From positions 62,001-126,000 of IMG/VR virus record IMGVR_UViG_3300025121_000282: DNA of 64,000 nucleotides. The stretch is one strand, 5' to 3'. How positions within the stretch are numbered: position 1 is the first letter of the stretch; every line of letters starts with the position of its first letter. The notes under the pieces are model-generated. The model had not been told where the DNA came from. It ran no database searches and saw only the letters and a list, made by a program, of their open reading frames with translations. The position numbers and the translations under genes were made by a program. Below are positions 1 through 64,000 of the stretch, one piece after another.

Positions 1-55
1 AGTTATACGTGTGTAAGTAACACTGTACCATAATGTCTTACTGATAGAGTACAAA

Positions 56-487
56 ATGCCTCCCGTCTTTGTGTATTTGACCCTTTTTGGGTTGGCAATC
101 TTTTTGCTTATGCTGATTGCCATATTTTGGCCCAAGTATGTGTCTGCTAACCCAACTAAAATACTGCCTACAGTGGTGTGTGTTACCAAGGGTCATACGT
201 GGCACGAGGGGGATGATACCCCGCACACCTTAGCAGGGGCCAAAAATAGTGGCTTTCATTGGTGTACATTTACATGGAGATGCAAGCGGTGTGGTGTCTG
301 CACAGAGCCTGGAGACTCACCTCCGCCCAACTTTACTTGGGACCACACCTGGGTAAATCCTATGGACGAGCCATCATGGTTTGACGGTCGTCCAGGTGAT
401 TGTGCAAACATTTATCGTAAACGTCAAGACAAAATAAAAGAAATTAAAATGGCCTGGGCGCGGCAGGAGCAAGACAATGTGGTATAA
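56..487 (+). CDS. hypothetical membrane-anchored Cys/His-rich protein
   Basis: 143 aa ORF with N-terminal hydrophobic helix; first gene of a tightly packed + strand run. Confidence 0.6.
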   Translation: MPPVFVYLTLFGLAIFLLMLIAIFWPKYVSANPTKILPTVVCVTKGHTWHEGDDTPHTLAGAKNSGFHWCTFTWRCKRCGVCTEPGDSPPPNFTWDHTWVNPMDEPSWFDGRPGDCANIYRKRQDKIKEIKMAWARQEQDNVV

Positions 488-719
488 CAATGACCCTAGG
501 CACGTGGTTGGTAAGCGAGCCACTGTCATTGTGTGGTGTCCTCCTGACGTAGTGTTTACGGCCTATGTTGAAACTAAGAATACTTATTGGGTTGACGTGA
601 GGAATCATCCGTCAAATACCATGGCTTCTAATGGTATCGGGGACAACTGGCCCGAGGGTTGGTTGTGGACTTGGCTCCCAACCCCTTCAAAAGCTGTTAT
701 GAACGAGGAGAAGTGCTGA
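477..719 (+). CDS. hypothetical protein
   Basis: 80 aa ORF overlapping the upstream stop. Confidence 0.55.
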   Translation: MWYNNDPRHVVGKRATVIVWCPPDVVFTAYVETKNTYWVDVRNHPSNTMASNGIGDNWPEGWLWTWLPTPSKAVMNEEKC

Positions 720-720
720 A

Positions 721-1698
721 ATGGGTGGTAATTTCTGGAAGCTGGACAGAATGGCACGTGTTGCCTACTTAGACATAGAGGACGACCTGAGGCGATACCT
801 GGACGAAGCAGCCCCGGGTCAATACAGAATTCCGGAGTATTGTGGGGACAAAGCTACCTTTGGAGACTTGGACGTACTACTGTCCTCGAATGTTTTAGTC
901 AAAAACCCACAATTTTATGATACCCTGCATCGCGATCTGGGCATCACCCAGTTTGATAGTCTGCACACCGGGCATACCACAGTCTATCGTGGGTTGCAGG
1001 TAGACTTCTTTATTGTGTCTCCCGATAACCTCAAGTCCTCGTATAATTTCATGTCATACGGAGAGTTGGGTAACATTATCGGTAGAATGGTCAAGAGATT
1101 TGACTGTAAGTGGGGTGGAGACGGCCTTACTTTCATCTTCAGATGGGGAGACCATTTCAAGAGAGAAGTTAATCTTACTAAAAACTTCGAAATAGTATGT
1201 GAATGCTTTTGTTTGAACTATGACATTTGGTCTAAGGGGTTCGCAACCCAGAGAGACTCGTTTATTTGGGCCACCAATTCTATGTGGTTCCGGTCTGAAC
1301 CATACTTTAGAGAAGACGGCCCCGTAGCCAACAGAATTAAGACCCGTACAGGCATGATAGACTTTGTAGCCTTCGTCAAGTCAAACTTTGGCCCCAACTC
1401 GGGAGCTAAAACAGACGACCCCATTGGACACTTGGAAAAGTACTTCCCTGGGTCAAACCTAAGAGAGAAAATAAGTAAATTCGAGGCTCAGGTAAAGACC
1501 ATAGAAGCAGTTTCTGCCAAGTTCAATGGCAGATACATCATGGGACTCAGACCGGGACTTGCCGGGAAAGAATTGGGAGACTTTATCAGTAAGTTTAAGG
1601 CATCTAAAGAGAACTTTGAGGAGTGGGTCATAGGGAATGACCAACCCACAATTGATAGTGCCGTACTCGGATTTGTCCCCAATCGGAGCGAATTGTAA
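721..1698 (+). CDS. Pol-beta-superfamily nucleotidyltransferase-like protein
   Basis: hG[DS]hDh motif (TFGDLDVLL) plus downstream QVDFF third acidic residue. Confidence 0.65.
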   Translation: MGGNFWKLDRMARVAYLDIEDDLRRYLDEAAPGQYRIPEYCGDKATFGDLDVLLSSNVLVKNPQFYDTLHRDLGITQFDSLHTGHTTVYRGLQVDFFIVSPDNLKSSYNFMSYGELGNIIGRMVKRFDCKWGGDGLTFIFRWGDHFKREVNLTKNFEIVCECFCLNYDIWSKGFATQRDSFIWATNSMWFRSEPYFREDGPVANRIKTRTGMIDFVAFVKSNFGPNSGAKTDDPIGHLEKYFPGSNLREKISKFEAQVKTIEAVSAKFNGRYIMGLRPGLAGKELGDFISKFKASKENFEEWVIGNDQPTIDSAVLGFVPNRSEL

Positions 1699-2169
1699 AT
1701 GAGTGATGACAAGATCCACATTCGGAAAAGTAGCTTTGCGGATACCCGTACATGCGATTACACACAGGTGTCGGAGGCCCAACTTTTAGAGGCTTCCAGA
1801 CAGCACATAAACGACATTGGCCTTGCTATGCGCTTTTTTAGAAGCCTGATTCTAAGAGCCATGCAAGTTCATGACTTTGATAAATTCACGGATATCAAGT
1901 CTTTCCATGAGGATTTTCTCACCGGGTTCAAGCAAACTGGGTGGTGGGACCGGCACAGACGTGTAAATCGTCACCATCTTTTGGTGGCAGACGGTGTGCC
2001 AGAGGACGTTAACCTAATCGATGTGCTAGACCTTATAGCAGATTGTGTCATGGCAGGTATGGGTCGTTCAGGTCAGGTTAGAGAGTTTAACATTGGCCCA
2101 GAGGTTCTGATGACCGCGTACAAAAACACGGTAGAGTTGCTGAAAAATCAGGTTGTGGTGGACGAATGA
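1699..2169 (+). CDS. HD-like phosphohydrolase (DUF5662-like)
   Basis: HDFDKF, NRHH and DLIADC motifs. Confidence 0.5.
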   Translation: MSDDKIHIRKSSFADTRTCDYTQVSEAQLLEASRQHINDIGLAMRFFRSLILRAMQVHDFDKFTDIKSFHEDFLTGFKQTGWWDRHRRVNRHHLLVADGVPEDVNLIDVLDLIADCVMAGMGRSGQVREFNIGPEVLMTAYKNTVELLKNQVVVDE

Positions 2170-2696
2170 CATCTACTACTAAACTACTGGATGCTTTGTC
2201 GTGGGCTAACAATCAACTTGCCTGGGCTAGTGTTGGTATTGATGACAAGGCCAAGTGTCATATAAGAGTTCTAACCGACTTCGCCTGCGAAACTCTTAAG
2301 AAGCAGGAAGGCCTTAAAACTGAGACTCGTCTGACAACGACAGACCCCAGGGCCGCATGTCTGGGAATTGACGTTAAAATGCACACCCTTAAAGATGCTA
2401 TTATGAGCATGGCATCTAGAATGCCTCCTGGTTTGGCCGATCACTTTGTAAGACTGTTGACAGACTTTTATGAGAGTTGTTTCCATACTCACATCGCACT
2501 CCCACTATGTGTGGCTAAGAGTATTCTGAACAGAATGTGGGTCACTTCTGAGCCTCCGGAATCCTGTCCGGAATGTGGAGAGTATAGAGCACCCGGAGAC
2601 ACCATTCAAACCCATTATTTGCATTGTGCCGGGTGTACAATCGGCCAACTAGAAGAAGCCATTTTGAAAGCGGAATTTGATGGTGCCTCGCGGTAG
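2166..2696 (+). CDS. hypothetical protein with C-terminal Cys cluster
   Basis: 176 aa ORF, ATGA overlap with upstream gene, CPEC and HCAGC motifs. Confidence 0.55.
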   Translation: MTSTTKLLDALSWANNQLAWASVGIDDKAKCHIRVLTDFACETLKKQEGLKTETRLTTTDPRAACLGIDVKMHTLKDAIMSMASRMPPGLADHFVRLLTDFYESCFHTHIALPLCVAKSILNRMWVTSEPPESCPECGEYRAPGDTIQTHYLHCAGCTIGQLEEAILKAEFDGASR

Positions 2697-3798
2697 TCGC
2701 TATAAGAGGTGGACCGACCAGGAGAATGAGGTACTGCGTTCGTTTTTGTTAGGTCCTGACGCCGATTGTAAGCCATACTCGCATCTACTTTCTTCGTTGC
2801 TTCCAGGTAGATCGGGCCAAGACATCCGCAACGGTCTGAACATACTTAGGCGCAAGCTTAATAATTTGTGTGCTGGTGGGTGTGGAAACAAGGTCTCAAC
2901 TGGTGGCACGCAATGTGACCAATGCAAACAGCACGATAGGACAGCACGAGTTGTTAGACTCGCTCAAGGGCGCTGTGGGAACTGTGGCATTGAGTTGGAC
3001 GACGCTTCTTCTACCACTTTGTGTACTCGTTGTAGGGAGTACCACTCCAAATATAATACTACCTGTTTCAAACCCAAAACTGCAACTGGCCACCCATCTG
3101 ATGTGCCAGGAATTAGGATGTTTGGTTGGCCCCGGTGTGGGTCTGCTAAGTTTGTGGCAAGGTTTTTGTCGAAAACAAACAGGCCAGTGGTAGACTTGTG
3201 TGGTGGCACCGCTGAATTTCTGAGACTTTTCTCAGTGTTTTCGGGCGGCCCCCACAGCATACACGCCTACTATGACATAAACCCTGTAATACACAACACC
3301 ATGGACCACATTATAAATGGTGCAGAACTGTTACACCGCACGCTGTTGGATATCACACAGTCTAAAACATCAAAGAAAAACATCAAACTAATAAGAAAAT
3401 CGCTAGGGGGTATACCACTTTTTTGTGCGTCTGCCATAGATGTTTTGAAACATAATCACCATCCTGACAACACTGTGTATGTATGCGACCCACCATGGCC
3501 CGGCATTATCTCAGATGTTTTAAAGCCATATGACACCATGGACTACGAGAAGTTGTTTGGGTTGTTGTCAAATCTACCGAAAAATCAGGACTTTGTACTG
3601 TCCCTGGGTGCAGAAAGACTGGCACTTAAGTATGCCTCACGTTGGCTTAAAGGTACTAGACTGTTTAGGCTGAGGACCACGTACATAGGCTCTCAGTCAG
3701 TTATAGCCATGACACCAAGAATGGTAGAGTTGTCTGGCCTAGAAGGCTCCAACAGAGAAGTAATTTTAAGTAACCTGGGGATTTACAATGAGCCATAA
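2677..3798 (+). CDS. N6-adenine DNA methyltransferase-like protein (Dam/D12-like) with N-terminal Myb-like and Zn-finger region
   Basis: Motif I-like VDLCGGTAEF; catalytic VYVCDPPW; N-terminal RWTDQENEVL and several CxxC pairs. Confidence 0.6.
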   Translation: MMVPRGSRYKRWTDQENEVLRSFLLGPDADCKPYSHLLSSLLPGRSGQDIRNGLNILRRKLNNLCAGGCGNKVSTGGTQCDQCKQHDRTARVVRLAQGRCGNCGIELDDASSTTLCTRCREYHSKYNTTCFKPKTATGHPSDVPGIRMFGWPRCGSAKFVARFLSKTNRPVVDLCGGTAEFLRLFSVFSGGPHSIHAYYDINPVIHNTMDHIINGAELLHRTLLDITQSKTSKKNIKLIRKSLGGIPLFCASAIDVLKHNHHPDNTVYVCDPPWPGIISDVLKPYDTMDYEKLFGLLSNLPKNQDFVLSLGAERLALKYASRWLKGTRLFRLRTTYIGSQSVIAMTPRMVELSGLEGSNREVILSNLGIYNEP

Positions 3799-4129
3799 CC
3801 TAAACCTGAATGAGTTGCAGGGCTTGATTTTGTCTGGAATGAACGCTAGGCAACGCTCTACTACTCTAGATCAGCGCATCAAGTTTCTGTATTCAGAAGT
3901 AGGAGAACTGTCCCGACATGCTCTGGAAATGGACGGGTGTTATGGCCCACTGGCTCAGTCTAATGCCAAAAGTAAAACAATAGCCGAAATATATGATATT
4001 ATGTGGAACTCGTTGGTGTTATTACATCAGCTTGGAGTGGACGACCCTGCCCAAGGTATGACAGGTCTGGTGGACAAAAATTCAAATAGGTCCTGGCCCG
4101 ATGATGACCTAGCTAAGCCTGGAACTTGA
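3788..4129 (+). CDS. MazG-like NTP pyrophosphohydrolase
   Basis: SEVGELS and EIYD acidic motifs in an all-alpha 113 aa protein. Confidence 0.6.
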   Translation: MSHNLNLNELQGLILSGMNARQRSTTLDQRIKFLYSEVGELSRHALEMDGCYGPLAQSNAKSKTIAEIYDIMWNSLVLLHQLGVDDPAQGMTGLVDKNSNRSWPDDDLAKPGT

Positions 4130-4156
4130 GCATCTTTTAATCCGGGATGCTGTGTT

Positions 4157-4576
4157 ATGGCACAAAATCTCAACAAACTCATTGAAGAATTCTTAGAGCT
4201 AATAGTACCTGACATGGACATCAACTCGCCTGAAAGCGTAAGCGGCAAGTGTGATGGAGTATCCAGCGACTTACACTACTTTCTTAAGAGTAGGGGCGTA
4301 GAATCTTCCTTAATACAAGGGATAGGGTTGAAACCGCCTCTGGGCAAAAATGCCTCTAAAAATTTACTTGGTTTTTTAGGCACGACCCCATCGCATCAGA
4401 AATACTTTTGCCACGTGGTAGTTAAAGTAGGGGCGCAGGTAATAGACCTGACGGGTGCACAATTCGGTATAGGGACGTCAACTGTAATGTCCCTGTCCCA
4501 ATTCAAGTCATACTGGAACAGGGTCAAGTCATTTCAACCCTGGATGTTGTCGGATGGACTAAGGTCGCTGTTGTAG
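4157..4576 (+). CDS. transglutaminase/papain-like fold protein (putative Cys-His-Asp triad)
   Basis: GKCDGVS, CHVVVKVG and IDLTGAQF motifs. Confidence 0.4.
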   Translation: MAQNLNKLIEEFLELIVPDMDINSPESVSGKCDGVSSDLHYFLKSRGVESSLIQGIGLKPPLGKNASKNLLGFLGTTPSHQKYFCHVVVKVGAQVIDLTGAQFGIGTSTVMSLSQFKSYWNRVKSFQPWMLSDGLRSLL

Positions 4577-4578
4577 CC

Positions 4579-5007
4579 TCACCCCTCTTTTAGCCCGCCC
4601 TGGCCATCCCAAACCCAAAGTTTGCCGTTGTGGTTTGATTCTTGAAATACGAATTGTTTTGCTACCTCTTTCCCGGCTATCTCTTCTAAGTATTTCCACC
4701 ACACAGTCCTAACGATCTCGTGTGGCGAACCAGGGAGAGTGTTTTTAACCTCTACTCCATTCATTTTGCGAGTAGTGTCCAACTCATCATAGTAAACTAA
4801 TGTTTTTCCATTTTTACCAACCAAACGATACTTTCTCTCTTTGTAGTCAATCAAAATGTTGCTGTCCCATTCTGGTTCTTCAACATTTCCGCCAATAGAT
4901 ACAATACTGTAACTGATTGTTGAGTCTAATTTGAACCAAGTTAGTAATTTCCCGGCGTAAGATATTTTGTTAATTACAACCGACCTCAGTTTTGCAGACA
5001 GATTCAT
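4579..5007 (-). CDS. hypothetical protein
   Basis: 142 aa ORF convergent with the upstream run. Confidence 0.55.
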   Translation of the reverse strand: MNLSAKLRSVVINKISYAGKLLTWFKLDSTISYSIVSIGGNVEEPEWDSNILIDYKERKYRLVGKNGKTLVYYDELDTTRKMNGVEVKNTLPGSPHEIVRTVWWKYLEEIAGKEVAKQFVFQESNHNGKLWVWDGQGGLKEG

Positions 5008-5112
5008 TTGTTTAGCCCCTATGCGAGTGTGATTCTCTTGTCTTATAAAATGTCAAGAACAGATCATGTAGAATTAGACTGTACACCTAACGTGGACCGA
5101 GGGTAATACACC

Positions 5113-5910
5113 TTGAAGCAAAAGCACCTTGATATTCGAATCGAACAGTGTTTGATTCTCAGTAGAGCATCGAATTGCCCTAGGAGGAAATTTGGGGCTC
5201 TTCTTTTAGACCCTGTGAGGAATGTCGTACTGATGGATGGTTACAATGGGGCTGCCAGGGGTGGCGGCGAGTTGTGTGGCGGCCATTTCTGTGAGCGAAA
5301 CGGTCTAAAAAGAACAGACTTTGAGTACAAGAAGGTGCGTCGCACTCAGTGGGTGGGTGGGACACCGGGAGCAATTGGGGGCTCTCACCCAGTTGATGAA
5401 CATCGGGTGGCGATCACCATTAATGGTGTTTTAGCCCACGAAATTCCGTACAACCCACAACTTGAGACAATTCTGTCTCAGCTGCCTGAAGTCAATCTGA
5501 CTGACGACCCCCTCAGACGGCTATCCGTGGAAGAGATGGCTGAGTATATAAGTCGCTCTTCTCAAAAACTTATTACAGTTGAGCAAAAAGCTGAGGCCTG
5601 GATTGAGACGATGCTCGCCAAACATCCAGGCGTAGTTTCAGGCACTCACATGGAAAAAGGCTGTCACCACGCTGAGATGAATGTTATCTGTAATTGCGCT
5701 GCTTCTGGGGTAAAAACGGATGGTGCATGGATTATAATTACGGGAGAGCCCTGCTCCCTGTGCTCCAAGTTGATACACCATGCCGGTATAACCAAGGTGA
5801 TTGTTATTGATGGCGGTTATGTTGGCGAGAATGGTTTGGAATACTTAGAAAAGAACGGTATTGCAGTAGAAAAAGTGACTGGCCCTGTAGACCCCAGGGC
5901 TACTACATAA
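5113..5910 (+). CDS. dCMP deaminase with large internal insertion
   Basis: SNCPRRKFGA, GYNG, HAE and PCSLC motifs; TTG start. Confidence 0.85.
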   Translation: MKQKHLDIRIEQCLILSRASNCPRRKFGALLLDPVRNVVLMDGYNGAARGGGELCGGHFCERNGLKRTDFEYKKVRRTQWVGGTPGAIGGSHPVDEHRVAITINGVLAHEIPYNPQLETILSQLPEVNLTDDPLRRLSVEEMAEYISRSSQKLITVEQKAEAWIETMLAKHPGVVSGTHMEKGCHHAEMNVICNCAASGVKTDGAWIIITGEPCSLCSKLIHHAGITKVIVIDGGYVGENGLEYLEKNGIAVEKVTGPVDPRATT

Positions 5911-5911
5911 A

Positions 5912-6253
5912 TTACAACAGAGGGAGTCTCTCGTTTATTTTATCTTCTAATTCAAACCTGCCTTTGAGTGATGCAAAATAGGTACTGTACCTACTACCTT
6001 TGAGGTCTGTTAGTCTTACAGGCCACACCCACTTTCCCACCATAAAATTAAACTCGCGTCTGTGTGGGTCATCTGTTATTTTTAAGGAGTACCCGGGGTT
6101 TTGTTTGAGAACACTCTGAACAGTGAGGATCACCTTATGTATTACATCACACTCAAGGTGTCTCCGTTTGTTTGCATCAAATTGCTCTGCCTCAGGCCGC
6201 ACACTTATTGGTGTTTCAAATCGGGTGACAGTTGCAAATTCTAAATCGTGCAT
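5912..6253 (-). CDS. hypothetical protein
   Basis: 113 aa ORF filling the gap between + genes. Confidence 0.5.
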   Translation of the reverse strand: MHDLEFATVTRFETPISVRPEAEQFDANKRRHLECDVIHKVILTVQSVLKQNPGYSLKITDDPHRREFNFMVGKWVWPVRLTDLKGSRYSTYFASLKGRFELEDKINERLPLL

Positions 6254-6300
6254 CGGTATCTCCTTTGTGTTAAAGTCATTTTACACAGTTGGGGGTATAA

Positions 6301-6555
6301 ATGGAATCTATTAAGAAGGTTTGGCCATACATAAAAGATGGCATTATCCTCATTTTGATACCAGTCATTGTTTGGGTAATGAACGTAAACACCAACAATG
6401 CTGTTATAAAAGTAGAACTGGACCAACTAAAAGAACAGGTAGCTGCTTCTAAAACCACCTCAGACCAGTTGGTCTCATTGAGACTGGAATTCGCTGGTGT
6501 AAAGAAGGACATAGAACAAGCATTAAAGAAACTTGATAAGCTTACAGGCCAATAA
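6301..6555 (+). CDS. small membrane protein with coiled coil
   Basis: One TM helix (GIILILIPVIVWVM) followed by heptad-rich region. Confidence 0.6.
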   Translation: MESIKKVWPYIKDGIILILIPVIVWVMNVNTNNAVIKVELDQLKEQVAASKTTSDQLVSLRLEFAGVKKDIEQALKKLDKLTGQ

Positions 6556-6556
6556 C

Positions 6557-6838
6557 ATGAAAAAATTACTTTTAGTTGTGTTACTGTTGTTTGCAGCCAC
6601 TAGTCTTGGACAGAATGAGCCAGAAAAGACTATTACTGCAGAGCAGGTACAGAAATTCCGGGAGCAGGTACAGCAAGAACTTGGTTACCCAGTCAAAGAC
6701 TTGAATGCCAAACTTGATGTTCTGATCAAAAAACGTGGACTTTCAGATAAAACCACAGACAACGATTCCATGGCCTTGATTCGACCCGATGTTTTCATGG
6801 CCCCGTCTGCTCCCGCGTCTGCAACATCTCTGAAATAG
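6557..6838 (+). CDS. hypothetical secreted protein
   Basis: Signal peptide MKKLLLVVLLLFAATSLG; ATG at 6557. Confidence 0.6.
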   Translation: MKKLLLVVLLLFAATSLGQNEPEKTITAEQVQKFREQVQQELGYPVKDLNAKLDVLIKKRGLSDKTTDNDSMALIRPDVFMAPSAPASATSLK

Positions 6839-6899
6839 CAATTAACAAGAATCGAACCTGGGTGAAAAAGGGTACAACAACCCAGGAGATGTATTCATT

Positions 6900-7631
6900 A
6901 TGAGCCTCGATTCCTTCCCTTTTGCCATTGACTCCTCTCTCCCTTGGCGCCAGACGGTGGACCAGTTGGTCCAAGCGCTGATCCAGGCAGAGCACCCCTT
7001 CTCGTCGGGTGAGATTGCTCGTTTGATCCGAACCAGGGAGCCTTCCGTGGTGTTCTCCGCTCGTGGTGTCGGGCATTACCTTCGGGATGCATACACCAGC
7101 GGAACCATGCCCGTGTACCCCTCCGTGGGCGCTGTGGTCCAGGTGGACCGATACACGGGTGATGGACATCTGGTCTTTGTGTATGGGCCCGACCTCAATG
7201 CGGCGGGTATGCACCCCTTTGAGGTGGATGTTCCGTTGTACCAGGACCCGAATGCCCCTGTCACCACTTCTACGGTGGCGTCTGCCCAGCCCGCACCGGC
7301 TCCGGTCAAGCACCGGGCTCCGCCTCTTGCCGAGGATGAAGCGCGGGTGAACAATGACGGAACCATCTCTGTTTCCAATCTGGCTGTGGCCAAGCTGAAT
7401 GTTGCCCCTGGTGACGCAGTCTTTTTGGAGTACCACAACAGCGATTCGGAGGTCCGCATTTTCGCTGCCTCTCAGGGTATCGCCAGCATCCCGTATCGAC
7501 TCAACAAGGATCGCACTCGCCTCACTTTTAAGCCTGTGGGCAGGCACACGGGCCTTGTCGCTCAGCGAGTGATCAAGGTTGACATCTCCAGTGCAGCCTC
7601 CTTCCTTCTCTCTATCGACCTCAACCAGTAG
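6900..7631 (+). CDS. putative transcription regulator (N-terminal HTH-like, C-terminal AbrB/SpoVT-like)
   Basis: FSSGEIARLIR helix; ARVNNDGTISVSNLAVAKLNVAPGDAV resembles AbrB; GC-rich codons. Confidence 0.45.
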   Translation: MSLDSFPFAIDSSLPWRQTVDQLVQALIQAEHPFSSGEIARLIRTREPSVVFSARGVGHYLRDAYTSGTMPVYPSVGAVVQVDRYTGDGHLVFVYGPDLNAAGMHPFEVDVPLYQDPNAPVTTSTVASAQPAPAPVKHRAPPLAEDEARVNNDGTISVSNLAVAKLNVAPGDAVFLEYHNSDSEVRIFAASQGIASIPYRLNKDRTRLTFKPVGRHTGLVAQRVIKVDISSAASFLLSIDLNQ

Positions 7632-7641
7632 GACACTAGTT

Positions 7642-8046
7642 GTGGAACACATTCGCCGCAGTCCTAATCGGTACGCCGTCACGCCTTCGTGCTGCGAGCC
7701 GGCTCGGACTAGGATGACCGTGGTTCTGTATCAAGCACCCGACCGAGAGACAGGGGATAGCGCGGGGGTTGTGCCTCAGTGGTTCATCCACGATGCGGAC
7801 TCTTACTATGGCATCTTCACCATCGACGAGAAGGGAACGCGGATTGATTGGCACTCCGTACCTGTCTCTTTCTGCCCCTACTGCGGCATGAAGCTCCCTA
7901 CTCCGGTGAAGACGACCCCGCTCTTGTCTCCTATCCGCAAGGTCACGGATGGTGGGTATTACTGCGACACTTGTGGGGAACGGTTGATGTGCTGCCATTG
8001 CTGGCCCGAACTTGTAGGTTGGAGACTAGAACGACCCATCCCTTAA
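7642..8046 (+). CDS. hypothetical Cys-rich (Zn-binding) protein
   Basis: CPYCG and CDTCG motifs; start uncertain (GTG 7642 or ATG 7714). Confidence 0.55.
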   Translation: MEHIRRSPNRYAVTPSCCEPARTRMTVVLYQAPDRETGDSAGVVPQWFIHDADSYYGIFTIDEKGTRIDWHSVPVSFCPYCGMKLPTPVKTTPLLSPIRKVTDGGYYCDTCGERLMCCHCWPELVGWRLERPIP

Positions 8047-8071
8047 CAGTTATAGAAAATGGGCATAAACT

Positions 8072-8812
8072 TTGAACTCTAATCTAATCAATGATGCCGT
8101 CAAGGCCCTCAAGTCCGGTCCTGTCATTATCTCTACTGGTGCTGGAGTCTCAGCTGAGAGTGGTATTCCCACCTTCCGTGGGTCACCAGACTCTCTGTGG
8201 CAAGGTTACAAACCTGAAGACCTTGCCACACCTGAAGCATTTGAGAAGAATCCTCAGTTGGTCTGGGACTGGTATTACTGGCGTAGGCGACTCATCGCCC
8301 AGGCTCAGCCCAACCCTGGCCACCACTCTTTGACAGAAATGGCCCTTCGTCACACAGACGAGTTCACACTACTCACACAAAATGTGGACGGATTGCACCA
8401 ACGAGCGGGGTACGCCTACCCGATTGAAATGCACGGCTCCATTTGGACCACCAAGTGCAGGACGTGTGGATGTGTTTCTAAGGATGAGGCACTGTCTGGT
8501 ACCACCGTGCCTAAATGTGTAGCCTGTGGGTCTCTGACAGGTCCAGGTGTGGTGTGGTTTGGTGAAGAAGTGCATGATGGCTTTTTCCGTGTTCTTTCGT
8601 CGATTACTCCTAAACATACCATTCTGATTGTCGGTACATCTGGAAATGTGTTTCCAGCCAATCAGATCGCCAGTGTAGCTAAAGCCCATGGCGCCACCAC
8701 GATCTGTGTAAACACCGATTCGGCTATGGGGCCCGCAATCGACATTCCTCTGATTGGGAAAAGTGGAGACATCCTTCCGCTGATTGTAGAGAACTGGGAC
8801 GGGGTCGTTTAA
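8072..8812 (+). CDS. cobB: Sir2/CobB-family NAD-dependent deacylase
   Basis: GAGVSAESGIPTFRG, TQNVDGLHQRAG, HGS, Zn CxxC pairs, PGVVWFGE, GTSG; class III YxxR. Confidence 0.92.
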   Translation: MNSNLINDAVKALKSGPVIISTGAGVSAESGIPTFRGSPDSLWQGYKPEDLATPEAFEKNPQLVWDWYYWRRRLIAQAQPNPGHHSLTEMALRHTDEFTLLTQNVDGLHQRAGYAYPIEMHGSIWTTKCRTCGCVSKDEALSGTTVPKCVACGSLTGPGVVWFGEEVHDGFFRVLSSITPKHTILIVGTSGNVFPANQIASVAKAHGATTICVNTDSAMGPAIDIPLIGKSGDILPLIVENWDGVV

Positions 8813-8908
8813 TGGACGAATACTTCAGGGAAAGATTGAAAGAGGCTGCTTTACTGGGGCCTCTTTTCAAACAATTCCTCTTTCCAGAGACTGCAGGACG
8901 TCACACTG

Positions 8909-9118
8909 ATGGCAAGAGCCAAGTTAGAACCACTACCATTTGTAAACGACGGAGAGTGCGGTCAATACTCTACCTTTGTAAGGACTGAGGACGGTAAAGC
9001 ACACGATTTGGGTAGAGGTCAACGCCCACCCATACACGACCATGAGCGTGACAAGGTTGGTACCTGCCCTGAGTGCCGCATCGTAGACGCTTTCACTGCT
9101 AGATACTTAAACAGCTAG
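8909..9118 (+). CDS. hypothetical protein
   Basis: 69 aa ORF with CPEC. Confidence 0.4.
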   Translation: MARAKLEPLPFVNDGECGQYSTFVRTEDGKAHDLGRGQRPPIHDHERDKVGTCPECRIVDAFTARYLNS

Positions 9119-9126
9119 CCAGATAG

Positions 9127-10092
9127 GTGACTCTAGGCCTGTACAATGAGAGTACTGTCACAGGATCAGAATCGCTGGCGGGTTTACAAAATGACTGGGA
9201 TGGAATAACTATGGAATCGGATCTCACGTGGATCTCTTTAGATTATGTAGTCAGGCTTAATCCCCGTGTCAGTGTGACTAATGATCGTGGTCGCACCATT
9301 ACTTTGACCAAGCCCCTGCATCAATCTCTTTCAGGGCCTTACATTACACAGTACGATACTATTACAATCTCAAAACTCAGTACAACAATTGACAGGATAA
9401 CAGTCGATTACCCCAACACTGAGTATGGCAGGCAGCTATTTGCACACGACATAGAAAGGTGGCTAACCCCCCGCAGCTTAGCCCGATTTGAGGAGGAACT
9501 GTTTGAATGTCTCCTCAAAAAAGGATGGGAGAGGGTCCACCACTATAGGGGTATCACCACTGTAAAGGGGTATGGTAAGACTCTTCCTTTGCGTATGGAT
9601 GTCCGTAGTGTTGGTACCCCTACAGTGACAATTGTCACTGACCGGTTGGATGTTGTGTATGCTGTTTACGACTCTAGTAAACTGGCCAACGAAATAGCTG
9701 ATGTACTGGATCAACACTGGCGTCCTGACGTGCAAGAAAGAATCACGGAAAAAATTAACACTATGGTCAGGGACAGTCTGAAAGGTTTCATTGGGGAACC
9801 TATTACTGCTAGTGCTATGCGCGCCATGCAGAAACAAGTGACTGACACCCTGTTTAAGTCGGTGGACCAAAACCCCTGTAAAGAGATAGCTCTTACAGAC
9901 TTCAGGGGTGGATTTAGGGACTCTGCAAGAAATTTGCAGGCATTTAAACAGATGTGGGCAGAGTACGCCGCTTATCAGTTTGAACCTGTCAAGGAATACA
10001 CAACACCTGACTGGGTGATTACCCCCAAAGACCGCCAAAACACTAGGTACTTTGGGACGGACATCTTCTCATACTATGACGATGACTTGTAA
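9127..10092 (+). CDS. hypothetical protein
   Basis: 321 aa ORF. Confidence 0.65.
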   Translation: MTLGLYNESTVTGSESLAGLQNDWDGITMESDLTWISLDYVVRLNPRVSVTNDRGRTITLTKPLHQSLSGPYITQYDTITISKLSTTIDRITVDYPNTEYGRQLFAHDIERWLTPRSLARFEEELFECLLKKGWERVHHYRGITTVKGYGKTLPLRMDVRSVGTPTVTIVTDRLDVVYAVYDSSKLANEIADVLDQHWRPDVQERITEKINTMVRDSLKGFIGEPITASAMRAMQKQVTDTLFKSVDQNPCKEIALTDFRGGFRDSARNLQAFKQMWAEYAAYQFEPVKEYTTPDWVITPKDRQNTRYFGTDIFSYYDDDL

Positions 10093-10100
10093 AATTGTGA

Positions 10101-10463
10101 ATGGACAGATCTGAACAACTGCTATCCCTAGACCGCAAAATAGCTTCCAGTCTTTTCAACAAAAAACCTTGCACCTCATACTTGCTCTCCCCATACCCAG
10201 GTGGTGTGCATGTAGTACACAGCATGGTTGATGGCTGTTCACCCGATTGCATTTTGAACATTAACAACTCGTGGCCCCCGCCTTATTCATCCGATATCTC
10301 GGTCGCATGGGAACTGGTAGAGAAGTATCAGTTGTCTATACTGAGGTCTGACAACGGTTGGATAATCGAGTCTAAAGAGATGGGTATAAGTATGGAACGG
10401 GAGTCTGTGCCTTTGGCTATTAGTTTAGTGTCCTGGCTGATTCACTCTGCGGCTGAGAAATAG
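10101..10463 (+). CDS. phage ABA-sandwich (BC1872-like) domain protein
   Basis: PPYSSDISVAWELVEK motif and C-terminal PLAISLV. Confidence 0.55.
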   Translation: MDRSEQLLSLDRKIASSLFNKKPCTSYLLSPYPGGVHVVHSMVDGCSPDCILNINNSWPPPYSSDISVAWELVEKYQLSILRSDNGWIIESKEMGISMERESVPLAISLVSWLIHSAAEK

Positions 10464-11178
10464 GGTCAAGTGGCATCCCGCTAACTTCTTGCAGCAGGCT
10501 CCAGGCCCCATTAAAATTGTCATTTTTTAGAAATTTTTCCATCTCAGCTATTTGTGTGGGACTTGCCTTTTCCCAAAATACCACAAATTCTTGAAAGCCC
10601 AGATTACTCGGGCTTTGAGCGGATGATCGCATCTCTTTGGTCTTTTCTGATATGTGCTTTAAGGCAACATGTACCGCTTTGTTTTTTGCGCTTTTGTTTA
10701 TTGCTAAGTCGACTAGAGTATCCCCATACCACAATTGCACATTGTTGATGGTCCATCTAAACGCTGGTAACACATAACTGGAGTCCAGTCTTGAATTCAA
10801 CCCTTCCAGATACGTTACGAACATGTGTGGATGATACGCCAGGGGGGATTTGTCCATTACGCTGAAACCAGCAATGAGTAAATCATACACTAAATTCGTT
10901 CTGAGCGGTGAGAAATCATAACTGGAAGTAATAGACTGCCACACTATCGTTCTATTATTGTGCGGGTCGTTGATGTATTCTACTTGTTCGGTCTGCAGGG
11001 TTACCGACCCACCTACTTCGGATATTTTGTTTTGGCAGATGTCCGTAAGCTCGTTTAGCCTCTCGGTAGGCACACTACCGATGTACAACAAAGTGACATG
11101 TGGCCTCGAATCACCCGATTGACCGGATACTGCGTCTGGTAAAACAATTGATAGGCTCACGTTTGTATTGTTTGACAT
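10420..11178 (-). CDS. 2H phosphoesterase (LigT / 2'-5' RNA ligase-like)
   Basis: Two HxT-like motifs: PHVTLLY and YHPHMFV. Confidence 0.7.
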   Translation of the reverse strand: MSNNTNVSLSIVLPDAVSGQSGDSRPHVTLLYIGSVPTERLNELTDICQNKISEVGGSVTLQTEQVEYINDPHNNRTIVWQSITSSYDFSPLRTNLVYDLLIAGFSVMDKSPLAYHPHMFVTYLEGLNSRLDSSYVLPAFRWTINNVQLWYGDTLVDLAINKSAKNKAVHVALKHISEKTKEMRSSAQSPSNLGFQEFVVFWEKASPTQIAEMEKFLKNDNFNGAWSLLQEVSGMPLDPISQPQSESARTLN

Positions 11179-11239
11179 GTGACTTAGTTACCTCTTAAGT
11201 GATAAACTACCATAGAACAGCCACCGAATTGCAACTACA

Positions 11240-11788
11240 ATGCACACACTAGTACTAGGTGTGGATTTCATGCCTATCAACATAATACCGTGGCAAGCAG
11301 CAATTACTAAGCTGTTTCAGAATCGGGTTACAGTTCTCAGTTCTTACGACCGTGAGGTACGGTCTTTACATATGGCCATCCAGATCCCAGCGGTTGTGTT
11401 ATCGCGCGGCCGTAGAAATAAGAAGCGCAGAAGTCACCCTAACCGTAAAAATGTACTTGCCCGTGACGGGTACATGTGTCAGTACATGGGGTGCAAAACT
11501 AAAATACTTTCATCTGGTGTGATGCCATTTTCCAGTTTGACTATGGACCATGTAGTACCTCTATGTAAAGGTGGCAAAACAGTCTGGGTGAATTGCATTA
11601 CTGCGTGTTTCGCTTGTAACCAGATGAAGGGATGTTTGACACTGGAAGAATCAGGAATGGTGCTTAAGCGTAAACCGCGAGAACCAAGTTTTGTGGAACA
11701 AATTAGAATGATGTCTCCGTTCCCCACCATACCAGAAGTATGGCAACCATACCTTAATTTTTGCAATGAGAAGGGTACAGCTGCTTGA
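11240..11788 (+). CDS. HNH endonuclease (McrA/HNH_5-like)
   Basis: RDGYMCQY, TMDHVVP and NCITACFACNQMKG motifs. Confidence 0.85.
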   Translation: MHTLVLGVDFMPINIIPWQAAITKLFQNRVTVLSSYDREVRSLHMAIQIPAVVLSRGRRNKKRRSHPNRKNVLARDGYMCQYMGCKTKILSSGVMPFSSLTMDHVVPLCKGGKTVWVNCITACFACNQMKGCLTLEESGMVLKRKPREPSFVEQIRMMSPFPTIPEVWQPYLNFCNEKGTAA

Positions 11789-12141
11789 AGTACATATTTA
11801 GATTTGAGATAGAAGGTGGCATCGAATTTGGCATCGAAATCGACGGGGTGGGGGTCATACACAACGGAGTGCTGTCGGCCCACGATGTATATACGGACAA
11901 AGAGATCGCTGACCAAGCCCTTGATGTAATGCGTTTGCCACCTAATTTAGGCGGCATGGGTGCTAAGGTGGTCATGTCGCTTTTAGACCCCAAGGCACCA
12001 TTCAGACCTGGGAATGCCACAGATTTCAAGGACTTTGTAGCGAGAGTAAATGCCCGTAAAGAACACGGGATGAGAATTCGCAAAATATTTGATGGGGAAT
12101 TGGAAGTGCGCGAAATCCAGGATAACCGCGATAAACACTAG
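11785..12141 (+). CDS. hypothetical protein
   Basis: 118 aa ORF overlapping the HNH stop. Confidence 0.55.
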   Translation: MKYIFRFEIEGGIEFGIEIDGVGVIHNGVLSAHDVYTDKEIADQALDVMRLPPNLGGMGAKVVMSLLDPKAPFRPGNATDFKDFVARVNARKEHGMRIRKIFDGELEVREIQDNRDKH

Positions 12142-12186
12142 CCTATTTGTATTGTGGTTATGGCCACAAACACAAATAGGTGACAA

Positions 12187-12711
12187 ATGGTAACTTTAAT
12201 CATTGGGTGTATGTTTGCTGGTAAAACAGATACACTCCACACAAAATTAAACAGAGACTGCTTTGGTAAAAGAAGTGTGTACCTCACTACTAAAGACACT
12301 AGACATGGTGGTGATTCAGTTACGCATTCTGGCACTCCGGTAAGCGACAAAGTGATTTTGGTATCGTTGGAATGGCTGGTAGATAATGCCCACTTGTTAA
12401 ATAACACCACCGTGGGCATAGACGAAATTCAATTTATAGACACCACAGTGCTGATTCCTCTGATTCGTAAACTATCAACAAAAAATAGAGTGTTTCTGGC
12501 TGGGTTGGACCAAGACTATCTTGGTGAGTCATTTGAAACATCAATACGGGCTGTATCCGAGTCAGACAAAATTATTCGATGTAAGGCTTGCTGCGATAAG
12601 TGCGGCGCTGATGCCATCAGGACTCACAGAATCACAGATTCCACAGACCGGATTCTTGAGGGAGCTAAGGAATCCTACATACCCCTGTGCAAAGAGTGTA
12701 GAGGATTTTAA
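12187..12711 (+). CDS. tdk: thymidine kinase (type II)
   Basis: GCMFAGKT P-loop, GIDEIQF, AGLDQDY, Zn-lasso CDKC and CKEC. Confidence 0.92.
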   Translation: MVTLIIGCMFAGKTDTLHTKLNRDCFGKRSVYLTTKDTRHGGDSVTHSGTPVSDKVILVSLEWLVDNAHLLNNTTVGIDEIQFIDTTVLIPLIRKLSTKNRVFLAGLDQDYLGESFETSIRAVSESDKIIRCKACCDKCGADAIRTHRITDSTDRILEGAKESYIPLCKECRGF

Positions 12712-12752
12712 TAGCTGAAAATGCAGTCACCACACAAGGTTGTTGGGATAGA

Positions 12753-13781
12753 TTGATGGAAAAAATTAGCCACTCAGAACGCACTCTTGGCATTGTGTAT
12801 GGGACGGCTGTTTTCGATGCAATAGGAAAACAGGTCGAAGGGGTGAAGAATATAACTACACCCGTCACCGGTTACGGCCCGTACCAGGGTTCTTATGACC
12901 AACTAAAAAACTTGGCGCCAAATGAGTGGACAGATGATACCATACTCACTATAGCCACTGCTCTGGGGCTGGTTCGGGCTGGTTTCATGTCTATTGGATA
13001 TCAAACCAACGAATTAATCAGGGCATACAACAGGTACCCTGACAAAGGAATGGGTACTAGTACCAAGTTATCCATTCAGAAACTGGAAAAGGGAGTTGAG
13101 TGGGACCAAGCAGCTAAAGCAGGTGGTGGCACGGGTGTAGGCAACGGGGTGTGTATGAAAACTGCCATTATTGCTGCCTGGGCAACACGGGGTGACAGTT
13201 GTTTAGACCTGAAAACTGTGCTGGATTTTACTGAAAAAGTCGGTAGACTTACCCACCACGACCCTAGAGGCTATTTGCCCGGGGTGTATATGACTTGGTT
13301 AACTTATAAGTTAATGACGGGGTGCGAGGGCTCAAACAAACTTATACTAACACATGGCACCTATCCGGACAGATTGTTTAGAGAGCTAGTAGAATTTGCT
13401 TCAAACCAAGATAACATACACTACAGGGCTTCTAGTTTATCAGACTCTGTACACCTAAAGCTCCAGCTGGCCTACGACCTACCCGAACAAACAACAATAT
13501 TTGAAGCAGCCAGGATTCTGGGTACCAGTTGTTATGCCCCAGAGTCATTCTCATTTGTAATTTGGTGCTTCTTTCGGCATGTTCTGAACAGTACCAATCC
13601 TACACAGGCTATCCTAGATGCCATCAACTGCGGTGGCGACACAGACAGTGTAGGAGCTATGCTGGGAGCACTATACGGAGCATACGCAGGGCGTGCATGG
13701 ATACCTGCTGAGTTCCGTAATAAAGTGCACCGGACCAAACACTTATACTCTGTTGCTATACAGGTTTCTACTGCTCCTTAA
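12753..13781 (+). CDS. ADP-ribosylglycohydrolase (DraG/ARH family)
   Basis: FDAIG, WTDDT, GNGVCMK, THH and GGDTDSVGAMLGALYGA motifs. Confidence 0.9.
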   Translation: MMEKISHSERTLGIVYGTAVFDAIGKQVEGVKNITTPVTGYGPYQGSYDQLKNLAPNEWTDDTILTIATALGLVRAGFMSIGYQTNELIRAYNRYPDKGMGTSTKLSIQKLEKGVEWDQAAKAGGGTGVGNGVCMKTAIIAAWATRGDSCLDLKTVLDFTEKVGRLTHHDPRGYLPGVYMTWLTYKLMTGCEGSNKLILTHGTYPDRLFRELVEFASNQDNIHYRASSLSDSVHLKLQLAYDLPEQTTIFEAARILGTSCYAPESFSFVIWCFFRHVLNSTNPTQAILDAINCGGDTDSVGAMLGALYGAYAGRAWIPAEFRNKVHRTKHLYSVAIQVSTAP

Positions 13782-13786
13782 CCCTT

Positions 13787-14725
13787 TTGTTTGCTTTTGT
13801 TCATATGGAAAAGACAGCAATGAGAGTTAAGAAGTTTTATATGCGGGCGCCAGCTTCTCGGCGTAAGGCTAAGTTTTATAAGCGTAGGTGGCGCAGAGGC
13901 CGGGGCCATGTTATGGAGGTCAGAGGCCGAGTACGGAGACGATACCGTCCCCAGCGGTACAAAATCTTCCATGTCCGCCATCGTCGGTCTGACCTGGATA
14001 ACACTCTGGTCATGGCATCCCGAGTTGCTGCCGAATTTATAACCAAAGAGTTCCCATACAGTTGGTCCCCCGTAGAAGTAGAACCATCAGAGCATCCAGA
14101 CTTCGTGGGATACGTGGACTTTCAGGGTTTGGACATCGACCTTGAGAATCTGGCGGGCGATGTACGGTCAGGCGTAGACCCTCAAGGCAACTCATGGGAA
14201 GCCGAAACCATAGCTCATTATGGGGAAATACGTGGCACTGAGGGTGTTGATGGGGATTTGCTGGATGTGTATGTTGGCCCTAACCACGACTCCCCGACAG
14301 TGGTCGTAATCCATCAGCACACACCCGACACTGGCAAATACGACGAAGATAAGGTGATGGTGGGATGGGACTCAGTTGACCACGCTGTTCAGGCGTACAA
14401 GACCCAGTACAAGAAGCCCGGGTTTTACGTTGGGCTCCACACGGCCATCAACATAGGCCAATTCTGGCGTTGGGTAAATGACGTTAGAAACAAGGGGCAG
14501 AGGATAACTGATGACTCAGCCACGCAAAACACCTCCGAGGATGAGGTACCCGTCTGTGGCTGTGGGTATCCGATGGACTCGTGCCGGTGTGCCCTGGGAT
14601 GGGCCTGTCCGGCCTGTGGTGCCCACGGACTGGATGAGGCGGGCCAGCGTACGGTATCTGACAGGACCCGCTCTGAAGAGGCCCTAGAAGACATGGAGAG
14701 AGCCAGGGCCTCTCATAAGTATTAG
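13787..14725 (+). CDS. phage inorganic-pyrophosphatase-like (InPase) domain protein with Arg-rich N-terminus
   Basis: HYGEIRGTEGVDGDLLDVYVG and YDEDKVMVG motifs. Confidence 0.7.
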   Translation: MFAFVHMEKTAMRVKKFYMRAPASRRKAKFYKRRWRRGRGHVMEVRGRVRRRYRPQRYKIFHVRHRRSDLDNTLVMASRVAAEFITKEFPYSWSPVEVEPSEHPDFVGYVDFQGLDIDLENLAGDVRSGVDPQGNSWEAETIAHYGEIRGTEGVDGDLLDVYVGPNHDSPTVVVIHQHTPDTGKYDEDKVMVGWDSVDHAVQAYKTQYKKPGFYVGLHTAINIGQFWRWVNDVRNKGQRITDDSATQNTSEDEVPVCGCGYPMDSCRCALGWACPACGAHGLDEAGQRTVSDRTRSEEALEDMERARASHKY

Positions 14726-15654
14726 CAGTCCTCAGGCTCGTCGTAGGGAAGGTCTACACCAAAACATCTACCATCCTCTTTCCTCTTCTCCCACTTGTGG
14801 TCAATAACTTTCTCTACACCTAGTTTGTACACTCTGCCATCTAGTGCGATGTAAGTACCCGTTTGCATTTCCAGAGGTGAACTGCCTGTGTGCTCTGTTT
14901 TAGACTGAGGCTTGTACCCAATTGCTCTGTCCAGTTCAGCCATCATGTCACCAATTGGTGTCCCCTTTGGCAGCTTGAAAAATGTCATAAGTTTGGACAC
15001 CAAAGCGTCATATTCTTCTACGCGATTTTCCATAAAATAGGAGGTACTATTATTACAGTCTAGGTTCCCGGTAATTACCACGTCCTTCCAATCAGACGTC
15101 TCGTTGGGGTAGTAATAGGGGTAATCCCTCCTAATGAGTACTTTAATCTCCCGATCAGTTACCACATCAGTCACAACGCCGCCATAGCTGTCTTCACCGT
15201 TCTCTACGCGCCAGTACTCTTCTTTTTCACAGTATGAGACAGCATCCCCAAGTTGGGGTGCTTTCCCATTCAGGTACCCATACTTTTGATTGCGGTACAC
15301 ATAGTCCACTATAAACTTGCGCGCTAGACCGTCTACAGTTACAGCACCTGTGGCTTGGCAGTGTGTGGGACTCTTCACAACTATTCCTACAGGAGTATCC
15401 CCGTTTTCATATTTTCTCAATTTGGACTCAATGGGTGATATGCCAACTATATCACCCGGTGCCACACTCCCTGCATCAAAGTGCATCAACTCACCTATTG
15501 TCCCTGTGTACGCATCAGGTAGGACAACAATTTTACTTTTGTCCTTGTTTTCTAAGGCGTACCTTAGTGCTATTTCCAAATCGTCGACATCAGTCTCTTT
15601 TAAATCCCAGGCTTGCATCCCGACCCACATACTGCGCTCTAATTTGTTGTTCAT
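14722..15654 (-). CDS. hypothetical protein
   Basis: 310 aa ORF. Confidence 0.65.
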   Translation of the reverse strand: MNNKLERSMWVGMQAWDLKETDVDDLEIALRYALENKDKSKIVVLPDAYTGTIGELMHFDAGSVAPGDIVGISPIESKLRKYENGDTPVGIVVKSPTHCQATGAVTVDGLARKFIVDYVYRNQKYGYLNGKAPQLGDAVSYCEKEEYWRVENGEDSYGGVVTDVVTDREIKVLIRRDYPYYYPNETSDWKDVVITGNLDCNNSTSYFMENRVEEYDALVSKLMTFFKLPKGTPIGDMMAELDRAIGYKPQSKTEHTGSSPLEMQTGTYIALDGRVYKLGVEKVIDHKWEKRKEDGRCFGVDLPYDEPEDC

Positions 15655-15926
15655 CTTTGATCCAGTCTACTCAGTTTAACCATGTTGGCGGTGGCATACG
15701 CGTGTTCATTTCTAGCGTCGGCATACCGCTCACTCTGGTATTCTTTGTCTTTGATAATTAAATCTGGAAGTTGGGCCGCGTAGGCTAGTGCGGTGGGGTG
15801 GTCTATGAGACAAATGTCTCTTCGGGCTACTTCATAGTCTTTTAGAAGACCCCAGATCTCCTCGTCGGTTAAAGACTCAAATACCCACTGGTCAGTACCA
15901 TCGCTCGTCAGCCACCAATTAGCCAT
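15651..15926 (-). CDS. hypothetical protein
   Basis: 91 aa ORF, ATGA-coupled to the downstream gene. Confidence 0.55.
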   Translation of the reverse strand: MANWWLTSDGTDQWVFESLTDEEIWGLLKDYEVARRDICLIDHPTALAYAAQLPDLIIKDKEYQSERYADARNEHAYATANMVKLSRLDQR

Positions 15927-16024
15927 TTTGGTTATGATCCTTTGTGTTTATTGTACACCCAGGATTAAAACGCTAAATACAGCTGTGGGCAGGTACCGTT
16001 TCCAGTCCTGCCCACAGCGCGGTA

Positions 16025-17146
16025 TTACTCGGCAGCAGCGTCATCCCCAGTATCCGGGGTGGGCTCGGAGGCGATGATCTGCTCGATGTCCTCGCCACGA
16101 GCCACCCGGGCAAACACCTCGAAAGCGTTCCGGCGAACCTTGGCCGACACATTCCAGTGATTGGCAATGAACCGGGTGTCCTCATCACGACCGTACTGGT
16201 GGGTCAGGTAGTAAGTGACACCGTTGTAAAGGCCCCACGCCGTACCCTCAGCAGTCTCGTGACCGGGGGACGTGCTCGTCAGTTCCATGACCGCGTCCCG
16301 CCACTCCGTGGCTTTGGCAGCAGAACCACCACCAGCGGGGTCAGGACGGAGGAAATTGAGAAGCAGCTTGGCATTCTCTTCCGTGACGGGCGTCGCCGCC
16401 ATGGCTTGGTACACCTCCACCACGTTGTCGAACCGCTGGTGAATCTTCACCACATGCTCCGACAGGAACTTAAGGGCCTCTCGCATCTTCCGGGTGTGGG
16501 GAATACCGATGTTCCGCTCGGAATTCTCCTTCAGCGCGGCATTCAGCGTGTTCTGACACACCACCCGAGTGCCGGTGGGCTTGAAGAACACGCTGGACGA
16601 GCCGTCGTGGGCCGTGCCAAGAAGAAGGTAAAGCTCCACCTCATCACCGGGGACCACCAGTTTGGTGCTGTTCACCACCTTCGCCATGATGCACACCCGG
16701 CGCCCATCCTGGAGGGCGATGGCCGTCTCATACCGGATCAGCCCGGCCTCGACCGCAGGCTCGAAGAAGGCGAAGGCCTCTTCGTTTTGGAGGACCTCGT
16801 AGCGGCTGGTGACCGGGCCCCAAAGGGGGTGGGAATAGCTAGGTCCTTCGTGGACCGCCATCCCATCCTCTGCCTCATTGGCTTCTTCGTCCGCCTGCGC
16901 CGGGTCGATTTCGTCCGTACGCATGACCCAATACTTGTCGTCGGCAGGAAGGAAGGACACCTCGCCATCAGCATTCATGACGTTGGCACCGGCCTGGATC
17001 TTGGTCAGACCCCACCCGCCCAACCGAGAGGCCTGCATCATCCGTGCGCCATCAGTGCACTCCTCATCGGTGAGAGGCACGCCCTTACCATGCCACGGGA
17101 CACCACCAGAAATCGCATAGGCCATAGTCTTGACTGCGTCAGCCAT
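16025..17146 (-). CDS. DUF932 family phage/plasmid-like protein (TIGR03299-like)
   Basis: PWHGKG, YEVLQNEEAFAFF, ETAIALQDGRRV, AHDGSS, RVVCQNTL, GTAWGLYNGVT; likely ATG at 17146; GC-rich. Confidence 0.85.
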   Translation of the reverse strand: MADAVKTMAYAISGGVPWHGKGVPLTDEECTDGARMMQASRLGGWGLTKIQAGANVMNADGEVSFLPADDKYWVMRTDEIDPAQADEEANEAEDGMAVHEGPSYSHPLWGPVTSRYEVLQNEEAFAFFEPAVEAGLIRYETAIALQDGRRVCIMAKVVNSTKLVVPGDEVELYLLLGTAHDGSSSVFFKPTGTRVVCQNTLNAALKENSERNIGIPHTRKMREALKFLSEHVVKIHQRFDNVVEVYQAMAATPVTEENAKLLLNFLRPDPAGGGSAAKATEWRDAVMELTSTSPGHETAEGTAWGLYNGVTYYLTHQYGRDEDTRFIANHWNVSAKVRRNAFEVFARVARGEDIEQIIASEPTPDTGDDAAAE

Positions 17147-17241
17147 TTTTGAGTTCCTCCTTGTTTTTAATTGCTGTCTCTTCCTGGGTCCTTCATCCAC
17201 AGAGAGACAGAGTCAATCCTGTATTTGTATAATTTTCAGTT

Positions 17242-17643
17242 ATGAGACTCGCAATAATTGGTAGCAGAACCTTTGATGACTTAACACTGATGACCACCGT
17301 CATCCGTGGCTTCTTAAATTCCAAACACAGAATAGACATGTTGGTCTCTGGCGGTGCCAGGGGTGCTGATTCGTTGGCAGAGATGGTGGCTAAAGAGCTT
17401 GACATTCCTATAAATGTGTACGAAGTAACTCCTGAAGACTGGAGTAAATATGGAAAGTCTGCCGGTCACAGGAGAAACATTAAAATCGAAGAGAACTCCG
17501 ACGCTGTGCTAGCCTTTTGCAGTGGGAAATTTGGAAGCACGCCCGGGACCAAAAACTGCGTAGACAAATTTCTAAAATCTAAGAAGCCTGTGGTTATAAT
17601 TGAGCATTATTCTAACAACACTCACAAAATATACAAACTATGA
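17242..17643 (+). CDS. SLOG-family (DUF2493/YspA-like) protein
   Basis: IIGSRTF, VSGGARGAD, KSAGHRRN and TPGTKN motifs. Confidence 0.8.
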   Translation: MRLAIIGSRTFDDLTLMTTVIRGFLNSKHRIDMLVSGGARGADSLAEMVAKELDIPINVYEVTPEDWSKYGKSAGHRRNIKIEENSDAVLAFCSGKFGSTPGTKNCVDKFLKSKKPVVIIEHYSNNTHKIYKL

Positions 17644-17829
17644 CTTGCTTGCACTGCTGCAACGCGTGGGCGCTGTAGAACACTCTTCGCATAATAGTGT
17701 GTCTTGCAGGTTCTCTACCAGCTTAGACGCTGCTTGTGTGCTCATTATGCCGTATGCACTTTTGCTCTTACACATTAGGCACATCCACACAACTATAAAT
17801 CCATTTGTTCTTCTATCAATTAATGTCAT
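17638..17829 (-). CDS. hypothetical Zn-ribbon protein
   Basis: CLMC and CEEC motifs. Confidence 0.4.
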   Translation of the reverse strand: MTLIDRRTNGFIVVWMCLMCKSKSAYGIMSTQAASKLVENLQDTLLCEECSTAPTRCSSASKS

Positions 17830-18082
17830 GACATGCTATTTCCGGTCTTGTGTATTCTAGGTCAGGGAGCAACACGTCCCCATGTGTAACTAGCCGCACC
17901 ATTTCACGAGGGTTTGACACCATAGGGGACAGTAAAGAGGACGATATGGTTGTTGTAACGCCGTTTATGTCTTTTGTGTATAACTCGATAGTTGATACTG
18001 AACCACTTACACTTGTTACTTTACAAACACCAGCATCTAGAAGGCCTACTGGGCAAAGATACCACCTGCCTATTGTTGCCAT
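17816..18082 (-). CDS. hypothetical protein
   Basis: 88 aa ORF. Confidence 0.5.
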   Translation of the reverse strand: MATIGRWYLCPVGLLDAGVCKVTSVSGSVSTIELYTKDINGVTTTISSSLLSPMVSNPREMVRLVTHGDVLLPDLEYTRPEIACHDIN

Positions 18083-18131
18083 GTGTATTCTCCATTGCTA
18101 CTGTACAATATGCTTGTAGACATGGTATTGC

Positions 18132-18458
18132 TTAGTCAATCAGGTCTATATTGAGTTGGACTAAATTGAGACTCTCGGGTTCAGCTCCCATTTGTGCTGC
18201 TAACACCAACGCCGACTCTATGCTCAACCTTTGGGATTTGTTATTGGGCTTAGCTTTATCGGAGTGTATTGCGCTCCATACCCTAGGCCCTCTTCTACAC
18301 AACAAAACACCATTTCCAACGCTTATAACAACTGCGTTCCTTACAATGTGAATAAGCTGCGTGTTTTGTTTTTCCAAAAATTGAATCGTGGATATTATGT
18401 TTTCCAGCGTCTCTTTTTGGATAGTAACTGTCGGTGGTGTGTCCATTGATTGAAACAC
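18132..18458 (-). CDS. hypothetical protein
   Basis: 108 aa ORF. Confidence 0.5.
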   Translation of the reverse strand: MFQSMDTPPTVTIQKETLENIISTIQFLEKQNTQLIHIVRNAVVISVGNGVLLCRRGPRVWSAIHSDKAKPNNKSQRLSIESALVLAAQMGAEPESLNLVQLNIDLID

Positions 18459-18479
18459 TTTAAAGAACGGTTATTAAAA

Positions 18480-19145
18480 ATGTCACTACCTACGGTTGAA
18501 TTGTGGACAGATGGGTCTGTTTATCCAAACCCTGGTGGACCGGGGGGATGGGCTTGCTTGATGCGATATTACAAGTCTAATGCTGGAACTTATCAGACCA
18601 AGACATTTGGTGGCGGGCTATTCTCTACAACCAATAACAGGGCAGAACTTACGGCTGTTTTAGAGGGTATCAGAAGAATACTTATGCCCTGTGTTGTGCA
18701 TTTATACTCAGACTCCGAAGTTACAGTACGGTGTTTGACTGGAAAGTACGGGAAGAATAGCAATACAGACCTGTGGGATGAATTGGATTCTGTCATTAAA
18801 GAAAAGAAGCACCAAATAGTGGCTAGGCACATGTTGGCGCACCTCAAAGCCCCTAACGACCGGTTGAGGGCTATGGCAGAAGAATACGGTTTGAATCCAT
18901 CAGAGATGATCCAATACAACGCCGCCTGTGACAGTTTGGCCAATCAGCACAGGATTGATACGTTGAAATCTATTTCTGGGGTGGTATTGATGGAAGATGA
19001 CGAAACTGTGGTTTGTGAGAACTGCAAACAGTACCATTTCAGCAAAGATACTACGTACTGTGAGCCATCTAAGTTGGTTTACACCCACAGGAGGAATGTT
19101 AAACTGAAGAGAGAGGTGGACTCTTTTCACTCGCCGGGAGCTTGA
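18480..19145 (+). CDS. rnhA: ribonuclease HI
   Basis: WTDGS...NPGGPGGW, TTNNRAELTAV, SDSE, C-terminal ACDSLA catalytic Asp. Confidence 0.88.
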   Translation: MSLPTVELWTDGSVYPNPGGPGGWACLMRYYKSNAGTYQTKTFGGGLFSTTNNRAELTAVLEGIRRILMPCVVHLYSDSEVTVRCLTGKYGKNSNTDLWDELDSVIKEKKHQIVARHMLAHLKAPNDRLRAMAEEYGLNPSEMIQYNAACDSLANQHRIDTLKSISGVVLMEDDETVVCENCKQYHFSKDTTYCEPSKLVYTHRRNVKLKREVDSFHSPGA

Positions 19146-19492
19146 GACTTTTCTACGCCGCAAAATTCTTTAGCGCGAGCGATCTCTTCCGGGTCACCGC
19201 TGCCCAGGGCGTGGCCAGCCAACACACCTCGCAGAAGATTCCAAGAAGCTTGCTGTGCATCCTTGGTCCGCTCACCGCTCTCAGCCCACACACCCTGCTC
19301 GAACGCTTTGGCCAAGCTAAGTCGTAGATTTGTTTCGAATTGGTCCCAATCGAAATTTTGGCTCAAAAGTGGCCCAAGTTGACCCTTTACAATATACCGA
19401 AGCAAACCTACGGACTCTTCCATGCTCTTATTTTTAAGCCGCATGCCGTCAAAGTAACTGGTGGTGAGACGGTCGAATTCTGTGTCGTGCAT
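19127..19492 (-). CDS. hypothetical protein
   Basis: 121 aa ORF. Confidence 0.55.
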   Translation of the reverse strand: MHDTEFDRLTTSYFDGMRLKNKSMEESVGLLRYIVKGQLGPLLSQNFDWDQFETNLRLSLAKAFEQGVWAESGERTKDAQQASWNLLRGVLAGHALGSGDPEEIARAKEFCGVEKSQAPGE

Positions 19493-19544
19493 GGCTATTC
19501 CAACTCCTTCCCTATAATTACTTATTGCTTATGGTGCGTCAATA

Positions 19545-19940
19545 CTACCTTTTGTGGGTCTCTATAATGAGCCCTGCCAATGAGAATCTCCACCCAGTTC
19601 TTTTATTTGCAATTCCATAAAATTGAGGCAAAATGCTAAATGGGGAGCGGTCGTCGTAACCCCAACCGATAAAAGTCTGTCTTTTTAATTTTGTGCTGTG
19701 TTGGTTGTACTGGTAAACTACCAAACCAAGGTAGGTTTCGTCTTTGTCCCAATTTTTTGTTTCTATGTGCACGCGAGTGGTTAGATACTCCGACAGTACC
19801 CCCACTAATGTAGCTAATGCGAAGTAGTAAATTATCCTACCCATACATTCCCATCTTGCACTCTGAACAGTAATTTTCGTAGCAATGAATGTCTCCGAAC
19901 AGTTTACCTCTGGACTTGACCAAGGCGTCTGCAGCAGCAC
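19545..19940 (-). CDS. hypothetical membrane protein
   Basis: ORF with hydrophobic segment; start probably MGRII. Confidence 0.45.
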   Translation of the reverse strand: MLLQTPWSSPEVNCSETFIATKITVQSARWECMGRIIYYFALATLVGVLSEYLTTRVHIETKNWDKDETYLGLVVYQYNQHSTKLKRQTFIGWGYDDRSPFSILPQFYGIANKRTGWRFSLAGLIIETHKR

Positions 19941-20166
19941 AATCGGTGTGCCTGTTGCAACTGTTTACTATTTCTGTTATGGGCTGTTGGCGGAGATGTC
20001 TAAATACTTCGTTACGAATGAATACTGGCACGCATGCTGCTTCGTTAATGTTGAACCTTACTGTAATAGTAAGTTCATTTGCGTCCCTTGTTGACTCCAG
20101 TATCTTTACCATCACCGAAGACTGTTCTAAATGCGTTAAAGTTGTTGTCATTGCCGTAGATAGCAA
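19837..20166 (-). CDS. hypothetical protein
   Basis: 109 aa ORF. Confidence 0.45.
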   Translation of the reverse strand: MLSTAMTTTLTHLEQSSVMVKILESTRDANELTITVRFNINEAACVPVFIRNEVFRHLRQQPITEIVNSCNRHTDCAAADALVKSRGKLFGDIHCYENYCSECKMGMYG

Positions 20167-20827
20167 AGATAACTTTTTTTATAGAACCGCTATGACTTGA
20201 AATCGCCTTCTTAAAAGCAAGTGCCACAGACTTTGGATTGTTACCAAAAACACCACATCCCCACGCCCCGAGGACCAGTGTGTCAGTGCTCATGGCCACC
20301 GCTGCATCGATGATGTGCACAGCACGCCTCTCTAGTACCGTCCCGGGCCTGCACCGGGCTATCCTGGTATTAGGTGCTGGGTAGGTGATGACACTCACCT
20401 GCATGGGCGGCGTAGGCTGGTATTGCCCGTCTTTTATAAATGTAATCTCTGGGCTAACAATCATCCAGTCCAGGTACTCTGGCGGAGCATTTGGTGCTCT
20501 ATTCGATTGATAGAGAGACGGGTGGGCTTCCAGATGAAGCAGCAAGTCAGAGCACAAGCACAGGTCCTCTTCCTGAGCTTGTACCCCATTTCTTGCCCCA
20601 CCACCAGGACGTGTGCCTGACGCAAAATTTAGAATGGTGGTCTTATCAGTACAGCCTAAAATGGCATCCTGGGTCTTCTCTGAAGTCACCTCAATAATCG
20701 GCGACCCAGGATTGGTGGGTAGATCACAACCCGTGTAGTCCATGATGGTAGAGTTAGTAGAGTAGTGCTCACTGGACACTTTACTGAGTGTGTCCTGGAG
20801 AATAGCAATGCGGTCTGCTTTTGACAT
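20075..20827 (-). CDS. bacterial-type poly(ADP-ribose) glycohydrolase macrodomain (TIGR02452/DUF2263)
   Basis: NFAS...PGGG...AQEE signature; LVLGAWGCGVFGN. Confidence 0.9.
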   Translation of the reverse strand: MSKADRIAILQDTLSKVSSEHYSTNSTIMDYTGCDLPTNPGSPIIEVTSEKTQDAILGCTDKTTILNFASGTRPGGGARNGVQAQEEDLCLCSDLLLHLEAHPSLYQSNRAPNAPPEYLDWMIVSPEITFIKDGQYQPTPPMQVSVITYPAPNTRIARCRPGTVLERRAVHIIDAAVAMSTDTLVLGAWGCGVFGNNPKSVALAFKKAISSHSGSIKKVIFAIYGNDNNFNAFRTVFGDGKDTGVNKGRK

Positions 20828-20879
20828 TATGGTACCTCTGATATAAATTCAGACCTACATATAGGTAGTTAATTGGTTA

Positions 20880-21284
20880 TCAGATACCTTTAGGTCGGGC
20901 CGGGACTTTTCGAGGTTGCAGATCCAGTAAGTACGACTCTTGAGGCTGATCATCAAACCGGACTGCGATAGAACGGCGGCGCAGTACCTCTGCATGTCGG
21001 ACGAGGCGTAGTGCTGGTTCAATTGTTTTTGCTGCGAGCGCCCCACGATCAACTTGGTCTGCTAGATCGAGAAGAACTTTTCGTTGGTCTTGTACTATTT
21101 TTCTACGAACCCACCAAAGGGAACGCGTGTTATCTAGAACAAGAACGGGAATTGTACCAACAACAATTCCCGCTGCGAAAGCAGCGAAAGTGGCCAGCGG
21201 TTCCAGCCCGTAGGCAGCAAAGATTATAATTGGTCCTACGACTAAACCAATCGTAAAACTGGCCCAGATATAAATGGCTGTCAT
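20880..21284 (-). CDS. hypothetical membrane protein
   Basis: Two N-terminal TM helices. Confidence 0.55.
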   Translation of the reverse strand: MTAIYIWASFTIGLVVGPIIIFAAYGLEPLATFAAFAAGIVVGTIPVLVLDNTRSLWWVRRKIVQDQRKVLLDLADQVDRGALAAKTIEPALRLVRHAEVLRRRSIAVRFDDQPQESYLLDLQPRKVPARPKGI

Positions 21285-21638
21285 TTATATCTGCCTGTAA
21301 CTTATAACGTCATTGTCAAGAGCGGCTTCGGCAGCTTTGATGGTATAAGGCCACACACCGTCGTTGGAAGAATGTGGGCGTGCTAAGCTGAGCAGATTGT
21401 GTAGGGCCTCACAAACTTCCAAAGCCCACTTTTCCAGGGCCTGGGTATGCTCTTTGCCACCCTCGGCGCGAGCAATAGCCACATCACGCTCGCAGCGCAA
21501 CTCTACGCTCTGTTCCATTAGCCTGCAAATAGCAGTGTTTTCTTCGGCAAGTTTGGCGTTGGCCGCGTCAAGCTGTTCTTTAAGAGACTCATTCTCTTGT
21601 CTCATAGCATTAACAACATCGTCAGGCAGTGTGTGCAT
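21285..21638 (-). CDS. hypothetical coiled-coil protein
   Basis: 117 aa ORF. Confidence 0.55.
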   Translation of the reverse strand: MHTLPDDVVNAMRQENESLKEQLDAANAKLAEENTAICRLMEQSVELRCERDVAIARAEGGKEHTQALEKWALEVCEALHNLLSLARPHSSNDGVWPYTIKAAEAALDNDVISYRQI

Positions 21639-21820
21639 TTTGTATCCTCTTCAGTCTAAAATTCCCGGCCCACCAGCTGACTTACGTTGGATTTATCAGG
21701 ATCAGGTCCCTATCCAACTGCCGACTTCCTATTATCTCACCTGATGAGCAAGGTCGTCGCCTCTGACTACCGGGCTTGAAACCGTACCATCCTCTAACAA
21801 GGAGTGGTTCAGTAACAAGG

Positions 21821-22261
21821 TTATTGGACCAGAGCTAGTGCTTTCCATCTAGGCATTGATTTAGTTTCGACGCGGGCATAGTGGCAAAGTGATTTTACCT
21901 TCACTGCAGCTTCCGCGTAAGTCCAGAATGGGCCGCTGTCATGACGATAGTACCTGCCTTCTGTATCGCCAATGAGCGCATTGTAAATGATAGTCTCTTC
22001 CAGTGCGTAGGCATAACAGGCAAGCCGGTAAATCATTTGAGAGTACTCCAGTGCCGAGGGAGACATGGAATTTGCTATAGGGAACTGATGCCACTCCATG
22101 CCAAGGGGCATCCTAGACTGCGCCTCATCAAACGGTATACCGGCAGCCCACCGTGTAAATGCGTCCATATCTTTGCAAGTACCGCCGCAATCGGCTATTC
22201 GGCCCAAAACAACAATACTTGCAATGTCACGTGAATTAAGCATAAGTTTGAGACCGATCAA
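21821..22261 (-). CDS. hypothetical protein
   Basis: 146 aa ORF. Confidence 0.55.
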   Translation of the reverse strand: MIGLKLMLNSRDIASIVVLGRIADCGGTCKDMDAFTRWAAGIPFDEAQSRMPLGMEWHQFPIANSMSPSALEYSQMIYRLACYAYALEETIIYNALIGDTEGRYYRHDSGPFWTYAEAAVKVKSLCHYARVETKSMPRWKALALVQ

Positions 22262-22556
22262 TACCGCGAACTAGTATTATGGCACCAAACCCGTCACAGC
22301 AGGGGCACGCTTCTTTCATAGGCTCGCAGTGTTGTTCACCCGTAAAAGACTTTAAACTTGTTACAATGCGCTTGCCATCACACCACGGACAGGGTGCAGA
22401 TAGGATTCTATTCAAGATTCTATCTAGGATTCCAGTTTCAGTTATGCAGTCTTCTAGGGGTACATTACTGAACCCCTCTTTTCCAAATTCCTGCTGTATC
22501 AATGCGCCCAGATTCTTACCAGTTAGTTTATTGGGTATCATCTGTAGTTTATCCAT
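22236..22556 (-). CDS. hypothetical protein with DnaJ-type CxxCxGxG Zn finger
   Basis: CPWCDG and CPCCDGFG motifs. Confidence 0.55.
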   Translation of the reverse strand: MDKLQMIPNKLTGKNLGALIQQEFGKEGFSNVPLEDCITETGILDRILNRILSAPCPWCDGKRIVTSLKSFTGEQHCEPMKEACPCCDGFGAIILVRGIDRSQTYA

Positions 22557-22993
22557 GGTTTCAATTCACCGGTTTCCAGGTTCTTTTCCATTTCGGCTAC
22601 AATGCGAGTTTCGCCATGTTTGGTCCAGTACCCGAAACAAACATAATAATCTGACCATTTGTACTGTCCACGAACCCACCCCGTCACATACTGGTTTTCT
22701 GGGTCGGTTAGGTCAAATAATGGAAAAGCCACACGACGAACTGGGAGAAAACATTTAGTTTTGGCCTTTTCAAACTCTTCCATCTCAAACTTGTACCAAC
22801 TGAGCACAAGGTCCAGAGGAATACCTATAGGCTCAAGTACTTTTTCAAACTTGCGCGGGACTACAGAAAGGGCTGTTTGGATGACCCTGGAACAGGACTC
22901 ACAGTGTACATCATTGTGGAGGTTGGAGTTGGAATAACTATTTAAAGAGTATACTGTCTTACAATGCTGACAACGATGCTGTGTAATTCTCAT
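22538..22993 (-). CDS. hypothetical protein
   Basis: 151 aa ORF, N-terminal CQHC and CESC. Confidence 0.6.
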   Translation of the reverse strand: MRITQHRCQHCKTVYSLNSYSNSNLHNDVHCESCSRVIQTALSVVPRKFEKVLEPIGIPLDLVLSWYKFEMEEFEKAKTKCFLPVRRVAFPLFDLTDPENQYVTGWVRGQYKWSDYYVCFGYWTKHGETRIVAEMEKNLETGELKPWINYR

Positions 22994-23004
22994 CTTCTAA
23001 TTCC

Positions 23005-23198
23005 TTTAAAGAGTTGCTGGCTAGGACCACCATTCCTACTTTTCACCGGAGCTAGCGGTGCTGCTTTTCGTGGAAGTACTTCCTAAACACACCAACCTTG
23101 CTCACGAGTGGAACTGCGTGTTCCGGAGACAATCCGGTATGTTTAGTAGCTCGAAGTACCACACTTATGACAGCATTGGTGTCCAGCAACTCTTTAAA
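23005..23198. ncRNA. candidate structured RNA (16-bp closing stem)
   Basis: Perfect inverted repeat tttaaagagttgctgg (23005-23020) / ccagcaactctttaaa (23183-23198) in an intergenic gap. Confidence 0.35.
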
Positions 23199-23228
23199 AG
23201 AACCAGTCAGAAGTACATTATACAACAA

Positions 23229-23507
23229 TCATTTAGGCGGGCTAGTAAATCCCGCTTTTACCATTTGGACCAAACGATCTCCAGTGGACTCGTCTCCGTA
23301 CCTGACCCCAATTTGCCTGACATCTTCTAGTCTGGGCGAGGTGAGCAGGTTTGCACGTTCACAATAACTCTCGATCTCAGCACCAAGCAGAGCCATCAAT
23401 TCTAGAAACATGCCCTCATCCATGGTGACCGTAGGCCTGATGTTGGCAGGGACCATACCAACAGTTTCAGATGCCGAAAAACTGACAAGACTGTTGGTTC
23501 TCTTCAT
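23229..23507 (-). CDS. hypothetical protein
   Basis: 92 aa ORF. Confidence 0.5.
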   Translation of the reverse strand: MKRTNSLVSFSASETVGMVPANIRPTVTMDEGMFLELMALLGAEIESYCERANLLTSPRLEDVRQIGVRYGDESTGDRLVQMVKAGFTSPPK

Positions 23508-24067
23508 TTCGTTAAGTTCAACTTATTCAAGCCACGGGCATTGTAGAACACGTTTTGGGGCTTAGGACTGGCACCTGACGCATACTTATTTAGACCATGT
23601 CCGTGTTTGGCACCTGTCAGTCCAACTTCCACTTCTTGAACAATTTCTCTAATGGTTCGTTTGTCCTCAAACAAGAAAACTGTCACCCGCCAATGAAAAC
23701 TGTCTGAGGTGACATCTCCGGTGGTAACACGGAGCGCAGACGGACGACAAGACTGAATCATGTTCAACGCATATTGGTCCCAGGGCCGACCTGTCAATTC
23801 GGTGAGCACTTTAACCGAGGTGTAACCAGTTCTGTCAGACCTTTTAAACGGATGCCCATGGTGATTAAGGTACTGGTCGGCTGCATCAGTTGAAGACAGA
23901 ACCTCGGCATCGTAGTCTGGGGTCTGATCATCGATGCCGCGCTCGTACACCATAAAACCGATTTTGTTGGTGTTCGGGTCGTCTGGCGTTACAATAGTGA
24001 TTCTAGATTCAGGCATCCCATCACACTCTTCACAGGGAGAGGTACTGCAACTATGCTTATCATGCAC
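23504..24067 (-). CDS. hypothetical protein
   Basis: 187 aa ORF. Confidence 0.6.
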   Translation of the reverse strand: MHDKHSCSTSPCEECDGMPESRITIVTPDDPNTNKIGFMVYERGIDDQTPDYDAEVLSSTDAADQYLNHHGHPFKRSDRTGYTSVKVLTELTGRPWDQYALNMIQSCRPSALRVTTGDVTSDSFHWRVTVFLFEDKRTIREIVQEVEVGLTGAKHGHGLNKYASGASPKPQNVFYNARGLNKLNLTK

Positions 24068-24080
24068 TGTAAACTCTTGC

Positions 24081-24581
24081 TTATGGGATCAGGTTTTTGA
24101 CTCTACAAACCATATTCTCAGGTCCGTTACCCTCGGATTCTTTCCAACTAGCATCACACATTCCGCCTTGAGCATTAATGTGACCAACTACAAATCTGGA
24201 CCCGTCGCCCATCTCTACGACATGGCCAGCTTTGATTAAACACAAAAATGACAACACGTCTATGTGGTTTCCTGGTGTGTAGTCCTTTGCTGTAGGACCC
24301 TCGACCCACCCGTCATCATCATCCCAGTCCAGTTGGGTTGATGTTTTTACTCCGTCAAGAATGCGTGACGACAGACAGTGGTCACACCTACCAAACATAG
24401 AATTGACATGACCGACTAACAGCTTCTCACCATGGTCCAGTTCCAGTAACAAACCGGGTGAAAGCTCGTTGTCATGTATCATCTGTCCCAGTGTTTTCAA
24501 AGAGTTTCCCTCAATAGTGATGTGGTCACCCGAATGTCGAAGAAGTTGCGGCTGGATGTTATTTCCACTTCCGTGGAACAC
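24081..24581 (-). CDS. hypothetical protein with internal domain duplication
   Basis: LVGHVNSMFGRCD / VVGHINAQGGMCD repeat. Confidence 0.55.
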   Translation of the reverse strand: MFHGSGNNIQPQLLRHSGDHITIEGNSLKTLGQMIHDNELSPGLLLELDHGEKLLVGHVNSMFGRCDHCLSSRILDGVKTSTQLDWDDDDGWVEGPTAKDYTPGNHIDVLSFLCLIKAGHVVEMGDGSRFVVGHINAQGGMCDASWKESEGNGPENMVCRVKNLIP

Positions 24582-24646
24582 CTTTATTCTCCTTCTTTAG
24601 AAGGGAAATGTAAGCGTCAGCCACATCGCTCTTTTCACAAATTAAG

Positions 24647-24968
24647 TGCCCGGTGAGGGAGTCGGACCCTCACGCTCTTGCGAGCGGCGGATTTTCTTCG
24701 CTCTACGAATTTCTTCGCTCTCCATTTTACTGGAGATTTGTGCGCTGGACTTTGTCTTCACCCGTTCTGGGTGGTCGCCGTTAAGTCTCTACACCTTCCT
24801 CCTTGTCAGGGAGGCTTGGCTCGGCGTTGTCTCGCTTCTTTTGAAGGAAGCAGGGAGTTCACCGAATTTGACGACATTCACTCTAGCCATTCCTGGCTAG
24901 GTGCTCAAATTGGATGTAGTCTCCATCCTACTTAAGTCCGCTGCGTCTACCGGTTTCGCCAACCGGGC
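24647..24968 (-). tRNA. trnL: tRNA-Leu(UAA), interrupted by group I intron
   Basis: Exons 24934-24968 and 24647-24695 join into a class II cloverleaf, anticodon loop CU-UAA-AA; no encoded CCA. Confidence 0.93.
24696..24933 (-). ncRNA. group I intron (IC3-like), 238 nt, in tRNA-Leu(UAA) after U34
   Basis: P/Q/R/S-like blocks AAATTCGGTGAA, CCGAGCCAAG, GAAGGTGTAGAGACT, AAAGTCCA; 5' exon ends in U, intron ends in G. Confidence 0.93.
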
Positions 24969-25063
24969 ACAATTTCAATGGTCATCACCTCGTAGGATTA
25001 TTCATTCTATACATCACGTGGTTAATCGCTGTTTGAGGTATAGAATTGAAAAGAAACCCGCAG

Positions 25064-25282
25064 TCAGTCACTTGTCAACCGACTGCGGGGGTGGAGGTGT
25101 TTTGCTCGTTGGAGCCAACTCCCTGCCGTTTGTTTGACCCTCGTCTTAGGGTCAATAACTGTGTGGGGTTCAGACTGGCAGCGCTTTTCAGTGCCCTTTG
25201 CCATAGCTTCTAAAATTGCTTGGCGCTGGACCGGGTCGGCTAGCATTTCCTTGATTTTAATATGCTTCTCTTCGTTTGTCAT
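25064..25282 (-). CDS. hypothetical protein
   Basis: ATG at 25282 overlaps the upstream TGA. Confidence 0.45.
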   Translation of the reverse strand: MTNEEKHIKIKEMLADPVQRQAILEAMAKGTEKRCQSEPHTVIDPKTRVKQTAGSWLQRAKHLHPRSRLTSD

Positions 25283-25794
25283 TTCCGCCTCACCCATACT
25301 TTTCGCTCTGGGAGGTTGAAAACAGGCTCTGGTGCCCCCACACTGAGGTGATTTTTGGTCAACCAACCACAAACGTGATCACGGTGCTGTTTCAAAGCCT
25401 TCCTTAGAAAAGCCTTTCTGCAGCCTTTCCACGGTTTGGCACTCTCCAGCGCTCGTTGAAACGATACAAACACACCATCGTCCTCGTCGTAAATGGCGTG
25501 TCCAGCTAGAGGTTCGTCTGCCCAGTACCAGCTGTTTACAACCACCCACTCATCCAGGTTCTCAGGCGGAATAGCAATGGTGTCGGTGGGCTCGTATTCC
25601 CCACCAATAGCGAACCATCTGGACTTTTCCTTTGGATTATTTTTATTGGACAGGATAAGCACTATCTCGTGCACGTTTACAGGTGTGACGAAAGACCAGT
25701 GGTTCCATGCACTGAAAACTGCATACACCTCTTGCCCTAAAGTGACAAAGGGGCCTGTGAAAAAAGGGTTTATATCAATACCATGGTACTTCAT
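25279..25794 (-). CDS. hypothetical protein
   Basis: 171 aa ORF. Confidence 0.6.
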   Translation of the reverse strand: MKYHGIDINPFFTGPFVTLGQEVYAVFSAWNHWSFVTPVNVHEIVLILSNKNNPKEKSRWFAIGGEYEPTDTIAIPPENLDEWVVVNSWYWADEPLAGHAIYDEDDGVFVSFQRALESAKPWKGCRKAFLRKALKQHRDHVCGWLTKNHLSVGAPEPVFNLPERKVWVRRK

Positions 25795-25822
25795 GCAGTA
25801 CTTCTATTATAACCCATCTGTG

Positions 25823-26212
25823 TTAATAACCCATCCCGCCACACTCTGGGCAGGCTGGTATCTTTTCGTTTGGCCCTATTCCACTTCCACCGCAGGACAC
25901 ACACCCCGGACAAGTTAGAGCCTTTAGAATCCAGTCCTCTGGCAATCCAAGCCTGATGGATGCTCTGTGTATGTCAAAATCTCCATGGACGATGTTGGAA
26001 TCTAGATGAAGCATAGAGTCCACAATAGACTTAGCCTCTTCTACAATTTTTATAGACTCGTGTGTCTTAGGTAGGCTAGGGTCATTAATCTGACGCAGTA
26101 ATAATTGGGACCTGAAAATCTGATATGCCGTAGGTCGATCACCAACACAGGATCTTAATGACCTTAATTCTTTTAGTCTATTTTCTAAGTCTATTGTGGG
26201 CATTGCAAACAA
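25823..26212 (-). CDS. hypothetical protein with C-terminal CxxCxGxG Zn finger
   Basis: CVSCGGSG and CPECGGMG motifs. Confidence 0.55.
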   Translation of the reverse strand: MFAMPTIDLENRLKELRSLRSCVGDRPTAYQIFRSQLLLRQINDPSLPKTHESIKIVEEAKSIVDSMLHLDSNIVHGDFDIHRASIRLGLPEDWILKALTCPGCVSCGGSGIGPNEKIPACPECGGMGY

Positions 26213-26247
26213 CCTCTGTGTGGGAGGCTGTCAATCAAAGAACTATT

Positions 26248-26784
26248 TCAGGTCCAAGTTTCCGTACAGTACCAGCAACTCGTGTCGATAGCCTCTGACG
26301 CTTTGGCGGCCCACTCTTTGAGTGTCATCGTCAGTATCTCGTCTGGTATGATTTTGTACCGATCGTCAAAAGCCATGTCCCGGGCGACCATGAATAATGG
26401 CTCGATTTGAGCCCAAGGATTGGACAACGAATAACTCTTGTATTTCAATTCTGGATCTGGGTCTGTTTGGATGGCCTGTATTAATTCTGCAAATGTATAG
26501 GTTCTTATTTCATCGGAACCAGATAAACTAGACCAATGCTCGCTTTTGTCTAGTATGAATTCAATAGACTCGCACAGGCCCCCTAGTGTAGTGCTACAAT
26601 CAGTGCCGTATGCACCTTCAATGCGGTCTTCCCAATCCGGCTCGTCAGTTATTGGTGTGACGAATTCGCCCCCGTAGGCGTAAGCACAGGAATTGGTAAC
26701 ATAAGGTAAAATCCAGTCGATGTAGACCTGTTTTAGCTCCCTGTCCTTGACTCTTACCCACCCTATGCCTCCGTCTGCGCCCAT
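26248..26784 (-). CDS. hypothetical protein
   Basis: 178 aa ORF. Confidence 0.6.
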   Translation of the reverse strand: MGADGGIGWVRVKDRELKQVYIDWILPYVTNSCAYAYGGEFVTPITDEPDWEDRIEGAYGTDCSTTLGGLCESIEFILDKSEHWSSLSGSDEIRTYTFAELIQAIQTDPDPELKYKSYSLSNPWAQIEPLFMVARDMAFDDRYKIIPDEILTMTLKEWAAKASEAIDTSCWYCTETWT

Positions 26785-26975
26785 GACTCACTCTCAGCCT
26801 GTTTGTGTGTTACAAATGCTTCGGAGTACGGTTCTATTCCGAGTTTGTACATGCCCTTCAAAAATGTGTAGTGGCCGGTGTATACCCTGTTCTCTACAAA
26901 CTTTTCTCCGTAGTGTGAACATAAGTCTTTGTAAAGCTCTATGTCCTCAGCAATGGCATCTATGATAGAACCCAT
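26763..26975 (-). CDS. hypothetical protein
   Basis: 70 aa ORF. Confidence 0.5.
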   Translation of the reverse strand: MGSIIDAIAEDIELYKDLCSHYGEKFVENRVYTGHYTFLKGMYKLGIEPYSEAFVTHKQAESESWAQTEA

Positions 26976-26978
26976 GTT

Positions 26979-27260
26979 TTATGTCACCTTATTGTTGAAA
27001 CGCAAGGCGACCGCCCGAGCGGTTTCCCATAAGCTTTCTGGACTCCACGTCGGAGCCCACCCCAAGGCGCCAGCAGCCGCACCGAGGACGACCACCAACG
27101 GGATAGATGCAGCACGCTGAGCAGCGACGACTGGACGGCCACGCATCAGATTGAGGGCCGCGTCACCGGTCGTGATGGCCCCCCAGAAGACGGCACCAGA
27201 GACGGCACCACAGGCCTGGGTGCACCTGAGCGAGCGATATGGACGGTTTACACCACTCAC
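26979..27260 (-). CDS. small hydrophobic membrane protein
   Basis: Gly/Ala-rich TM segments; GC-rich codons. Confidence 0.5.
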   Translation of the reverse strand: MSGVNRPYRSLRCTQACGAVSGAVFWGAITTGDAALNLMRGRPVVAAQRAASIPLVVVLGAAAGALGWAPTWSPESLWETARAVALRFNNKVT

Positions 27261-27562
27261 GACTCGCCCTCGGAATGTACCCTGGACTCTGGGAATTGAT
27301 TGTTGCCGGAGTCAAAGATCCATATGGCTATCCCTTTAGCGAAACACGTGGCCGTAAGCGCGTCAGTGTCAGGCTCAAATTTGGCGGTATATACAACCCT
27401 GGGGTACTCTGACCACGGAGCCACCATTTCTTTAGGCATATACGACAACTCATACCCGTCAAGTTCTCCAATAATTTTTATTACGTCGTTAACCCGTTCC
27501 GGGTCGAGTACGTAGATGCGACCATAACCTTTGTAGGTGAGAGAGCAATTACCTCTTCCCAT
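27257..27562 (-). CDS. hypothetical protein
   Basis: 101 aa ORF. Confidence 0.55.
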   Translation of the reverse strand: MGRGNCSLTYKGYGRIYVLDPERVNDVIKIIGELDGYELSYMPKEMVAPWSEYPRVVYTAKFEPDTDALTATCFAKGIAIWIFDSGNNQFPESRVHSEGES

Positions 27563-27573
27563 TTTATTTACTC

Positions 27574-27876
27574 CTAGTTTGAAGTGGACAACGCAAAGTA
27601 TGCAGTCGACCCGTTAGATAGCGGGATTACAAATGCCCTGCCACCACCACTAGCCTCTTTTAGCACAGACACGACCGCTTCCGAGTCCATGAACACACCC
27701 TGGACTATACGCGTGTTCCTGCTGTCCGCAATTAGTCCCCCATTAGGACTCAAAATTTGTGATGGGCGTACCACGCGAACTATGGTGCCTGCATCGTCGG
27801 CACAATAAAACATCGCTTGGTCAGACCCCTCACACACCACATGGTCCCTGTAAATTGTGAGAATGAGATCGCGCAT
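27574..27876 (-). CDS. hypothetical protein
   Basis: 100 aa ORF. Confidence 0.55.
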   Translation of the reverse strand: MRDLILTIYRDHVVCEGSDQAMFYCADDAGTIVRVVRPSQILSPNGGLIADSRNTRIVQGVFMDSEAVVSVLKEASGGGRAFVIPLSNGSTAYFALSTSN

Positions 27877-28367
27877 TACTTTATCTCCGCGTGGTACTGA
27901 TCGTTATCTGTGCTCAAAATGTAAATTTTGTTCGTTGGTACTGATTCGCTCACTGAAACAAGGCTGCCCCACACGTGCAATTTGGCCCCCTGTTTCAATA
28001 GACTGTGTATAACAACCGGTTCCGCAATTAGTCCGAAGTCCATTTCTCCAAGCGTGCTTGGGTGTACTACCAAATTCTCGACTTCCCCGCCACACGCTTC
28101 CACTGCTGTGTATATATCTGCTATAGTTGATGACACGACGGGCTTGAACACTGTAACAATAGGTGTAGAATCGACCCTAAAATAGTTAGCCATTTCATGA
28201 ACATTTAAAGAATCTACTGTTGCAGTGGACTCTTGTGGTACCTCTGAAGTTGGCTCATCAGGTAGCATTTCAAGTATAGTGTCCACAAGCAATTTCATTA
28301 ATTCATCAGCGCTAATGGCGCCACTTAACTGCCTTAAAAACTCAGACTTTGTCATTTCAAATTGCAC
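27876..28367 (-). CDS. hypothetical protein; C-terminal half resembles HK97-fold capsid A-domain segment
   Basis: IADIYTAVE...NLVVHPSTLGEM...HVWGSLVSVSESVPTNKIYIL pattern. Confidence 0.4.
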   Translation of the reverse strand: MQFEMTKSEFLRQLSGAISADELMKLLVDTILEMLPDEPTSEVPQESTATVDSLNVHEMANYFRVDSTPIVTVFKPVVSSTIADIYTAVEACGGEVENLVVHPSTLGEMDFGLIAEPVVIHSLLKQGAKLHVWGSLVSVSESVPTNKIYILSTDNDQYHAEIK

Positions 28368-28374
28368 CCCAACT

Positions 28375-28449
28375 TGGTGACCCTAACGGGATTTGAACCC
28401 GTGTTCCCGGCTTGAAAGGCCAGTTTCCTAACCGCTGGAAGATAGGGCC
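28375..28449 (-). tRNA. trnE: tRNA-Glu(UUC)
   Basis: Cloverleaf, loop CU-UUC-AA, T-loop UUCAAAU, encoded CCA. Confidence 0.93.
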
Positions 28450-28454
28450 AAAAC

Positions 28455-28544
28455 TGGCGGAGAGGGTGGGAATCGAACCCACGGTAGATTTTACTCTACG
28501 ACGGTTTTCAAGACCGCAGCCTTAGGCCGCTCAGCCACCTCTCC
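28455..28544 (-). tRNA. trnS: tRNA-Ser(UGA)
   Basis: Class II cloverleaf, loop CU-UGA-AA, long variable arm, G73, encoded CCA. Confidence 0.93.
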
Positions 28545-28550
28545 ATTGTT

Positions 28551-28766
28551 TTATACTCTGAATTTAGACATGACCTCGGGTGTTACACCTTCGGCTAGTC
28601 TCTTGTCTAACTCAGGCAAACCAGTTAACAATCTGTTTGTTTTACCAGTACCAGAGCAGGCTCTACATCTACCAGTGACAACAACAGGTTTGCCATCATT
28701 GTCATCGTCAAGTGCAGAACACTCTCCAGTACCTTTACAGCAGGAACACTCTACAAGTTTTGGCAT
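28551..28766 (-). CDS. small DnaJ-type Zn-finger protein
   Basis: CSCCKGTG and CRACSGTG motifs. Confidence 0.6.
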   Translation of the reverse strand: MPKLVECSCCKGTGECSALDDDNDGKPVVVTGRCRACSGTGKTNRLLTGLPELDKRLAEGVTPEVMSKFRV

Positions 28767-28769
28767 GGC

Positions 28770-29039
28770 CTAATACCCAAGGACTAATAGGTCCCGGCGT
28801 CGTGTCTCTTTGTCTGTCTCGGACTCCGGATACTTTGAAAGAATAGTGTGTAACACCATAACTATATTTCCACAGGCCCATGAGTACCGCACAGTTAGGT
28901 CGAGTAGGTTTCTGAGCAAAAGAAGTGGGTCGCCTAGTTCAGGATCGAATTTTTGACACAGCTTGCGGCCTTGTGGGTCCATAAATGTGTCAGATTTCAT
29001 GTCACCAATAAGGGCGATAAGGTCTTTTAGGTCTTGCAT
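28770..29039 (-). CDS. hypothetical protein
   Basis: 89 aa ORF. Confidence 0.55.
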   Translation of the reverse strand: MQDLKDLIALIGDMKSDTFMDPQGRKLCQKFDPELGDPLLLLRNLLDLTVRYSWACGNIVMVLHTILSKYPESETDKETRRRDLLVLGY

Positions 29040-29040
29040 G

Positions 29041-29688
29041 CTAGACCCCTTTGGTAAACAGAGTTTCTACTTTGTAAGACGGGAGAAATGGGTGGTCCTC
29101 ATGCCAGACAGTAATCAGTTGAACGGCGTGATATTTTAAGCTGTCAGAGAAATCACTGGTGCTGTAACCACACCTACTGTCTAGTGCCTTTTTGTATGCA
29201 TCCATGCTCATTTGATGTGTCATCACAACGGCTGTTTCCGTCTCTTCGGCAAGCTTCCTAGCTTTTTCGCAATCGTAGTTTGCACCACAGTCGATAGCAA
29301 TGATGCTAGGCCCGTCGTAAGCCTTGGCCAATGTCTCAATGTCTGCAGGGTTATCAGCCACTATCACATGGACTGCGTCAGATGGGAAGTCGGCCCTGAC
29401 TATCTCGTAAAATTTCGCTTCGTACGAATGTAACTGCCAAGTGTACATACTTTTATAATCTAGACAGTCGATTATACCAAGTTCTCGTCTTTTATCCTCA
29501 AACTTCGGATGGCCGCTGTGGATTGTGATGAGTTTGTTCATTACCTGTCTTGCAGGCATTTCCGTAAACAGCACCACCGACTGGCCGCAAACTATCTTTT
29601 TGTACAACTCGCTCAGTAAATAGCTGCTCCTGCCGTGGCCTGCGAACCCGGCAATTACAGTCACCATTCCGTTGAGTAAAAGCATCAA
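29041..29688 (-). CDS. degenerate DnaB-C/RecA-like P-loop protein
   Basis: GMVTVIAGFAGHGRSS (Walker A K to R), LFTEMPARQV, IIAID. Confidence 0.5.
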   Translation of the reverse strand: MMLLLNGMVTVIAGFAGHGRSSYLLSELYKKIVCGQSVVLFTEMPARQVMNKLITIHSGHPKFEDKRRELGIIDCLDYKSMYTWQLHSYEAKFYEIVRADFPSDAVHVIVADNPADIETLAKAYDGPSIIAIDCGANYDCEKARKLAEETETAVVMTHQMSMDAYKKALDSRCGYSTSDFSDSLKYHAVQLITVWHEDHPFLPSYKVETLFTKGV

Positions 29689-29918
29689 ATTAGTCCTTTA
29701 TGGTGCATCGTTTCGGCAAGTGTGTACGCACAAATTTCACTATTGACACAGGCAATTCTAAGATTCGTACCTATATAAACATCGCCTACAATCGGTAGAT
29801 TGTCAAATAACACACCATCAGGACAGACTACCCTTGTCTCACTTATGATAGCGAATCGCCACGGTAGGTTGTTCTGCTCTTCGGCAGTTAGTATAAGTAC
29901 AGCCTCCAACTTGGGCAA
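29685..29918 (-). CDS. hypothetical protein
   Basis: 77 aa ORF, TTG start uncertain. Confidence 0.4.
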   Translation of the reverse strand: MPKLEAVLILTAEEQNNLPWRFAIISETRVVCPDGVLFDNLPIVGDVYIGTNLRIACVNSEICAYTLAETMHHKGLI

Positions 29919-30168
29919 GGTGGTCAGGCTTTGTGGTGTCTAACACTATGTCTGTTTTCAATTAGTACCTCAAAAGAAATGGTTGCATTGTGCCTGAGGG
30001 CTTTCGAGGCCCACGCTGACCTGTTACGTTTGGCTGTTCAGAGCATACCAGTATTGCAATTATACACAAGGCGGGTTAATCTGTACTCCAAGTTTGAATG
30101 GCCATTGTTGCAGAGTACTGTAGGCAGCCCTAACACTAATTCTTTTATGTTACTTCGTACACAAGAAT

Positions 30169-31590
30169 TTGAAAGCAAGAAGCACTATTCCCGAATCTTC
30201 AACTAATCCTGGCAAACTCCAGGCACTCAGTAATCTGTATCAGGAATATTTGAAGTACATGGAAGTTTGTGTGGGGTTGATGATTAAAGACAAGGTATTT
30301 AGTCTAAAGCCCTCAGAAAGAATGTTGTACTTTCCAAATTCCAGCACATTGACTGTGAATATAAAAGCCAGTTGTCAAATGCAGTCAATACAACTGGTTA
30401 ACAGTTGGGTAGCTGGTGTTTATGTTAGAATTTTAAGGAAGTATATCGGAAAGCAAAAATTTATTGATTCAGAAGCTAAACAACTTTATACGATCGGAAA
30501 ATATCGTCTTACTCATGGTGGTAAATTTGGAAATGCTGAGGTTTCCCAAAAATTAGTTGACCTTTATTGGTCTTGGGTTTGGAATCCCGAAATTGTGGGC
30601 AATCCTCCAAGAATCACTTACAAAATCCCAATGAGGATGACAGAGCACACGGTTGTTGTTGAACCACCAAAAAACACCGTTCATTTTAATGGTTTGTGGT
30701 TAAAGTTTTCTTCCCTGGTTTCAAAACAGCGGATTTCAATTCCCCTCAAAGTCACACCACACCTCCATCGGTTTGTTGGTTTGGCAAACATTGCTCTTAC
30801 AGTTTATGTCAGAAAGACGCGCATTGGGTGGCAGTTTCTCTTTACTGACAAATCTGAGGAACCCACTTTTGATGGTTCAGTGGGTAAGGTTGGAATAGAC
30901 GTTGGTTTAAATACTTTAGCTGCTACCAGCAGTGGAGAACTACATGGGTATAAATTTAAAAAGAAATTTGAGTATTTAAAAAAGAGGGTACAAGACGCAA
31001 GAGCAAATCGCCAAAGACAGGGTTTAAAGGATGACTCTTTAAAACTTTGGAAACTAGAACAACGCTTAAGTGGTCAGATCAAAACGGCTGTTGGTTCCAT
31101 TGCTAATAAACTTGTCAAGAAATATAAAGACCACACATTTGTCGTTGAAGATCTTGACCTCTCAGGATGTAAGGGTTCAAAGCGTTTTGCCTACAAAGCT
31201 CTTCAAAGCTCTTTAGCCCGAAAGGCTGTGATCGAGAAAATAAATCCGGCCTACACTTCTCAACAATGTCCAAGTTGCGGGTGCATTGATAAAAATAACA
31301 GAAACGGGATAAAATTTTCTTGTAAATCATGTGGTCGAAAAGCTCATGCCGATTTTGTTGGCGGGTTCAATATTCTCAGACGTTCTGAGAATAAAAATAT
31401 TGGGCTGAAAACGTCACCAAAAGAAGCAAAGGTAATTTTGAGAGAGCGATACCTTAGAAATAGGAACAGTTCCTCAAAACTCCCTGGTCGTAAGACCAAA
31501 ATAAAGCGCGCTTGTACGGACAAGCCAGAGACTCACTACGGAGAAATGCCGCAAAGTCTCAAATCAGGCTCAACTGAAAAGTTAACCTGA
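30169..31590 (+). mobile_element. tnpB: TnpB (IS200/IS605/IS607-family RNA-guided nuclease), no transposase in window
   Basis: RuvC-I GIDVG, RuvC-II VEDL, NPAYTSQQCPSCG...CKSCG, RuvC-III HAD; antisense to neighbours. Confidence 0.88.
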
Positions 31591-31630
31591 ATTCCACCGC
31601 TGTCTCCCGCTTCAGCAAGGCACATTGCAA

Positions 31631-32113
31631 TCAAACTGCCCCAAGAGACCTGATACGATTTCTAATTTCTGTTAGAATTTCGCCTAACCAGTTGGTTCCT
31701 CGCCATGTACTGCGACTATGGGCTCTAGAGTCAGATGCTTTTAAACCGATACCCCACAAACAATCGGTCGCACTGGCTTCTACTATTGTTTTGTTGCCTG
31801 TAGCCAGCAGTTCTGTTTTGAGGTCTTCGTTCTGTGTGTACTTGGCCCAAGAGCCTTTCCACACAATTTGTTTGGCCTTGGCTTTCCAAACACTATCGTT
31901 AAAGCCCCTCACAGCCTTTCCGAGGCGTTGGTGCTCAGCGGGGTCACTTGTACCCATTATTCTTTCCTCAATACCCATGTCGCCAAACAGACGGGCTTTC
32001 TCGGCCATCATGTACTGCTCAGCACAACAGTAGGCTACACCACCAATCACAAATGGACTTGGCGCCCACTGACTGAAATTGCTGCCCCAAAAGAAATGGA
32101 ATTCCTCTGACAT
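31631..32113 (-). CDS. NADAR family protein (YbiA/DUF1768)
   Basis: FSQW, AEQYMMAEKARLFGD, IVEAS...WGIG and WRGTNWLG motifs. Confidence 0.92.
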   Translation of the reverse strand: MSEEFHFFWGSNFSQWAPSPFVIGGVAYCCAEQYMMAEKARLFGDMGIEERIMGTSDPAEHQRLGKAVRGFNDSVWKAKAKQIVWKGSWAKYTQNEDLKTELLATGNKTIVEASATDCLWGIGLKASDSRAHSRSTWRGTNWLGEILTEIRNRIRSLGAV

Positions 32114-32362
32114 TTTGAGTACCCTGCAGTTGTTACCTTAAGATTTGTAATTCGTAACTCTGGTAGACCCATGTGTTGTGCTAAATGTGGGTATGTAGCC
32201 CATGTCCAAGTCTGCCACATCTGTGCTGTTAGTTCATTCCCAAAAGATGCCTTGATCAGTAAGATCAACGACCCGTCCAACTTGATTGTGTTGTGTTCAA
32301 ATCACCATTGGGAACTCGACCATGGATTGTTGCGACTAGAAGACTGCACTGGCGGTCTCTGA
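32111..32362 (+). pseudogene. 5'-truncated HNH endonuclease (paralog of 39537-40062)
   Basis: CAKCGY...HVQVCH...INDPSNLIVLCSNHHWELD; frame closed by TGA at 32108-32110; 3' end overlaps a tRNA. Confidence 0.7.
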
Positions 32363-32426
32363 GGGATTCGAACCCCCGTAGGCCCTTTAGGGGAGGGCTG
32401 CCTGATCCTGGCTAGGCTAAGAGACC
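32350..32426 (-). tRNA. atypical tRNA, probably Arg(CCU)-derived, 6-nt anticodon loop
   Basis: Acceptor GGUCUCU/AGAGACC, G73+CCA, D-loop GGA (A20), stem GCCCU/AGGGC closing CCCUAA. Confidence 0.7.
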
Positions 32427-32464
32427 ATGCTACACAAGTGTTGTCTTGTTACTTTACACTGTCA

Positions 32465-32893
32465 TCACCCGGGAACCATGAAGAACTTCCGCTTGTGGTT
32501 TTTCCAGCGGAACCGGAAATCGGTCGTCACACCGAACCGCTGACGGATGTACCAGCCGATGGCACCCTCGGTACCGCTTTTGGTCACCCAAGGCTGATTG
32601 ACGACAATCGTGGGAACGTTGGGGTCATCCCCATCCTCGATGGGGAAGGGCATGCAGAAGTCCCAATTGTAATCAGGAAGTTTGGGTTCTTCATAGCCAT
32701 AATACTCAGCATTAGACCCAAAAATCTCACGGTCACGGTCCACACTAGTCATCGAAATCAGCGTGGGGGCCAGACGGATGATTTTACGCCGAAGCTTAAA
32801 CATCACCCAGGTATCAGACCAGAGCACACCATAACTAGGGTCATACTGGAGACCCTCATGGTTGGACAGCAGGACAGATTTCTTGCTAGACAT
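32465..32893 (-). CDS. hypothetical protein
   Basis: 142 aa ORF. Confidence 0.55.
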   Translation of the reverse strand: MSSKKSVLLSNHEGLQYDPSYGVLWSDTWVMFKLRRKIIRLAPTLISMTSVDRDREIFGSNAEYYGYEEPKLPDYNWDFCMPFPIEDGDDPNVPTIVVNQPWVTKSGTEGAIGWYIRQRFGVTTDFRFRWKNHKRKFFMVPG

Positions 32894-32986
32894 TTAACAG
32901 ATCCTTTTTGTGGTTAAAGTACTAACAAGATAGCCTCCTCTCTAAGAATTGACTGTGTCAAAAATTGGTCTAATTACAAACATTGC

Positions 32987-33063
32987 TGGCTGGGGTACGA
33001 GGATTTGAACCTCGGTCCTCCGCTTCAAAGGCGGGTATCCTGGGCCAGCTAGATGATACCCCA
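32987..33063 (-). tRNA. trnQ: tRNA-Gln(UUG)
   Basis: U1-A72 acceptor, loop CU-UUG-AA, G73, encoded CCA. Confidence 0.92.
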
Positions 33064-33229
33064 CTATCTCAAAGGTTGCCTGGGTCTCACTACTGCTCGA
33101 AGTTCACCTTGTGAGGCTAAAATCGGTCACAGCCAAGTCTGGTGGCCAGCCCAAGCACAACATCAACACGTTGCCTAGCACGTTGTTTAAAGCCCCATAC
33201 AGCCCGATTGCTGTATGGCTCGCTCCTTA

Positions 33230-33427
33230 CTAGGTCGGGAGCTTAGAGTCGGGTTCCACAGGCTCACCGGTGACGGGATTCACTTCAGTGACCGTATCAG
33301 AATTCTTACCCACCATTTCAATGATAGCCGGGCTATCGGTGGCCATCCACCCTGTACAGCGTCGGTTCTGTTCGTCCCTGTACTTTATTCGCCACGGTCT
33401 GTTGGGCTTAATTTCTTGCGAGTCCAT
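33230..33427 (-). CDS. hypothetical protein
   Basis: 65 aa ORF. Confidence 0.45.
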   Translation of the reverse strand: MDSQEIKPNRPWRIKYRDEQNRRCTGWMATDSPAIIEMVGKNSDTVTEVNPVTGEPVEPDSKLPT

Positions 33428-33478
33428 GGGTTGTCACATCCTCAGTTGGTACTATTATTACACAGAGAGTTTGGCAGG

Positions 33479-34027
33479 TCAATCTGCCGCTGTTTGAATT
33501 TCTTTTATACTGACGTTTCCTACAAACAACCGCTCAATACCAACGTGTTTTACAGCCGTCACCGTTATGTGCAGTCCTTCTGGATGCAACACCTCATTAA
33601 CTCGGTCCAACAATTCCTCATTGGCTAGCTTGAGTGGTGCTGCATCCATTGGGTAGTCTCTAATAGTCAGAGCGTGCATAAACCAAAAGGGCAAAGCCCC
33701 GAAATCCTCTGGTTGAAGTCCGTCTGCAGACCAGTACTGCTTAGCATAAGCAAATAATTTACAGTCATGTAATTGACTTTGACTGCCAACTTCGTTGTAA
33801 ACATTAGCAACAACATAACTATCTACATGTTTTGGCTTTCCATAGAATACCACACTCTCAATCTTGTCCCCTGGGAAAATTGCATGACTATCGTGTAAAA
33901 CAAAGAAATGCTTGCTATAAAGTAATTTTGAGATAGCCTCACGTTGTGACAGGGTGGCAACCTCTGGACCATGGATGACTAATTCTGATGTTTTAGGGTG
34001 TATACCGATCCAGGCAAACGGCTCCAT
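33479..34027 (-). CDS. hypothetical protein
   Basis: 182 aa ORF. Confidence 0.6.
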   Translation of the reverse strand: MEPFAWIGIHPKTSELVIHGPEVATLSQREAISKLLYSKHFFVLHDSHAIFPGDKIESVVFYGKPKHVDSYVVANVYNEVGSQSQLHDCKLFAYAKQYWSADGLQPEDFGALPFWFMHALTIRDYPMDAAPLKLANEELLDRVNEVLHPEGLHITVTAVKHVGIERLFVGNVSIKEIQTAAD

Positions 34028-34030
34028 TAC

Positions 34031-34621
34031 CTACTCCACCACAATGTAGTCTTCGAGACTTGTAATCTCTTCTTTGGTTACAGCATCCGTGAAGAAACCA
34101 TCCAGGCCATGTGCCCAGGGCTTATTGGTCTCAGGGTCTATAATGGCCGCCCTGTCAATCCACATGGACGCCCCCGTACCACTCTCTATGGTAGGTAGGG
34201 CCCCACGAGCTTTGCCCATTCTGAAAGAACTCTCAGTGAAAGTGGCACCCCAGCCTATGGCTTTAAATGGTTTCACAATTCTCAGCGACAGTTGATGGGG
34301 ACTACGCTCGTGGTCGTGTCCGCACGAGTAGCAGTGCTCTAGGGGTGGAAGGTCTTTTAGGTCTGCTGTGCTGAACAACACTCTCAACTTAGCCAAAAAT
34401 CTGAGTGCCTCTGGGTCGGTGATGGACTCCAGAATAGTCTTTGCTACTGGATAGTTATGGCCAAATATAACATTTCGGTCAATAAATTCCGCACCCCGCA
34501 AAGCAATTGCTGGTAGCAGAACGTCCTGCCACTCCTCAAATGAGGATTCCTCGTACGGTATGTTTTGGAATAGGCGCCTTAGGCCCAGAATTTCTTTCTC
34601 ACTTAGTACAAGCATCTTCAA
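34031..34621 (-). CDS. hypothetical protein
   Basis: 196 aa ORF. Confidence 0.6.
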   Translation of the reverse strand: MKMLVLSEKEILGLRRLFQNIPYEESSFEEWQDVLLPAIALRGAEFIDRNVIFGHNYPVAKTILESITDPEALRFLAKLRVLFSTADLKDLPPLEHCYSCGHDHERSPHQLSLRIVKPFKAIGWGATFTESSFRMGKARGALPTIESGTGASMWIDRAAIIDPETNKPWAHGLDGFFTDAVTKEEITSLEDYIVVE

Positions 34622-34971
34622 TTACCTGTAGGTCCGAGAATGTTGCCACCGAAATCAAGATCAACCTTGGGGCCAAACAACTTGATTCTGCTCTCTTCAG
34701 CGGAGATCAGTTTTTGCGCTTCATGCACGTCAGTAATGCCCAGTTGTTGCCAGGGAGCCGACCACTCCCGGCTCTCCATGTTTTCTACAGTGTCAGGGGT
34801 GACGTAGACCCACACATGGGTTTTGAGGTTGATCCATCCGACGTAGTTGTAGCTGTCTAAACTGCCAATCGAATTGTTTGTGATGGGTTTGCCTACACGG
34901 CCTGAATACGGGCCAGCCGTTTTGGCCGCTTCGATCATACTAAATACAGATTTTGCTTCTAGTTTAAACAT
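34618..34971 (-). CDS. hypothetical protein
   Basis: 117 aa ORF. Confidence 0.55.
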   Translation of the reverse strand: MFKLEAKSVFSMIEAAKTAGPYSGRVGKPITNNSIGSLDSYNYVGWINLKTHVWVYVTPDTVENMESREWSAPWQQLGITDVHEAQKLISAEESRIKLFGPKVDLDFGGNILGPTGN

Positions 34972-34996
34972 GGGCCTTATACCTTAGTTATGAAAA

Positions 34997-35183
34997 TTGT
35001 TGCAGGCAGGGTTGGGCTTATTCAGGGGTACCCGGTTAAAGGCAGAGCCGAGAAGTTTGCTTGACCTACTACGCCCAGGGGCCGTGTGCTTGTCACCCTG
35101 GCGTCAATGTTCCAGAACCAACTCACAGCAAGCACATGTGACACGGCGCTAGTGCTGACCCACAAATTGGTCCTCTGCAACAA
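34997..35183 (-). ncRNA. candidate structured RNA (~185 nt rod)
   Basis: Terminal ttgttgcag/ctgcaacaa stem, nested internal complementarities, ORF-free gap. Confidence 0.35.
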
Positions 35184-35187
35184 AATC

Positions 35188-35415
35188 TTATTCTGCTATG
35201 TACTCGTCCGTGTTTATATTTGGACACTCCGTAAGGTGCCTGTTCAGCGAACGGGTGCCTGATTCAGTAGGACGGTAAGAGCCATTCTCTCTATTTTTAC
35301 GAACCCACCCCGCATTACATAGTTGTGTAGCCAAGGCATGGTTGACTCTGTAAGAATAAACGGGTGCGTTGTGAATAATAAACCAGAGTTCGCCATACAT
35401 ATTTGTTCTTAACAT
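35188..35415 (-). CDS. small winged-helix-like protein (paralog of 37171-37455)
   Basis: QLCNAGWVRKNRENGSYRPTESG. Confidence 0.55.
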   Translation of the reverse strand: MLRTNMYGELWFIIHNAPVYSYRVNHALATQLCNAGWVRKNRENGSYRPTESGTRSLNRHLTECPNINTDEYIAE

Positions 35416-35421
35416 ATAGAG

Positions 35422-35763
35422 TTACTCCTTGGCAGAAACAAAATTGACCATCACATTGTTGTTCTGAATGCCAAACACAATGCCCTCCATAAACTTGTTG
35501 TAATCGGTATTGTGGAGCATCATAAACGTACCTATGTTAGTGTGTACCAGAATCCCATCGGTCTTGTCTCTAACAGCGCCCAAGAAATCGGCGACAACAG
35601 TCTGCTTCCGACTGTCAGGTCCCTTACTCATTGTCTCAAATTGAATTAGCACTTTGACTACTGCCTCGTTATTGGGTGTGGTACATGGGCTGTAACTACC
35701 GTAGCAGTCAGCGGCGCTACTCCACTCTGACGACGGGTCACTCTGGCACCCATCGTCAGACAA
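35422..35763 (-). CDS. hypothetical protein
   Basis: 113 aa ORF. Confidence 0.5.
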   Translation of the reverse strand: MSDDGCQSDPSSEWSSAADCYGSYSPCTTPNNEAVVKVLIQFETMSKGPDSRKQTVVADFLGAVRDKTDGILVHTNIGTFMMLHNTDYNKFMEGIVFGIQNNNVMVNFVSAKE

Positions 35764-35854
35764 TCCGTGTTACGGTACCCACACCATAATCCGTGTCGTA
35801 TTACTGCGGGTCAACTACTGCGGAAGGTCTGAAGCCTGATTAACCACAATGCCG

Positions 35855-36346
35855 TCAGGCAGAGGAAAAGTAGTCACTGTAATCTTTTTCCTCAAAGTAC
35901 TGAGGTTCTGCCTTTTTGGTCAGAGGATTCAACATGAGAACCCAGGTGGCGTCAGCGGACGCAGGGCTGAACAACCCATTGGGGTCAGCCTGAGGCAGAA
36001 TGGCATACCCCTGGTTTAAGTTTTCTGCCGCAATCTTCTCAGGGTTCGTGAACTGGGTTGCAGCAGGGATACCAAATCCCAAAGACTTGCCAACCAGGAT
36101 GAACTTGCCGAGCATGGGACTGAAAACATAGGTATATGTAGTCAGCCCTTCCTGGTCCCGGAGTTCAAAAAGGGTCTTGACGATTTTCCGCTCACGGAAA
36201 TTTTTGATCCCAGGCATACCCACCTGGGATGTGCCTTCGGAGAGGATCTTTTCTTGCTGCTGTCTCTGACGGACGTCACTTGAAACCTCTTCACGAGGAC
36301 AACCAACAAGAGAAAGGCCTGCAGACAAAATCAGAAAACGCTTCAT
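35855..36346 (-). CDS. phage lipoprotein; possible frameshift near the C-terminus
   Basis: Lipobox LSLVGC; an alternate frame after the A5 run reads KITVTTFPLP. Confidence 0.65.
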   Translation of the reverse strand: MKRFLILSAGLSLVGCPREEVSSDVRQRQQQEKILSEGTSQVGMPGIKNFRERKIVKTLFELRDQEGLTTYTYVFSPMLGKFILVGKSLGFGIPAATQFTNPEKIAAENLNQGYAILPQADPNGLFSPASADATWVLMLNPLTKKAEPQYFEEKDYSDYFSSA

Positions 36347-36360
36347 GGGCTACTATTCCC

Positions 36361-36663
36361 TTAGTTACGAAGATTGAGGACAAAAGAGGCTAGATCGGGG
36401 GGCATGGCATCATGGGGAACAGTGTCCGCACGACGAATCATTTCTGAACGGAGAAGAGCCTTGTGGTCAGGGTCGGCAGAAGACGCATATGACATCTGCA
36501 TGTTCCTGATTTCTGATATAACCCCGTCCTGGAAAGCTTGAGAGTTCTTGAACACCTCTCTCCGGGTGTCTTCTTCTGCAGCCCCGAAGAGCTTAAAGGA
36601 CACCAGACCCAGGCCTCTTGCCCCAAAGGCAAGGAGGGCCAGTACGAGTAACGCAACTACCAC
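36361..36663 (-). CDS. membrane-anchored protein upstream of the lipoprotein
   Basis: N-terminal TM; RREVFKNSQAFQDG. Confidence 0.6.
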   Translation of the reverse strand: MVVALLVLALLAFGARGLGLVSFKLFGAAEEDTRREVFKNSQAFQDGVISEIRNMQMSYASSADPDHKALLRSEMIRRADTVPHDAMPPDLASFVLNLRN

Positions 36664-36715
36664 AACTATGAGCCAGTTGTAGGCCTCTTTGCGGTCTTCT
36701 CGTCACTGCTCAGTA

Positions 36716-37156
36716 TTAGACATTTTGCAGTTCGCTTTCTACAGTTTTAACCGACCACTTTTGCACACGTATTGTAATCCCAAATGGTGATTGGGTGATT
36801 TCACTTTTTGCGTTTATGTGTAATTCTTTCAGCGACTTGTTGATGGCATGAACAAGTACTTCGAATGGCCCAAGCCTTATGTTTTCCAGTTGAAGTTTAC
36901 TAATAAATGTAGTAGTCTCTTCCACTTCCTTTACAGGGAATTCGTGAAACTTGACCCCTCCAATAATTACAGCACCATCCACCTGAGTTGCAGAATTCCA
37001 GCTTGTAATCCTGGTTTCTACCTCTGGAATACTTTCCAGTCGTAGACGTATTTTGACATTGCTGATGCCAAGTGCATTCCACGGTGGGAACAACGTGAGT
37101 GTGGTCCCTGCCAGCGTGCCGACACTCTCATTACCTATGTATACTTCTGCATTCAT
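36716..37156 (-). CDS. hypothetical protein
   Basis: 146 aa ORF. Confidence 0.55.
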   Translation of the reverse strand: MNAEVYIGNESVGTLAGTTLTLFPPWNALGISNVKIRLRLESIPEVETRITSWNSATQVDGAVIIGGVKFHEFPVKEVEETTTFISKLQLENIRLGPFEVLVHAINKSLKELHINAKSEITQSPFGITIRVQKWSVKTVESELQNV

Positions 37157-37170
37157 TGCAGTACTCCCAA

Positions 37171-37455
37171 TTAGTCTATGTGTTTTGGCAATGACGGAAT
37201 TATATCTGACAATCTGAATATAGTAGGGTCAGACAAGTGTAGGTTTGCCCGATTCCAGTCTTCCAATTCATTTAGCTTGCGTATGCCTAACTCAGTAGGA
37301 CGATAAGAGCCGCTAATTCTGTTTTTGTGGACCAGTCCTGCCAAGCACAGTTGGTGGGCCACACCCTGGTAATACAACCCCCACACAGGAGCAGTATGGA
37401 CAATATGACGAAGTACCTGATGGTAGTACCTATAGTGTTTTATTTCGCGTTTCAA
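37171..37455 (-). CDS. small winged-helix-like protein (paralog of 35188-35415)
   Basis: QLCLAGLVHKNRISGSYRPTELG. Confidence 0.55.
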   Translation of the reverse strand: MKREIKHYRYYHQVLRHIVHTAPVWGLYYQGVAHQLCLAGLVHKNRISGSYRPTELGIRKLNELEDWNRANLHLSDPTIFRLSDIIPSLPKHID

Positions 37456-37662
37456 TTAGATGCCCCCAAATAGTAGCATTGGACTATGTGCTGGGCACCT
37501 GTCCGCATTTACCAAGTCTCCGAATATGTTATGCTCACAGAAGCATAGGGGTGTGCAACAGGTTGGATTGTGACATGGCTCAGGTTTGCCATCCTCTTTA
37601 ATTAAAAGAGGGAGACTACAAATTAGACATCTGGGCATGCTGCCTCGATTGTAATAAGCCAT
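37456..37662 (-). CDS. small Cys-rich protein
   Basis: CLIC, CHNPTCC and CFCEH motifs. Confidence 0.4.
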   Translation of the reverse strand: MAYYNRGSMPRCLICSLPLLIKEDGKPEPCHNPTCCTPLCFCEHNIFGDLVNADRCPAHSPMLLFGGI

Positions 37663-37686
37663 TGAAAGAAACCACCTGGAGAAAAA

Positions 37687-37769
37687 TGGAGCCGGGTGTG
37701 GGATTCGAACCCACGGTGTGGGATTCCGCCTTACAAGGGCGGTGCCGTCGACCGCTTGGCTAACCCGGC
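37687..37769 (-). tRNA. trnT: tRNA-Thr(UGU) with expanded variable region
   Basis: G1-C72/C2-G71, loop CU-UGU-AA, U73, CCA; 11-nt variable region. Confidence 0.85.
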
Positions 37770-37794
37770 AGAAACACAATTGTACATGGCAATT

Positions 37795-37965
37795 GGAAAT
37801 GCTGATTTTGAAGGCCCCAGGACTTCCACCTGGACACCACTTTTGATCGTGGCTGCTAGCGCAGACTCTAGAATCTGCGGCCAGTGTTGGGCACCGCTTA
37901 ATGACCACTTGGCGGGGCACAGAGCACCGGTCTTACAATAGGCCTTCAAAATCAGCACTTCTCCA
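37795..37965 (-). ncRNA. candidate multibranch ncRNA (~170 nt)
   Basis: 16-bp perfect stem 37801-37816/37941-37956 enclosing several hairpins. Confidence 0.5.
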
Positions 37966-37998
37966 GTGCCCAGGCGTTACAAAGTGTCCGTACTTTCC

Positions 37999-38519
37999 GG
38001 ACTGTCACCCCTTCCTCAAGCAAGCTGCCTTGTAGGTGCATACTTGAGAATTTGGTCAGGCCCAGAGTTGGAACCTGTGACTCAAACAGCTAGCTAGGCC
38101 GTTAAAGTCAAGTACCCAATGGCGAAGCACATGCCATCAGGAGGGTGTGGAACCTGCTGTGCTAACAGGGCAGAGAACCGGGTCTGCGGACCGGTTCACA
38201 ATAGCCACTCATTTGAGCCTTAGGCTTTCGCCACGTAGTCCTGCCGGAAAGTCTCATGGGAAATGGCATCCCACTTTTCATCGTAGGTTGAAGTCCACGG
38301 CTTTGTCTTCCGATGCACCTTTTAGTGCTGAGGGCGGGTGACTCCCTTTCGGTCGTAAAAACCGAATCTTGCCAACACCAACATGGTTATTGCAACCCGC
38401 CCGAACACCCCATGCGGGGCTCAAATGCAGGGTGCTCTGCTATCAACCACTAAGCAGATTCCTGTGAGCGGAGTAGGCCTTTTAGTTGCCTAGTCCCGGC
38501 TTTTATACGGGACAGTCCC
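37999..38519 (-). ncRNA. candidate large structured ncRNA (~520 nt)
   Basis: Terminal gggactgtc/gacagtccc pairing, about ten short internal hairpins, no credible ORF. Confidence 0.5.
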
Positions 38520-38527
38520 TAGGGGAA

Positions 38528-38992
38528 CTAAACCTTTGCAGTTCTGGCGCGCTTGAAACCTAGCAGGCTGATTTGATTGATCCTGGCCTTGTAAAGCACG
38601 CCACCACTCTCGCCACGAGCTTCCAGGAAAGCAATACCGGTGGCGACACTTTCAATCAGGGCATCCAATTCTATGTTCGATAAATGATCAGCCCGGTCAA
38701 ACCTTTCCCAGGCTTTTTTGACGCTTTGATTGCTGATCATCTGCTTGGGGTTGGACACCTCAGCACGAATCAAATCATTGGTTTCCATAGTTCTTGTGTC
38801 ATTGCAATGTGAGAAGGCGTCTATTCGCTCCCTCAAGATCTCGCTGTACGCAGTCATATGGGTTATTTGGAGTACAATCCGCGCCCGTTCGTGTTCCTTG
38901 AGTTTGGAGAATATTTCATCGTTGATGAGAAAGGACAACTTGGCGATCCTTTTGTCTAGTTGTTCCTTCTCGTCCAAAATCTTCTCTATCAT
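38528..38992 (-). CDS. crAss001_48-like N-terminal domain fused to a repeated phage domain
   Basis: EKEQLDKRIAKL...QITHMTAYSEILRERI; C-terminal half similar to 40361-40582. Confidence 0.6.
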   Translation of the reverse strand: MIEKILDEKEQLDKRIAKLSFLINDEIFSKLKEHERARIVLQITHMTAYSEILRERIDAFSHCNDTRTMETNDLIRAEVSNPKQMISNQSVKKAWERFDRADHLSNIELDALIESVATGIAFLEARGESGGVLYKARINQISLLGFKRARTAKV

Positions 38993-39037
38993 CTGGGACT
39001 CCGTGGATATAAAAACCTAGACCTCAGGGGGCTGTAT

Positions 39038-39295
39038 TCAGACCTTCTCCATAGGCTCTACACCCCATCTACACTCCCCGTTCCCACTTTTTGATCTCAG
39101 TGAGAGTGTGGAAACCAACACCGGCTTGTCTTTCAGTGCGGCCAACTTGACTGCATGCTGAAAGCGAGCCATGAAGGGGGTGCTGTCATCCACCAGTTCC
39201 ACCTCAAACCCTGCGGCCTTTAAAGCCTCATTGATAATCAGGGCTATGGTGGTTTTACCCTCACCGGCCTCGCCTGAAATCTGTACCTTAAGCAT
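39038..39295 (-). CDS. small P-loop-containing protein
   Basis: ISGEAGEGKTT. Confidence 0.55.
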   Translation of the reverse strand: MLKVQISGEAGEGKTTIALIINEALKAAGFEVELVDDSTPFMARFQHAVKLAALKDKPVLVSTLSLRSKSGNGECRWGVEPMEKV

Positions 39296-39536
39296 CTGGA
39301 ACTCTTTCGAAAAACGATGGTTAGTGGGCTGAACTAGGAGACATCAACAGCCCCGTAGGAAGCACTCCTCAGTTTTAAAAAGGCGCGTTACGACAAGTTG
39401 GCACTCCAAGATGCGTACGCATTTGAAAACTAACCTGTCTTCCCTTTTGAAAAAGCACACCAGGAGGGACTCGAATAGAGTGGTAATCTTTTTACAGTTC
39501 ACTCTATTCAACCCCTATCAGCTTGTGGACCTGGAA

Positions 39537-40062
39537 ATGAAACTCACTAATTGTACTAACTGTGGTGACTCCACCACAAATCCAAGATTTTGTTCTAACT
39601 CGTGTTCGGCATCATGGGGCAACAAACTAAAGCCCCCATGTCCCAATGAAGAAGAAATGTAAACGTTGTGAAGTTATTATTCCCAGCAGAATAACTTATT
39701 GCACCAAATGTCAAGACCACTTTAAATCAAATACTAAGCGATGGAAAAACGAAACACTGGGTACACTACAGGCACGCCGAGTGTATCAGTCCAACTCACA
39801 AATTCGAGATGATGCTCGTGTGGTAGTGGACAAGCAGGGGTGGGTCAAATGCTGTGCGGTGTGTGAGTACTCTTTACACGTGCAAGTGTGTCACGTTAAA
39901 GCCATCAAAGACCACACGCCAGACACTATTATCTCGGCGATAAATGACCCATCCAACCTGATTTTGTTGTGTTCCAACCACCACTGGGAATTTGACCATG
40001 GCCTCTTGGACATTAAAGAAATTCGTGCTAGGCAGGGATCGAACCTGCGACCACTCGCTTAG
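39537..40062 (+). pseudogene. HNH endonuclease with N-terminal Zn finger, frameshifted at a C5 run (~39633)
   Basis: MKLTNCTNCG...FCSNSCS in one frame, then KKKCKRC...HVQVCH...NLILLCSNHHWEFD; 3' end overlaps tRNA-Arg. Confidence 0.75.
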
Positions 40063-40311
40063 CTTACCACTATAACTTTCGTTACTCTCTTGTGGAGATT
40101 TGTGGCCTGGACTTTGTCTTCACCCGTTCTGGGTGGCCCCCGTCAAGTCTCTACACCTTTTCCCGTTTAATAGGGAACTTGGCTCGGCGTTGTCTCGCTT
40201 CTTTTGAAGGAAGCAGGGAGTTCACCGAATTTGAGGGCATTCACACTAGACATTCCTATCTAGGTGCTCCTATTTCAAAGGCGAGCGCTCTATCCGCTGA
40301 GCTACTAGCAC
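40024..40311 (-). tRNA. trnR: tRNA-Arg(UCU), interrupted by group I intron
   Basis: Exons 40278-40311 and 40024-40062 give loop CU-UCU-AA; A20, G73; no CCA. Confidence 0.9.
40063..40277 (-). ncRNA. group I intron (IC3-like), 215 nt, in tRNA-Arg(UCU) after U34
   Basis: Same P/Q/R/S blocks as the Leu intron; terminal G; covarying P3. Confidence 0.9.
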
Positions 40312-40360
40312 ACAAAATCAATTTGAAAATAGTTACTAGGGAACAAAAGAAAGTTGAGTG

Positions 40361-40582
40361 TTACTCAAGTGGGTTTGGACGGATGGGTCCATCAGGGTCA
40401 TCATTAGTCCATCTAATTCTAGTCCTAAGGGCCTTTAGGTCTAATAAGGTCCTTTGGTCGGATTCGGCCTTATACAAAACACCACCCGTCTCACCCCGCG
40501 CTGATAGGAAAGTAACACCAGAATTGATACTGTCGATCAACTGATTGAGTTCAATGTCAGACAGGTCACCCCCCATGGTCAT
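40361..40582 (-). CDS. hypothetical protein (paralog of the 38528-38992 C-terminal domain)
   Basis: LSDIELNQLIDSINSGVTFLSARGETGGVLYKA. Confidence 0.6.
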   Translation of the reverse strand: MTMGGDLSDIELNQLIDSINSGVTFLSARGETGGVLYKAESDQRTLLDLKALRTRIRWTNDDPDGPIRPNPLE

Positions 40583-40772
40583 ACCTCAGCCATAACTGGT
40601 CTAATTCTGGTGTGGTTTCCATTCTCTGCTCCAAGAATTGAAAAATGGGCTACAAGTGAGTTGACGGTGATGTGACTATCGACCATCGAGCCGCGGCCTT
40701 ACCACAAGTAGGCCACACCGTGGGGACCGGGAGGCTTATACCTGCTTGTAACCCAAACTTTGATGAAAATTG

Positions 40773-40846
40773 TAGCCGCTGAGGGACTCGGACCCCCGAC
40801 ATCCTCCGTGTAGGGGAGGCACTCTAACCAACTGAGTTAAGCGGCC
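40773..40846 (-). tRNA. trnV: tRNA-Val(UAC), atypical C33
   Basis: Cloverleaf, loop CC-UAC-AC, T-loop UCCGAGU, A73, no CCA. Confidence 0.85.
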
Positions 40847-40853
40847 ACAGAAA

Positions 40854-41507
40854 CTATGTTTGAAGAATCTTGTCCCAACGCTCTGCTGCGTCTGGGGAAA
40901 TGGTTATTGCGTTCTTATACAAAGATGTTTCTTGCCAAGACCAAATATAACATGTGTCTGTGTACAAATCGTATGCAATAATAAAATCGAATTCATGGGA
41001 TTGGTATCTTTTACCCGGTTGTATCAGCTTGGTTTTGGCTAGAACTCTTGGGGCATGGATCAATCTAATAGCTGGCTGACCATGTCCCTTGTCTGACCTA
41101 GCAGTTTTAACTTGTACTTTCCATAGCTTATTAGTTTGGGGTAGGAACATTATTATGTCCACAGTGGCACAATCAAACACTGACTTGTATGTCTCAATAC
41201 CTCTAGCCAAAGCCCGCGCCATAACTGCACACTCTGACAAGCTTCCAATGTCACGACTAGTTAATTTAGCTCGGTCGATCGATTGGTGGAGCCAAGATTC
41301 CGTCCCACGTTCTTTTTTATTGCTGATTGTATGTGGGATGTGTTTGCTTTTTATCTCAGTTTCAGTGAGTGGGTGGTCTCTCAATAGTGCACTAAGTGCT
41401 CCCTTGGAAACCCCAGTCAGGCCCCTAATCTCATTAAGGGACCTACGTTCATCAGTCCTAAGACGCAGGCACTCGGCTCTAAGACTCTCATCTAAACGTG
41501 TAGCCAT
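40854..41507 (-). CDS. free-standing PD-(D/E)XK endonuclease (I-Ssp6803I/PDDEXK_5-like) with N-terminal HTH
   Basis: GSLSECAVMARAL...VDII...KVQVKT; N-terminal RSLNEIRGLTGVSKGALSALL. Confidence 0.75.
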   Translation of the reverse strand: MATRLDESLRAECLRLRTDERRSLNEIRGLTGVSKGALSALLRDHPLTETEIKSKHIPHTISNKKERGTESWLHQSIDRAKLTSRDIGSLSECAVMARALARGIETYKSVFDCATVDIIMFLPQTNKLWKVQVKTARSDKGHGQPAIRLIHAPRVLAKTKLIQPGKRYQSHEFDFIIAYDLYTDTCYIWSWQETSLYKNAITISPDAAERWDKILQT

Positions 41508-41521
41508 GTGAACCCTCGTAG

Positions 41522-41563
41522 TAGTTCACATGAACTATAACACAAGTATTGACACTTGCACAA
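41522..41563 (-). promoter_or_regulatory. putative sigma70-like promoter with overlapping palindromic operator
   Basis: TTGTGC-18 bp-TATAGT with TGn extension; TAGTTCA-CA-TGAACTA palindrome at 41522-41537. Confidence 0.35.
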
Positions 41564-41669
41564 TTAAGTATCCCTATTGGGTTGTCAAAGACACCATTTT
41601 GCGTTTGAGCTTAATAAGACCGCTAGTGAGGCCCTTGAAAATCAGTGTGTAAGAGTGTAGGAACAGTCG

Positions 41670-41972
41670 TGCGCCCACCTGGACTTGAACCAGGAACCGT
41701 GGCGTTATGCAATCCACTTCGGCTTTCGCCGCTCTTCCGTTGCTGAAAGATTTGTGGTCTGGACTATCCCTTAACCGTGTTCCTTTATCGGAATTTAGGT
41801 TCTCCGTGTCTAGTCTCTACACCTTCCCTTTGCTTAAAGGGCTTGGCTCGGGATTGGCATCAGCATAACCTGTTAAGCGTTCCCCGAATTTACGGAGTTG
41901 TCACGCAAAAGTTTCCTTTTGCGCAGCCCTTAAACTCAAGCACCCCGCTCTGACCATTTGAGCTATGGGCGC
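41670..41972 (-). tRNA. tRNA(CAU), elongator Met or Ile2, interrupted by group I intron
   Basis: Exons 41939-41972 and 41670-41709; loop CU-CAU-AA; G1-C72 paired; no initiator GGG/CCC. Confidence 0.88.
41710..41938 (-). ncRNA. group I intron (IC3-like), 229 nt, after U33 of tRNA(CAU)
   Basis: AAATTCGGGGAA, CCCGAGCCAAG, GAAGGTGTAGAGACT, GATAGTCCA; P3 CTCCGT/ACGGAG; terminal G. Confidence 0.9.
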
Positions 41973-42207
41973 AAAAGTCCCTACACTCTTACACACCTGA
42001 TTTTTCACAGATCCCAATCAATTATTTAGGGAGTGGCACCACCCCGGTGTCAGGATTTCAGCAATGTTAGAACCGGGTCATTATAGCTGAACCTGTAGTG
42101 CGGGCCAGTTATAACCCTGTCACCTGCGTCAGTCCGAGGGGGTCAGGAACTCCTGGAGCAGCATTTCGCCCGGATTGACAAGAATTCGGTTCTTCGGGAG
42201 CATCGTT

Positions 42208-42504
42208 TCACCCATCGGCCTGGAACACCTTGATGTGTTCCAATTGCTCCGATGACACGTCCCGTTGGACTTCCAGGTCAAAGCGGGTCTGCAGGCTCAT
42301 CCAGAACTCAGCCGTCGTTCCGAAGAACTTAGCCAGACGCAAGGCCGTGTCCGCCGTGGTGCCACGTTTGCCGTGGACGATCTCGTTGATCCTCACAGGC
42401 GGCACACCAATGTCCTTGGAGAGCCTGTACTGGCTGATGGCCAGGGGCTTCAGGAAATCCTCATCGAGGACCTCACCAGGATGAATCGGATCAAGCCTAT
42501 CCAT
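42208..42504 (-). CDS. higA: HigA-family antitoxin (XRE HTH)
   Basis: PIHPGEVLDEDFLKPL...RINEIVHGKRG...ALRLAKFFGTTAEFWMSLQ. Confidence 0.92.
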   Translation of the reverse strand: MDRLDPIHPGEVLDEDFLKPLAISQYRLSKDIGVPPVRINEIVHGKRGTTADTALRLAKFFGTTAEFWMSLQTRFDLEVQRDVSSEQLEHIKVFQADG

Positions 42505-42534
42505 GGTTCATCTCCTGAACGCAGAGCGTGCGGG

Positions 42535-42680
42535 TCACGAGTGGTAGTCCACGAGTTCAAGGTCCTCCACCCCGTCGTTCCACACGAAGCAGAACCTCCC
42601 CTGGTCGTTGATGCGGACGCTATACTGACCGGCCCGATCCCCTTGAGGGCTTCGAGTCGGTTCCCCGGAAGGGCCCTAAC
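42535..42680 (-). pseudogene. higB: HigB toxin remnant (5'-truncated, frameshifted)
   Basis: PGNRLEALKG / DRAGQYSVRINDQGRFCFVWNDG...ELVDYH across a 1-nt shift. Confidence 0.85.
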
Positions 42681-42744
42681 TGGAGATGGGCCATTTCTTG
42701 CTTCTATCTATTTCACCCACCACTTGGTCCAGTCAATCAGTGAT

Positions 42745-43230
42745 TCACACCCAAAGAAATCCGGATGCAGTCCAATCTCTACATAGTGCCCCATCGCGCT
42801 TAGGCCACACCTCAATTGCCGAAGTTTTGAGATTGAACGTTACTGAACCAGCCAACATATCTTGGTATCCGTTGGGGAATTCAACAGCAAGGTTCACCAC
42901 TCTCCTAAACTCTTGATGGGTTCCAGGATAGACTATGGCATGAACCCCATTACCCACAAACTTGAGCTTGAACCATTGTGTTTCCCACAATAGGTTGGCC
43001 CACTCAGATTCCACCTCAAATAGGTGGTCTTTTAGATAACTCCTAAGTGGGTTTAGCACACTGGCTGAGACCTTACCCTCCGGTTCGAAAACCCTCTTAC
43101 CTTTGTTTTCGAGCCACACCTTGTGATGAACGTTCTTAGGTGCCACCACCTGAAGGTGCATTCGTGGGTCCTCACGTGTGTAAAACCCCCAGTCCAGGCC
43201 ATTCGGCGTGTCTCGCACTATTGTAGGCAT
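42745..43230 (-). CDS. possible DUF4160-DUF2442 (toxin-antitoxin) fusion protein
   Basis: MPTIVR...FYTREDPRMHLQV...KVWLE N-terminal half; FPNG...IEVWP..D C-terminal half. Confidence 0.45.
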   Translation of the reverse strand: MPTIVRDTPNGLDWGFYTREDPRMHLQVVAPKNVHHKVWLENKGKRVFEPEGKVSASVLNPLRSYLKDHLFEVESEWANLLWETQWFKLKFVGNGVHAIVYPGTHQEFRRVVNLAVEFPNGYQDMLAGSVTFNLKTSAIEVWPKRDGALCRDWTASGFLWV

Positions 43231-43529
43231 TGCCACCACAGTACGTAACACAGCTGACACTTTGTCGGTCATCGGACTGCACCTTGGGGTCTTTGTGAGA
43301 AATTGTCTGGGGCTTTCAGTGGGGCATCCCTCAGACTTTATCTTGTCCCACTATCAGACCAGCAGCGAGTGGCGACCCTGGTCACGTTCAATTTAAGCCA
43401 CCATCACCAAGTCTTTGCTTGGAGTCATCATGAGGCATTTGCTAGCAAGCTTCTGACGGGCTTTCCTCATGAGCCAGAATTGAAAGCAGACGTTTGGCAC
43501 TTGGTCTGCAAGCAAGCCCTAGAACGCTA

Positions 43530-43920
43530 AGTGACTAGACCTAGCGGACGCCACAACTTCTTGATGGTGTGTCATTACACCAACCCTCCATCAAGAAGTT
43601 GAAGGCGGATGCGCTCAACCTGAATTGAGACGAGTTGCGATTGGGCATCTCTCGCACCCGCAATCTTTAGATGGCCGCTGATGAGGTCAACAGCTTCCTC
43701 TTTAGACTCCACTTTTAAGGAGTGGAGTCAGTGCCGTCAGCCCGGCTTTTGAGTACTGGTTGTGAACCTGGGAGGGAAACCAGTACTCGCGGTGTGACTG
43801 GTGTGGAATCGGATACCACCCTTGTCTTCGCTACTCGTCCCAGGGTAGTTTATGGCCACCCTGCTCTCACCGAGTTCCGTTACAGGACCCACCACAGGCC
43901 CTGATCGAAATTGTAGTCTC
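43530..43920. ncRNA. candidate large structured ncRNA with kissing-loop potential
   Basis: Perfect 14-, 9- and 11-bp hairpins; loop cctggga complementary to loop tcccagg. Confidence 0.45.
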
Positions 43921-44164
43921 TAGCACTTAGCTCTTCACTAACGTGGGAACTGTGCTGCGGTTACAATGCCGTTATGGACTCTCAACCCGAGACTATAAGT
44001 TGAGCACCCTGGCCTTATAACATCGTTACTCAAAAGACCAGCAAAGGTAACGAAGTCCTCCTTGTCACGGGAGGCGTCAAGAATTGATTGAGAAGGAGCC
44101 AATCGACGAGACCACTCTACAATCACCGTGGTCTACAGGATTATTACACAGACCAGATGCCCCG

Positions 44165-45517
44165 TCAATTGGGTTTGAATTGAGCCATTCGCCATGATAT
44201 GGCCGCTGAAAAACAGCGCTCTTGCATGACGGCAGGGGTGCATGGCCCTTGGGACACCACTTCGTCCATTACTGACTGCGCCACTCCGCAGAGAATTCGA
44301 GCGCCCATCTTCATGCGCCCATCTTCATTCAGGTCACCAAATTCTACGACACCATCGATGCGACCAGGGCGAGTGGGATGCCACACCCCATCTATTAGCT
44401 GAGACCCTAACGCGGGGTCCAATATTTCTGCATGATTTGAGGTTATAAACAGTAGTATGCCAGACGATTCCTGTACCCCGTCTATACAATTCAATAAGCA
44501 GTCGAAGGTTACTGTGTCTTTATGCTTGTCTGCATTTACATTCCGCCGGCCATCAAACACAGAATCCAGATCTTCAAACAGAGCGATAGCTGGAGTGCTG
44601 TTGACAACTCCGGTCCAGGCTCGGTTTAATTCGCCATTTGACATGGAAGCTAAATCGAACATGAATATAGGCATCTTCAATTCCATGGCCACCGCTCTGA
44701 CAAAACTCGTTTTACCTGTTCCAGGAGGCCCTTGCAGCAAATATCCCCGTCGCCAAGGTACTGCTCTTTCGCGGAACCAGTCTTTGGAGGTTCTCCAGAA
44801 ATGAATCTCTTCTAGGGCTTGAGACGCTGTGGGTGACATCACCAAATTGGCTACGGTTCTTGCGGTCTTGGGAATGATGTCCTCTAGCGAGTATCCTATG
44901 ATGATAGTAGACGACCACTTGGAATGAATTGTTTCAAATTCCACTTCGTCTATAGTCTTCGTCGCACCAGGGCTATTTGAGTCATTTTTGTCATTTTGGC
45001 TTCCATAGCCAAAACATCGGATTACTCTGAACCTGTTGGAATTGACCGAGGCCCCTTCGTCTGCAAAACAATCTAGTGTCTCTTTTAAAATTTTGGGTAG
45101 GTTTAGTGTGCCTCTGATGTACCGTATTCTGGTTTTGGTTTCTGATGAACTACTAGGGGGGCCTTTGCCAGATCCAGTTACGGTATTGGATAAAAACACT
45201 GGTTGCCACCACTTGAGCCAAAATATCTGGTTCCCCTCACCCAGGTCTAGAGTGGCAACATACTGTTCTCTATCTCTAGAATGCACCCGTAAGTGCACAG
45301 CGCCGTACACCCGGTCTCCAAATGGGCTTCGCTTTGCGTGCGCCCTTAGGTACCCAGCTATGCTGCTTTTGACTTGGTGGTGAGATAGGTAATCAGTTGC
45401 GATCACATGTGAAAACAACCGATACACAAAGTCTCTCATTTTGGAAGAGACGGTGGTGGCTAGACCAGCAGCAATTAAGTACACCCAAGGCGGCACAGAC
45501 TCAAACAACTCAATCAT
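44165..45517 (-). CDS. BCS1-like AAA+ ATPase with N-terminal membrane anchor
   Basis: RRGYLLQGPPGTGKTS, LFEDLD, LLNCIDG, TSNH...LDPAL...RPGRID. Confidence 0.85.
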   Translation of the reverse strand: MIELFESVPPWVYLIAAGLATTVSSKMRDFVYRLFSHVIATDYLSHHQVKSSIAGYLRAHAKRSPFGDRVYGAVHLRVHSRDREQYVATLDLGEGNQIFWLKWWQPVFLSNTVTGSGKGPPSSSSETKTRIRYIRGTLNLPKILKETLDCFADEGASVNSNRFRVIRCFGYGSQNDKNDSNSPGATKTIDEVEFETIHSKWSSTIIIGYSLEDIIPKTARTVANLVMSPTASQALEEIHFWRTSKDWFRERAVPWRRGYLLQGPPGTGKTSFVRAVAMELKMPIFMFDLASMSNGELNRAWTGVVNSTPAIALFEDLDSVFDGRRNVNADKHKDTVTFDCLLNCIDGVQESSGILLFITSNHAEILDPALGSQLIDGVWHPTRPGRIDGVVEFGDLNEDGRMKMGARILCGVAQSVMDEVVSQGPCTPAVMQERCFSAAISWRMAQFKPN

Positions 45518-45845
45518 TTTTAATTCCTACCGTGCGCTCCCACTCTTCTGTAGCCAGGACGTTCCGAAAGTATGCTTCGTAGGTAGACGGTTGTACTAGC
45601 GTATTCTGGTCTACACTTGTCATGTTGCCTGTCAGCGACACGCCATACACTCTATTCAAGTTGAGTTTGTGGTACTTCACCGAACTGTCGGATAGACGTA
45701 GGTAGGCATTGGTACCGGTCCTTTTGATGAACCAGCCCCCGTACGGAATTTCTCTAGCAGGGATTAGAACCTGGACCACGGGTTTAGTCCCCGTTCGCAA
45801 GGGTCGTATGCGAGGCAGGACTATTGGGAGTGTTCGGGTCACCAA
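45510..45845 (-). CDS. hypothetical protein
   Basis: 111 aa ORF. Confidence 0.5.
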   Translation of the reverse strand: MVTRTLPIVLPRIRPLRTGTKPVVQVLIPAREIPYGGWFIKRTGTNAYLRLSDSSVKYHKLNLNRVYGVSLTGNMTSVDQNTLVQPSTYEAYFRNVLATEEWERTVGIKND

Positions 45846-46200
45846 ACGCTTTACTGATCAAGTCGTGAATTGCAACACCCGGTTCCACCCATTCTTGGGT
45901 AACCCGCAACATGAAGGCATAAGCGTGGACAGGCCACCCTGCCTCTTCTAGTGTACCGAGGTTTTTGTCTAATAGAGCCTGAAGGTGTGTGGGACTACAG
46001 ACATACACAGCCCCTGACAAAATTTTGCACACGTCCTGTGCCGCAATCTCTATAAGATACCCCAGGTCTTCACACTCTTTGACCACGCTTTCTATTCTTC
46101 GACTACAAAGGTGTGTGATAGTGTGCTGAGGTACATACCCCATCGGCTTCGCGGGGCCCAATCGCAAAATGTCGTTAAGAATGTAGCCATACTCAGCCAT
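45784..46200 (-). CDS. hypothetical protein
   Basis: 138 aa ORF. Confidence 0.55.
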   Translation of the reverse strand: MAEYGYILNDILRLGPAKPMGYVPQHTITHLCSRRIESVVKECEDLGYLIEIAAQDVCKILSGAVYVCSPTHLQALLDKNLGTLEEAGWPVHAYAFMLRVTQEWVEPGVAIHDLISKAFGDPNTPNSPASHTTLANGD

Positions 46201-46262
46201 TTCCTGCTCCTATCAAGATGTCCAGCCCGCAACCGAACAATCATTGGTAATTGGGTTCGTGG

Positions 46263-47852
46263 TCAGTCCCATCGGTCCAGTTTGTAGTCTGTGGCAATAT
46301 TACCAACCCAAACACGCAGGACTACGTTCCACGTACCACTCTTCTGACAAATGAGTCCCGATGCAGACTGGTCCTCAGTCCCTTCCATCTTGCTCGACTT
46401 GGAGTGGGCCTCCATAACCGACCTGATTTCGCGATACTCTGCCTTCAGAATCTCAGGGAACAGGCACGACCCCGCATCATGGGTGTCTTTCGCCCCCTCC
46501 AGGACAAAAAGGACCCCGGCCCCCTGGTGTTCCATGCCGCCGTTCCACATTGATGGCTGCAGAGTCACTGCTGAAACTGTACGGAAAGAACCTGCACTCA
46601 GTAACCACTGGTGGGCCGGCGACCCAGACGTGTACTGATACCACGCAACAGGATTCCGCTTCTCAGGCGTATCCCACTGCAGAATGGGAGGCGCATCGAA
46701 GTTCACAGCCGTTGTCAGCGCAGCAAAAGAGCCGTGCCCAGGCACCAGCAATTCGATTTTCCCCGCCTTGTGCAAGACGGTACTCTCGAATTTCACCCAA
46801 GTGATCGGTTTTGCAGGTGCACCGGTCACAACACTTTGAACAGAGGTGTCCTTGGCTTTCAGATGTCCAAACACCCCAGAACCGTTCTTAGTCTCTGACT
46901 TGGGCGTGGGTCGCCAAAGAGCCTGAATCTCTTCGAGTCGAGCATAGCGACGGGCCAATGCACCAGCGGACTGAAGCTGCTCAACGATTTTTTCAGCAGC
47001 CGCGATGTTACCCGCCTTGGGCGGAGCCTGAGGCCGCTGGTATTGATCGGGCTGCATCTTGTCTGCAAACCGTTTGGCCGCAGTGCTGAAAGGTACGCCA
47101 TTGGCTACGTCCACCAGCAAGGTTCCAACCATTGAGGTACGCGGGTGACAGAATCCTGACGGAGCCGTGGCAATTGCCAGCCACACCACATTCTCCTTCA
47201 GCAACTTGCCCTTAGCCTGACTCCGAGCCACATGTAGGTCATGTAGCCACTTGGCGGGACCAAGTACTTTCTCGCTGCGGTACAACTGCTCCGCTTCCAG
47301 CAGGGCCAGAACCTTTTCAACAAGCGGCTGTTTGAACTCGTCCAGTGCACGGCTGACGTTCTGGAAGTCCTGTTTCTTCTCAGCCATCACTTGTTCGGCA
47401 TTGAGCGTCGGGTGCTTGAAAATCGTCTTAGGTACAACCGAGAAGTGAGTCCACGGCCCAGTTTTGGGTACGCCCCACTCAGGCTCCGACGACAGAAATA
47501 CACCGGTGACATACGCTTTCCGCACAGCTTGGGCCATGGCCTCATCTGTGTCCGCGTACACCGTGCTACCACCCCACATGACCGGATGTGTACGACCGTC
47601 CGGACCGATGGTGACCAATCCGCCGAATCGCTCGATAAATCTGCGACAACAATTGCAGGCGTGGGCCTGCCGCTCAACCGGGTCTTTGAATGAGTTCAGG
47701 TATGTCTCATACAGATTTGACACGCTAGTGGTGAACACGGGCGCGCTCATCGAGTTAAGGTTGTAGTGGTTCTTAACCCGCTCCAAGAACCAGTTATAAT
47801 GTTCGTCTGGCGTATGCGAAGTGGTGGTCACAGCAACGGTGGAAACAGTCAT
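46263..47852 (-). CDS. conserved-looking hypothetical protein (529 aa)
   Basis: Long GC-rich ORF; HACNCCRRF and CFHPRT-like motifs. Confidence 0.75.
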   Translation of the reverse strand: MTVSTVAVTTTSHTPDEHYNWFLERVKNHYNLNSMSAPVFTTSVSNLYETYLNSFKDPVERQAHACNCCRRFIERFGGLVTIGPDGRTHPVMWGGSTVYADTDEAMAQAVRKAYVTGVFLSSEPEWGVPKTGPWTHFSVVPKTIFKHPTLNAEQVMAEKKQDFQNVSRALDEFKQPLVEKVLALLEAEQLYRSEKVLGPAKWLHDLHVARSQAKGKLLKENVVWLAIATAPSGFCHPRTSMVGTLLVDVANGVPFSTAAKRFADKMQPDQYQRPQAPPKAGNIAAAEKIVEQLQSAGALARRYARLEEIQALWRPTPKSETKNGSGVFGHLKAKDTSVQSVVTGAPAKPITWVKFESTVLHKAGKIELLVPGHGSFAALTTAVNFDAPPILQWDTPEKRNPVAWYQYTSGSPAHQWLLSAGSFRTVSAVTLQPSMWNGGMEHQGAGVLFVLEGAKDTHDAGSCLFPEILKAEYREIRSVMEAHSKSSKMEGTEDQSASGLICQKSGTWNVVLRVWVGNIATDYKLDRWD

Positions 47853-47911
47853 GTTGGATACTTTCTACGTAATGTCTGGGTATAATTACCCAATGGTAAA
47901 TCACTGGTCAA

Positions 47912-48145
47912 TCATAACTTGGTATTACAGGGGCCGCCTGTCTCTACAAATTTATGACTATGTTCTCTGAACCAGTACCCAGGTTCTGTGGAATATACAT
48001 CCACATTTTTTCTTTTAGTGCCCATGGCCAAATTCAGGGTAAACTGGGCCTCTGTTTTGGTACAGGGCACCACCGAGACTACCGTCCATCCCCCAATGGC
48101 TTTGTTAAGCTTGTCAGTGTTGGCGCCAGTGTTATAAAGAGCCAT
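47912..48145 (-). CDS. hypothetical protein
   Basis: 77 aa ORF. Confidence 0.45.
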   Translation of the reverse strand: MALYNTGANTDKLNKAIGGWTVVSVVPCTKTEAQFTLNLAMGTKRKNVDVYSTEPGYWFREHSHKFVETGGPCNTKL

Positions 48146-48151
48146 CTTTAG

Positions 48152-48460
48152 TTACTCCTTATTTAGAAATTTCCCCAAGAACACATACAATTTTTCAGCT
48201 TCTTTTTTACCTAGAATGGTGCAGTCCCAATGACCGTACCTCGATTGATGACCAAACACGTATTTGGTGGCCATCACAACCCGTTTATACCACGGATTGC
48301 ACGGGTTCAGTTGTACACTTGTGTAACAGCACTCTTCGGGCTCCCCCTCTTCGGGCTCGAACTGCACAAACTGCAAAATGTGTTCTGTGCTGCTGCACTC
48401 ACACACCACATGTAAAGTTGTGATGAAATCTTGTGGAGACATTTTAGTGGACAATCCCAA
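48152..48460 (-). CDS. hypothetical protein
   Basis: 102 aa ORF, CECSSTEH. Confidence 0.55.
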   Translation of the reverse strand: MGLSTKMSPQDFITTLHVVCECSSTEHILQFVQFEPEEGEPEECCYTSVQLNPCNPWYKRVVMATKYVFGHQSRYGHWDCTILGKKEAEKLYVFLGKFLNKE

Positions 48461-48809
48461 TTCAGTCTGGTGGGTTTATGTGATTCAAAGTCTGGTAGAA
48501 CGGAGAGGGAAACGCGGTAATCCCCTCCCCGGCTTCTATTATGTTGGGTCAACCACTGATCCTACAAGAAGAATACGTCAGCATAACGGCCTCAAGAAGG
48601 GAGGCGGGAAGTATACCTTCAAGGCCCGTCCTTGGGTTCCCCGCGCCCTCTACGGTCCGTATTGCAACAGGAGTGAGGCCCTAAGGGCAGAGATGGCTCT
48701 CAAGCACAACAAAAGGGGTGTGGAAAGAATCAAGTGGTCCATTAATGACCACCATTTGTGCAGAGGCTTGGGACCCGATGACCCCTGGGTCACTTCTTCA
48801 AAACCCTGA
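48423..48809 (+). CDS. GIY-YIG nuclease (SLX1-like)
   Basis: WVYVIQ...YYVGSTTDPTRRIRQHNG...GGGKYT...EALRAE; start uncertain. Confidence 0.85.
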   Translation: MKSCGDILVDNPNSVWWVYVIQSLVERRGKRGNPLPGFYYVGSTTDPTRRIRQHNGLKKGGGKYTFKARPWVPRALYGPYCNRSEALRAEMALKHNKRGVERIKWSINDHHLCRGLGPDDPWVTSSKP

Positions 48810-49094
48810 TCACACCTTTGGGTGTGGTTCTATTTTATTTAATAAATCGGGATACGTTGACTCGGTTACTTCCAAGTCATACTTATTTTGCAGTTCCAGC
48901 CAGTATTCTGCTGGTACTTTGAGAAACTTGGACAAACGTAGAGCCACCTTAGCGGTCATGGGGCTCATCCCATTAACTATTCGCCATGCCTGTCTGTCTG
49001 ATATTTTGATATGTTGAGCTAGCAAATACTCCGTCAAGTCCAGAGGCTTCAAAAATTGTTGTCTCAACACAGTACCAGGATGCGGGTTATTCAT
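48810..49094 (-). CDS. higA: orphan HigA-family antitoxin
   Basis: PHPGTVLRQQFLKPL...IVNGMSPMTAKVALRLSK...AEYWLELQNKYDL. Confidence 0.85.
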   Translation of the reverse strand: MNNPHPGTVLRQQFLKPLDLTEYLLAQHIKISDRQAWRIVNGMSPMTAKVALRLSKFLKVPAEYWLELQNKYDLEVTESTYPDLLNKIEPHPKV

Positions 49095-49593
49095 ACTCCA
49101 CCGTAATTTTTATAGTCTTCTCACCGGGCAATTTTATTCTTGTAATGTGCTTGTCTACATGTTCGGTACCCAAGCCGCCAGCGCCCCAATGAGAACCTAC
49201 TGCGCCAATTTCGGGTCCGTATGAGTGTGGTGGCACCAAATAGGCAGCTTGGCACATTATGTTGGAAGCCAGATAGTGTGTTAATGGTCTATCCGAGTCC
49301 CGTTTTGCAGCGGTGTTCCACTCTTCAAATGACCTACCGACAATCTTCTGAACTTCCTGGTCATTGGGGTTTAGCCTAGAAATATCAGTTGTTACCCTGT
49401 GCAAAGAGACACTTCCACCCTCTTTTGGTGGTGTTGGAAAGTCCTTGCTCAGTTCAACGGATTTTGTGTCCCAGTTATAAACAACCCAAAATGTTAACTG
49501 TCTCTCTTGCATTTGTACCACCTCTATACCATTATACAGAGGATTCTTTTTTATGTGTCGGAAGGGATATAAAAAATTTGGACCCCCTGTCAA
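49087..49593 (-). CDS. hypothetical protein
   Basis: 168 aa ORF; start uncertain. Confidence 0.5.
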   Translation of the reverse strand: MTGGPNFLYPFRHIKKNPLYNGIEVVQMQERQLTFWVVYNWDTKSVELSKDFPTPPKEGGSVSLHRVTTDISRLNPNDQEVQKIVGRSFEEWNTAAKRDSDRPLTHYLASNIMCQAAYLVPPHSYGPEIGAVGSHWGAGGLGTEHVDKHITRIKLPGEKTIKITVEYE

Positions 49594-51064
49594 CTTCTGA
49601 TTCCAATCTTATGGTGCCACCAAGTCTCTCTATTATCATTTTGGTCAAGTACAGCCCAACACCAGTACCTGGAAATTCTGTGGTCAGTCTCTCAAATAAC
49701 AAAAACAACTTTTTGTGATACACAGGGTCTATGCCCACCCCGTTATCTTCTACTACCACAACAGGTGCAAAACTTTGTGGGTCGGCGATGACATGTATTT
49801 TTACCATTTTTACAATACTTTTGTTAAATTTGAGACCGTTATCTATGAGATTGTTGAAGGCCTCTGTTAAAAGTGTTTGATCTCCCAACACCATAGGAAG
49901 GTCTGAACTTATTTTTATGTAACAATCTGAGGCTTCTCTACAGTACGCCAGCCTCATAGGCCTGAGTATGGTGTTCAGGTCTACTGGAAGCGCCTTCATA
50001 TTTTTTAATTTTCGTATGTCAGACACCTTGTGGAGACCATCTATTATGTCGGATAGCAGTACTGCATCTTGTTTTATGTCCGTAATGTACTCTTGCATCC
50101 CATCTGGAAGTTTAAAGTCTTCCTCTATTATCTGCGCAGCACCCAAGATGCTGCGAGGCGGACTTCTTAATTGGTGTGCTGCCACATTAGCAAAACCAGA
50201 TAAAGCAACATTCGCCTGTTCTAGCTCGTGTATGGTGTTTTTTAGGTGTTCTTGTTGTTTGACAAACTCAGTCAGGTTCGTTGCGCTCATGTACATACCC
50301 CCGGATTGGCGGTCCCGGGTTATACTCCACAATAAGTGTACCCTGTTACCATTGGCTGTTCGTGTTTTTGCTTTTGCTCTTGTTATTTTTGTAAAACTGT
50401 CCACCTCCTCTTCCTCAAATTCTTCCTCAAATTCTTCCTCAAATTCTATCCATTCTTTCCACGGTCTACTTGTCAATTCTAGTTCTGACCGCCCCAATAG
50501 CTGTTGGAGGCCCTTACTTACAAAAGACCATTTCTCAAGATCAGTGGGTCGAGTCGTGGCAACCAACTCTAGCCCCACTAATAACCAGTACTTGAGGTCT
50601 ATGTCCCTTTTGTGGTGTTCGCTTATATCCCTTGCTGTAGCATATACCTGAGTTCCATCAGACGCAGCCGTCCATTCCAGGTATACTTCTGCCTTGTCTT
50701 TTCGTATGTATCTGTTTACAAATCCCATCGTGTGGTGGTCTATATTTTGTAGCGCAACAGCTTCTTTTATAGTCTTCTCTCTGTCTTGTGGGTGTACAAA
50801 GTTAATAAGTGGTTTTGACTTGAGTTCCTCTAATGAGTACCCAATAGTTTTAACCCACCCTTTAGACAAAAATGTGAACACACCATTTGAGACGGTGCAA
50901 TGCAAATCACTAGAACTGTTAAACCATTTGTCCAGTAGTTCTTTTTGATTTTTGTACTCTAAAGATTTTTTGTAATATTCTGTTTTTTTAAGCCAAAAAA
51001 GAAAATACGGTAATACCAACAAAAATAGCAACACCCAGTCATGGAACTCTAATTCTTGAATCAT
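49532..51064 (-). CDS. membrane-anchored PAS-domain sensor histidine kinase
   Basis: TM helix, PAS (LGYSLEEL...VHPQDRE), H-box AAHQLRSP, N-box NLIDNGLKF, DNGVGI, GTGVGL. Confidence 0.9.
   Translation of the reverse strand: MIQELEFHDWVLLFLLVLPYFLFWLKKTEYYKKSLEYKNQKELLDKWFNSSSDLHCTVSNGVFTFLSKGWVKTIGYSLEELKSKPLINFVHPQDREKTIKEAVALQNIDHHTMGFVNRYIRKDKAEVYLEWTAASDGTQVYATARDISEHHKRDIDLKYWLLVGLELVATTRPTDLEKWSFVSKGLQQLLGRSELELTSRPWKEWIEFEEEFEEEFEEEEVDSFTKITRAKAKTRTANGNRVHLLWSITRDRQSGGMYMSATNLTEFVKQQEHLKNTIHELEQANVALSGFANVAAHQLRSPPRSILGAAQIIEEDFKLPDGMQEYITDIKQDAVLLSDIIDGLHKVSDIRKLKNMKALPVDLNTILRPMRLAYCREASDCYIKISSDLPMVLGDQTLLTEAFNNLIDNGLKFNKSIVKMVKIHVIADPQSFAPVVVVEDNGVGIDPVYHKKLFLLFERLTTEFPGTGVGLYLTKMIIERLGGTIRLESEVDRGSKFFISLPTHKKESSV
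50409..50446. repeat. 12-bp tandem repeat (about 3 copies) encoding EFEE in the kinase linker
   Basis: (tcttcctcaaat)n gives EFEEEFEEEFEEEE. Confidence 0.8.
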
Positions 51065-51498
51065 GACCTTGGCAAAAAAGCATGGTCTATCCAGAATGTA
51101 CCCAGTGCGTGTATCACATCCTCAAACTCTTTGGGGTCTATTGGTTTTCTTAGATATGCATTTGACCCTGCTGCGTGGGCCTCGTCTACGTCTGAGTCAC
51201 TAGACGACGTAGTAAACACTATAACTGGTATTTTTATTAGAAGTGGGGATGCTCTCATTTCTCTCAATACCTCTATACCATTCTTTAAAGGAAGCATCCA
51301 ATCCAACAAAATCAAATCCGGACGTTCAACGCCGGAATACACATTTCTTTGAAACAAGTAATCCAGTGCTGACACTCCGTCCTCCACTACATCAACCGGA
51401 ATGTGTCCCCACCCTAATTTGTTCAGTGCTCGGATAACTTGTCTGGCATCCTGCTTTCGGTCTTCTACTAAAAGCAAGTGATGGGGTGTTTTTCTCAT
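51061..51498 (-). CDS. single-domain response regulator (Rcp1/CheY-like receiver)
   Basis: LLVED, PDLILLDW, NGIEVL, FTTSS, YLRKP; ATG at 51498 overlaps the upstream TGA. Confidence 0.9.
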   Translation of the reverse strand: MRKTPHHLLLVEDRKQDARQVIRALNKLGWGHIPVDVVEDGVSALDYLFQRNVYSGVERPDLILLDWMLPLKNGIEVLREMRASPLLIKIPVIVFTTSSSDSDVDEAHAAGSNAYLRKPIDPKEFEDVIHALGTFWIDHAFLPRS

Positions 51499-52013
51499 TT
51501 GCCCACCACCCCTATAATATCGGCTAAACTTATCCCTGCGATTTTCATCACTATAGCCGCAAACAACAGTGACACAGCTAATACTATGTACCTCCCACCA
51601 ACATTCCACACGGCTTGAGCACCCAGTACTACTAAACTCCGTTCTTGCTTTCTTTCCCCCAGTTCAGACCGAATAATCTCTTGTATCAGTGCCCTTTCTT
51701 CTTTGCCTGCGTCTGCATTTGTCTCTTTGCGGTCTTTTCTCTCTTCTCCTAGTAACTCGAAAATTCGGGCTAATTCATTTCGTCTGGTGACCTCTGCACC
51801 TTCTGACATCAATTTTAATTCTGAGATTGAGCGGTCCAGGTTATCCAGTTTAGCCACTATATTGGTTGTAGCTTCTCGCAGCGTCTGTCTATTAACGACA
51901 GACTCGTTTTGGTAAGAGCTTATAGTTGCGGTTATGGTGGCCATAACCTCTGTGCTTTTTACCAACACAGATAACACCGCATTTGTTGATGGTGAGCTGG
52001 GGTCTTCTGACAC
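51495..52013 (-). CDS. coiled-coil protein with C-terminal TM helix
   Basis: Heptad-rich body, hydrophobic C-terminus; ATGA-coupled to the response regulator. Confidence 0.65.
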   Translation of the reverse strand: MSEDPSSPSTNAVLSVLVKSTEVMATITATISSYQNESVVNRQTLREATTNIVAKLDNLDRSISELKLMSEGAEVTRRNELARIFELLGEERKDRKETNADAGKEERALIQEIIRSELGERKQERSLVVLGAQAVWNVGGRYIVLAVSLLFAAIVMKIAGISLADIIGVVGK

Positions 52014-52024
52014 GGGTCTCTCAC

Positions 52025-52069
52025 TAGTTCAGGTGTGGTTTGCCGGTCGAGGCAGTCACACCTGAACTA
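52025..52069. promoter_or_regulatory. 13-bp inverted repeat immediately upstream of the two-component operon
   Basis: tagttcaggtgtg / cacacctgaacta with inner tgcc/ggca stem. Confidence 0.4.
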
Positions 52070-52155
52070 TAATAGAACCCTTAACGTAGGATGGGGCTGT
52101 ACGGAACAAAGAAAGGGGGCCTATAATAAGAGGGATTGTTTTGACGGCGGCCGGT

Positions 52156-52494
52156 CTACTTATCGCATTTGCCGCATGGGGGAGGACACCGGACGTGACT
52201 AGCAAACTCCGTCCAACTTATACTATATGGGACCACAGCAACATAGCTGGGGTCTTTCAAACCTTTTTCCAGTTCTGTTTTAACAGAATCGACCTCTTGC
52301 TTTTGTGCTTTAATCCCTCCGGGTTTAAACACGCTGATAACAGCACCCACAGGGACCTCAACCCAGTGTAAAGCAGACCCCACCACCACAATGTGTTCAG
52401 GGTCGCCCTTGGCTTTTTCCAGTTCCGACTTGATGTGTGCCAGTTCAATGGGGTCGGCTTCGGGGGCACACCAGACAATGGTACTATTCCGCAT
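52156..52494 (-). CDS. hypothetical protein with internal duplication
   Basis: IKSELEKAKGDPEHIVVV / VKTELEKGLKDPSYVAVV. Confidence 0.55.
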   Translation of the reverse strand: MRNSTIVWCAPEADPIELAHIKSELEKAKGDPEHIVVVGSALHWVEVPVGAVISVFKPGGIKAQKQEVDSVKTELEKGLKDPSYVAVVPYSISWTEFASHVRCPPPCGKCDK

Positions 52495-52503
52495 CTATTT
52501 AAC

Positions 52504-52731
52504 TCAATCCTCTGTGGTTTCGGGTTTCAGCTTGGCTTTGACTGACAGACCCAAGGTTGTGAGTCTGTACCAGAAGTTTGGCATCCCGTCGACGGTGCTT
52601 TCAAGTGGGCGGGCCTCAATGAGACCCATTCTTTCCGCTTCATCTGTTGTGGGTCCAGCCAAAAAACTCGGCATTACGTCACCGGATTGGTCGGTAGTAC
52701 GAATGAGGTCCTCAATATTAGTTGTTTTCAA
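52504..52731 (-). CDS. hypothetical winged-helix-like protein
   Basis: AERMGLIE...WYRLTTLG. Confidence 0.45.
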   Translation of the reverse strand: MKTTNIEDLIRTTDQSGDVMPSFLAGPTTDEAERMGLIEARPLESTVDGMPNFWYRLTTLGLSVKAKLKPETTED

Positions 52732-53086
52732 GTTCTACACATTCCTTAGAAGATTCAGGCCACGCATATACGTTATAGGGTAAAAACTGCGGAAGGTGGT
52801 ATACTACTTCCACGTCCAGGTCAGGTATGTGTGTCACAAACTTGGAATTTAACTGTTCACAAGCCACAGTTGCCACACCACTGTCTCCAGTGGCCTCTTC
52901 CGTAGCAATCCACATTCCGTCGTGACTACCCTCACCGCGGACCTCGTTATTTTGGTCCAAAGTAATAAACACATCCCCTGCCTTAATGTCTCCCATATCA
53001 ACTACGTTCCATTCCAGGCGTAAAACCCTGGCCATGGGGTTGTTGGCGTTGTGAGGTCTAGGAGAATTGACGACGTTGATTTTCAT
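52718..53086 (-). CDS. hypothetical protein
   Basis: 122 aa ORF. Confidence 0.55.
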   Translation of the reverse strand: MKINVVNSPRPHNANNPMARVLRLEWNVVDMGDIKAGDVFITLDQNNEVRGEGSHDGMWIATEEATGDSGVATVACEQLNSKFVTHIPDLDVEVVYHLPQFLPYNVYAWPESSKECVELENN

Positions 53087-53099
53087 TGATTTTCCTGTC

Positions 53100-53550
53100 T
53101 AAAACTAAAGAAGGGTGCTAACCTAGGGCGTGTATCTGTTGGCGTGGAGGCTTCTGCCTGGGTATAACCCGACTGACCAGACACGAAGACGGGAAGGTGT
53201 TCCTACTGGTTGCGGGGTTGGACCCGTTCCTCTTTGTGCAGTTTTAAGGCTGACTCGCTTGGCCACCACTGCTTGTCCGATAGGTTTTAGCCCAAGGACG
53301 TTTTCCTGCGAGTCTTCGTACTGCCAACCTCCAAAACCCAGTTGTGTGGCATACTAGTGCCAGATTGTACTGGGGGTTTAGAATTAGAGGGCCGGGGCAG
53401 GATTCTCACCTGCCGGATTCTCACCGACTCAAGAACGTTTCCTTCTCTTCCCACAAGTGGAAGAGAGTATTGCTCACAACTAACGTTCTTTGCAGCAATT
53501 CCCAGGTGTCATCACCCCGAGACTGTCTCCCGCTCCAGTATTATTCTACA
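53100..53550 (-). ncRNA. candidate structured RNA with tandem T-loop-like hairpins
   Basis: Intergenic gap with many stems; CGG-UGAGAAU-CCG and GCAGG-UGAGAAU-CCUGC in tandem. Confidence 0.45.
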
Positions 53551-53576
53551 ACGAGCAGCCGTTGTTAATGGCTTGT

Positions 53577-53813
53577 TTATGAGTGGCGCCCGCTGTCACA
53601 CTTTTCTCTTTTGAAAGAATCCGCACCACAGATGTGACAGAATCGATTCCAATTTGGCATTTTGAATTTATATTTGCGTCCGGACGGGTCTCTTGCAGTG
53701 ACCATGCTTTTTCCTACTTCTCTCCTATAATAGAAGGTACTTATAGCAAACGCACCGCCCGCCAATCCTACAAGAAAAGAGCATGATGCTACATAGACCA
53801 TTACAGCAGTCAT
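53577..53813 (-). CDS. small membrane protein with Cys motif
   Basis: N-terminal TM; CHICG. Confidence 0.5.
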   Translation of the reverse strand: MTAVMVYVASCSFLVGLAGGAFAISTFYYRREVGKSMVTARDPSGRKYKFKMPNWNRFCHICGADSFKREKCDSGRHS

Positions 53814-54583
53814 ACTATCTCCAGGTTGGACCCCATCTTGTCTATGATCTGCTGGAAAGTGAGGTCACACAACTCGTCCTTCCAGTCTCCCACAAAGTAT
53901 AACTTTCTAGAACCCCGTACAACACCAAAAAGAATTGGGTCTTTCAAGGCTTCCCGGTCTTTCTTGAGGGTGCCTCGATTTTCGGGGTCATAGTGCAGCA
54001 CCACATAATTGTCGAACAACTTCAATTCATCGCACTTTACTTTTGCTTCTACTGCTTCGTTGGGTATAGGTCTTACAAAATTTTTGATCCAGTCCAGACA
54101 CAGGGCCCTGTCGGCCACAGCCGTAAATTGCAGTAATTGCTTCTCAGAAATATACTTCTTCATCCCCAAAGCAAAAAGAGTATTTTCAAACTTACGTACT
54201 TCAGACTCTTCGTCTATACTATCCACTAGAGAGGTCTGCCCCGCCAAAACAGCCCTCCCCCTCAATTCCAAGACTTTATTTTCCCTATCCTCGAAGATTT
54301 TGAGTTCTTCTGGATTTAGTAAAATCTGTTCGAAAATCTGTTTGATTTTGACAGGAGGTGTAATCTTCTCCTTTCTATAAAAAAGTCGTTTGTACCACGG
54401 TGGCCTTGGTATCGAACCATTTTCTACAGAAAAACTCCCCACAGAAATAAACGTATCTCTGATGTTTATAGTGTCCAAAGATTTCTGGACAAAATTCTTG
54501 GGTAGAGAGAGGTCCACCTCAAATCGATTGAAAATTATAAGAGAATCAGGCGGGTTAGGTACACCTAGCGTGGAGATCGGCAT
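53810..54583 (-). CDS. hypothetical phage protein
   Basis: ATG at 54583 overlaps the upstream TAA; DPILFG...LYFVGDW. Confidence 0.65.
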   Translation of the reverse strand: MPISTLGVPNPPDSLIIFNRFEVDLSLPKNFVQKSLDTINIRDTFISVGSFSVENGSIPRPPWYKRLFYRKEKITPPVKIKQIFEQILLNPEELKIFEDRENKVLELRGRAVLAGQTSLVDSIDEESEVRKFENTLFALGMKKYISEKQLLQFTAVADRALCLDWIKNFVRPIPNEAVEAKVKCDELKLFDNYVVLHYDPENRGTLKKDREALKDPILFGVVRGSRKLYFVGDWKDELCDLTFQQIIDKMGSNLEIV

Positions 54584-54837
54584 TACTGTCTCTTTTTTGC
54601 TCTGCCATTGGGGCAAATACACGGTCCTTGAACTGTGACCCGCTGATGCCCAGGAGGAAGACCGCATGGAGGAAATGGTGTGATTACAGCTAGGTACCCT
54701 GTGTTGCCGCACAAGCCGCACAGAGGAGTTGGAATGTGTGGTGTTGCATTGTTGATGCACACCATTACAATGAACTCTTCCCACAAATTAGATGCGTCGC
54801 CCATAAAATCATCCCGCTTCCTCGAAGCTATTTTCAA
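54583..54837 (-). CDS. hypothetical Cys-rich protein
   Basis: CGLCGNTG and CICPNG motifs. Confidence 0.5.
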   Translation of the reverse strand: MKIASRKRDDFMGDASNLWEEFIVMVCINNATPHIPTPLCGLCGNTGYLAVITPFPPCGLPPGHQRVTVQGPCICPNGRAKKRQ

Positions 54838-55101
54838 TCACATGTTGGGGACGTCGAAAATAGCTTCTCCGTACACCTCGTTTTGCTCGTCTGCGTAGTT
54901 GTCATTATACAGATTCCTCCCGCCTGTCACTGCGTTGTAGTCATGACACGAAGTGCGGGACGGGGTTACTCTGTCTAGCGCTGCAACTTGCTTCTCGGTT
55001 AGAAACCCGTGCCGCCTATAATAGTTATTACACCCTGCCACAAACTCGTTACCCGGGTCTGAATCGCCGGCTCTTTTTAGAGCGTACCTAAACTTATTCA
55101 T
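54838..55101 (-). CDS. hypothetical protein
   Basis: 87 aa ORF. Confidence 0.5.
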   Translation of the reverse strand: MNKFRYALKRAGDSDPGNEFVAGCNNYYRRHGFLTEKQVAALDRVTPSRTSCHDYNAVTGGRNLYNDNYADEQNEVYGEAIFDVPNM

Positions 55102-55457
55102 TGGACATATCCAAATATTTTAGCTTTTGTAATTTCTACGAAATCATGCCCAAGCCATTCAGCTAGTGTTATGTCTCCCTGATGTTCTCTTCTGTACCCA
55201 AAAGAGGGGGTGTCGCTGGATTTCTCGATTTCCACAGCCCTATTCATGGCCGCAATTTCTTCCGGTGACTTAGCGGGGTAGTCATCTTGGGTGTACCTCC
55301 TTACAAAGGTGGCGCCCTTGGTGGACAACACCCATTGCAAAGCCCCCAGTAGTGACAACGATTTTTCTTTAGCTATGACACCAATTACTACTTCCAGTTC
55401 TTCACTATTATTTATTGTTGCAGAGTAACAGTTGGTGTCAAGAAAGAAAGGTTGCAC
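55098..55457 (-). CDS. hypothetical protein
   Basis: 119 aa ORF. Confidence 0.5.
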   Translation of the reverse strand: MQPFFLDTNCYSATINNSEELEVVIGVIAKEKSLSLLGALQWVLSTKGATFVRRYTQDDYPAKSPEEIAAMNRAVEIEKSSDTPSFGYRREHQGDITLAEWLGHDFVEITKAKIFGYVQ

Positions 55458-55460
55458 TTT

Positions 55461-56492
55461 TTAGTTCCTTACGTCCAGTATCTTCTTAACAAGTGCAGCC
55501 TTACCACCCGGAATCTTGGATGCACCGGTTATGTGGAGACCAAAGGATGCGTACTTTCGGAGGTCTTCCAGACTGGATTCCATCAACTTGGCTTCGTTGT
55601 ATTTGTCCATATAAGACCAAGTTTTATCCCCATCAAGAGACTTCGTGGTACTTGGCTTTTCTGGCTTGGCTTTTTTGGTATCGGTCTTTGCAGACTCCTT
55701 CTCGGCCGGAGCGACCTTTTTTGGAGGCGTGGTTTCCTTTACGGGAGTTCTGACCCCCAAGTCCTCTGACTTTATGGTAGTGGAGGGTAAGGGTGCCCCG
55801 TGTACCCCTAGAACCTCGTAGCTGCAAACCCGCATTTTTTGCATACTGCAGTCTTTGGGGATGCAAACCACATCAGCAGGGTCAATTCTGCAGACAACGA
55901 TTTTACTGGAGACCTGCCCAAAGTCCCTGGCGTACTTGAGACTGCCTATGTGCAAACCCTCATGACATGCGACGTCTGGGTCATCAGAAATCTTATTTCT
56001 GGGGAAAGTGGGCTTCTCTCCAGGTTTGTTCAGTATGGTGCCAGAGTGGTGGTCCATCCAGTCGTTTCGTACTGACTTGTAGGCAATGACGAAGCCACTC
56101 TCGTCGATCGGGATCTGGTCATGTTCCATAAACCCATACAACTGCTTCACAGACCGCCATGACGGATTCAACTGTAGACGCTCCCAAAATTTGATCCAAG
56201 GCCACGGGTCTTCGTTTCTCCCTGCCATGGACATGATTCTTTTGGAAAGCTTTGGGTCTATAACTTCACCCTTAAAAAGTATGCTACCATCCACCACCTT
56301 GAACTGGCCATTGGCCCAACTCTCTATAGTTTTGGCTGGTGTCAAACAACTAGGGACTAAATTCCACTCTTCGTTGACTAAATGGGTGCATAACTTCTTG
56401 TAGTTGGGGGCGGACGAACTTACAACGGTAGCCTTACCATCTACAACCACTGTAACCGACCCCGGGGTCATGCTATATGTAATATTCGACAT
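55461..56492 (-). CDS. rIIB: RIIB-like protein
   Basis: FWERLQLNPS...QLYGFM...AYKSVR...DDPDVACHEGLH; directly downstream of rIIA. Confidence 0.85.
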   Translation of the reverse strand: MSNITYSMTPGSVTVVVDGKATVVSSSAPNYKKLCTHLVNEEWNLVPSCLTPAKTIESWANGQFKVVDGSILFKGEVIDPKLSKRIMSMAGRNEDPWPWIKFWERLQLNPSWRSVKQLYGFMEHDQIPIDESGFVIAYKSVRNDWMDHHSGTILNKPGEKPTFPRNKISDDPDVACHEGLHIGSLKYARDFGQVSSKIVVCRIDPADVVCIPKDCSMQKMRVCSYEVLGVHGAPLPSTTIKSEDLGVRTPVKETTPPKKVAPAEKESAKTDTKKAKPEKPSTTKSLDGDKTWSYMDKYNEAKLMESSLEDLRKYASFGLHITGASKIPGGKAALVKKILDVRN

Positions 56493-58596
56493 TTTCTGAT
56501 CCTATTTCTGTTAGCGAATCAATGAGTTTGATGTACTCAACAGCACAGTTTACGAGTTCCTGTTCCCCATCAGAGAAGATGCTGAACCCACCCTTATGTA
56601 GTTTGTGTAACATCGGATACTTTTTCATTGTATCTATAATACCTATTGGTGGAACCACCGTTTTGTCGTTTATAATGCCTCTTATATGCTCCACCAGTGG
56701 GGCTAGAGTTTCGTTCTTATTTATTGTTCTCTCTAGTTGTGTGTACTCGCGGACAACTAGGTACAGTGGGTGCGCTCTGCCTAATAGTTTGGCAAAACGT
56801 TTCTCAATAGATGCTGGGTAGTGCCTAACATTGTGTGGTAGACTGTCTTTGGTGCTTTTTACTCTAGCCATATCATTGTACAAACTGCCCAGGTTCATGG
56901 CAGTCATGGTCTCTTTGGCCCACTCTACCCTCCAGTCTCTATAATGTTTTCCGATACAATCAATACCGGACACTGGTTTCTTTTCGGTTGTTTTGTACCC
57001 ATACACACCGGGCATTTTTAACCCAATACTCTTCATAATGCTGGCGTCGTCTCTATACATACGAATAAAATCGAGACCACACACTTCGAATTTGTCCAGT
57101 ATTACAAACACGTCATTTTTTGACGGGATACGCGTAACAATTTCCCACGAGTCGGAGAATTTGTCACCACGTACACCCGGGTTATACTCAAAACACCTAG
57201 CCCTATAAACCGGGTTGATTGGCCCACATCGTACTTTACCACTCTTGGTACGGACGGTGGTATACGTGTTCTCTTTAGCCCACAAAACTGTAGAAATGTC
57301 AGTTATGGGAACGCCGTCTAAGTTTGCCTCTTTGACGTACTTGTCTAATTCCTCTCTTAAGACTTTAAAATCAACCGGGTCAGGTGCAATTGGGGTGACT
57401 ATGCAGGCATAATCGCCCAGCCCATAACCTTTTATAGACTTAACCTCATTTTTTATGTAGAGAGTTGTACGAGTGTCTACTATGACACTCTGAGAGTTGT
57501 TTTGGATATTCGATATGGTGAACGTCTTAGGCTTGTTTGCCTCAGTGTACAAGGGAACACTTTGAATAGTCCACTTCTGGTACTGTTTGGACAGTCTTAT
57601 GCCAAACCCTTTGCATGTGGTGGACACTTCTAAACGTCTGTGAAAATTGCTGTTGTCAGAACTGGACACTAGTGTTATAAGTGACTCGATGTAGTGTTCG
57701 TACATCTGCCTTATTTTGCTTACTACGGCCTTTATGGTGTAGTCTGAATACCTCAGTTCTTCTCTGCTTGTGGCAGTTTGTACCTCTCCAATGTCAAAGT
57801 ACAACACCCCGCACAATTTTCTTAGACTGCCATATAACTCTTCGTCCTGTAACAGACTTTCAATCTGGTTTAAATCCAGCTTGTACGGAATGGGTCCCAT
57901 TACGGCTGTCCACCCCGTAGAATGATCATTTTTGTCTAAGTATCCATACGGAGTGCCGATGCTAAATTTTCTCAGTTCAGGAATTATAATATTGATGTCA
58001 GGCAGCGGTTTGAAATACTTAAATAACTTAACAGCCCTGGCCTCGAAGTGCTCAATGTCTTTGGGTTTGACTGGCATCTGTACCTCAATGCCAGTCTCGT
58101 CTCCGCATGGCTCTTCGTGTAACTTTTGCATGATGCCAGCATTGGACTCATCCAATACCGCTGAATAAATTTTCTTAAAACCACCATGCCACGATGTAAC
58201 TGTGAACGAATCGGAGTACGCAAATGCTGATTTTGCACCGATGCCATAGTTTCCAGCTTCGTTATTGGTCTCTCTCTTGGTGCTGTCGCCGTACTGAGTA
58301 TAAGTATATAACACCACTTCTTCAGACATGCCAGGGCCCCAGTCCCTGATCATGAGGGTGGGGTTCAAAGGTGTAGGCAGGGTTACCCTAATAGGCAAAT
58401 CATCTTTGCCTATAGACCTGTGAGCGTCCCAGGCATTGGTTGAGTACTCCCGCAGTGGGGCTAGAATTTTATCAGTATAAAGAGTATCGCGTAGAATGGT
58501 CATAATGTGGGTTTCGGCGGCCTTACTTATGCCGAATACACTTACACTGGTAACACCAGACGTGACCAGTGTGCGGTCCTCTACTTCAGTCTTCAT
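56473..58596 (-). CDS. rIIA: RIIA-like protein (N-terminal GHKL/Hsp90-like ATPase)
   Basis: LREYSTNAWDAH, RDWGPGMS, STKR...GNYGIGAKSAFAYSDSFTV. Confidence 0.9.
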   Translation of the reverse strand: MKTEVEDRTLVTSGVTSVSVFGISKAAETHIMTILRDTLYTDKILAPLREYSTNAWDAHRSIGKDDLPIRVTLPTPLNPTLMIRDWGPGMSEEVVLYTYTQYGDSTKRETNNEAGNYGIGAKSAFAYSDSFTVTSWHGGFKKIYSAVLDESNAGIMQKLHEEPCGDETGIEVQMPVKPKDIEHFEARAVKLFKYFKPLPDINIIIPELRKFSIGTPYGYLDKNDHSTGWTAVMGPIPYKLDLNQIESLLQDEELYGSLRKLCGVLYFDIGEVQTATSREELRYSDYTIKAVVSKIRQMYEHYIESLITLVSSSDNSNFHRRLEVSTTCKGFGIRLSKQYQKWTIQSVPLYTEANKPKTFTISNIQNNSQSVIVDTRTTLYIKNEVKSIKGYGLGDYACIVTPIAPDPVDFKVLREELDKYVKEANLDGVPITDISTVLWAKENTYTTVRTKSGKVRCGPINPVYRARCFEYNPGVRGDKFSDSWEIVTRIPSKNDVFVILDKFEVCGLDFIRMYRDDASIMKSIGLKMPGVYGYKTTEKKPVSGIDCIGKHYRDWRVEWAKETMTAMNLGSLYNDMARVKSTKDSLPHNVRHYPASIEKRFAKLLGRAHPLYLVVREYTQLERTINKNETLAPLVEHIRGIINDKTVVPPIGIIDTMKKYPMLHKLHKGGFSIFSDGEQELVNCAVEYIKLIDSLTEIGSENVEYYI

Positions 58597-58655
58597 TGCT
58601 TGCCTAGTGCCAGAATTGTGTTACTGAGATAACCTTGTGTACCCACCCAACTCCG

Positions 58656-58856
58656 TCAATCTAATTTGACAGAATCCAGATAACCGTACCTATTGTCAAA
58701 CCAATCTTTAAATTCTGCTGACGAAACCAAGGCTCTCTCAGGTAGAATGTCGTACTGTTGTAAGCAATACTCATCCCATCTTAGATTCATCCAAGTCTCG
58801 AAACTAGACCCTGGACTGCCCAGCTTTTTCCATGCCTCAAGTGCATTCACGGCCAT
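58656..58856 (-). CDS. hypothetical protein
   Basis: 66 aa ORF. Confidence 0.45.
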   Translation of the reverse strand: MAVNALEAWKKLGSPGSSFETWMNLRWDEYCLQQYDILPERALVSSAEFKDWFDNRYGYLDSVKLD

Positions 58857-59326
58857 AACACCTCCAATCCTTCAAGCAATAAAGTCAAACTCCGGGTCTC
58901 GTCTGCCGGTTGCCACACAGCCTTGAACCCAGCCTCTGTTAGTCTTTTGACCATGACAGGGCCTCCGATGTGATTAGAGGTATGCACCCAAACCTTAGTA
59001 TTTGCACCCAACCTTATAATTTGTTCTACTGTGTCTCTGCCTGTGGGACATCCGCAGTGGGGGTTTAACATGTTTAGCCCGTGTGCCCGGTCCGTGTTAG
59101 GACACTCTAGGCTCACAATTAGACCACCTTTCAAATCTCCAGCCTCTTCCCAGACACACATGTCATGGTCAAGGCACACTAAGTCTGCATCCCAAATGTC
59201 TTGGTCCCTAACCTGATTTGGACATTTAAAATGGGTAATGTCTACATTTTGAATATCAAATTGGCTAAACAGACTGGTAATCCAGTTGTGCCGGTTATCC
59301 CAGTCGTCTATTACCACTACTCTCAT
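58847..59326 (-). CDS. cyclic-phosphate-processing receiver-like domain protein
   Basis: VVIDD...R, VCLDHDM, TGRD, VWVHTSN..G...M pattern. Confidence 0.6.
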   Translation of the reverse strand: MRVVVIDDWDNRHNWITSLFSQFDIQNVDITHFKCPNQVRDQDIWDADLVCLDHDMCVWEEAGDLKGGLIVSLECPNTDRAHGLNMLNPHCGCPTGRDTVEQIIRLGANTKVWVHTSNHIGGPVMVKRLTEAGFKAVWQPADETRSLTLLLEGLEVLWP

Positions 59327-59334
59327 TTGGGTAC

Positions 59335-59700
59335 CTATTTGATATCTGTGGCTATTATTTTTACGCTCTCAAATGGCTGCTGTGAGATTGTTATTACTAA
59401 CAAACCATTTGAAACTGTAGCCTTAAAAGACGGATTTGAACACCCGCTAAGAACGAACTCTTTGGACGAAAATAGTCCACTTTTTACTGTTTTGGTGTCA
59501 ACTCTAATGCTGACCCCATCAAAATCGATGTTCAGGTCTTTGGCCGTCATACCAGGGACAGCTATTTCAAGTGTTACTGTTTTCCCAGTAATGGGAACAG
59601 TGTTCTTGTCATTATTGGGTGGAGCCTTGAAAAAATCAGGAAAATCTTTTACAAAACTCTTGCGAAACTCCTTGAAAATCTCGTCCACCATACTAGACAT
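59335..59700 (-). CDS. small heat-shock (Hsp20/alpha-crystallin-like) protein
   Basis: LEIAVPGMTAKDLNI and ATVSNGLLVITI motifs. Confidence 0.7.
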   Translation of the reverse strand: MSSMVDEIFKEFRKSFVKDFPDFFKAPPNNDKNTVPITGKTVTLEIAVPGMTAKDLNIDFDGVSIRVDTKTVKSGLFSSKEFVLSGCSNPSFKATVSNGLLVITISQQPFESVKIIATDIK

Positions 59701-59956
59701 TGCTAGGTGCTGCCTTCTTATTGTGAATGGCAGGTTTTACAGAGTCGCGGAAGATGGGGATTCCGCGCTGCCGGGACTTGGTATTCTCAAGGTAGGCCAT
59801 GACGAGAGCACCGAATGGCGTCTTGTCATCAATTGCTAGGCCCTTTGATGTCTGAAGCACCTGAGACCGCTTGTTCCTGCGTAGGGCCTTTCGTAGGGCC
59901 TTCATGCGCTTGTTAAGGATCTTTCTCTTGGATTCTGGGCTGAGTTCGGTGTTCAT
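59693..59956 (-). CDS. basic hypothetical protein
   Basis: 87 aa, Lys/Arg-rich. Confidence 0.5.
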   Translation of the reverse strand: MNTELSPESKRKILNKRMKALRKALRRNKRSQVLQTSKGLAIDDKTPFGALVMAYLENTKSRQRGIPIFRDSVKPAIHNKKAAPSNV

Positions 59957-60000
59957 TTTGTTTCCTCTTAGTTAGAAATAGTCTCTACTGGACTACGCAA

Positions 60001-60489
60001 TTATTTTACAGGCAAGTTTGGAGGTATAGTAGCTACCAGTTTTTCTGGCATGTTCATGTACGAGATAATGCATTCCTCCCCTTTACTGGAGACAATTGCC
60101 ATTTTGGCTTCGGGGTCTTTGAATGGCATGTGTTCGTCACACCCAGTATTCCAACCCGCATCTAGCAAAGCTTGCCACAAATCATAACTGCCATCTGCTA
60201 TACCGCTGGCATACTCGCGAATGTCGTGTTCCATTTGTTCTGGGTCGACTTCGTTTGTGTGCGTTTCCCGTGACTTTCCGCATTTGTTGCAATAAGTTGC
60301 ACCCGCGGGTGCGTCAAACGAGTGGCCTTTAAGCACACTTGAGAGTTGGTATGTCGCAAACACATTGTGTATGCTTTCGATAGCTTCTGTAACTGTGGCG
60401 AACCCCGCTCTGTGATACAGAATCAACGTCGAGTTGAAACACCCCTCTGCATATCCCATCTGTAGCAACACAAAATTAACTCTAGACAT
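60001..60489 (-). CDS. hypothetical protein
   Basis: 162 aa ORF, CNKCG. Confidence 0.55.
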   Translation of the reverse strand: MSRVNFVLLQMGYAEGCFNSTLILYHRAGFATVTEAIESIHNVFATYQLSSVLKGHSFDAPAGATYCNKCGKSRETHTNEVDPEQMEHDIREYASGIADGSYDLWQALLDAGWNTGCDEHMPFKDPEAKMAIVSSKGEECIISYMNMPEKLVATIPPNLPVK

Positions 60490-60778
60490 TCTCTTTCTTT
60501 CTTCTGGGAATTGGAGGTTTTTCCCCCGGTAGGAGAATACGCTCGTCGAATTTGGCCATGCCTATGCAATTACACATACCATACCCGGTGGCCATTACAA
60601 TACCGGATCGTTCATTAATGGCTACAAGTAAATCTTCTTCCATGACGTAAAATTTGAAAGAAGATACTTCTAAACCAAGTTCCTCAATTCCTCGTTCCAA
60701 TTTGTTGGTAAACACCCCAACACTACCAGGAAGGGTAAATTTACTTTTCTGTTCAAGTGCATCTTCTAGTGTTAACAT
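60482..60778 (-). CDS. hypothetical protein
   Basis: 98 aa ORF. Confidence 0.5.
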   Translation of the reverse strand: MLTLEDALEQKSKFTLPGSVGVFTNKLERGIEELGLEVSSFKFYVMEEDLLVAINERSGIVMATGYGMCNCIGMAKFDERILLPGEKPPIPRRKKENV

Positions 60779-61323
60779 TACTTTGGTATCGCTCTGCCCA
60801 ATGAGTCCCCCTCATACGATAGGGCTTTTGACACATCGGCGATCATCATACTGACAATTACGTTGTCGCACACCTCGTCAAGGACGCCGGCTCTGTACTC
60901 CTCTGTACTCAGTCCTTGAGCAGTGAGAGCTTCTTCTAATTCTTTAGCTTCATCTTTTAACATATTGAAACACTGAATAGGGGTATAGTGGGTCCACCCA
61001 CCTTTGTATTCGAGAAGGCGGATCTTTGCCTCTGCGGCTAAGGCTAGTGCCAGTAATGATGGCCTGATGTTTAATGAACGCAAATCAGCAGTAAATGTAT
61101 TCCCTGTGGGGATCAGATTCTCAGCTTTATATACCGCACAGGACGGGGCACAATCATCTGTGATGTGCGTTCCACATGACGGACACAAAGTGGGGTTGTT
61201 TTTGTTAATAATCTGTACTAGGTCAAAGATAGTAGACTCTAACTCCACCTCTCGCCTTTTGATCCGCATCAGTTCTCTTTTAAATTCCTCAGACCGAGCT
61301 TTTAAATCCTCTATAGACCTCAA
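60778..61323 (-). CDS. protein with C-terminal MazG-like (dNTP pyrophosphohydrolase-like) domain
   Basis: KGGW...LKDEAKELEEAL...LDEVCD. Confidence 0.5.
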   Translation of the reverse strand: MRSIEDLKARSEEFKRELMRIKRREVELESTIFDLVQIINKNNPTLCPSCGTHITDDCAPSCAVYKAENLIPTGNTFTADLRSLNIRPSLLALALAAEAKIRLLEYKGGWTHYTPIQCFNMLKDEAKELEEALTAQGLSTEEYRAGVLDEVCDNVIVSMMIADVSKALSYEGDSLGRAIPK

Positions 61324-61388
61324 TGGAATACTCTCGTCTGTATTGTGTTGGTACCAATGTTATACAACAAAAGGGTAGGTGCACTTAG

Positions 61389-61643
61389 ATGGAATTGACT
61401 GAGGAAGAAGTGAAAAATATACTACTCTCTTTGACACACATATCCAAAGAGATGTATAAAGCCATACTAACAAACCCAAAACATACCCCCGCCAATGGAG
61501 AGCACAATGTGCTTGTTCCTGTAAATGGCCTAAAAATTTTGGCAGACAATCTCAGTGCCCTGTGTACACAATTACAAATGAAAAATGGCGCATCTGAAAC
61601 CCATGACACGTCTACCCCTCCTCCGGGGACAACCTTAAACTAG
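61389..61643 (+). CDS. hypothetical protein
   Basis: 84 aa ORF. Confidence 0.45.
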   Translation: MELTEEEVKNILLSLTHISKEMYKAILTNPKHTPANGEHNVLVPVNGLKILADNLSALCTQLQMKNGASETHDTSTPPPGTTLN

Positions 61644-61746
61644 GGGCCCGCATTTGTTTGTGCGGACAGAGGTGAGTCCACATAGAGCCGTCTGGTTGCA
61701 GACGAGGCTCGCGTGTCCGAAATTGAATTATTTGTTTTGTGATTGG

Positions 61747-61962
61747 CTAGGTCTGGGGTTGGGATATGTGGTGTGCAGGGAGCCACTCTTGGCGGGGACA
61801 CCAGGGCTGGTGGGTGTGATTTAAGTCATACGGTGGGCGGATGTGTCTGCCACATACAACACACTCGTCGCACCGACACCCACCATTTGTTCGCATGCCC
61901 GTCTTTGATACAGCATACCGGCACGAATTGTCTCCGCAGTCAGGCTGAAGGCTTGCTGCCAT
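61747..61962 (-). CDS. small Cys-rich protein
   Basis: CGDNSC...GMRTNGGCRC. Confidence 0.5.
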   Translation of the reverse strand: MAASLQPDCGDNSCRYAVSKTGMRTNGGCRCDECVVCGRHIRPPYDLNHTHQPWCPRQEWLPAHHISQPQT

Positions 61963-62158
61963 CTAGGCCACCGTCCGCAAGTGGTTTGTCGTATGTTACC
62001 ACGACTTTTGAGTTTCTAGACAAGTTTTTGCCCGCGCTGTCGCGGACGAAATGCAGGTGTATTGTGGCCTCCGGAGGTATTTCTGTGTACTTACTCCTGA
62101 GTATTTCCTTGACCTCGTTTAAGTCAAAGTACAGTTCCACAATTATTTTACGTCTCAT
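61940..62158 (-). CDS. hypothetical protein
   Basis: 72 aa ORF. Confidence 0.45.
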   Translation of the reverse strand: MRRKIIVELYFDLNEVKEILRSKYTEIPPEATIHLHFVRDSAGKNLSRNSKVVVTYDKPLADGGLDGSKPSA

Positions 62159-62215
62159 TTTGATGGGTTGGTCCCACGAGTGTCTCCCCCGGTAAGACCG
62201 GGTTTGAGAAGGCCA

Positions 62216-63142
62216 TCAGTCATCCAGGCCATACTGACCGGGGAAGTGGCGAGCCTCCATGGTGATCCCGTCCACCGAGATCTGCTTGAAGTTACCCTCC
62301 TTAAGGATGTACTCGCGGAACTTGCCAGTGGGAAGCAAGGCTCGAACCACCTCGGCCGCCGCGCTGACCATGGTGCGATAACCGCGAACCTCGAAGGGGG
62401 TGTTGGACTTGGTCGTCACCGTCTTCGAAGCCACGAAGCCGTAAATGCGGGCAGTCCCCTCGGTCTTGTTGTACTTGAATCCGAGGATGGGTTCTCCATC
62501 ATTTCCGAGCAACTGCTCGTAATGAGCCTCACGGGCATCGATGGAGGCCGAACGAGCCCGCTCCCCGGTCTTCTCCGCCAGAATGTCCGCAATTGCGGCG
62601 GCATAATCAGCGGCCGTGATTGCAAGGCCTTTCCCGACCAGAGAAAAGGCTTTTTTGACCACATTCTCATTGAGACCCAGGGACTCGATGGACACGTTGT
62701 TCTGCTTCTCCAAGGCAATCGTCAGACCTGCCAGTTCCGTGAGCAACTTGGCGTCACGGGCCTTGGCCTTTTCGTAGTTGATGTGAGTGGCCAGAACGAG
62801 ATCCATGACCTCGCCCGTAGCAAGGACACCCGCCTCCACGAAGGCGCGGATTTCCGCTTCATCCTTTCCCGTAGGGTCAAGATAGCGGCAGAAATCGTTG
62901 AAATCGTCCTCCGCCTTGGGGTCATGGGCACCCTTGGGGTCGTTGAAGGTGGGGGTTCCGCCGTCACGTTTGGCCACAAGAGCCTTGGTGATGATGTCCA
63001 CTCGCCCCTTGGAGCTTGCTCGGGCGGCCCACTTGTTCTTGGGCTGGGCCTGATACCCACGGATGCCCACGAACTTTGCCTTGGAATCCAGAGCCGCGAA
63101 CACGGCCAGACCCAACTTGGTGACACCCTGATCAGTACTCAT
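62216..63142 (-). CDS. hypothetical protein (308 aa)
   Basis: GC3-biased long ORF; the overlapping + ORF is a shadow. Confidence 0.7.
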   Translation of the reverse strand: MSTDQGVTKLGLAVFAALDSKAKFVGIRGYQAQPKNKWAARASSKGRVDIITKALVAKRDGGTPTFNDPKGAHDPKAEDDFNDFCRYLDPTGKDEAEIRAFVEAGVLATGEVMDLVLATHINYEKAKARDAKLLTELAGLTIALEKQNNVSIESLGLNENVVKKAFSLVGKGLAITAADYAAAIADILAEKTGERARSASIDAREAHYEQLLGNDGEPILGFKYNKTEGTARIYGFVASKTVTTKSNTPFEVRGYRTMVSAAAEVVRALLPTGKFREYILKEGNFKQISVDGITMEARHFPGQYGLDD

Positions 63143-63208
63143 TGTTTTTAGTCTCCCTGATTGTTGATTACTAGCGGCTACACACTCTTCGACCCGAGTC
63201 GTAGTCGG

Positions 63209-63997
63209 TTAATCTGCCGATTTGTCAGTGGTACTGCTAAACATCTTCCTGGTTTCTTCCACACGCCATTCCTTAAAACCCGGAGCAAGAGCGTCGAGGT
63301 AGTCCTCAGCATTGACCTGTCTGGCGTTCCACCTAATGTTTTCCAAGACACGCGGTTCCAATTTCCACAGCAGTCTGACGTTCTCTTGGTTTTGACACCC
63401 CAACGAGGTTACCCAGTATTCTCTGTTCACACGTTTGACAGTAAACGGATAACTCTTGGTGGAAATTACTCGAATACCCGGGTCCCTGTTGGTGTTCCCG
63501 TGCCACAACGGGTTCTTATACTTACACCATCCGGGGATGCCGTAGCGGTTCCACCACAAAGACTTGGCAGGCTTGTAATCAAAGTCCGCCAAATCAAGTA
63601 CTTCTGGGTCTTTCGCTTCGTGACCTGGGAATCCCATTTTAAAGACCCCCAACAATTGGTCATTTTGGTTGTAGACCGAGTCCACGTAGTCCCATTCGTT
63701 GCAGTCATTGAAAATGATTACTCTCCACCCGTTTGAGGCTTTGTACTCGACATTGCCCGCAAATACGAATTGAGGTTCTGTGTCAGAAGTGAGGGTGATG
63801 TAACCAGTCTCAATGAGCTTGAAAAAATCCAGAATCTTAGATTTCATGACTTTTGTGTTTGTCCTATAACCACAAACAGGTAGGGAAGCGCGGTCATAAG
63901 TGGGAAAACCCTCACACTTGTGTACAACCTCATCACATTGCCAATCTGGTTCAGCCCTGCAGACCACACACCAACCATCTGGAGTACTGTGTGCCAT
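63209..63997 (-). CDS. hypothetical protein
   Basis: 262 aa ORF. Confidence 0.6.
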   Translation of the reverse strand: MAHSTPDGWCVVCRAEPDWQCDEVVHKCEGFPTYDRASLPVCGYRTNTKVMKSKILDFFKLIETGYITLTSDTEPQFVFAGNVEYKASNGWRVIIFNDCNEWDYVDSVYNQNDQLLGVFKMGFPGHEAKDPEVLDLADFDYKPAKSLWWNRYGIPGWCKYKNPLWHGNTNRDPGIRVISTKSYPFTVKRVNREYWVTSLGCQNQENVRLLWKLEPRVLENIRWNARQVNAEDYLDALAPGFKEWRVEETRKMFSSTTDKSAD

Positions 63998-64000
63998 TCT

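What the first reader, a model, noticed from the sequence alone, without database searches (positions are those of the whole stretch)
37999..38519. Candidate ~520-nt ornate ncRNA upstream of tRNA-Thr
This ORF-poor, GC-balanced stretch is closed by gggactgtc/gacagtccc. On the - strand it contains many stems: gtcccg/cgggac, tctgct/agcaga, gggcggg/cccgccc, tcggt/accga, gcac/gtgc, tggga/tccca, ggc-GAAA-gcc, aaccgg/ccggtt, atggc/gccat, ctcaagt/gcttgag. Large ornate RNAs such as GOLLD and ROOL are known from phage tRNA regions. I could not match this sequence to either from memory, so it may be a new class.
Basis: partly seen in the sequence, partly recalled or inferred. Interest (0 to 1): 0.75.

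Follow-up and report, generated by a model that had tools for sequence, protein, structure and literature searches.

The report
New large structured phage RNA
A 314-kb groundwater phage carries, inside its tRNA gene cluster, a discrete non-coding RNA of about 545 bases that is conserved and keeps its folds in a sister phage. It matches no known RNA family, so it is a candidate new relative-in-kind of the enigmatic giant phage RNAs ROOL and GOLLD.

Summary
Window 37985-38527 (minus strand, 543 nt) is a discrete non-coding unit in a 314,886-bp huge phage from groundwater.

- **Homologue:** one lineage was found, in Logan contigs L104 and L105. It is 80.6% identical at aligned sites, against 59% at four-fold sites of the flanking genes. 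Homology starts and stops sharply while both flanks differ.
- **Not coding:** all frames carry stops, indels are mostly not multiples of three, and substitutions show no 3-base periodicity.
- **Folded RNA:** twenty local helices (114 pairs) pair in 99.7% of cells. Ten pairs changed on both sides and 13 changed on one side through G-U wobble; one cell is broken. The 12-19 G-U pairs mark the minus strand as the folded one. The consensus fold has z = -6.2.
- **No known family:** nothing in Rfam 15 matches, including ROOL and GOLLD tested directly.
- **No wider distribution found:** nothing turned up in 29 related huge-phage records or in pattern scans of three collections.
- **tRNA adjacency:** in the sister phage the RNA abuts tRNA-Leu. 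Here a 200-nt window-specific structured module separates it from tRNA-Thr.

It is most likely a new family of large phage tRNA-island RNA. Its global fold, its expression and its function remain untested.

The parts
37985..38527 (-). Conserved non-coding RNA unit (543 nt; 563 nt in L104:708-1270)
   Evidence: It is 80.6% identical to L104 over 541 aligned sites, against 59% at four-fold sites of flanking genes. Homology has sharp boundaries. No Rfam match.
38474..38513 (-). Two adjacent 5' hairpins (GUCCCG/CGGGAC and UAGGC/GCCUA). They lie in a 41-nt invariant block that begins with the palindrome CCCUAGGG.
   Evidence: Predicted independently in both species. The stems are invariant; the second loop varies.
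38436..38458 (-). Hairpin UCUGCU/AGCAGA (CUCCGCU/AGUGGAG in L104)
   Evidence: After a one-base realignment, one U-A pair becomes C-G and one G-C becomes G-U (read). The invariant CUCCGCU just upstream can pair with the same 3' strand, so two alternative pairings exist.
38395..38435 (-). Variable region holding an 11-nt indel and a CCCC/GGGG hairpin
Evidence: This is the least conserved part. The inner hairpin is kept with one C-G to U-A change.
38204..38347 (-). Most conserved core (about 105 nt with 8 changes). It contains the GCACU/GGUGC hairpin and a three-way junction at 38204-38267 with a GAAA tetraloop.
   Evidence: The junction has 3 pairs changed on both sides, plus one pair seen as U-A, U-G and C-G in the three sequences.
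38153..38197 (-). Hairpins GAACCGG/CCGGUUC and CCUGUU/AGCAGG
   Evidence: The first has 2 pairs changed on both sides and 3 wobble changes. The second is invariant.
37986..38141 (-). 3' domain of five hairpins. Hairpin 38078-38110 has an invariant loop CUAGCUA that is self-complementary over 6 nt.
   Evidence: 41 pairs are 100% paired in both species. 3 double and 8 single changes all keep pairing; slid controls pair in 27-45% of cells.
37780..37982 (-). Window-specific structured module ('domain C'): a 21-bp perfect stem enclosing four hairpins. It is not part of the conserved unit.
   Evidence: z = -5.12. It is absent from L104 and L105, where tRNA-Leu(CAA) takes this place.
37687..37769 (-). 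tRNA-Thr(UGU), the next gene downstream on the same strand
   Evidence: ARAGORN and Rfam, 60.5 bits.
38528..38992 (-). Upstream gene of 154 aa with an N-terminal crAss001_48-like domain. Its stop codon lies directly against the 5' end of the RNA.
   Evidence: Pfam PF21825, E = 3.8e-13. The homologue P0122 in L104 led to the sister locus.

Best explanation
Window 38527 to 37985 (minus strand) is a gene for a discrete, stable, highly folded non-coding RNA of about 545 nt. It belongs to a family not yet described.

**Shown**
- It is under purifying selection.
- It is not protein-coding.
- Its local helices are maintained by compensatory and wobble substitutions that fit only the minus-strand RNA.
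- It sits in the phage's tRNA island in the same orientation as the tRNAs.

**Inferred**
- It is transcribed together with the neighbouring genes and tRNAs, since no promoter or terminator is evident.
- Its 3' end is released when RNase P cuts the 5' end of the tRNA that follows. That tRNA lies directly after it in the sister phage. In this phage a 21-bp duplex module, a plausible RNase III target, comes first.
- It then acts in trans as a compact RNA-only architecture during infection, as proposed for ROOL and GOLLD. It may self-associate through its invariant self-complementary loop.
For: - **Conservation:** 80.6% identity over 541 aligned sites, against 59% at 218 four-fold sites of flanking genes (binomial p about 2e-26). 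There are invariant blocks of 40 nt.
- **Sharp boundaries:** homology ends abruptly while both flanks differ. L104 has an extra ORF upstream and tRNA-Leu downstream.
- **Non-coding:** every frame has stops. Stop-free frames change between species. Indels are 11, 1, 5, 1, 5, 1, 1 and 1 nt. There is no 3-periodicity and no Pfam hit.
- **Structure:** 114 curated pairs are 99.7% paired, with 10 double changes, against 0-3 double changes and 31-49% paired in slid controls.
- **Consensus fold:** z = -6.2 sense and -4.9 antisense; SCI 0.73 against 0.65 for shuffled alignments.
- **Strand:** 12-19 G-U pairs fit only the minus strand.
- **tRNA adjacency:** kept in both phages although the tRNA identity differs.
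- **Possible expression:** RNA-type libraries hold a few conserved 31-mers.
- **Literature:** ROOL and GOLLD share the size class and the phage/tRNA-island context.
Against: - Only two species (three sequences) are known, so covariation has little statistical power and the curated helices were chosen with both sequences in view.
- Single-sequence MFE structures transfer poorly: only about 47% of the variable pairs stay paired.
- The long-range architecture differs between predictions.
- No transcript evidence was examined, and the RNA libraries may contain DNA.
- No homologue was found in 29 related huge-phage records or in collection scans. The family may therefore be very narrow.
- Trans action and multimerisation are pure inference.
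Confidence: 0.6

Rival explanations
1. It is a cis-acting structured leader or spacer of the tRNA/mRNA precursor. It would guide processing or stabilise the transcript and have no function after release.
For: It lies between a protein gene and a tRNA with no promoter or terminator of its own. It abuts tRNA-Leu with a spacer of about 12 nt in L104.
Against: About 545 nt with 40-nt invariant blocks and at least 20 maintained helices is far more than known tRNA leaders need. The unit is kept intact while the flanking gene and tRNA are swapped, which argues for an autonomous module.
Confidence: 0.2
2. It is a decayed or highly divergent self-splicing intron or other mobile ribozyme left in a tRNA island rich in homing endonucleases.
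For: HNH and PD-(D/E)XK endonuclease genes lie within 3 kb. L104 has an HNH gene between its tRNAs. The tRNA content around the unit is fluid.
Against: There is no match to group I or group II models at E<=10. It interrupts no gene, since the flanking tRNAs are intact. The genome encodes no reverse transcriptase. Strong purifying selection argues against a relic.
Confidence: 0.07
3. It is a DNA-level element such as a replication origin, packaging site or regulatory region, whose inverted repeats act in DNA.
For: It is a conserved non-coding stretch with many inverted repeats.
Against: 12-19 G-U pairs and 13 wobble-type substitutions would be A-C mismatches on the other strand or in cruciform DNA. 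Cumulative GC skew shows no inflection here. There are no iterons or direct repeats.
Confidence: 0.03
4. It encodes one or more small proteins.
For: Stop-free stretches of up to 86 codons exist.
Against: The frames are broken differently in the sister phage. Most indels are not multiples of three. Substitutions show no codon periodicity. There are no homologues in 5.8 billion proteins and no Pfam hit.
Confidence: 0.02

Closest known systems
ROOL RNA (Rfam RF03087)
   Same: The size class matches (ROOL averages 581 nt; this RNA is 543-563 nt). Both are encoded by phages or prophages, often beside tRNA genes and possibly co-transcribed with them. Both have many hairpins and multistem junctions and no associated protein.
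   Different: The ROOL covariance model finds nothing at E<=10. The host environment differs (a groundwater huge phage, against rumen and Lactobacillales). ROOL's six junctions and three pseudoknots could not be recognised.
GOLLD RNA (Rfam RF02032)
   Same: A large ornate RNA of phages and prophages next to tRNA islands. A tRNA can sit in or beside it. A conserved part is joined to a variable part.
   Different: There is no match to the GOLLD model. GOLLD RNAs are often longer than 800 nt. The sequence and helices are unrelated.
Other large bacterial RNAs in Rfam (OLE, raiA, HEARO/IscB omega RNA, RNase P RNA, tmRNA, group I/II introns, YrlA)
   Same: Long, multi-helix, conserved non-coding RNAs.
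   Different: None matches. The best hit is 11.7 bits to HEARO on the wrong strand, against a gathering score of 83. The genome has no reverse transcriptase and no Ro60. The window's TnpB gene is 7 kb away on the other strand.

Membership tests
ROOL (RF03087) | Scores at or above the gathering score (99.1 bits) of the Rfam covariance model | tested here: not met
   No match at E<=10 in the whole genome, in the 591-nt region or in the homologue.
ROOL (RF03087) | About 580 nt, encoded in phage or prophage near tRNA genes | tested here: met
   543-563 nt, in the tRNA island of a huge phage.
ROOL (RF03087) | [quoted passage not shown] | tested here: inconclusive
   Long-range helices cannot be fixed with two species, and predictions disagree.
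GOLLD (RF02032) | Scores at or above the gathering score (150 bits) of the Rfam model of the conserved 3' region | tested here: not met
   No match at E<=10 in the genome or the window.
GOLLD (RF02032) | Many members exceed 800 nt | tested here: not met
   The conserved unit is 543-563 nt. It reaches about 750 nt only if the non-conserved domain C is counted.
Group I / group II introns | Match to the intron models; interrupts a gene; group II needs a reverse transcriptase or domain V | tested here: not met
   No Rfam match. group-II-D1D4-1 scores only 10 bits elsewhere in the genome. There is no RT, and the flanking tRNAs are intact.
Bacterial Y RNA (YrlA) with Ro60 | A Ro60 (TROVE) gene in the genome and a match to the YrlA model | tested here: not met
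   No TROVE domain and no Rfam match.
Protein-coding gene | Conserved open frame, codon periodicity of substitutions, homologues | tested here: not met
Structured ncRNA (generic) | Helices maintained by compensatory substitutions in homologues | tested here: met
   10 double and 13 single pair-preserving changes in 114 pairs, with one broken cell. Only two species are available, so power is limited.
Structured ncRNA (generic) | Detected as a discrete transcript | not testable with these tools

The most novel reading that the evidence does not exclude
This is a third, unrelated class of giant phage RNA that, like ROOL and GOLLD, assembles without protein into a homo-oligomeric particle. Assembly would use its invariant self-complementary loop (CUAGCUA) and the 5' palindrome. 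It would be made by huge phages from their tRNA islands to handle tRNAs or ribosomes during infection.
Probability: 0.12. Interest if true: 0.85.

Novelty: new variant of a known kind. Interest (0 to 1): 0.62.

Why it matters
Large, intricately folded RNAs without protein partners are very rare in bacteria and phages. Two of them, ROOL and GOLLD, also sit beside phage tRNA islands. They were recently shown to form RNA-only nanocages whose function is unknown.

An independent family in the same genomic niche, in an unrelated lineage of huge groundwater phages, would show that the link between a tRNA island and a giant RNA has arisen repeatedly. It would also give a new, compact subject of about 545 nt for structural and functional work on what these RNAs do.

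Tried and rejected
**Searches for homologues that found nothing**
- BLAST of the RNA against GenBank phages.
- BLAST against 29 IMG/VR records related by TerL. A covariance model of the 3' domain found only the RNA itself in the same records.
- Exact-pattern scans of viral contigs, three patterns.
- A scan of JGI metagenomes returned the phage's own genome plus three chance hits in GC-rich bacterial DNA.
- A scan of GTDB genomes returned one chance hit inside a coding region.
- Using spurious ORFs over the RNA as a handle in the protein databases gave nothing or only the query itself.
- Single-protein searches for close relatives through the flanking genes and the DNA polymerase found none.

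**Alternative readings tested**
- Stop-codon recoding was considered because the genome carries a tRNA(CUA). No recoding restores coding density preferentially. Frame +1 of the region has 7 TAG codons, but it reads as low-complexity nonsense on the wrong strand.
- Retron, DGR and group II intron readings: the genome has no RT.
- Y RNA: the genome has no Ro60.
- Domain C as a disrupted tRNA-Leu: it shows no convincing similarity to the L104 tRNA-Leu.

**Steps that failed or misfired**
- I first used a wrong Rfam accession for GOLLD from memory. RF01998 is group-II-D1D4-1. This was corrected to RF02032.
- Strain variants in runs X9 and X11 gave only two SNPs in the RNA, both at unpaired positions, so they are uninformative.

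Full report
**Where the window lies**

The window is bases 62001-126000 of a 314,886-bp virus record judged complete. It was assembled from groundwater metagenomes. The genome has a terminase with an intein, a family-A-like DNA polymerase and 8 tRNA genes.

Its closest terminase relatives anywhere are only about 40-53% identical, so the lineage is sparsely sampled. The finding lies in a tRNA island on the minus strand:
- tRNA-Val at 40846-40772;
- several small genes, including HNH and PD-(D/E)XK endonucleases;
- a 154-aa gene with a crAss001_48-like domain at 38992-38528;
- the candidate RNA;
- tRNA-Thr(UGU) at 37769-37687.

**Checking the observation**

The closing repeat is 8 bp (37999-38006 with 38511-38518), not 9.

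The region has no ORF above 64 aa, and every frame has 8-14 stops over 37770-38530. The genome has many gaps without long ORFs, so ORF poverty alone says little.

Folding is better than chance:

| Stretch | z-score |
|---|---|
| 37770-38530, minus strand | -6.26 |
| 37770-38530, plus strand | -3.54 |
| Conserved unit alone | -4.08 |
| Homologue L104:708-1270 | -3.68 |

The region is single-copy in the genome.

**Known families**

Rfam 15 (4227 models) gives only tRNAs at gathering score. It gives nothing in the region at E<=10, even when only 591 nt are searched with the laxest filters. The one exception is an 11.7-bit HEARO match on the wrong strand.

The homologue is equally blank. ROOL (RF03087) and GOLLD (RF02032), run directly on the genome, find nothing at E<=10. 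The genome has no reverse transcriptase and no Ro60.

**A homologue**

The upstream protein has one relative among 5.8 billion proteins (P0122). It is encoded on three Logan contigs (L104-L106).

L104:708-1270 and L105:1590-2152 align with window 38527-37985. Identity is 80.6% at 541 aligned sites. Four-fold degenerate sites of six flanking orthologous genes are only 59% identical (n = 218), and those genes are 76% identical overall. The region therefore evolves well below the neutral rate (binomial p about 2e-26).

Conservation comes in blocks, with invariant runs of 40, 41 and 26 nt separated by variable stems.

Homology starts abruptly at UUCCCCUAGGG and ends at ...GUACGGACA, while both flanks differ:
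- L104 has an extra 300 nt with an ORF upstream.
- Downstream in L104, about 12 nt after the last hairpin, lies tRNA-Leu(CAA), then an HNH gene, then tRNA-Thr.
- In the window the unit is instead followed by a 200-nt module, then tRNA-Thr.
- That module (37780-37982) has a 21-bp perfect stem and four hairpins, z = -5.12. It has no counterpart in L104.

The RNA is thus an autonomous module whose neighbours are exchangeable. It stays inside a tRNA island and in tRNA orientation.

**Not coding**

- The longest stop-free frame of the window (86 codons, plus strand) is split over three frames in L104.
- Indels are 11, 1, 5, 1, 5, 1, 1 and 1 nt.
- Substitutions show no 3-base periodicity (32/45/28, p = 0.10).
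- The translations have no homologues and no Pfam match.
- Recoding of a stop codon was considered because the genome has a tRNA(CUA), but it is not supported.

**Structure**

The 3' domain was tested on its own alignment (A4). Five hairpins with 41 pairs are paired in 100% of cells in both species. Three pairs changed on both sides and eight changed on one side, and all stayed paired. Partners slid by 1-3 columns pair in only 27-45% of cells and show no double changes.

Over the whole unit I curated 20 local helices with 114 pairs:
- 99.7% of cells are paired.
- 10 pairs changed on both sides and 13 changed through wobble. One cell is broken.
- Slid controls give 31-49% paired cells and 0-3 double changes.
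- One pair runs U-A, U-G, C-G across the three sequences.
- The three-way junction at 38204-38267, with its conserved GAAA loop on a covarying stem, carries three double changes.

The helices contain 12 (window) to 19 (L104) G-U pairs. These would be A-C mismatches on the other strand. With the stronger sense z-scores (alifold z = -6.2 against -4.9; SCI 0.73 against 0.65 for shuffled alignments), this makes the minus strand the RNA.

Caveats:
- The curated helices were chosen with both sequences in view.
- An unbiased transfer of each single-sequence MFE structure keeps only about 47% of the variable pairs.
- The long-range architecture is unresolved. The default consensus has a 5' domain closed by UCCCCU/AGGGGA and a GUCACCC/GGGUGAC helix closing the rest. 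That is the MFE of L104 but costs the window sequence 13 kcal/mol. Another scoring scheme gives different long-range pairs.
- An enumeration of all co-pairable helices shows only about a two-fold excess of covarying ones over shuffled alignments.

**Distribution**

Nothing further was found:
- GenBank phages;
- 29 terminase-related huge-phage records, by BLAST and by a covariance model of the 3' domain;
- three exact-pattern scans of IMG/VR;
- one scan of JGI metagenomes, which returned the phage's own genome and three chance hits;
- one scan of GTDB genomes, which returned a chance hit;
- protein-database searches with spurious ORFs.

Near-identical strains in four studies differ at two unpaired positions of the RNA.

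**Expression**

No promoter or terminator stands out, so co-transcription with the neighbouring genes and tRNAs is the simplest reading.

A search for RNA runs found three RNA-type libraries that hold 2-3 of 48 sampled 31-mers: one sediment metatranscriptome and two wastewater RNA-Seq cDNA libraries. That share fits the invariant blocks of an L104-like relative. These may be the very runs the three Logan contigs came from. I could not verify this or lay the reads, and such libraries can contain DNA.

**Interpretation**

The evidence establishes a conserved, non-coding, structured RNA module of about 545 nt in the tRNA island of a huge phage, unrelated by model search to any Rfam family.

By size, complexity and genomic niche, its nearest analogues are ROOL (average 581 nt) and GOLLD. 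Both are phage or prophage RNAs near tRNA islands, possibly co-transcribed with tRNAs, and both were recently shown to form RNA-only nanocages of unknown function. The similarity is one of kind, not of membership, because the defining models do not match.

I infer that the RNA is cut out of a polycistronic precursor. RNase P would act at the following tRNA. In this phage RNase III may act at the 21-bp duplex. The RNA would then act as a folded, free-standing molecule.

The invariant 7-nt loop CUAGCUA (6 nt self-complementary) and the 5' palindrome CCCUAGGG are candidate self-association sites. Palindromes of this length are expected by chance at about this frequency, so this is only a lead.

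The main rival is a purely cis-acting processing or stability element of the tRNA precursor. A decayed mobile intron, a DNA-level element and small-protein coding are each disfavoured by specific tests.

Noticed in passing
window 37780-37982 (-): A 200-nt module between the conserved RNA and tRNA-Thr. It has a 21-bp perfect stem enclosing four hairpins, z = -5.1. It is absent from the sister phage, where tRNA-Leu(CAA) sits instead, and it matches nothing in Rfam. It may be an RNase III processing site or a separate small RNA.
   Followed up: partly
window 40645-40755 (-): A second conserved non-coding element directly 3' of tRNA-Val, 88% identical to L105:636-755 and L106:302-421. An 11-bp closing stem encloses three hairpins and is followed by a U-run. 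All five substitutions at paired sites keep pairing through G-U. No Rfam match.
   Followed up: partly
window 40023-40312 (-): ARAGORN in intron mode calls an 84-nt tRNA(UUG) with a long variable arm, split by a 206-nt insert at position 39/40. Good acceptor, D and T arms lie at the two ends. It may be a disrupted or intron-bearing tRNA or a false call. It overlaps the end of the plus-strand HNH gene.
   Followed up: partly
window 39646-40062 (+), 40854-41507 (-); L104:1367-2137: HNH and PD-(D/E)XK endonuclease genes lie among the tRNAs. The sister contig has an HNH gene and a fragment resembling a tRNA 5' half between tRNA-Leu and tRNA-Thr. The tRNA island looks like a hot spot for homing endonucleases.
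   Followed up: no
window 37693-37778: In run X9 a minor variant (depth 2.9 against 11) replaces tRNA-Thr with 76 other letters, and its flanks are about 90% identical. This suggests a third lineage with a different tRNA at this position.
   Followed up: no
window 30169-31590 (+): A TnpB/Cas12f-like gene (OrfB_IS605 plus TNB domain) in the phage genome. Its own guide RNA would lie at its 3' end, and it is unrelated to the finding.
   Followed up: no
genome 284600-284674 (outside the window): A tRNA with anticodon CUA (amber suppressor; ARAGORN labels it Pyl). ORF coverage gives no sign that TAG, TGA or TAA is recoded.
   Followed up: partly
genome 24999-28199 (L003:4999-8199, outside the window): The large terminase subunit carries an intein with a LAGLIDADG-type endonuclease, as do most of its relatives in other huge phages.
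   Followed up: no
window 49532-51064 (-), 12753-13781 (+), 16025-17200 (-): The phage encodes a PAS/HisKA/HATPase sensor histidine kinase, an ADP-ribosylglycohydrolase and a DUF932 protein.
   Followed up: no
genome 191298-191385 (L009): ARAGORN's tRNA-Leu(CAG) was not reported by the Rfam tRNA model at gathering score. It may be a poor or false tRNA.
   Followed up: no

What the first reader, a model, noticed from the sequence alone, without database searches (positions are those of the whole stretch)
40063..40277. tRNA-Arg(UCU) intron is a near-copy of the tRNA-Leu(UAA) intron: apparent jump between tRNA species
The two introns share an identical 57-nt block (+ strand cttggctcgg...ccgaatttga) and an identical 30-nt block (ctggactttg...ttctgggtgg). 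P2 and P3 differ by compensatory changes (P3 GTCGTC/GGCGAC vs GCCCTC/GGGGGC), and P1 is rewritten to fit the new exon. Both insert after U34. The described Agrobacterium Arg(CCU) intron inserts after the third anticodon base, so this site looks different. Inference: recent transposition by reverse splicing, or core gene conversion within one genome.
Basis: partly seen in the sequence, partly recalled or inferred. Interest (0 to 1): 0.8.

Follow-up and report, generated by a model that had tools for sequence, protein, structure and literature searches.

The report
Sister tRNA introns in a huge phage
Two self-splicing group I introns that interrupt different tRNA genes (Arg-UCU and Leu-UAA) of one 315-kb groundwater phage are each other's closest relatives, and the Arg copy sits in a small endonuclease-linked cassette that replaced the phage's original intron-free tRNA-Arg gene.

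Summary
Window 40063-40277(-) is a 215-nt IC3-type group I intron between U34 and C35 of a tRNA-Arg(UCU). It shares exact 57-nt and 30-nt blocks with the tRNA-Leu(UAA) intron at 24696-24933(-). P2, P3 and P6a differ by compensatory pairs.

Among 180 tRNA introns the two are sisters (support 100/98, and 95/87 with the blocks removed), so the intron lineage did change tRNA species. Four points do not hold.

- The Arg(UCU)/U34 site is not unusual. Capped scans found it in at least 102 bacterial species genomes and 52 viral contigs.
- The pair nests among Lys(UUU) introns. The Arg copy keeps that group's guide and 3' end, so Leu-to-Arg is not the favoured direction.
- Divergence outside the blocks is about 17%, so the split is not recent.
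- The intron did not enter the resident tRNA-Arg. Window 39476-40632 is a 1.16-kb cassette: leader, intron-bearing tRNA-Arg and an antisense HNH endonuclease gene. It replaced nt 1-54 of an intronless tRNA-Arg(UCU) that a related phage and a co-occurring strain still carry.

The identical blocks are self-contained structural modules. They probably reflect gene conversion between the co-resident introns. Splicing and nuclease activity are untested.

The parts
40278..40311 (-). tRNA-Arg(UCU) 5' exon (G1 to U34)
   Evidence: Direct reading. The splice solver gives CTT|...|CTAA. The spliced product is called tRNA-Arg(tct) by ARAGORN.
40063..40277 (-). Group I (IC3-type) intron, 215 nt, between U34 and C35
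   Evidence: Rfam RF00028 35 bits, E 1.7e-7, with P3-P8 aligned. The MFE fold recovers P2, P3, P4, P5, P6a, P8, P9 and P9a. Covariation across 39 relatives.
40024..40062 (-). tRNA-Arg(UCU) 3' exon (C35 to G73)
40178..40234 (-). 57-nt block identical to 24815-24871. It covers J3/4, P4, the P5 extension, P4' and the P6 5' strand, which is a self-contained module.
40107..40136 (-). 30-nt block identical to 24745-24774. It covers P8, J8/7 and the P7 3' strand.
24646..24968 (-). tRNA-Leu(UAA) gene. The 5' exon is 24934-24968, the 238-nt intron is 24696-24933 (after U34) and the 3' exon is 24646-24695.
   Evidence: ARAGORN with introns. Rfam 45 bits, E 1.8e-10. Spliced fold.
39646..40062 (+). Free-standing HNH endonuclease ORF (138 aa), convergent on the tRNA-Arg gene. 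Its last 13 codons and its stop codon lie antisense to the 3' exon.
   Evidence: Pfam HNH_2 39.4 bits, E 5.6e-10. Homologs lie next to 26 of 51 viral intron-bearing tRNA-Arg(UCU) genes.
39476..40632 (-). Inserted cassette of 1157 nt: a 321-nt leader, the intron-bearing tRNA-Arg(UCU) and the antisense HNH gene. It is absent from relative L322 and from a strain in run X9.
   Evidence: Flank alignments to L322 and the X9 loose end at 39475.
39455..39475 (-). 21-nt remnant (T loop to 3' end) of the resident intronless tRNA-Arg(UCU)
   Evidence: 28/30 match to L322 3127-3156. In X9 the intact tRNA continues from this point.
41669..41972 (-). Context: a third intron-bearing tRNA (CAU, elongator Met or Ile2), with a 229-nt intron at 41710-41938 between U33 and C34.
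   Evidence: Rfam 40.9 bits. Spliced fold tRNA-Met(cat).
40854..41507 (-). Context: a free-standing PD-(D/E)XK endonuclease ORF (217 aa) just downstream of the tRNA(CAU).
   Evidence: Pfam PDDEXK_5, 37 bits. Profile hit to PDB 2OST, E 1.1e-9.

Best explanation
Shown: the window is part of a 315-kb phage-like genome from groundwater that carries three IC3-type group I introns in tRNA anticodon loops. The Arg(UCU) and Leu(UAA) introns are paralogs, meaning sister copies of one intron lineage. That lineage belongs to a subfamily found mostly in tRNA-Lys(UUU) genes and inserts after U33 or U34. Inferred: these tRNAs all read C32-U33-U34, so one exon-binding guide (GAG) serves them all. A move between tRNA species then needs only the adjacent P10 guide to be retuned (UAG for Arg or Lys, UUU for Leu). 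This is the kind of short-target ectopic insertion usually attributed to reverse splicing. The switch did not happen in place in this genome. The Arg copy arrived with exons of its own, inside a 1.16-kb cassette that also carries an HNH endonuclease gene. The cassette replaced the first 54 nt of the resident intronless tRNA-Arg(UCU). The same HNH family sits beside half of the intron-bearing tRNA-Arg(UCU) genes found in viral contigs. I therefore infer that the cassette spreads by endonuclease-driven double-strand-break repair, with the intron possibly shielding the donor gene ('collaborative homing'). After the split, the two introns diverged by compensatory changes in P2, P3, P6a, P9 and P9a. 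The two perfectly identical blocks are self-contained modules (P4-P5-P6 and P8-P7). They are best explained by later short-tract gene conversion between the co-resident introns, filtered by the need to keep helices paired.
For: - Intron identity and splice sites.
- Covariation: 28 of 39 consensus pairs show compensatory changes across 39 relatives.
- Sisterhood: 100/98, and 95/87 without the blocks. AU test p=0.0225. The pair lies inside a clade of 8 Lys(UUU), 3 other Leu and the window pair, supported 98/96.
- Host and site diversity: labels need 33 changes on the tree against a minimum of 21. Leu introns occur at 33/34 as well as 34/35.
- Shared DNA is confined to the intron interiors; there is no flank or exon repeat.
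- Cassette: relative L322-L324 has PDDEXK_5, then tRNA-Val, then an ORF, then an intronless tRNA-Arg(tct). Window 40770-40633 aligns to the flank upstream of that tRNA, and window 39475-39446 to its last 21 nt plus flank. The X9 contig continues from 39475 into the exact L322-type tRNA.
- HNH link: Pfam HNH_2. Homologs lie 150-310 nt downstream of 26/51 viral Arg(UCU) intron genes, against 0/44 Leu, 0/11 Lys and 0/102 bacterial Arg.
- Intron-plus and intron-minus alleles of nearly the same tRNA-Arg exist elsewhere: L093 exons are 98.7% identical to the intronless gene of phage S-SZBM1.
- Mismatch clustering: P(run of 57 or more) is 1.3e-4 under uniform shuffling and 8e-4 when sites are weighted by family variability. 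P(no change in the 27-nt P5 extension) is below 2e-5.
- The Arg allele in X9 differs from the window's Arg block at one site, whereas the co-resident Leu block differs at none.
Against: - No raw reads were seen. Logan contigs break at the shared blocks, so linkage across the 57-nt block rests on P3 pairing and on the original assembly.
- The left cassette boundary is defined only against a relative that is about 70% identical there. The right boundary rests on that relative plus one contig loose end.
- Gene conversion is a statistical inference plus one SNP. Stronger selection on the P5 and P8 tetraloop-receptor modules could give the same picture.
- Where and when the species switch happened, and in which direction, is not resolved. 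The tree is unrooted and the core is short (215 columns).
- The AU group was chosen after the tree had been seen.
- No reverse transcriptase was looked for, and neither splicing nor HNH cleavage has been tested.
- No close relative carrying both loci was found: 0 hits in two metagenome scans, and only the window's own contig in IMG/VR.
Confidence: 0.55

Rival explanations
1. One reading: the resident Leu intron recently reverse-spliced into this phage's own intronless tRNA-Arg(UCU) transcript and was copied back into the genome.
For: The two introns are sisters. The target CUU and the guide GAG are shared, so only P10 needs retuning. Neither intron contains an endonuclease gene.
Against: The exons around the Arg intron are not the resident tRNA-Arg: they are about 66% identical to the syntenic intronless gene of the relative, while a 21-nt remnant of that resident gene survives 550 nt away. 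The intron came with a leader and an HNH gene as a 1.16-kb block. The Arg copy keeps the guide and 3' end of the Lys/Arg class and has the shorter branch (0.125 against 0.203), so Leu-to-Arg is not the parsimonious direction. About 17% divergence with multiple compensatory pairs is not recent.
Confidence: 0.07
2. The introns are paralogs, but there has been no gene conversion. The 57-nt and 30-nt blocks are identical only because P4-P5-P6 and P8-P7 evolve very slowly in this lineage, for example as receptors for the L9 and L2 loops.
For: The blocks coincide with core and receptor modules. The X9 Arg allele also concentrates its changes in P3 and L6a: 5 of its 6 differences lie outside the blocks. 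The 30 flanking core bases of the 57-nt block are conserved family-wide.
Against: The 27-nt P5 extension is hypervariable across the family (10/27 or fewer matches, mean variability 0.83), yet it shows 0 changes while other peripheral helices differ at 30-60% of positions. The weighted permutation gives p<2e-5. The X9 allele shows that the block can change (G>A at 40197).
Confidence: 0.25
3. Assembly artefact: the Arg intron is a chimera created by collapsing reads of the Leu intron onto another locus.
For: k=31 contigs from four runs break exactly at the shared blocks, so the graph is ambiguous there.
Against: The Arg-specific middle (40137-40177) exists as its own contig at the same depth as its flanks in four runs from several studies. 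The X7 contig runs unbroken from 38000 to 40186. A 15,295-nt contig links the two loci exactly as assembled. The P3 5' strand beyond the 57-nt block pairs with the Arg-type 3' strand and not with the Leu type. An independent IMG/VR contig is identical.
Confidence: 0.02
4. The blocks are simply invariant in all IC3 tRNA introns, so the similarity says nothing about relatedness.
For: Parts of the blocks (the J3/4-P4 bases, the P4' strand with the start of P6, and the P7 3' strand) are near-universal.
Against: Among 180 distinct introns the exact blocks occur only in this pair. P5-extension identity to all others is 10/27 or less. The third intron in the same window differs throughout.
Confidence: 0.01

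Closest known systems
IC3 group I introns of bacterial tRNA genes: Azoarcus tRNA-Ile(CAU) and Agrobacterium tRNA-Arg(CCU). Transposition between tRNA species was proposed for these by Paquin, Heinfling and Shub in 1999. This is cited from my own knowledge; the papers are not held.
   Same: A small ORF-less ribozyme in the anticodon loop, with the same core (P3-P9, L9 GAAA hairpin, omega-G). Related introns occur in different tRNA species. Loci with CCU or CAU and an insertion after position 36 align in the same family here.
   Different: Here the insertion is after U34 of UCU, not after the third anticodon base. The host is a phage. The two paralogs sit in one genome, and an HNH gene is linked to one of them.
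Cyanobacterial and plastid tRNA-Leu(UAA) intron
   Same: The Leu copy has the canonical site (U34/A35) and the usual AAUUUGAG guide.
   Different: It does not group with the main Leu(UAA) introns. It groups with the co-resident Arg intron inside a clade of Lys(UUU) introns. It also has a P1-extension hairpin and a long P5 extension.
'Collaborative homing': a free-standing homing endonuclease beside an ORF-less intron, as with the cyanophage S-PM2 psbA intron and F-CphI (Bonocora and Shub; Zeng et al. 2009; from my own knowledge)
   Same: An ORF-less group I intron with an endonuclease gene immediately next to the interrupted gene. The unit shows presence/absence polymorphism among related phages.
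   Different: The target is a tRNA gene, not a protein gene. In this window the HNH gene is convergent and overlaps the 3' exon. The cassette carries a whole foreign tRNA and truncates the resident one. Cleavage specificity is untested.
T4 SegB, a free-standing homing endonuclease in the phage tRNA gene cluster (mentioned in PMC13096335; Brok-Volchanskaya 2008 from my own knowledge)
   Same: An endonuclease gene embedded among phage tRNA genes that biases inheritance of that region.
   Different: It belongs to a different nuclease family, and no intron is involved.
Introns in tRNAs of Lak megaphages (Devoto et al., bioRxiv 10.1101/356790)
   Same: Huge phages whose tRNA genes carry introns. 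The authors state that none had been reported before and that they may be common in large phages.
   Different: Those introns were called 'enigmatic', were delimited with eukaryote settings and were not assigned to group I. Here the introns are IC3-type with defined splice sites.

Membership tests
Group I intron (Rfam RF00028) | U as the last base of the 5' exon, paired as U.G with the internal guide (P1) | tested here: met
   Direct reading: C32-U33-U34 pairs with G11-A10-G9 of the intron. The same GAG is used in the Leu copy.
Group I intron (Rfam RF00028) | G as the last intron base (omega-G) and a P10 pairing with the 3' exon | tested here: met
   The intron ends ...GGUAAG. P10 is UAG/CUA in Arg and UUU/AAA in Leu.
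Group I intron (Rfam RF00028) | A conserved P3-P8 core that scores at or above the family gathering threshold | tested here: not met
   35.0 bits (Arg), 45.1 (Leu) and 40.9 (CAU) against a gathering score of 50. E-values of 1.7e-7 to 1.8e-10 and full-length model alignments still show real homology.
Group I intron (Rfam RF00028) | Helices supported by compensatory changes among relatives | tested here: met
   RNAalifold on 39 introns predicts 39 pairs (P2, P4, P5, P6, P6a, P7, P8, the P9 closing helix and P9a), and 28 of them have double changes.
Group I intron (Rfam RF00028) | Removal restores a functional gene | tested here: met
   In-silico splicing gives canonical cloverleaf tRNAs: Arg(tct), Leu(taa) and Met(cat).
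Group I intron (Rfam RF00028) | Guanosine-dependent self-splicing | not testable with these tools
   No RNA runs hold the locus, and read laying was already used on DNA contigs.
Subgroup IC3 (tRNA introns) | Small size (about 200-250 nt), no P5abc domain, located in a tRNA anticodon loop | tested here: met
   215 and 238 nt. P5 is a single hairpin. The site is 34/35. Formal subgroup models were not available.
Agrobacterium-type tRNA-Arg(CCU) intron | Insertion after the third anticodon base of CCU | tested here: not met
   The anticodon here is UCU and the insertion is after the first base. The window's own tRNA-Arg(CCU) (32350-32426) is intronless.
Widespread tRNA-Arg(UCU) U34 introns (defined here) | Same site, AGGAG/UGGAG guide and a GUGGUAAG 3' end | tested here: met
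   The window Arg copy matches 10/10 at the 3' end and 10/13 at the 5' guide to the Arg introns of L139 and L093.
Widespread tRNA-Arg(UCU) U34 introns (defined here) | Core groups with the main Arg(UCU) clade | tested here: not met
   It is sister to the co-resident Leu intron. The AU test rejects placement with the largest pure Arg clade, p=0.0225.
Intron plus free-standing homing endonuclease ('collaborative homing') | An endonuclease gene adjacent to the intron-bearing gene, recurrently | tested here: met
   An HNH_2 ORF overlaps the 3' exon in antisense. Homologs lie beside 26/51 viral Arg(UCU) intron genes and none of the 44 Leu or 102 bacterial Arg genes.
Intron plus free-standing homing endonuclease ('collaborative homing') | The endonuclease cuts the intronless allele, and the intron disrupts its site | not testable with these tools
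   This needs a cleavage assay.
Ectopic transposition by reverse splicing | Related introns at different sites that share only a short P1 target | tested here: met
   The CUU target and the GAG guide are shared by Arg, Leu and Lys hosts. Exons and flanks are unrelated.
Ectopic transposition by reverse splicing | Insertion into the resident gene of the same genome | tested here: not met
   The exons differ from the resident tRNA-Arg, which survives as a 21-nt remnant.

The most novel reading that the evidence does not exclude
Phages carry a widespread and so far unannotated mobile module: an ORF-less IC3 intron in tRNA-Arg(UCU) coupled to a dedicated HNH homing endonuclease. The module overwrites resident tRNA genes. 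Once several such introns share a genome, they swap self-contained ribozyme modules by gene conversion across different tRNA species. tRNA anticodon loops that read CUU would then form one common landing pad for an intron family that moves among Lys, Arg, Leu, Thr and Ile genes in phages and bacteria.
Probability: 0.35. Interest if true: 0.8.

Novelty: new variant of a known kind. Interest (0 to 1): 0.6.

Why it matters
How group I introns that lack their own endonuclease reach new sites is still known only from circumstantial cases. The 2014 review (PMC3984707) says there is no direct evidence for reverse-splicing mobility, and that all phage introns then known sat in protein genes.

This locus offers a natural and compact test system. 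It has two sister ribozymes in different tRNAs of one genome that use the same exon guide. It has an endonuclease-linked cassette caught as a presence/absence polymorphism in one aquifer community. It also has more than 150 related Arg(UCU) introns in bacteria and phages. Standard tRNA and Rfam annotation can miss them: tRNAscan-SE is not designed for group I introns, and the three window introns score below Rfam's gathering threshold. Such genomes may therefore appear to lack tRNA-Arg(UCU).

The pair is also a clean example of compensatory helix evolution next to perfectly homogenised modules.

Tried and rejected
- Megablast of the region against INPHARED phages found no match, and blastn of the Leu locus found none either. 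tblastn of the rIIA-like protein found only about 32% relatives.
- Two metagenome-contig scans returned 0 hits: one for the variant-specific 57-block and one for the lineage P8-P7 pattern.
- The search for related loci with the PDDEXK_5 protein, and viral scans with the exon sequences, returned only the window's own IMG/VR contig. One unrelated GC-rich contig also appeared, with an intronless tRNA-Leu fragment.
- The relative found through the ORF next to tRNA-Leu (L327, 74-82% nucleotide identity, collinear with window 24499 to 14134) loses synteny exactly at 24500, and its contig starts there. The Leu locus could therefore not be compared.
- ARAGORN's own intron placement was wrong for the Arg gene (it called Gln) and for the CAU gene (it called Ala). 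I replaced it with a U/omega-G rule plus splice-and-refold.
- I considered that sisterhood was caused only by the identical blocks. Rejected: support is 95/87 without them.
- I considered larger duplicated segments. Rejected: the repeats stop at the intron interiors.
A profile search of the PDB was used instead.
- Paquin 1997, Paquin 1999 and Rudi 2002 are not held. Eight literature searches found no description of Arg(UCU) group I introns, but the library is incomplete.

Full report
**What is there**

The minus strand of window 40024-40311 encodes a tRNA whose halves are separated by 215 nt. Only one splice choice obeys three rules together: U before the 5' splice site, G as the last intron base, and a 7-nt anticodon loop closed by the CUCGC/GCGAG stem. 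That choice is CUU|intron|CUAA, which gives anticodon UCU with the intron after U34. Spliced in silico, the gene folds as a canonical 73-nt tRNA-Arg(tct).

The tRNA-Leu(UAA) gene at 24646-24968(-) carries a 238-nt intron at 24696-24933, also after U34. A third intron of 229 nt (41710-41938) splits a tRNA(CAU) between U33 and C34.

All three introns match Rfam's group I model over its full length, with E-values from 1.8e-10 to 5.2e-7. They score 35-45 bits, below the gathering score of 50. This explains why routine annotation misses them.

**The observation**

The 57-nt and 30-nt blocks each occur exactly twice, once in each intron, and none is expected by chance.

- From the guide to the 3' end, 176 of 213 aligned columns are identical.
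- P3 differs by two double compensatory changes, P2 by one and P6a by three. P9, P9a and the helix closing the P9 domain also differ while staying paired.
- The MFE folds of each intron alone recover P2, P3, P4, P5, P6a, P8, P9 and P9a.
- One correction: the exon-binding guide GAG is unchanged, because both 5' exons end in C32-U33-U34. The difference lies in the neighbouring P10 guide (UAG pairs CUA of Arg; UUU pairs AAA of Leu) and in a P1-extension hairpin in the Leu copy.

**Is it an artefact or universal conservation?**

Runs from several groundwater studies hold the region. Logan's k=31 contigs break at the shared blocks, as expected for repeats. Several results still support the assembly:

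- The Arg-specific middle exists as its own contig at flank-like depth in all four runs laid.
- One X7 contig runs unbroken from 38000 to 40186.
- A 15,295-nt contig joins the Leu block to the Arg block exactly as assembled.

The P3 5' strand beyond the 57-nt block pairs with the Arg-type 3' strand and not with the Leu type. An IMG/VR contig of 314,886 bp is identical at both loci.

Among 180 distinct tRNA introns collected here, the exact blocks occur only in this pair. The 27-nt P5 extension inside the 57-nt block matches other introns at 10/27 positions or fewer.

**Context**

The window has rIIA- and rIIB-like genes, many small same-strand ORFs and at least nine tRNA genes. It has no close cultured relative. 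It is a huge-phage genome from an aquifer.

**How common is the site?**

A scan for the 3' end typical of U34 introns returned 80 viral loci and at least 120 bacterial loci, again capped. I classified each locus by the U/omega-G rule and then confirmed it by splicing and refolding.

| Host tRNA and site | Viral loci (139 classified) | Bacterial loci (114 classified) |
|---|---|---|
| Arg(UCU), after U34 | 52 | 102 |
| Leu(UAA), after U34 | 45 | 0 |
| Lys(UUU), after U34 | 11 | 0 |
| Thr(UGU), after U34 | 3 | 10 |

The 102 bacterial Arg(UCU) loci are species-representative genomes: Gammaproteobacteria 44, Bacilli 30, Bacteroidota 12, and others. Viral contigs also hold Ile(UAU), Gln, Glu, Met/Ile(CAU) and Arg(CCU) cases at other positions.

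It is also a common natural site. I found no paper describing it in eight searches. tRNAscan-SE 2.0 states that it is not designed for group I introns. The 2014 review says all phage introns then known were in protein genes. The Lak-megaphage preprint reports 'enigmatic' introns in phage tRNAs as a first.

**Relationship of the two introns**

In a maximum-likelihood tree of the 180 introns, the window's Arg and Leu copies are sisters at 100/98. They sit inside a 13-row clade (98/96) that otherwise holds eight Lys(UUU) introns and three Leu introns, two of them inserted at 33/34.

- Sisterhood survives removal of both identical blocks (95/87).
- An AU test rejects placing the Arg copy with the largest pure Arg clade (p=0.0225). 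That group was chosen after the tree had been seen.
- Across the tree the host-tRNA label needs 33 changes against a minimum of 21.
- A second huge-phage lineage (L121, L139, L173) also carries Arg, Leu and Lys introns side by side in one mixed clade.

Host switching is thus a property of the family, and this pair is its cleanest case.

Direction is not resolved, but Leu-to-Arg is not favoured. The Arg copy keeps the AUAGGAG guide and GUGGUAAG end of the Lys/Arg introns and has the shorter branch. The Leu copy has the derived guide, hairpin and 3' end.

**The intron did not enter the resident gene**

A homolog (60% identity) of the neighbouring PDDEXK_5 protein led to contigs of a related groundwater phage. 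There the gene order is PDDEXK_5, tRNA-Val, an ORF, and an intronless tRNA-Arg(UCU) with a different sequence. The comparison with the window gives four results:

- Window 40770-40633 aligns to the flank just upstream of that tRNA.
- Window 39475-39446 matches its last 21 nt plus flank at 28/30.
- Window 39453-39399 is 100% identical to the relative's end.
- In run X9 a contig follows the window up to 39475 and then continues with 30 nt that exactly match the relative's tRNA-Arg.

Window 39476-40632 (1157 nt) is therefore an insertion that replaced nt 1-54 of the resident tRNA-Arg. It holds a 321-nt leader, the intron-bearing tRNA-Arg and, on the other strand, a 138-aa HNH endonuclease ORF. 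The last 13 codons and the stop codon of that ORF lie antisense to the 3' exon.

Homologs of this HNH protein lie 150-310 nt downstream of 26 of 51 viral intron-bearing tRNA-Arg(UCU) genes. None lies beside the 44 Leu, 11 Lys or 102 bacterial Arg genes. A convergent copy sits beside a tRNA-Ile(UAU) U34 intron.

Intron-plus and intron-minus alleles of nearly the same tRNA-Arg also exist among cyanophage-like sequences.

I infer that the unit spreads by endonuclease-driven repair, as in 'collaborative homing'. Cleavage is untested.

**The identical blocks**

Differences between the two introns are strongly clustered.

- A run of 57 identical columns has p=1.3e-4 under uniform shuffling.
- The same run has p=8e-4 when sites are weighted by family-wide variability.
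- Zero changes in the hypervariable 27-nt P5 extension has p<2e-5.

Each block is a self-contained module: both strands of P4 and P5 in one, and P8 plus the P7 strand in the other. The strands of P3 that flank them differ, with compensation.

The X9 Arg allele differs from the window's Arg block at one site, while the co-resident Leu block differs at none.

I read this as short-tract gene conversion between co-resident paralogs, filtered by helix integrity. Strong constraint on these receptor modules remains a live rival, at about one in four.

**Verdict**

The inference of a jump between tRNA species is right at the level of the intron lineage. The specific story of a recent Leu-to-Arg reverse-splicing event inside this genome at a novel site is not supported.

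What stands out instead:

- a widespread Arg(UCU) intron class that I did not find described in the papers searched and that the annotation tools checked here can miss;
- its link to an HNH gene in phages;
- a cassette caught replacing a resident tRNA gene;
- module-wise homogenisation between introns of different tRNAs.

Noticed in passing
window 41669-41972 (-), intron 41710-41938; ORF 40854-41507 (-): A third group I intron splits a tRNA(CAU) between U33 and C34. Just downstream lies a free-standing PD-(D/E)XK endonuclease (Pfam PDDEXK_5). Its family profile hits PDB 2OST at E 1.1e-9. From memory, 2OST is I-Ssp6803I, the homing endonuclease of the cyanobacterial tRNA-fMet intron. Relative L322 has the endonuclease gene, but the window carries about 1.6 kb extra (41508-43300) that holds this tRNA and intron.
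   Followed up: partly
window 32171-32362 (+), next to tRNA-Arg(CCU) at 32350-32426 (-): A 63-aa N-terminally truncated paralog (57% identity) of the HNH protein. It is convergent on the 3' end of the intronless tRNA-Arg(CCU) and overlaps it, the same geometry as at the Arg(UCU) gene.
   Followed up: partly
L083, L093, L097, L123, L127, L133 and about 20 more viral loci; L180: Homologs of the window's HNH protein lie at fixed distances (about 160, 199 or 310 nt) downstream of intron-bearing tRNA-Arg(UCU) genes in viral contigs only. L180 has a convergent copy beside a tRNA-Ile(UAU) gene with a U34 intron.
   Followed up: yes
L200-L319 (genome contigs): At least 102 bacterial species-representative genomes carry a group I intron after U34 of tRNA-Arg(UCU), and 10 carry one in tRNA-Thr(UGU), mostly Betaproteobacteria. 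Examples include Neobacillus, Lysinibacillus sphaericus, Cytobacillus, Aeromonas veronii, Marinomonas, Fibrisoma and Sedimenticola.
   Followed up: partly
L198 3712-4017, L087 1253-1567: tRNA-Leu(UAA) introns inserted between U33 and U34, one nucleotide off the canonical Leu site. They lie in the same clade as the window pair.
   Followed up: partly
L322 about 3171-3335: A tRNA-like gene of about 165 nt (acceptor TGTCCAT/GTGGACA, T arm present) directly after the intronless tRNA-Arg. ARAGORN does not call it. It may be a tRNA with a short, unclassified insert.
   Followed up: no
window 40108-40227, as seen in run X9: A second Arg-type allele at about a third of the depth has three changes in the P3 3' strand, two in the P6a loop and one (G>A at 40197) in the 57-nt block. 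P3 therefore exists in three mutually different versions in this community.
   Followed up: partly
window 30169-31590 (+): A TnpB/IS605 OrfB-like ORF (473 aa; Pfam OrfB_IS605 plus the Cas12f1-like TNB domain) sits inside the tRNA-rich region of the phage.
   Followed up: no
LR756501.1, LR756503.1 (735 kb) and LR756511.1 (595 kb) in the phage collection: Unannotated huge-phage records match the intron core of the Arg(UCU) class at about 72% identity. Such introns are therefore also present in the largest published phage genomes.
   Followed up: no
L321 10190-10245: An unrelated GC-rich viral contig holds an intronless fragment of tRNA-Leu(UAA) (D arm to anticodon arm) identical to the window's exons over at least 36 nt. 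It looks like an attachment-site remnant and hints at the bacterial source of the phage's tRNA-Leu.
   Followed up: no

What the first reader, a model, noticed from the sequence alone, without database searches (positions are those of the whole stretch)
40854..41972. Free-standing I-Ssp6803I-like endonuclease beside the ORF-less CAU intron: candidate collaborative homing
The PD-(D/E)XK ORF resembles the family whose founding member, I-Ssp6803I, is encoded inside the Synechocystis tRNA-fMet intron and cuts the intronless tRNA. Here it lies outside, about 160 bp downstream of the intron-bearing CAU tRNA, on the same strand. Inference: it cuts intronless CAU-tRNA alleles of co-infecting phages, and the intron confers immunity, as in known free-standing endonuclease/intron collaborative homing.
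Basis: inference. Interest (0 to 1): 0.75.

Follow-up and report, generated by a model that had tools for sequence, protein, structure and literature searches.

The report
Stand-alone tRNA-cluster homing endonuclease beside intron
A 315-kb groundwater phage carries a stand-alone relative of the tRNA-cutting homing endonuclease I-Ssp6803I just downstream of a tRNA(CAU) gene split by an ORF-less self-splicing intron. The same layout recurs in cyanobacteria, so the nuclease and intron may spread as a team, but its DNA target is not shown.

Summary
ORF 40854..41507(-), 217 aa, is a true I-Ssp6803I homologue: PF11645 above its cut-off, best PDB fold match 2OST, and E92/D117/Q132/K134 in the catalytic columns. 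It also has an N-terminal HTH domain. It starts 162 nt after a tRNA(CAU) gene (41972..41670) split by a 229-nt ORF-less group I intron between U33 and C34.

- The cyanobacterial tRNA-fMet intron sits at the same U33|C34 position.
- In 9 of 16 cyanobacterial genomes with an I-Ssp6803I orthologue, that gene is free-standing downstream of the intron-split tRNA.
- One genome with an uninterrupted tRNA-fMet has an orthologue that has lost its catalytic half.

Evidence against:
- The phage protein belongs to a large separate HTH-fused clade (324 clusters at E<=1e-30). In about 37 loci it lies in tRNA arrays beside many different intron-less tRNAs.
- Its closest relative (60% identity) sits beside an uninterrupted CAU tRNA-like gene.
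- No intron-less or endonuclease-less allele of this phage was found, and the target is untested.

Verdict: it is a free-standing homing endonuclease (about 0.85). Collaborative homing at tRNA(CAU) is the best single mechanism (about 0.45). A different target in the tRNA cluster is nearly as likely (about 0.35).

The parts
40854..41507 (-). Free-standing HTH + PD-(D/E)XK (PDDEXK_5, I-Ssp6803I-like) endonuclease gene, 217 aa. The stop TAG is at 40854-40856.
41328..41507 (-). N-terminal helix-turn-helix domain (residues 1 to about 60). I-Ssp6803I lacks it.
   Evidence: Model helices 7-18, 24-31, 35-41 and 49-55. The 2OST alignment covers only the C-terminal ~146 residues. Homologues carry precomputed HTH Pfam hits.
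40857..41294 (-). Nuclease domain (residues ~72-217) with E92, D117, Q132 and K134 in the catalytic columns, and the C-terminal motif AERWDKIL.
41939..41972 (-). tRNA(CAU) 5' exon. It ends with U33.
41710..41938 (-). ORF-less group I intron, 229 nt, inserted between U33 and C34. Its last base is G.
41670..41709 (-). tRNA(CAU) 3' exon. It starts with CAUAA. G1-C72 makes this an elongator-type tRNA, not an initiator.
41977..41996 (.). Upstream arm of a 20-nt inverted repeat that brackets the tRNA(CAU) gene.
   Evidence: 95% complementary. Unique in the genome. Conserved in L012 with a paired A/G change.
41645..41664 (.). Downstream arm of the same inverted repeat. It lies between the tRNA and the endonuclease gene.
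40772..40846 (-). tRNA-Val(UAC). It starts 7 nt after the endonuclease stop codon.

Best explanation
The ORF is an intact free-standing homing endonuclease of the I-Ssp6803I (PDDEXK_5) family with an extra N-terminal HTH domain. It lives in the tRNA gene cluster of a huge phage.

The most likely single mechanism is as follows. During co-infection with a related phage, the enzyme cuts an uninterrupted tRNA(CAU) gene in or next to the anticodon-loop DNA (...GCU|CAUAAC...). The resident copy escapes because the 229-nt intron splits that site at U33|C34. Repair of the break from the resident genome then copies the intron, the endonuclease gene 162 nt downstream and the flanking tRNAs into the rival. 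The intron splices out of the pre-tRNA, so the tRNA stays usable.

Shown here:
- homology, fold and conserved catalytic columns;
- the free-standing position;
- the ORF-less group I intron at the same site as the cyanobacterial tRNA-fMet intron;
- the same gene layout in cyanobacteria.

Inferred:
- enzymatic activity;
- the target sequence;
- immunity by the intron;
- co-conversion.
For: 1. Family, fold and catalytic columns E92/D117/Q132/K134.
2. [quoted passage not shown]
3. Sequence inspection and the structural alignment put the 5' splice U.G wobble of the phage CAU intron and the cyanobacterial fMet introns in the same column. Both have CAUAAC as the first 3'-exon bases.
4. Of 16 strong I-Ssp6803I orthologues in 401 cyanobacterial genomes, 6 are inside the intron. 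Nine are free-standing on the same strand downstream of the tRNA-fMet with an ORF-less 237-244-nt intron, and 7 of those lie within about 130 nt.
5. The one copy beside an uninterrupted tRNA-fMet (L103) has lost the D and QxK catalytic segment.
6. Of 11 tRNA genes in the phage, the endonuclease follows the CAU one. No uninterrupted copy of the spliced junction exists in the genome at up to 3 mismatches.
7. Eight other phage records carrying this clade have no group I intron, so the adjacency here is not a generic by-product.
8. Intron-less phage tRNA-Met genes with the identical 17-nt anticodon arm exist in nature.
Against: - The protein is only about 22% identical to I-Ssp6803I. It belongs to a separate HTH-fused clade whose other sampled members (about 37 loci) flank many different intron-less tRNAs. 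Specificity therefore varies, and introns are not the usual route to immunity.
- The sister gene (60% identity, catalytic residues intact) lies at the syntenic site beside an uninterrupted CAU tRNA-like gene.
- In most of the clade the tightest, most regular contact is with the downstream tRNA, not the upstream one.
- Two other tRNA introns in this genome have no PDDEXK_5 partner.
- All 24 contigs of this phage carry both the intron and the endonuclease gene, so no polymorphism informs linkage.
- There are no cleavage data.
Confidence: 0.45

Rival explanations
1. It is a free-standing homing endonuclease of the tRNA cluster whose target has nothing to do with the intron. It would cut at the 5' part of tRNA-Val(UAC), or at the junction that forms when tRNA(CAU) and tRNA-Val are adjacent in endonuclease-less phages. 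This is how T4 SegB cuts a tRNA intergenic region. The resident genome would be immune because the insertion splits the site or because of base differences. The intron would be an independent selfish element, carried along at most as a passenger.
For: - In about 27 of 33 loci with a downstream tRNA, the ORF ends within about 20 nt of that tRNA. In 14 loci its stop codon is the tRNA's own T8-A9-G10.
- The flanking tRNAs are intron-less in all other loci sampled.
- In L012 the endonuclease gene is followed by a 20-nt 5' fragment of a window-like tRNA-Val and then a different complete tRNA-Val(UAC). This is a recombination scar at that gene.
- The sister gene coexists with an uninterrupted CAU gene.
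- T4 SegB is a precedent (PMC2988022).
Against: - It does not explain why the upstream neighbour is the one tRNA whose intron sits at the I-Ssp6803I site. By chance that is about 1 in 11.
- It does not explain the parallel cyanobacterial layout.
- Tight packing against the downstream tRNA is expected for any insert in a dense array. The -10 overlap is only modestly above the one-in-three expected from reading frame alone.
- The protein tree does not tie clades to the downstream tRNA type.
Confidence: 0.35
2. It is a domesticated or non-homing nuclease. The HTH-PDDEXK_5 protein would serve the phage, for example by cutting host or rival DNA or by regulating the tRNA cluster, rather than acting as a selfish homing element.
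For: - The clade is large and its catalytic columns are well conserved.
- A cyanobacterial PDDEXK_5 clade sits stably about 75 nt downstream of an uninterrupted tRNA-Arg(UCU) in several genomes.
- The gene is identical in contigs from several samples and studies.
Against: - The position within arrays differs from phage to phage, between different tRNA pairs.
- The distribution is sporadic: one copy here, and few IMG/VR hits.
- L012 carries recombination scars.
- Truncated copies occur.
All of these are typical of mobile endonuclease genes.
Confidence: 0.1
3. It is an inactive relic: an endonuclease gene that no longer cuts and persists only by linkage.
For: No polymorphism for its presence is seen in this phage population.
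Against: - The ORF is full length with a good ribosome-binding site.
- All four catalytic columns and the other invariant residues are kept.
- The structural model is confident, pLDDT 94.
- The 60%-identical sister is also intact, which implies purifying selection.
Confidence: 0.07

Closest known systems
I-Ssp6803I (Synechocystis tRNA-fMet intron endonuclease, PDB 2OST; Pfam PDDEXK_5)
   Same: Same family by sequence and fold across the whole 148-residue chain. It shares the KVQVK motif and the E/D/QxK catalytic columns. It is associated with a tRNA(CAU) gene whose group I intron sits at U33|C34.
   Different: About 22% identity. The phage protein has an extra ~60-residue N-terminal HTH and is encoded outside the intron. 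The tRNA is an elongator type (G1-C72), not the initiator, and the anticodon stem differs at about half its positions. The host is a phage, not a cyanobacterial chromosome. The target is untested.
Free-standing I-Ssp6803I orthologues downstream of intron-split tRNA-fMet in cyanobacteria. These were found here. I found no description of them in the paper library.
   Same: Same gene order, strand and short spacing: a tRNA(CAU) with an ORF-less intron at U33|C34, then the endonuclease gene.
   Different: They are close orthologues of I-Ssp6803I (135-187 bits to PF11645), have no HTH and are chromosomal. The phage introns and proteins are only distant relatives of them (introns about 60% identical).
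Collaborative homing: F-CphI with the psbA intron of cyanophage S-PM2. Also trans homing: T4 mobE with the I-TevIII-defective nrdB intron.
   Same: A free-standing endonuclease gene next to a gene that carries an endonuclease-less group I intron (PMC2988022; PMC2790892 and PMC6083498).
   Different: Those targets are protein-coding genes and the enzymes are Endo VII-like or HNH. Cleavage at the intron insertion site was shown experimentally there. Here it is only inferred.
T4 SegB
   Same: A free-standing homing endonuclease inserted between two phage tRNA genes. It drives preferential inheritance of the tRNA region (PMC2988022, Table 1).
   Different: SegB is GIY-YIG, not PD-(D/E)XK. Its target is a tRNA intergenic region and no intron is involved.
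Stand-alone PDDEXK_5 genes counted in Jug jumbo gut phages
   Same: Stand-alone PDDEXK_5 homing endonuclease genes in huge phages that are rich in group I introns (PMC12880540).
   Different: That paper reports them among introns that split protein-coding genes. It makes no link to tRNA genes.

Membership tests
PDDEXK_5 / I-Ssp6803I homing endonuclease family | Matches Pfam PF11645 above the curated cut-off | tested here: met
   37 bits against a cut-off of 26.1, E 4e-9. 37.9 bits in the genome search.
PDDEXK_5 / I-Ssp6803I homing endonuclease family | Fold of I-Ssp6803I (restriction-endonuclease-like core plus its C-terminal part) | tested here: met
   Foldseek best hit is 2OST A/B: E 5e-11, target TM 0.78-0.79, rmsd 2.2-2.4 over 146 columns. 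Model pLDDT is 94.
PDDEXK_5 / I-Ssp6803I homing endonuclease family | Catalytic constellation E ... D ... Q-x-K | tested here: met
   E92, D117, Q132 and K134 align with the E, YD and KVQVK residues of I-Ssp6803I orthologues. Across 55 clade representatives the columns are E in 54/55, D in 55/55, Q in 52/55, and K in 40 with R in 15.
PDDEXK_5 / I-Ssp6803I homing endonuclease family | Encoded inside the group I intron of the tRNA gene it targets | tested here: not met
   The intron is 229 nt without an ORF. The gene starts 162 nt after the tRNA's 3' end.
PDDEXK_5 / I-Ssp6803I homing endonuclease family | Cuts the intron-less tRNA(CAU) gene at the anticodon-loop DNA | not testable with these tools
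Collaborative homing pair (free-standing endonuclease plus ORF-less intron) | ORF-less group I intron in a conserved gene, with an intact ribozyme core | tested here: met
   RF00028 E 6e-10 genome-wide, though below the gathering score. It fits a 12-intron consensus with 38 covarying pairs. Splicing itself was not tested.
Collaborative homing pair (free-standing endonuclease plus ORF-less intron) | Free-standing endonuclease gene immediately next to the intron-bearing gene | tested here: met
   162 nt downstream on the same strand, with no terminator-like site between them.
Collaborative homing pair (free-standing endonuclease plus ORF-less intron) | The endonuclease recognition site spans the intron insertion site, so intron-plus alleles are immune | not testable with these tools
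   The only indirect evidence is that the genome has no uninterrupted copy of the spliced junction at up to 3 mismatches.
Collaborative homing pair (free-standing endonuclease plus ORF-less intron) | Intron and endonuclease gene are co-distributed among relatives | tested here: inconclusive
   All contigs of this phage carry both. The sister L012 has the gene without the intron. About 37 clade members have no intron nearby. In the cyanobacterial clade, 9 have both, and the one without the intron has a broken gene.
HTH-PDDEXK_5 clade of phage tRNA arrays (defined here) | Protein of about 200-220 aa with an N-terminal HTH, the nuclease domain and a C-terminal AERWDK[LI] motif | tested here: met
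HTH-PDDEXK_5 clade of phage tRNA arrays (defined here) | Lies between same-strand tRNA genes, with the ORF end abutting the next tRNA | tested here: met
   tRNA(CAU) is 162 nt upstream and tRNA-Val(UAC) is 7 nt downstream.
T4 SegB-type tRNA-cluster homing endonuclease | GIY-YIG catalytic domain | tested here: not met
   The fold is PD-(D/E)XK.
T4 SegB-type tRNA-cluster homing endonuclease | Free-standing gene between phage tRNA genes that cuts the tRNA region of endonuclease-less relatives | tested here: inconclusive
   The position requirement is met. Cleavage cannot be tested here.

The most novel reading that the evidence does not exclude
PDDEXK_5 as a whole may be a tRNA-gene-specific homing endonuclease family caught at every stage of mobile-intron formation. 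The stages seen are:
- free-standing beside intron-less tRNAs (phage arrays; cyanobacterial tRNA-Arg(UCU));
- free-standing beside an ORF-less intron at its presumed cut site (this phage; 9 cyanobacteria);
- inside the intron (I-Ssp6803I).
On this reading, this phage locus would be the first collaborative-homing pair in a tRNA gene and in a phage tRNA cluster.
Probability: 0.4. Interest if true: 0.75.

Novelty: new variant of a known kind. Interest (0 to 1): 0.6.

Why it matters
Homing endonucleases and group I introns are thought to meet by a free-standing nuclease 'pre-adapted' to an intron's insertion site. Natural intermediates are few, and all known ones are in protein-coding genes. This locus and the cyanobacterial loci found alongside it would give a graded natural series for one enzyme family at one tRNA site. 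That series can be tested with simple cleavage assays.

The work also shows two further things. Phage tRNA clusters are colonised by a large, undescribed HTH-fused branch of the I-Ssp6803I family. Phage tRNA genes do carry group I introns, which a 2014 review (PMC3984707) said had not been seen. Both matter for annotating phage tRNAs and for understanding how tRNA clusters are exchanged between phages.

Tried and rejected
- phmmer of the single protein against PDB found nothing. A 5-sequence profile was needed.
- tblastn against cultured phages gave no hit. Megablast of 10 kb against plasmids gave none, and tblastn against plasmids gave one weak Rhizobium hit.
- I first suspected a plasmid because of histidine kinases, TnpB and DUF932. 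I dropped this because the record is an IMG/VR virus with CheckV completeness 100%.
- The tree of 35 clade members is star-like. It could not tie clades to the upstream or the downstream tRNA.
- I looked for intron-less or endonuclease-less alleles. Only Logan contigs were available for read laying. They are uniform and break at the Arg/Leu intron repeat. The one 'joint' has a 22-nt side and is probably another organism's intron.
- IMG/VR scans with the inverted-repeat arm and with a conserved downstream motif gave only chance hits or none.
- Complex prediction with four protein copies plus the intron-less CAU arm DNA was not folded, so it is no evidence either way.
- I tested whether every intron in the genome has an adjacent endonuclease gene. 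The Arg intron has an HNH gene. The ORFs flanking the Leu intron match no family.
- L008 first looked like a recombinant allele. I read it as a probable low-coverage chimeric assembly joined through conserved intron core.
- The papers on I-Ssp6803I cleavage (Bonocora & Shub 2001; Zhao et al. 2007) and the cyanobacterial intron papers are not held in the library. Details of the cut site come only from my own recollection and are not used as evidence.

Full report
WHAT IS THERE

The window is bases 62001-126000 of a single 314,886-bp IMG/VR virus record from groundwater. CheckV rates it 100% complete.

The ORF at 40854..41507(-) encodes 217 aa. It has an ATG start preceded by GAGGG. It matches Pfam PF11645 (PDDEXK_5) at 37 bits, above the 26.1 cut-off, over residues 84-203. 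It is the only such gene in the genome.

A single-sequence search of PDB found nothing. A profile of five homologues hit 2OST, I-Ssp6803I, at E 1e-9. An AlphaFold model (pLDDT 94) has 2OST as its best PDB match. The values are E 4.5e-11, target-normalised TM 0.78-0.79, and 146 columns of the 148-residue chain.

E92, D117, Q132 and K134 occupy the columns of the E, YD and KVQVK residues of I-Ssp6803I orthologues. These columns are conserved across 55 clade representatives. Residues 1 to about 60 form a helix-turn-helix domain that I-Ssp6803I lacks.

THE SPLIT tRNA

ARAGORN in default mode misses this gene. With its intron option it finds a split tRNA at 41669-41972 but misreads the anticodon.

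Reading the sequence gives these coordinates:
- 5' exon: 41972..41939
- intron: 41938..41710 (229 nt)
- 3' exon: 41709..41670

The anticodon loop is CU|CAUAA, so the intron lies between U33 and C34 and ends in G. G1-C72 makes this an elongator-type tRNA (Met or Ile2), not an initiator.

The intron scores 40.9 bits against RF00028. That is under the gathering score of 50, but E is 2.5e-8 locally and 6e-10 genome-wide. Aligned with 11 other tRNA introns, it fits a consensus of 69 pairs, of which 38 show compensatory changes. It is too short for an endonuclease gene.

The endonuclease ORF begins 162 nt after the tRNA on the same strand. It ends 7 nt before tRNA-Val(UAC) at 40846..40772.

THE SURROUNDINGS

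The genome has exactly three group I introns, all in tRNA genes and all in this window:
- the CAU intron;
- one in tRNA-Arg(UCU), 40311..40024, intron 40277..40063;
- one in tRNA-Leu(UAA), 24968..24647, at the classical U34|A35 site.

The Arg and Leu introns are 82% identical to each other. They are only 52-55% identical to the CAU intron.

An HNH_2 ORF at 39646..40062(+) runs antisense through the Arg 3' exon and stops exactly at the exon/intron boundary. The ORFs beside the Leu intron match no family.

A 20-nt inverted repeat brackets the tRNA(CAU) gene. It is unique in the genome.

THE FAMILY OF THE PHAGE PROTEIN

The full-length architecture (HTH plus nuclease, about 200-220 aa) is common in metagenomes. 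There are 324 50%-identity clusters at E<=1e-30. Many lie on contigs of 340-530 kb.

I fetched about 43 loci from IMG/VR, metagenomes and two MAG contigs. Nearly all lie inside same-strand tRNA arrays, 30-180 nt downstream of one tRNA. The ORF ends within about 20 nt of the next tRNA. In 14 loci the stop codon is the next tRNA's own T8-A9-G10.

The flanking tRNAs are of many kinds, including Gly, Pro, Val, Asp, Thr, Ala and Ile. No group I intron was found near any of them. This was checked by Rfam scans of 16 loci and by an nhmmer profile of the three phage introns over all loci. Eight of the phage records, searched whole, have no RF00028 hit.

The closest relative (P0002, 60% identity) comes from the same aquifer project. 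It sits at the syntenic site, with the same bracketing inverted repeat carrying a paired base change. The gene between the repeat arms there is an uninterrupted and rather degenerate CAU tRNA-like sequence with a different anticodon stem. Its endonuclease gene is followed by a 20-nt fragment of a window-like tRNA-Val and then a different full tRNA-Val(UAC).

A tree of 35 members is star-like and does not link clades to either neighbour.

THE CYANOBACTERIAL COMPARISON

I searched 401 cyanobacterial genomes with PF11645 and found 16 strong I-Ssp6803I orthologues:
- Six lie inside a tRNA-fMet intron of about 650 nt.
- Nine are free-standing on the same strand downstream of a tRNA-fMet that carries an ORF-less 237-244-nt intron. 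Seven of these are within about 130 nt, one is about 775 nt away, and one is N-terminally truncated.
- One has no tRNA-fMet within 1.5 kb.

That intron is also at U33|C34. Its splice-site U.G wobble falls in the same alignment column as in the phage.

One further genome (L103) has an uninterrupted tRNA-fMet followed by an orthologue whose D and QxK segment has been replaced.

A second cyanobacterial clade lies about 75 nt downstream of an uninterrupted tRNA-Arg(UCU).

I found no description of the free-standing arrangement in the paper library.

WEIGHING THE HYPOTHESES

For collaborative homing at tRNA(CAU):
- the family precedent;
- the identical insertion site, and the shared GCUCAUAAC sequence once the exons are joined;
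- the cyanobacterial parallel, including the broken copy beside the intact target;
- the position after the one CAU tRNA among 11 tRNAs;
- the absence of any uninterrupted junction copy in the genome;
- the rarity of introns in other phages of the clade.

Against it:
- low identity to I-Ssp6803I;
- a clade whose members mostly manage without introns;
- the sister gene beside an uninterrupted CAU-like gene;
- the regular contact with the downstream tRNA;
- no polymorphic alleles;

My estimates are:
- about 0.85 that this is an active free-standing homing endonuclease;
- about 0.45 that its target is the intron-less CAU gene;
- about 0.35 that the target lies elsewhere in the tRNA cluster, in the manner of T4 SegB (PMC2988022);
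- about 0.1 that it is domesticated;
- under 0.1 that it is a relic.

NOVELTY

The enzyme family, free-standing homing endonucleases and collaborative homing are all known (PMC2988022, PMC2790892, PMC6083498). Stand-alone PDDEXK_5 genes have been counted in jumbo phages (PMC12880540).

Three things appear new:
- an HTH-fused branch that lives in phage tRNA arrays;
- a candidate collaborative pair in a tRNA gene;
- the matching cyanobacterial series.

A 2014 review stated that all phage introns then known were in protein-coding genes (PMC3984707). This genome contradicts that. So does an unannotated intron in a tRNA(CAU) of Klebsiella phage Muenster, which scores 104 bits against RF00028.

I rate this a new variant of a known kind, with interest 0.6.

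Noticed in passing
window 40024-40311 (-) and 39646-40062 (+): tRNA-Arg(UCU) is split by a 215-nt group I intron (40277..40063) after U34. A convergent HNH_2 endonuclease ORF reads antisense through the whole 3' exon. Its stop codon is the complement of the first three 3'-exon bases. This is a second possible free-standing endonuclease/ORF-less intron pair.
   Followed up: partly
window 24647-24968 (-): tRNA-Leu(UAA) carries a 238-nt group I intron at the classical U34|A35 site (RF00028 45 bits). It is 82% identical to the Arg(UCU) intron, which suggests a recent move between two tRNAs that share the CUU| 5' exon end. The flanking ORFs match no family.
   Followed up: partly
window 41645-41664 and 41977-41996: A 20-nt inverted repeat brackets the tRNA(CAU) gene and is unique in the genome. 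L012 keeps it, with a paired A/G change, around a quite different CAU tRNA-like insert. It could be a processing stem or the boundary of a swapped cassette.
   Followed up: partly
L084, L087, L088, L090-L092, L094, L095, L099, L103 (cyanobacterial genomes): I-Ssp6803I orthologues lie free-standing downstream of tRNA-fMet genes with an ORF-less intron. In L103 the tRNA-fMet is uninterrupted and the orthologue has lost its catalytic N-terminal half.
   Followed up: yes
L100-L102, L104, L107-L110 (cyanobacterial genomes): A separate PDDEXK_5 clade (75-82 bits, ORFs of 217-238 aa with a C-terminal extension) lies about 75 nt downstream of an uninterrupted tRNA-Arg(UCU).
   Followed up: no
L123 2380-2670 (-) = Klebsiella phage Muenster MT708547.1, about 302,830-303,120: An unannotated tRNA(CAU), Ile2-like, lies in the gap between the annotated tRNA-Asn and tRNA-Ser. 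Its group I intron (RF00028, 104 bits) is inserted after the anticodon (36/37). Related Escherichia and Klebsiella jumbo phages give the same blastn hit.
   Followed up: partly
L012 1741-2720: After the sister endonuclease gene come, in order: a 20-nt tRNA-Val 5' fragment, a different full tRNA-Val(UAC), a 248-aa ORF with an N-terminal HTH (a weak HTH_7 hit, possibly another endonuclease), and an orphan tRNA 3' half. The tRNA-Arg(UCU) further on is intron-less.
   Followed up: partly
L008 1-560: This contig joins a GC-rich bacterial tRNA-Leu(UAA) 5' exon and a different intron 5' half to the 3' part of the phage CAU intron. Coverage is 2.8x. It is probably a chimeric assembly through conserved intron core, but it shows a close bacterial relative of the intron in the same habitat.
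   Followed up: partly
L023 6825-6964, 7144-7285, 8200-8339; L024 8515-8652, 8997-9141: tRNA-like genes of about 140 nt carry a 65-70-nt insert after the anticodon arm, in huge-phage tRNA arrays. The nature of the insert is unknown.
   Followed up: no
L025/L026 4675-4997: A bacterial-type RNase P RNA (RF00010, 180 bits) lies inside a huge-phage tRNA array, next to a clade member.
   Followed up: no
genome C1 284600-284674 (outside the window): ARAGORN calls a tRNA with anticodon CUA, an amber suppressor type. The endonuclease ORF and many of its relatives end in TAG. I did not examine whether TAG is recoded in this phage.
   Followed up: no
window 30169-31590 (+), 49532-51064 (-), 42208-42504 (-): A TnpB/IS605 OrfB-like gene and a PAS histidine kinase lie in the phage window. 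An Xre/HigA-like HTH gene lies just upstream of the tRNA(CAU) cassette. L012 lacks the segment that holds the HTH gene.
   Followed up: no
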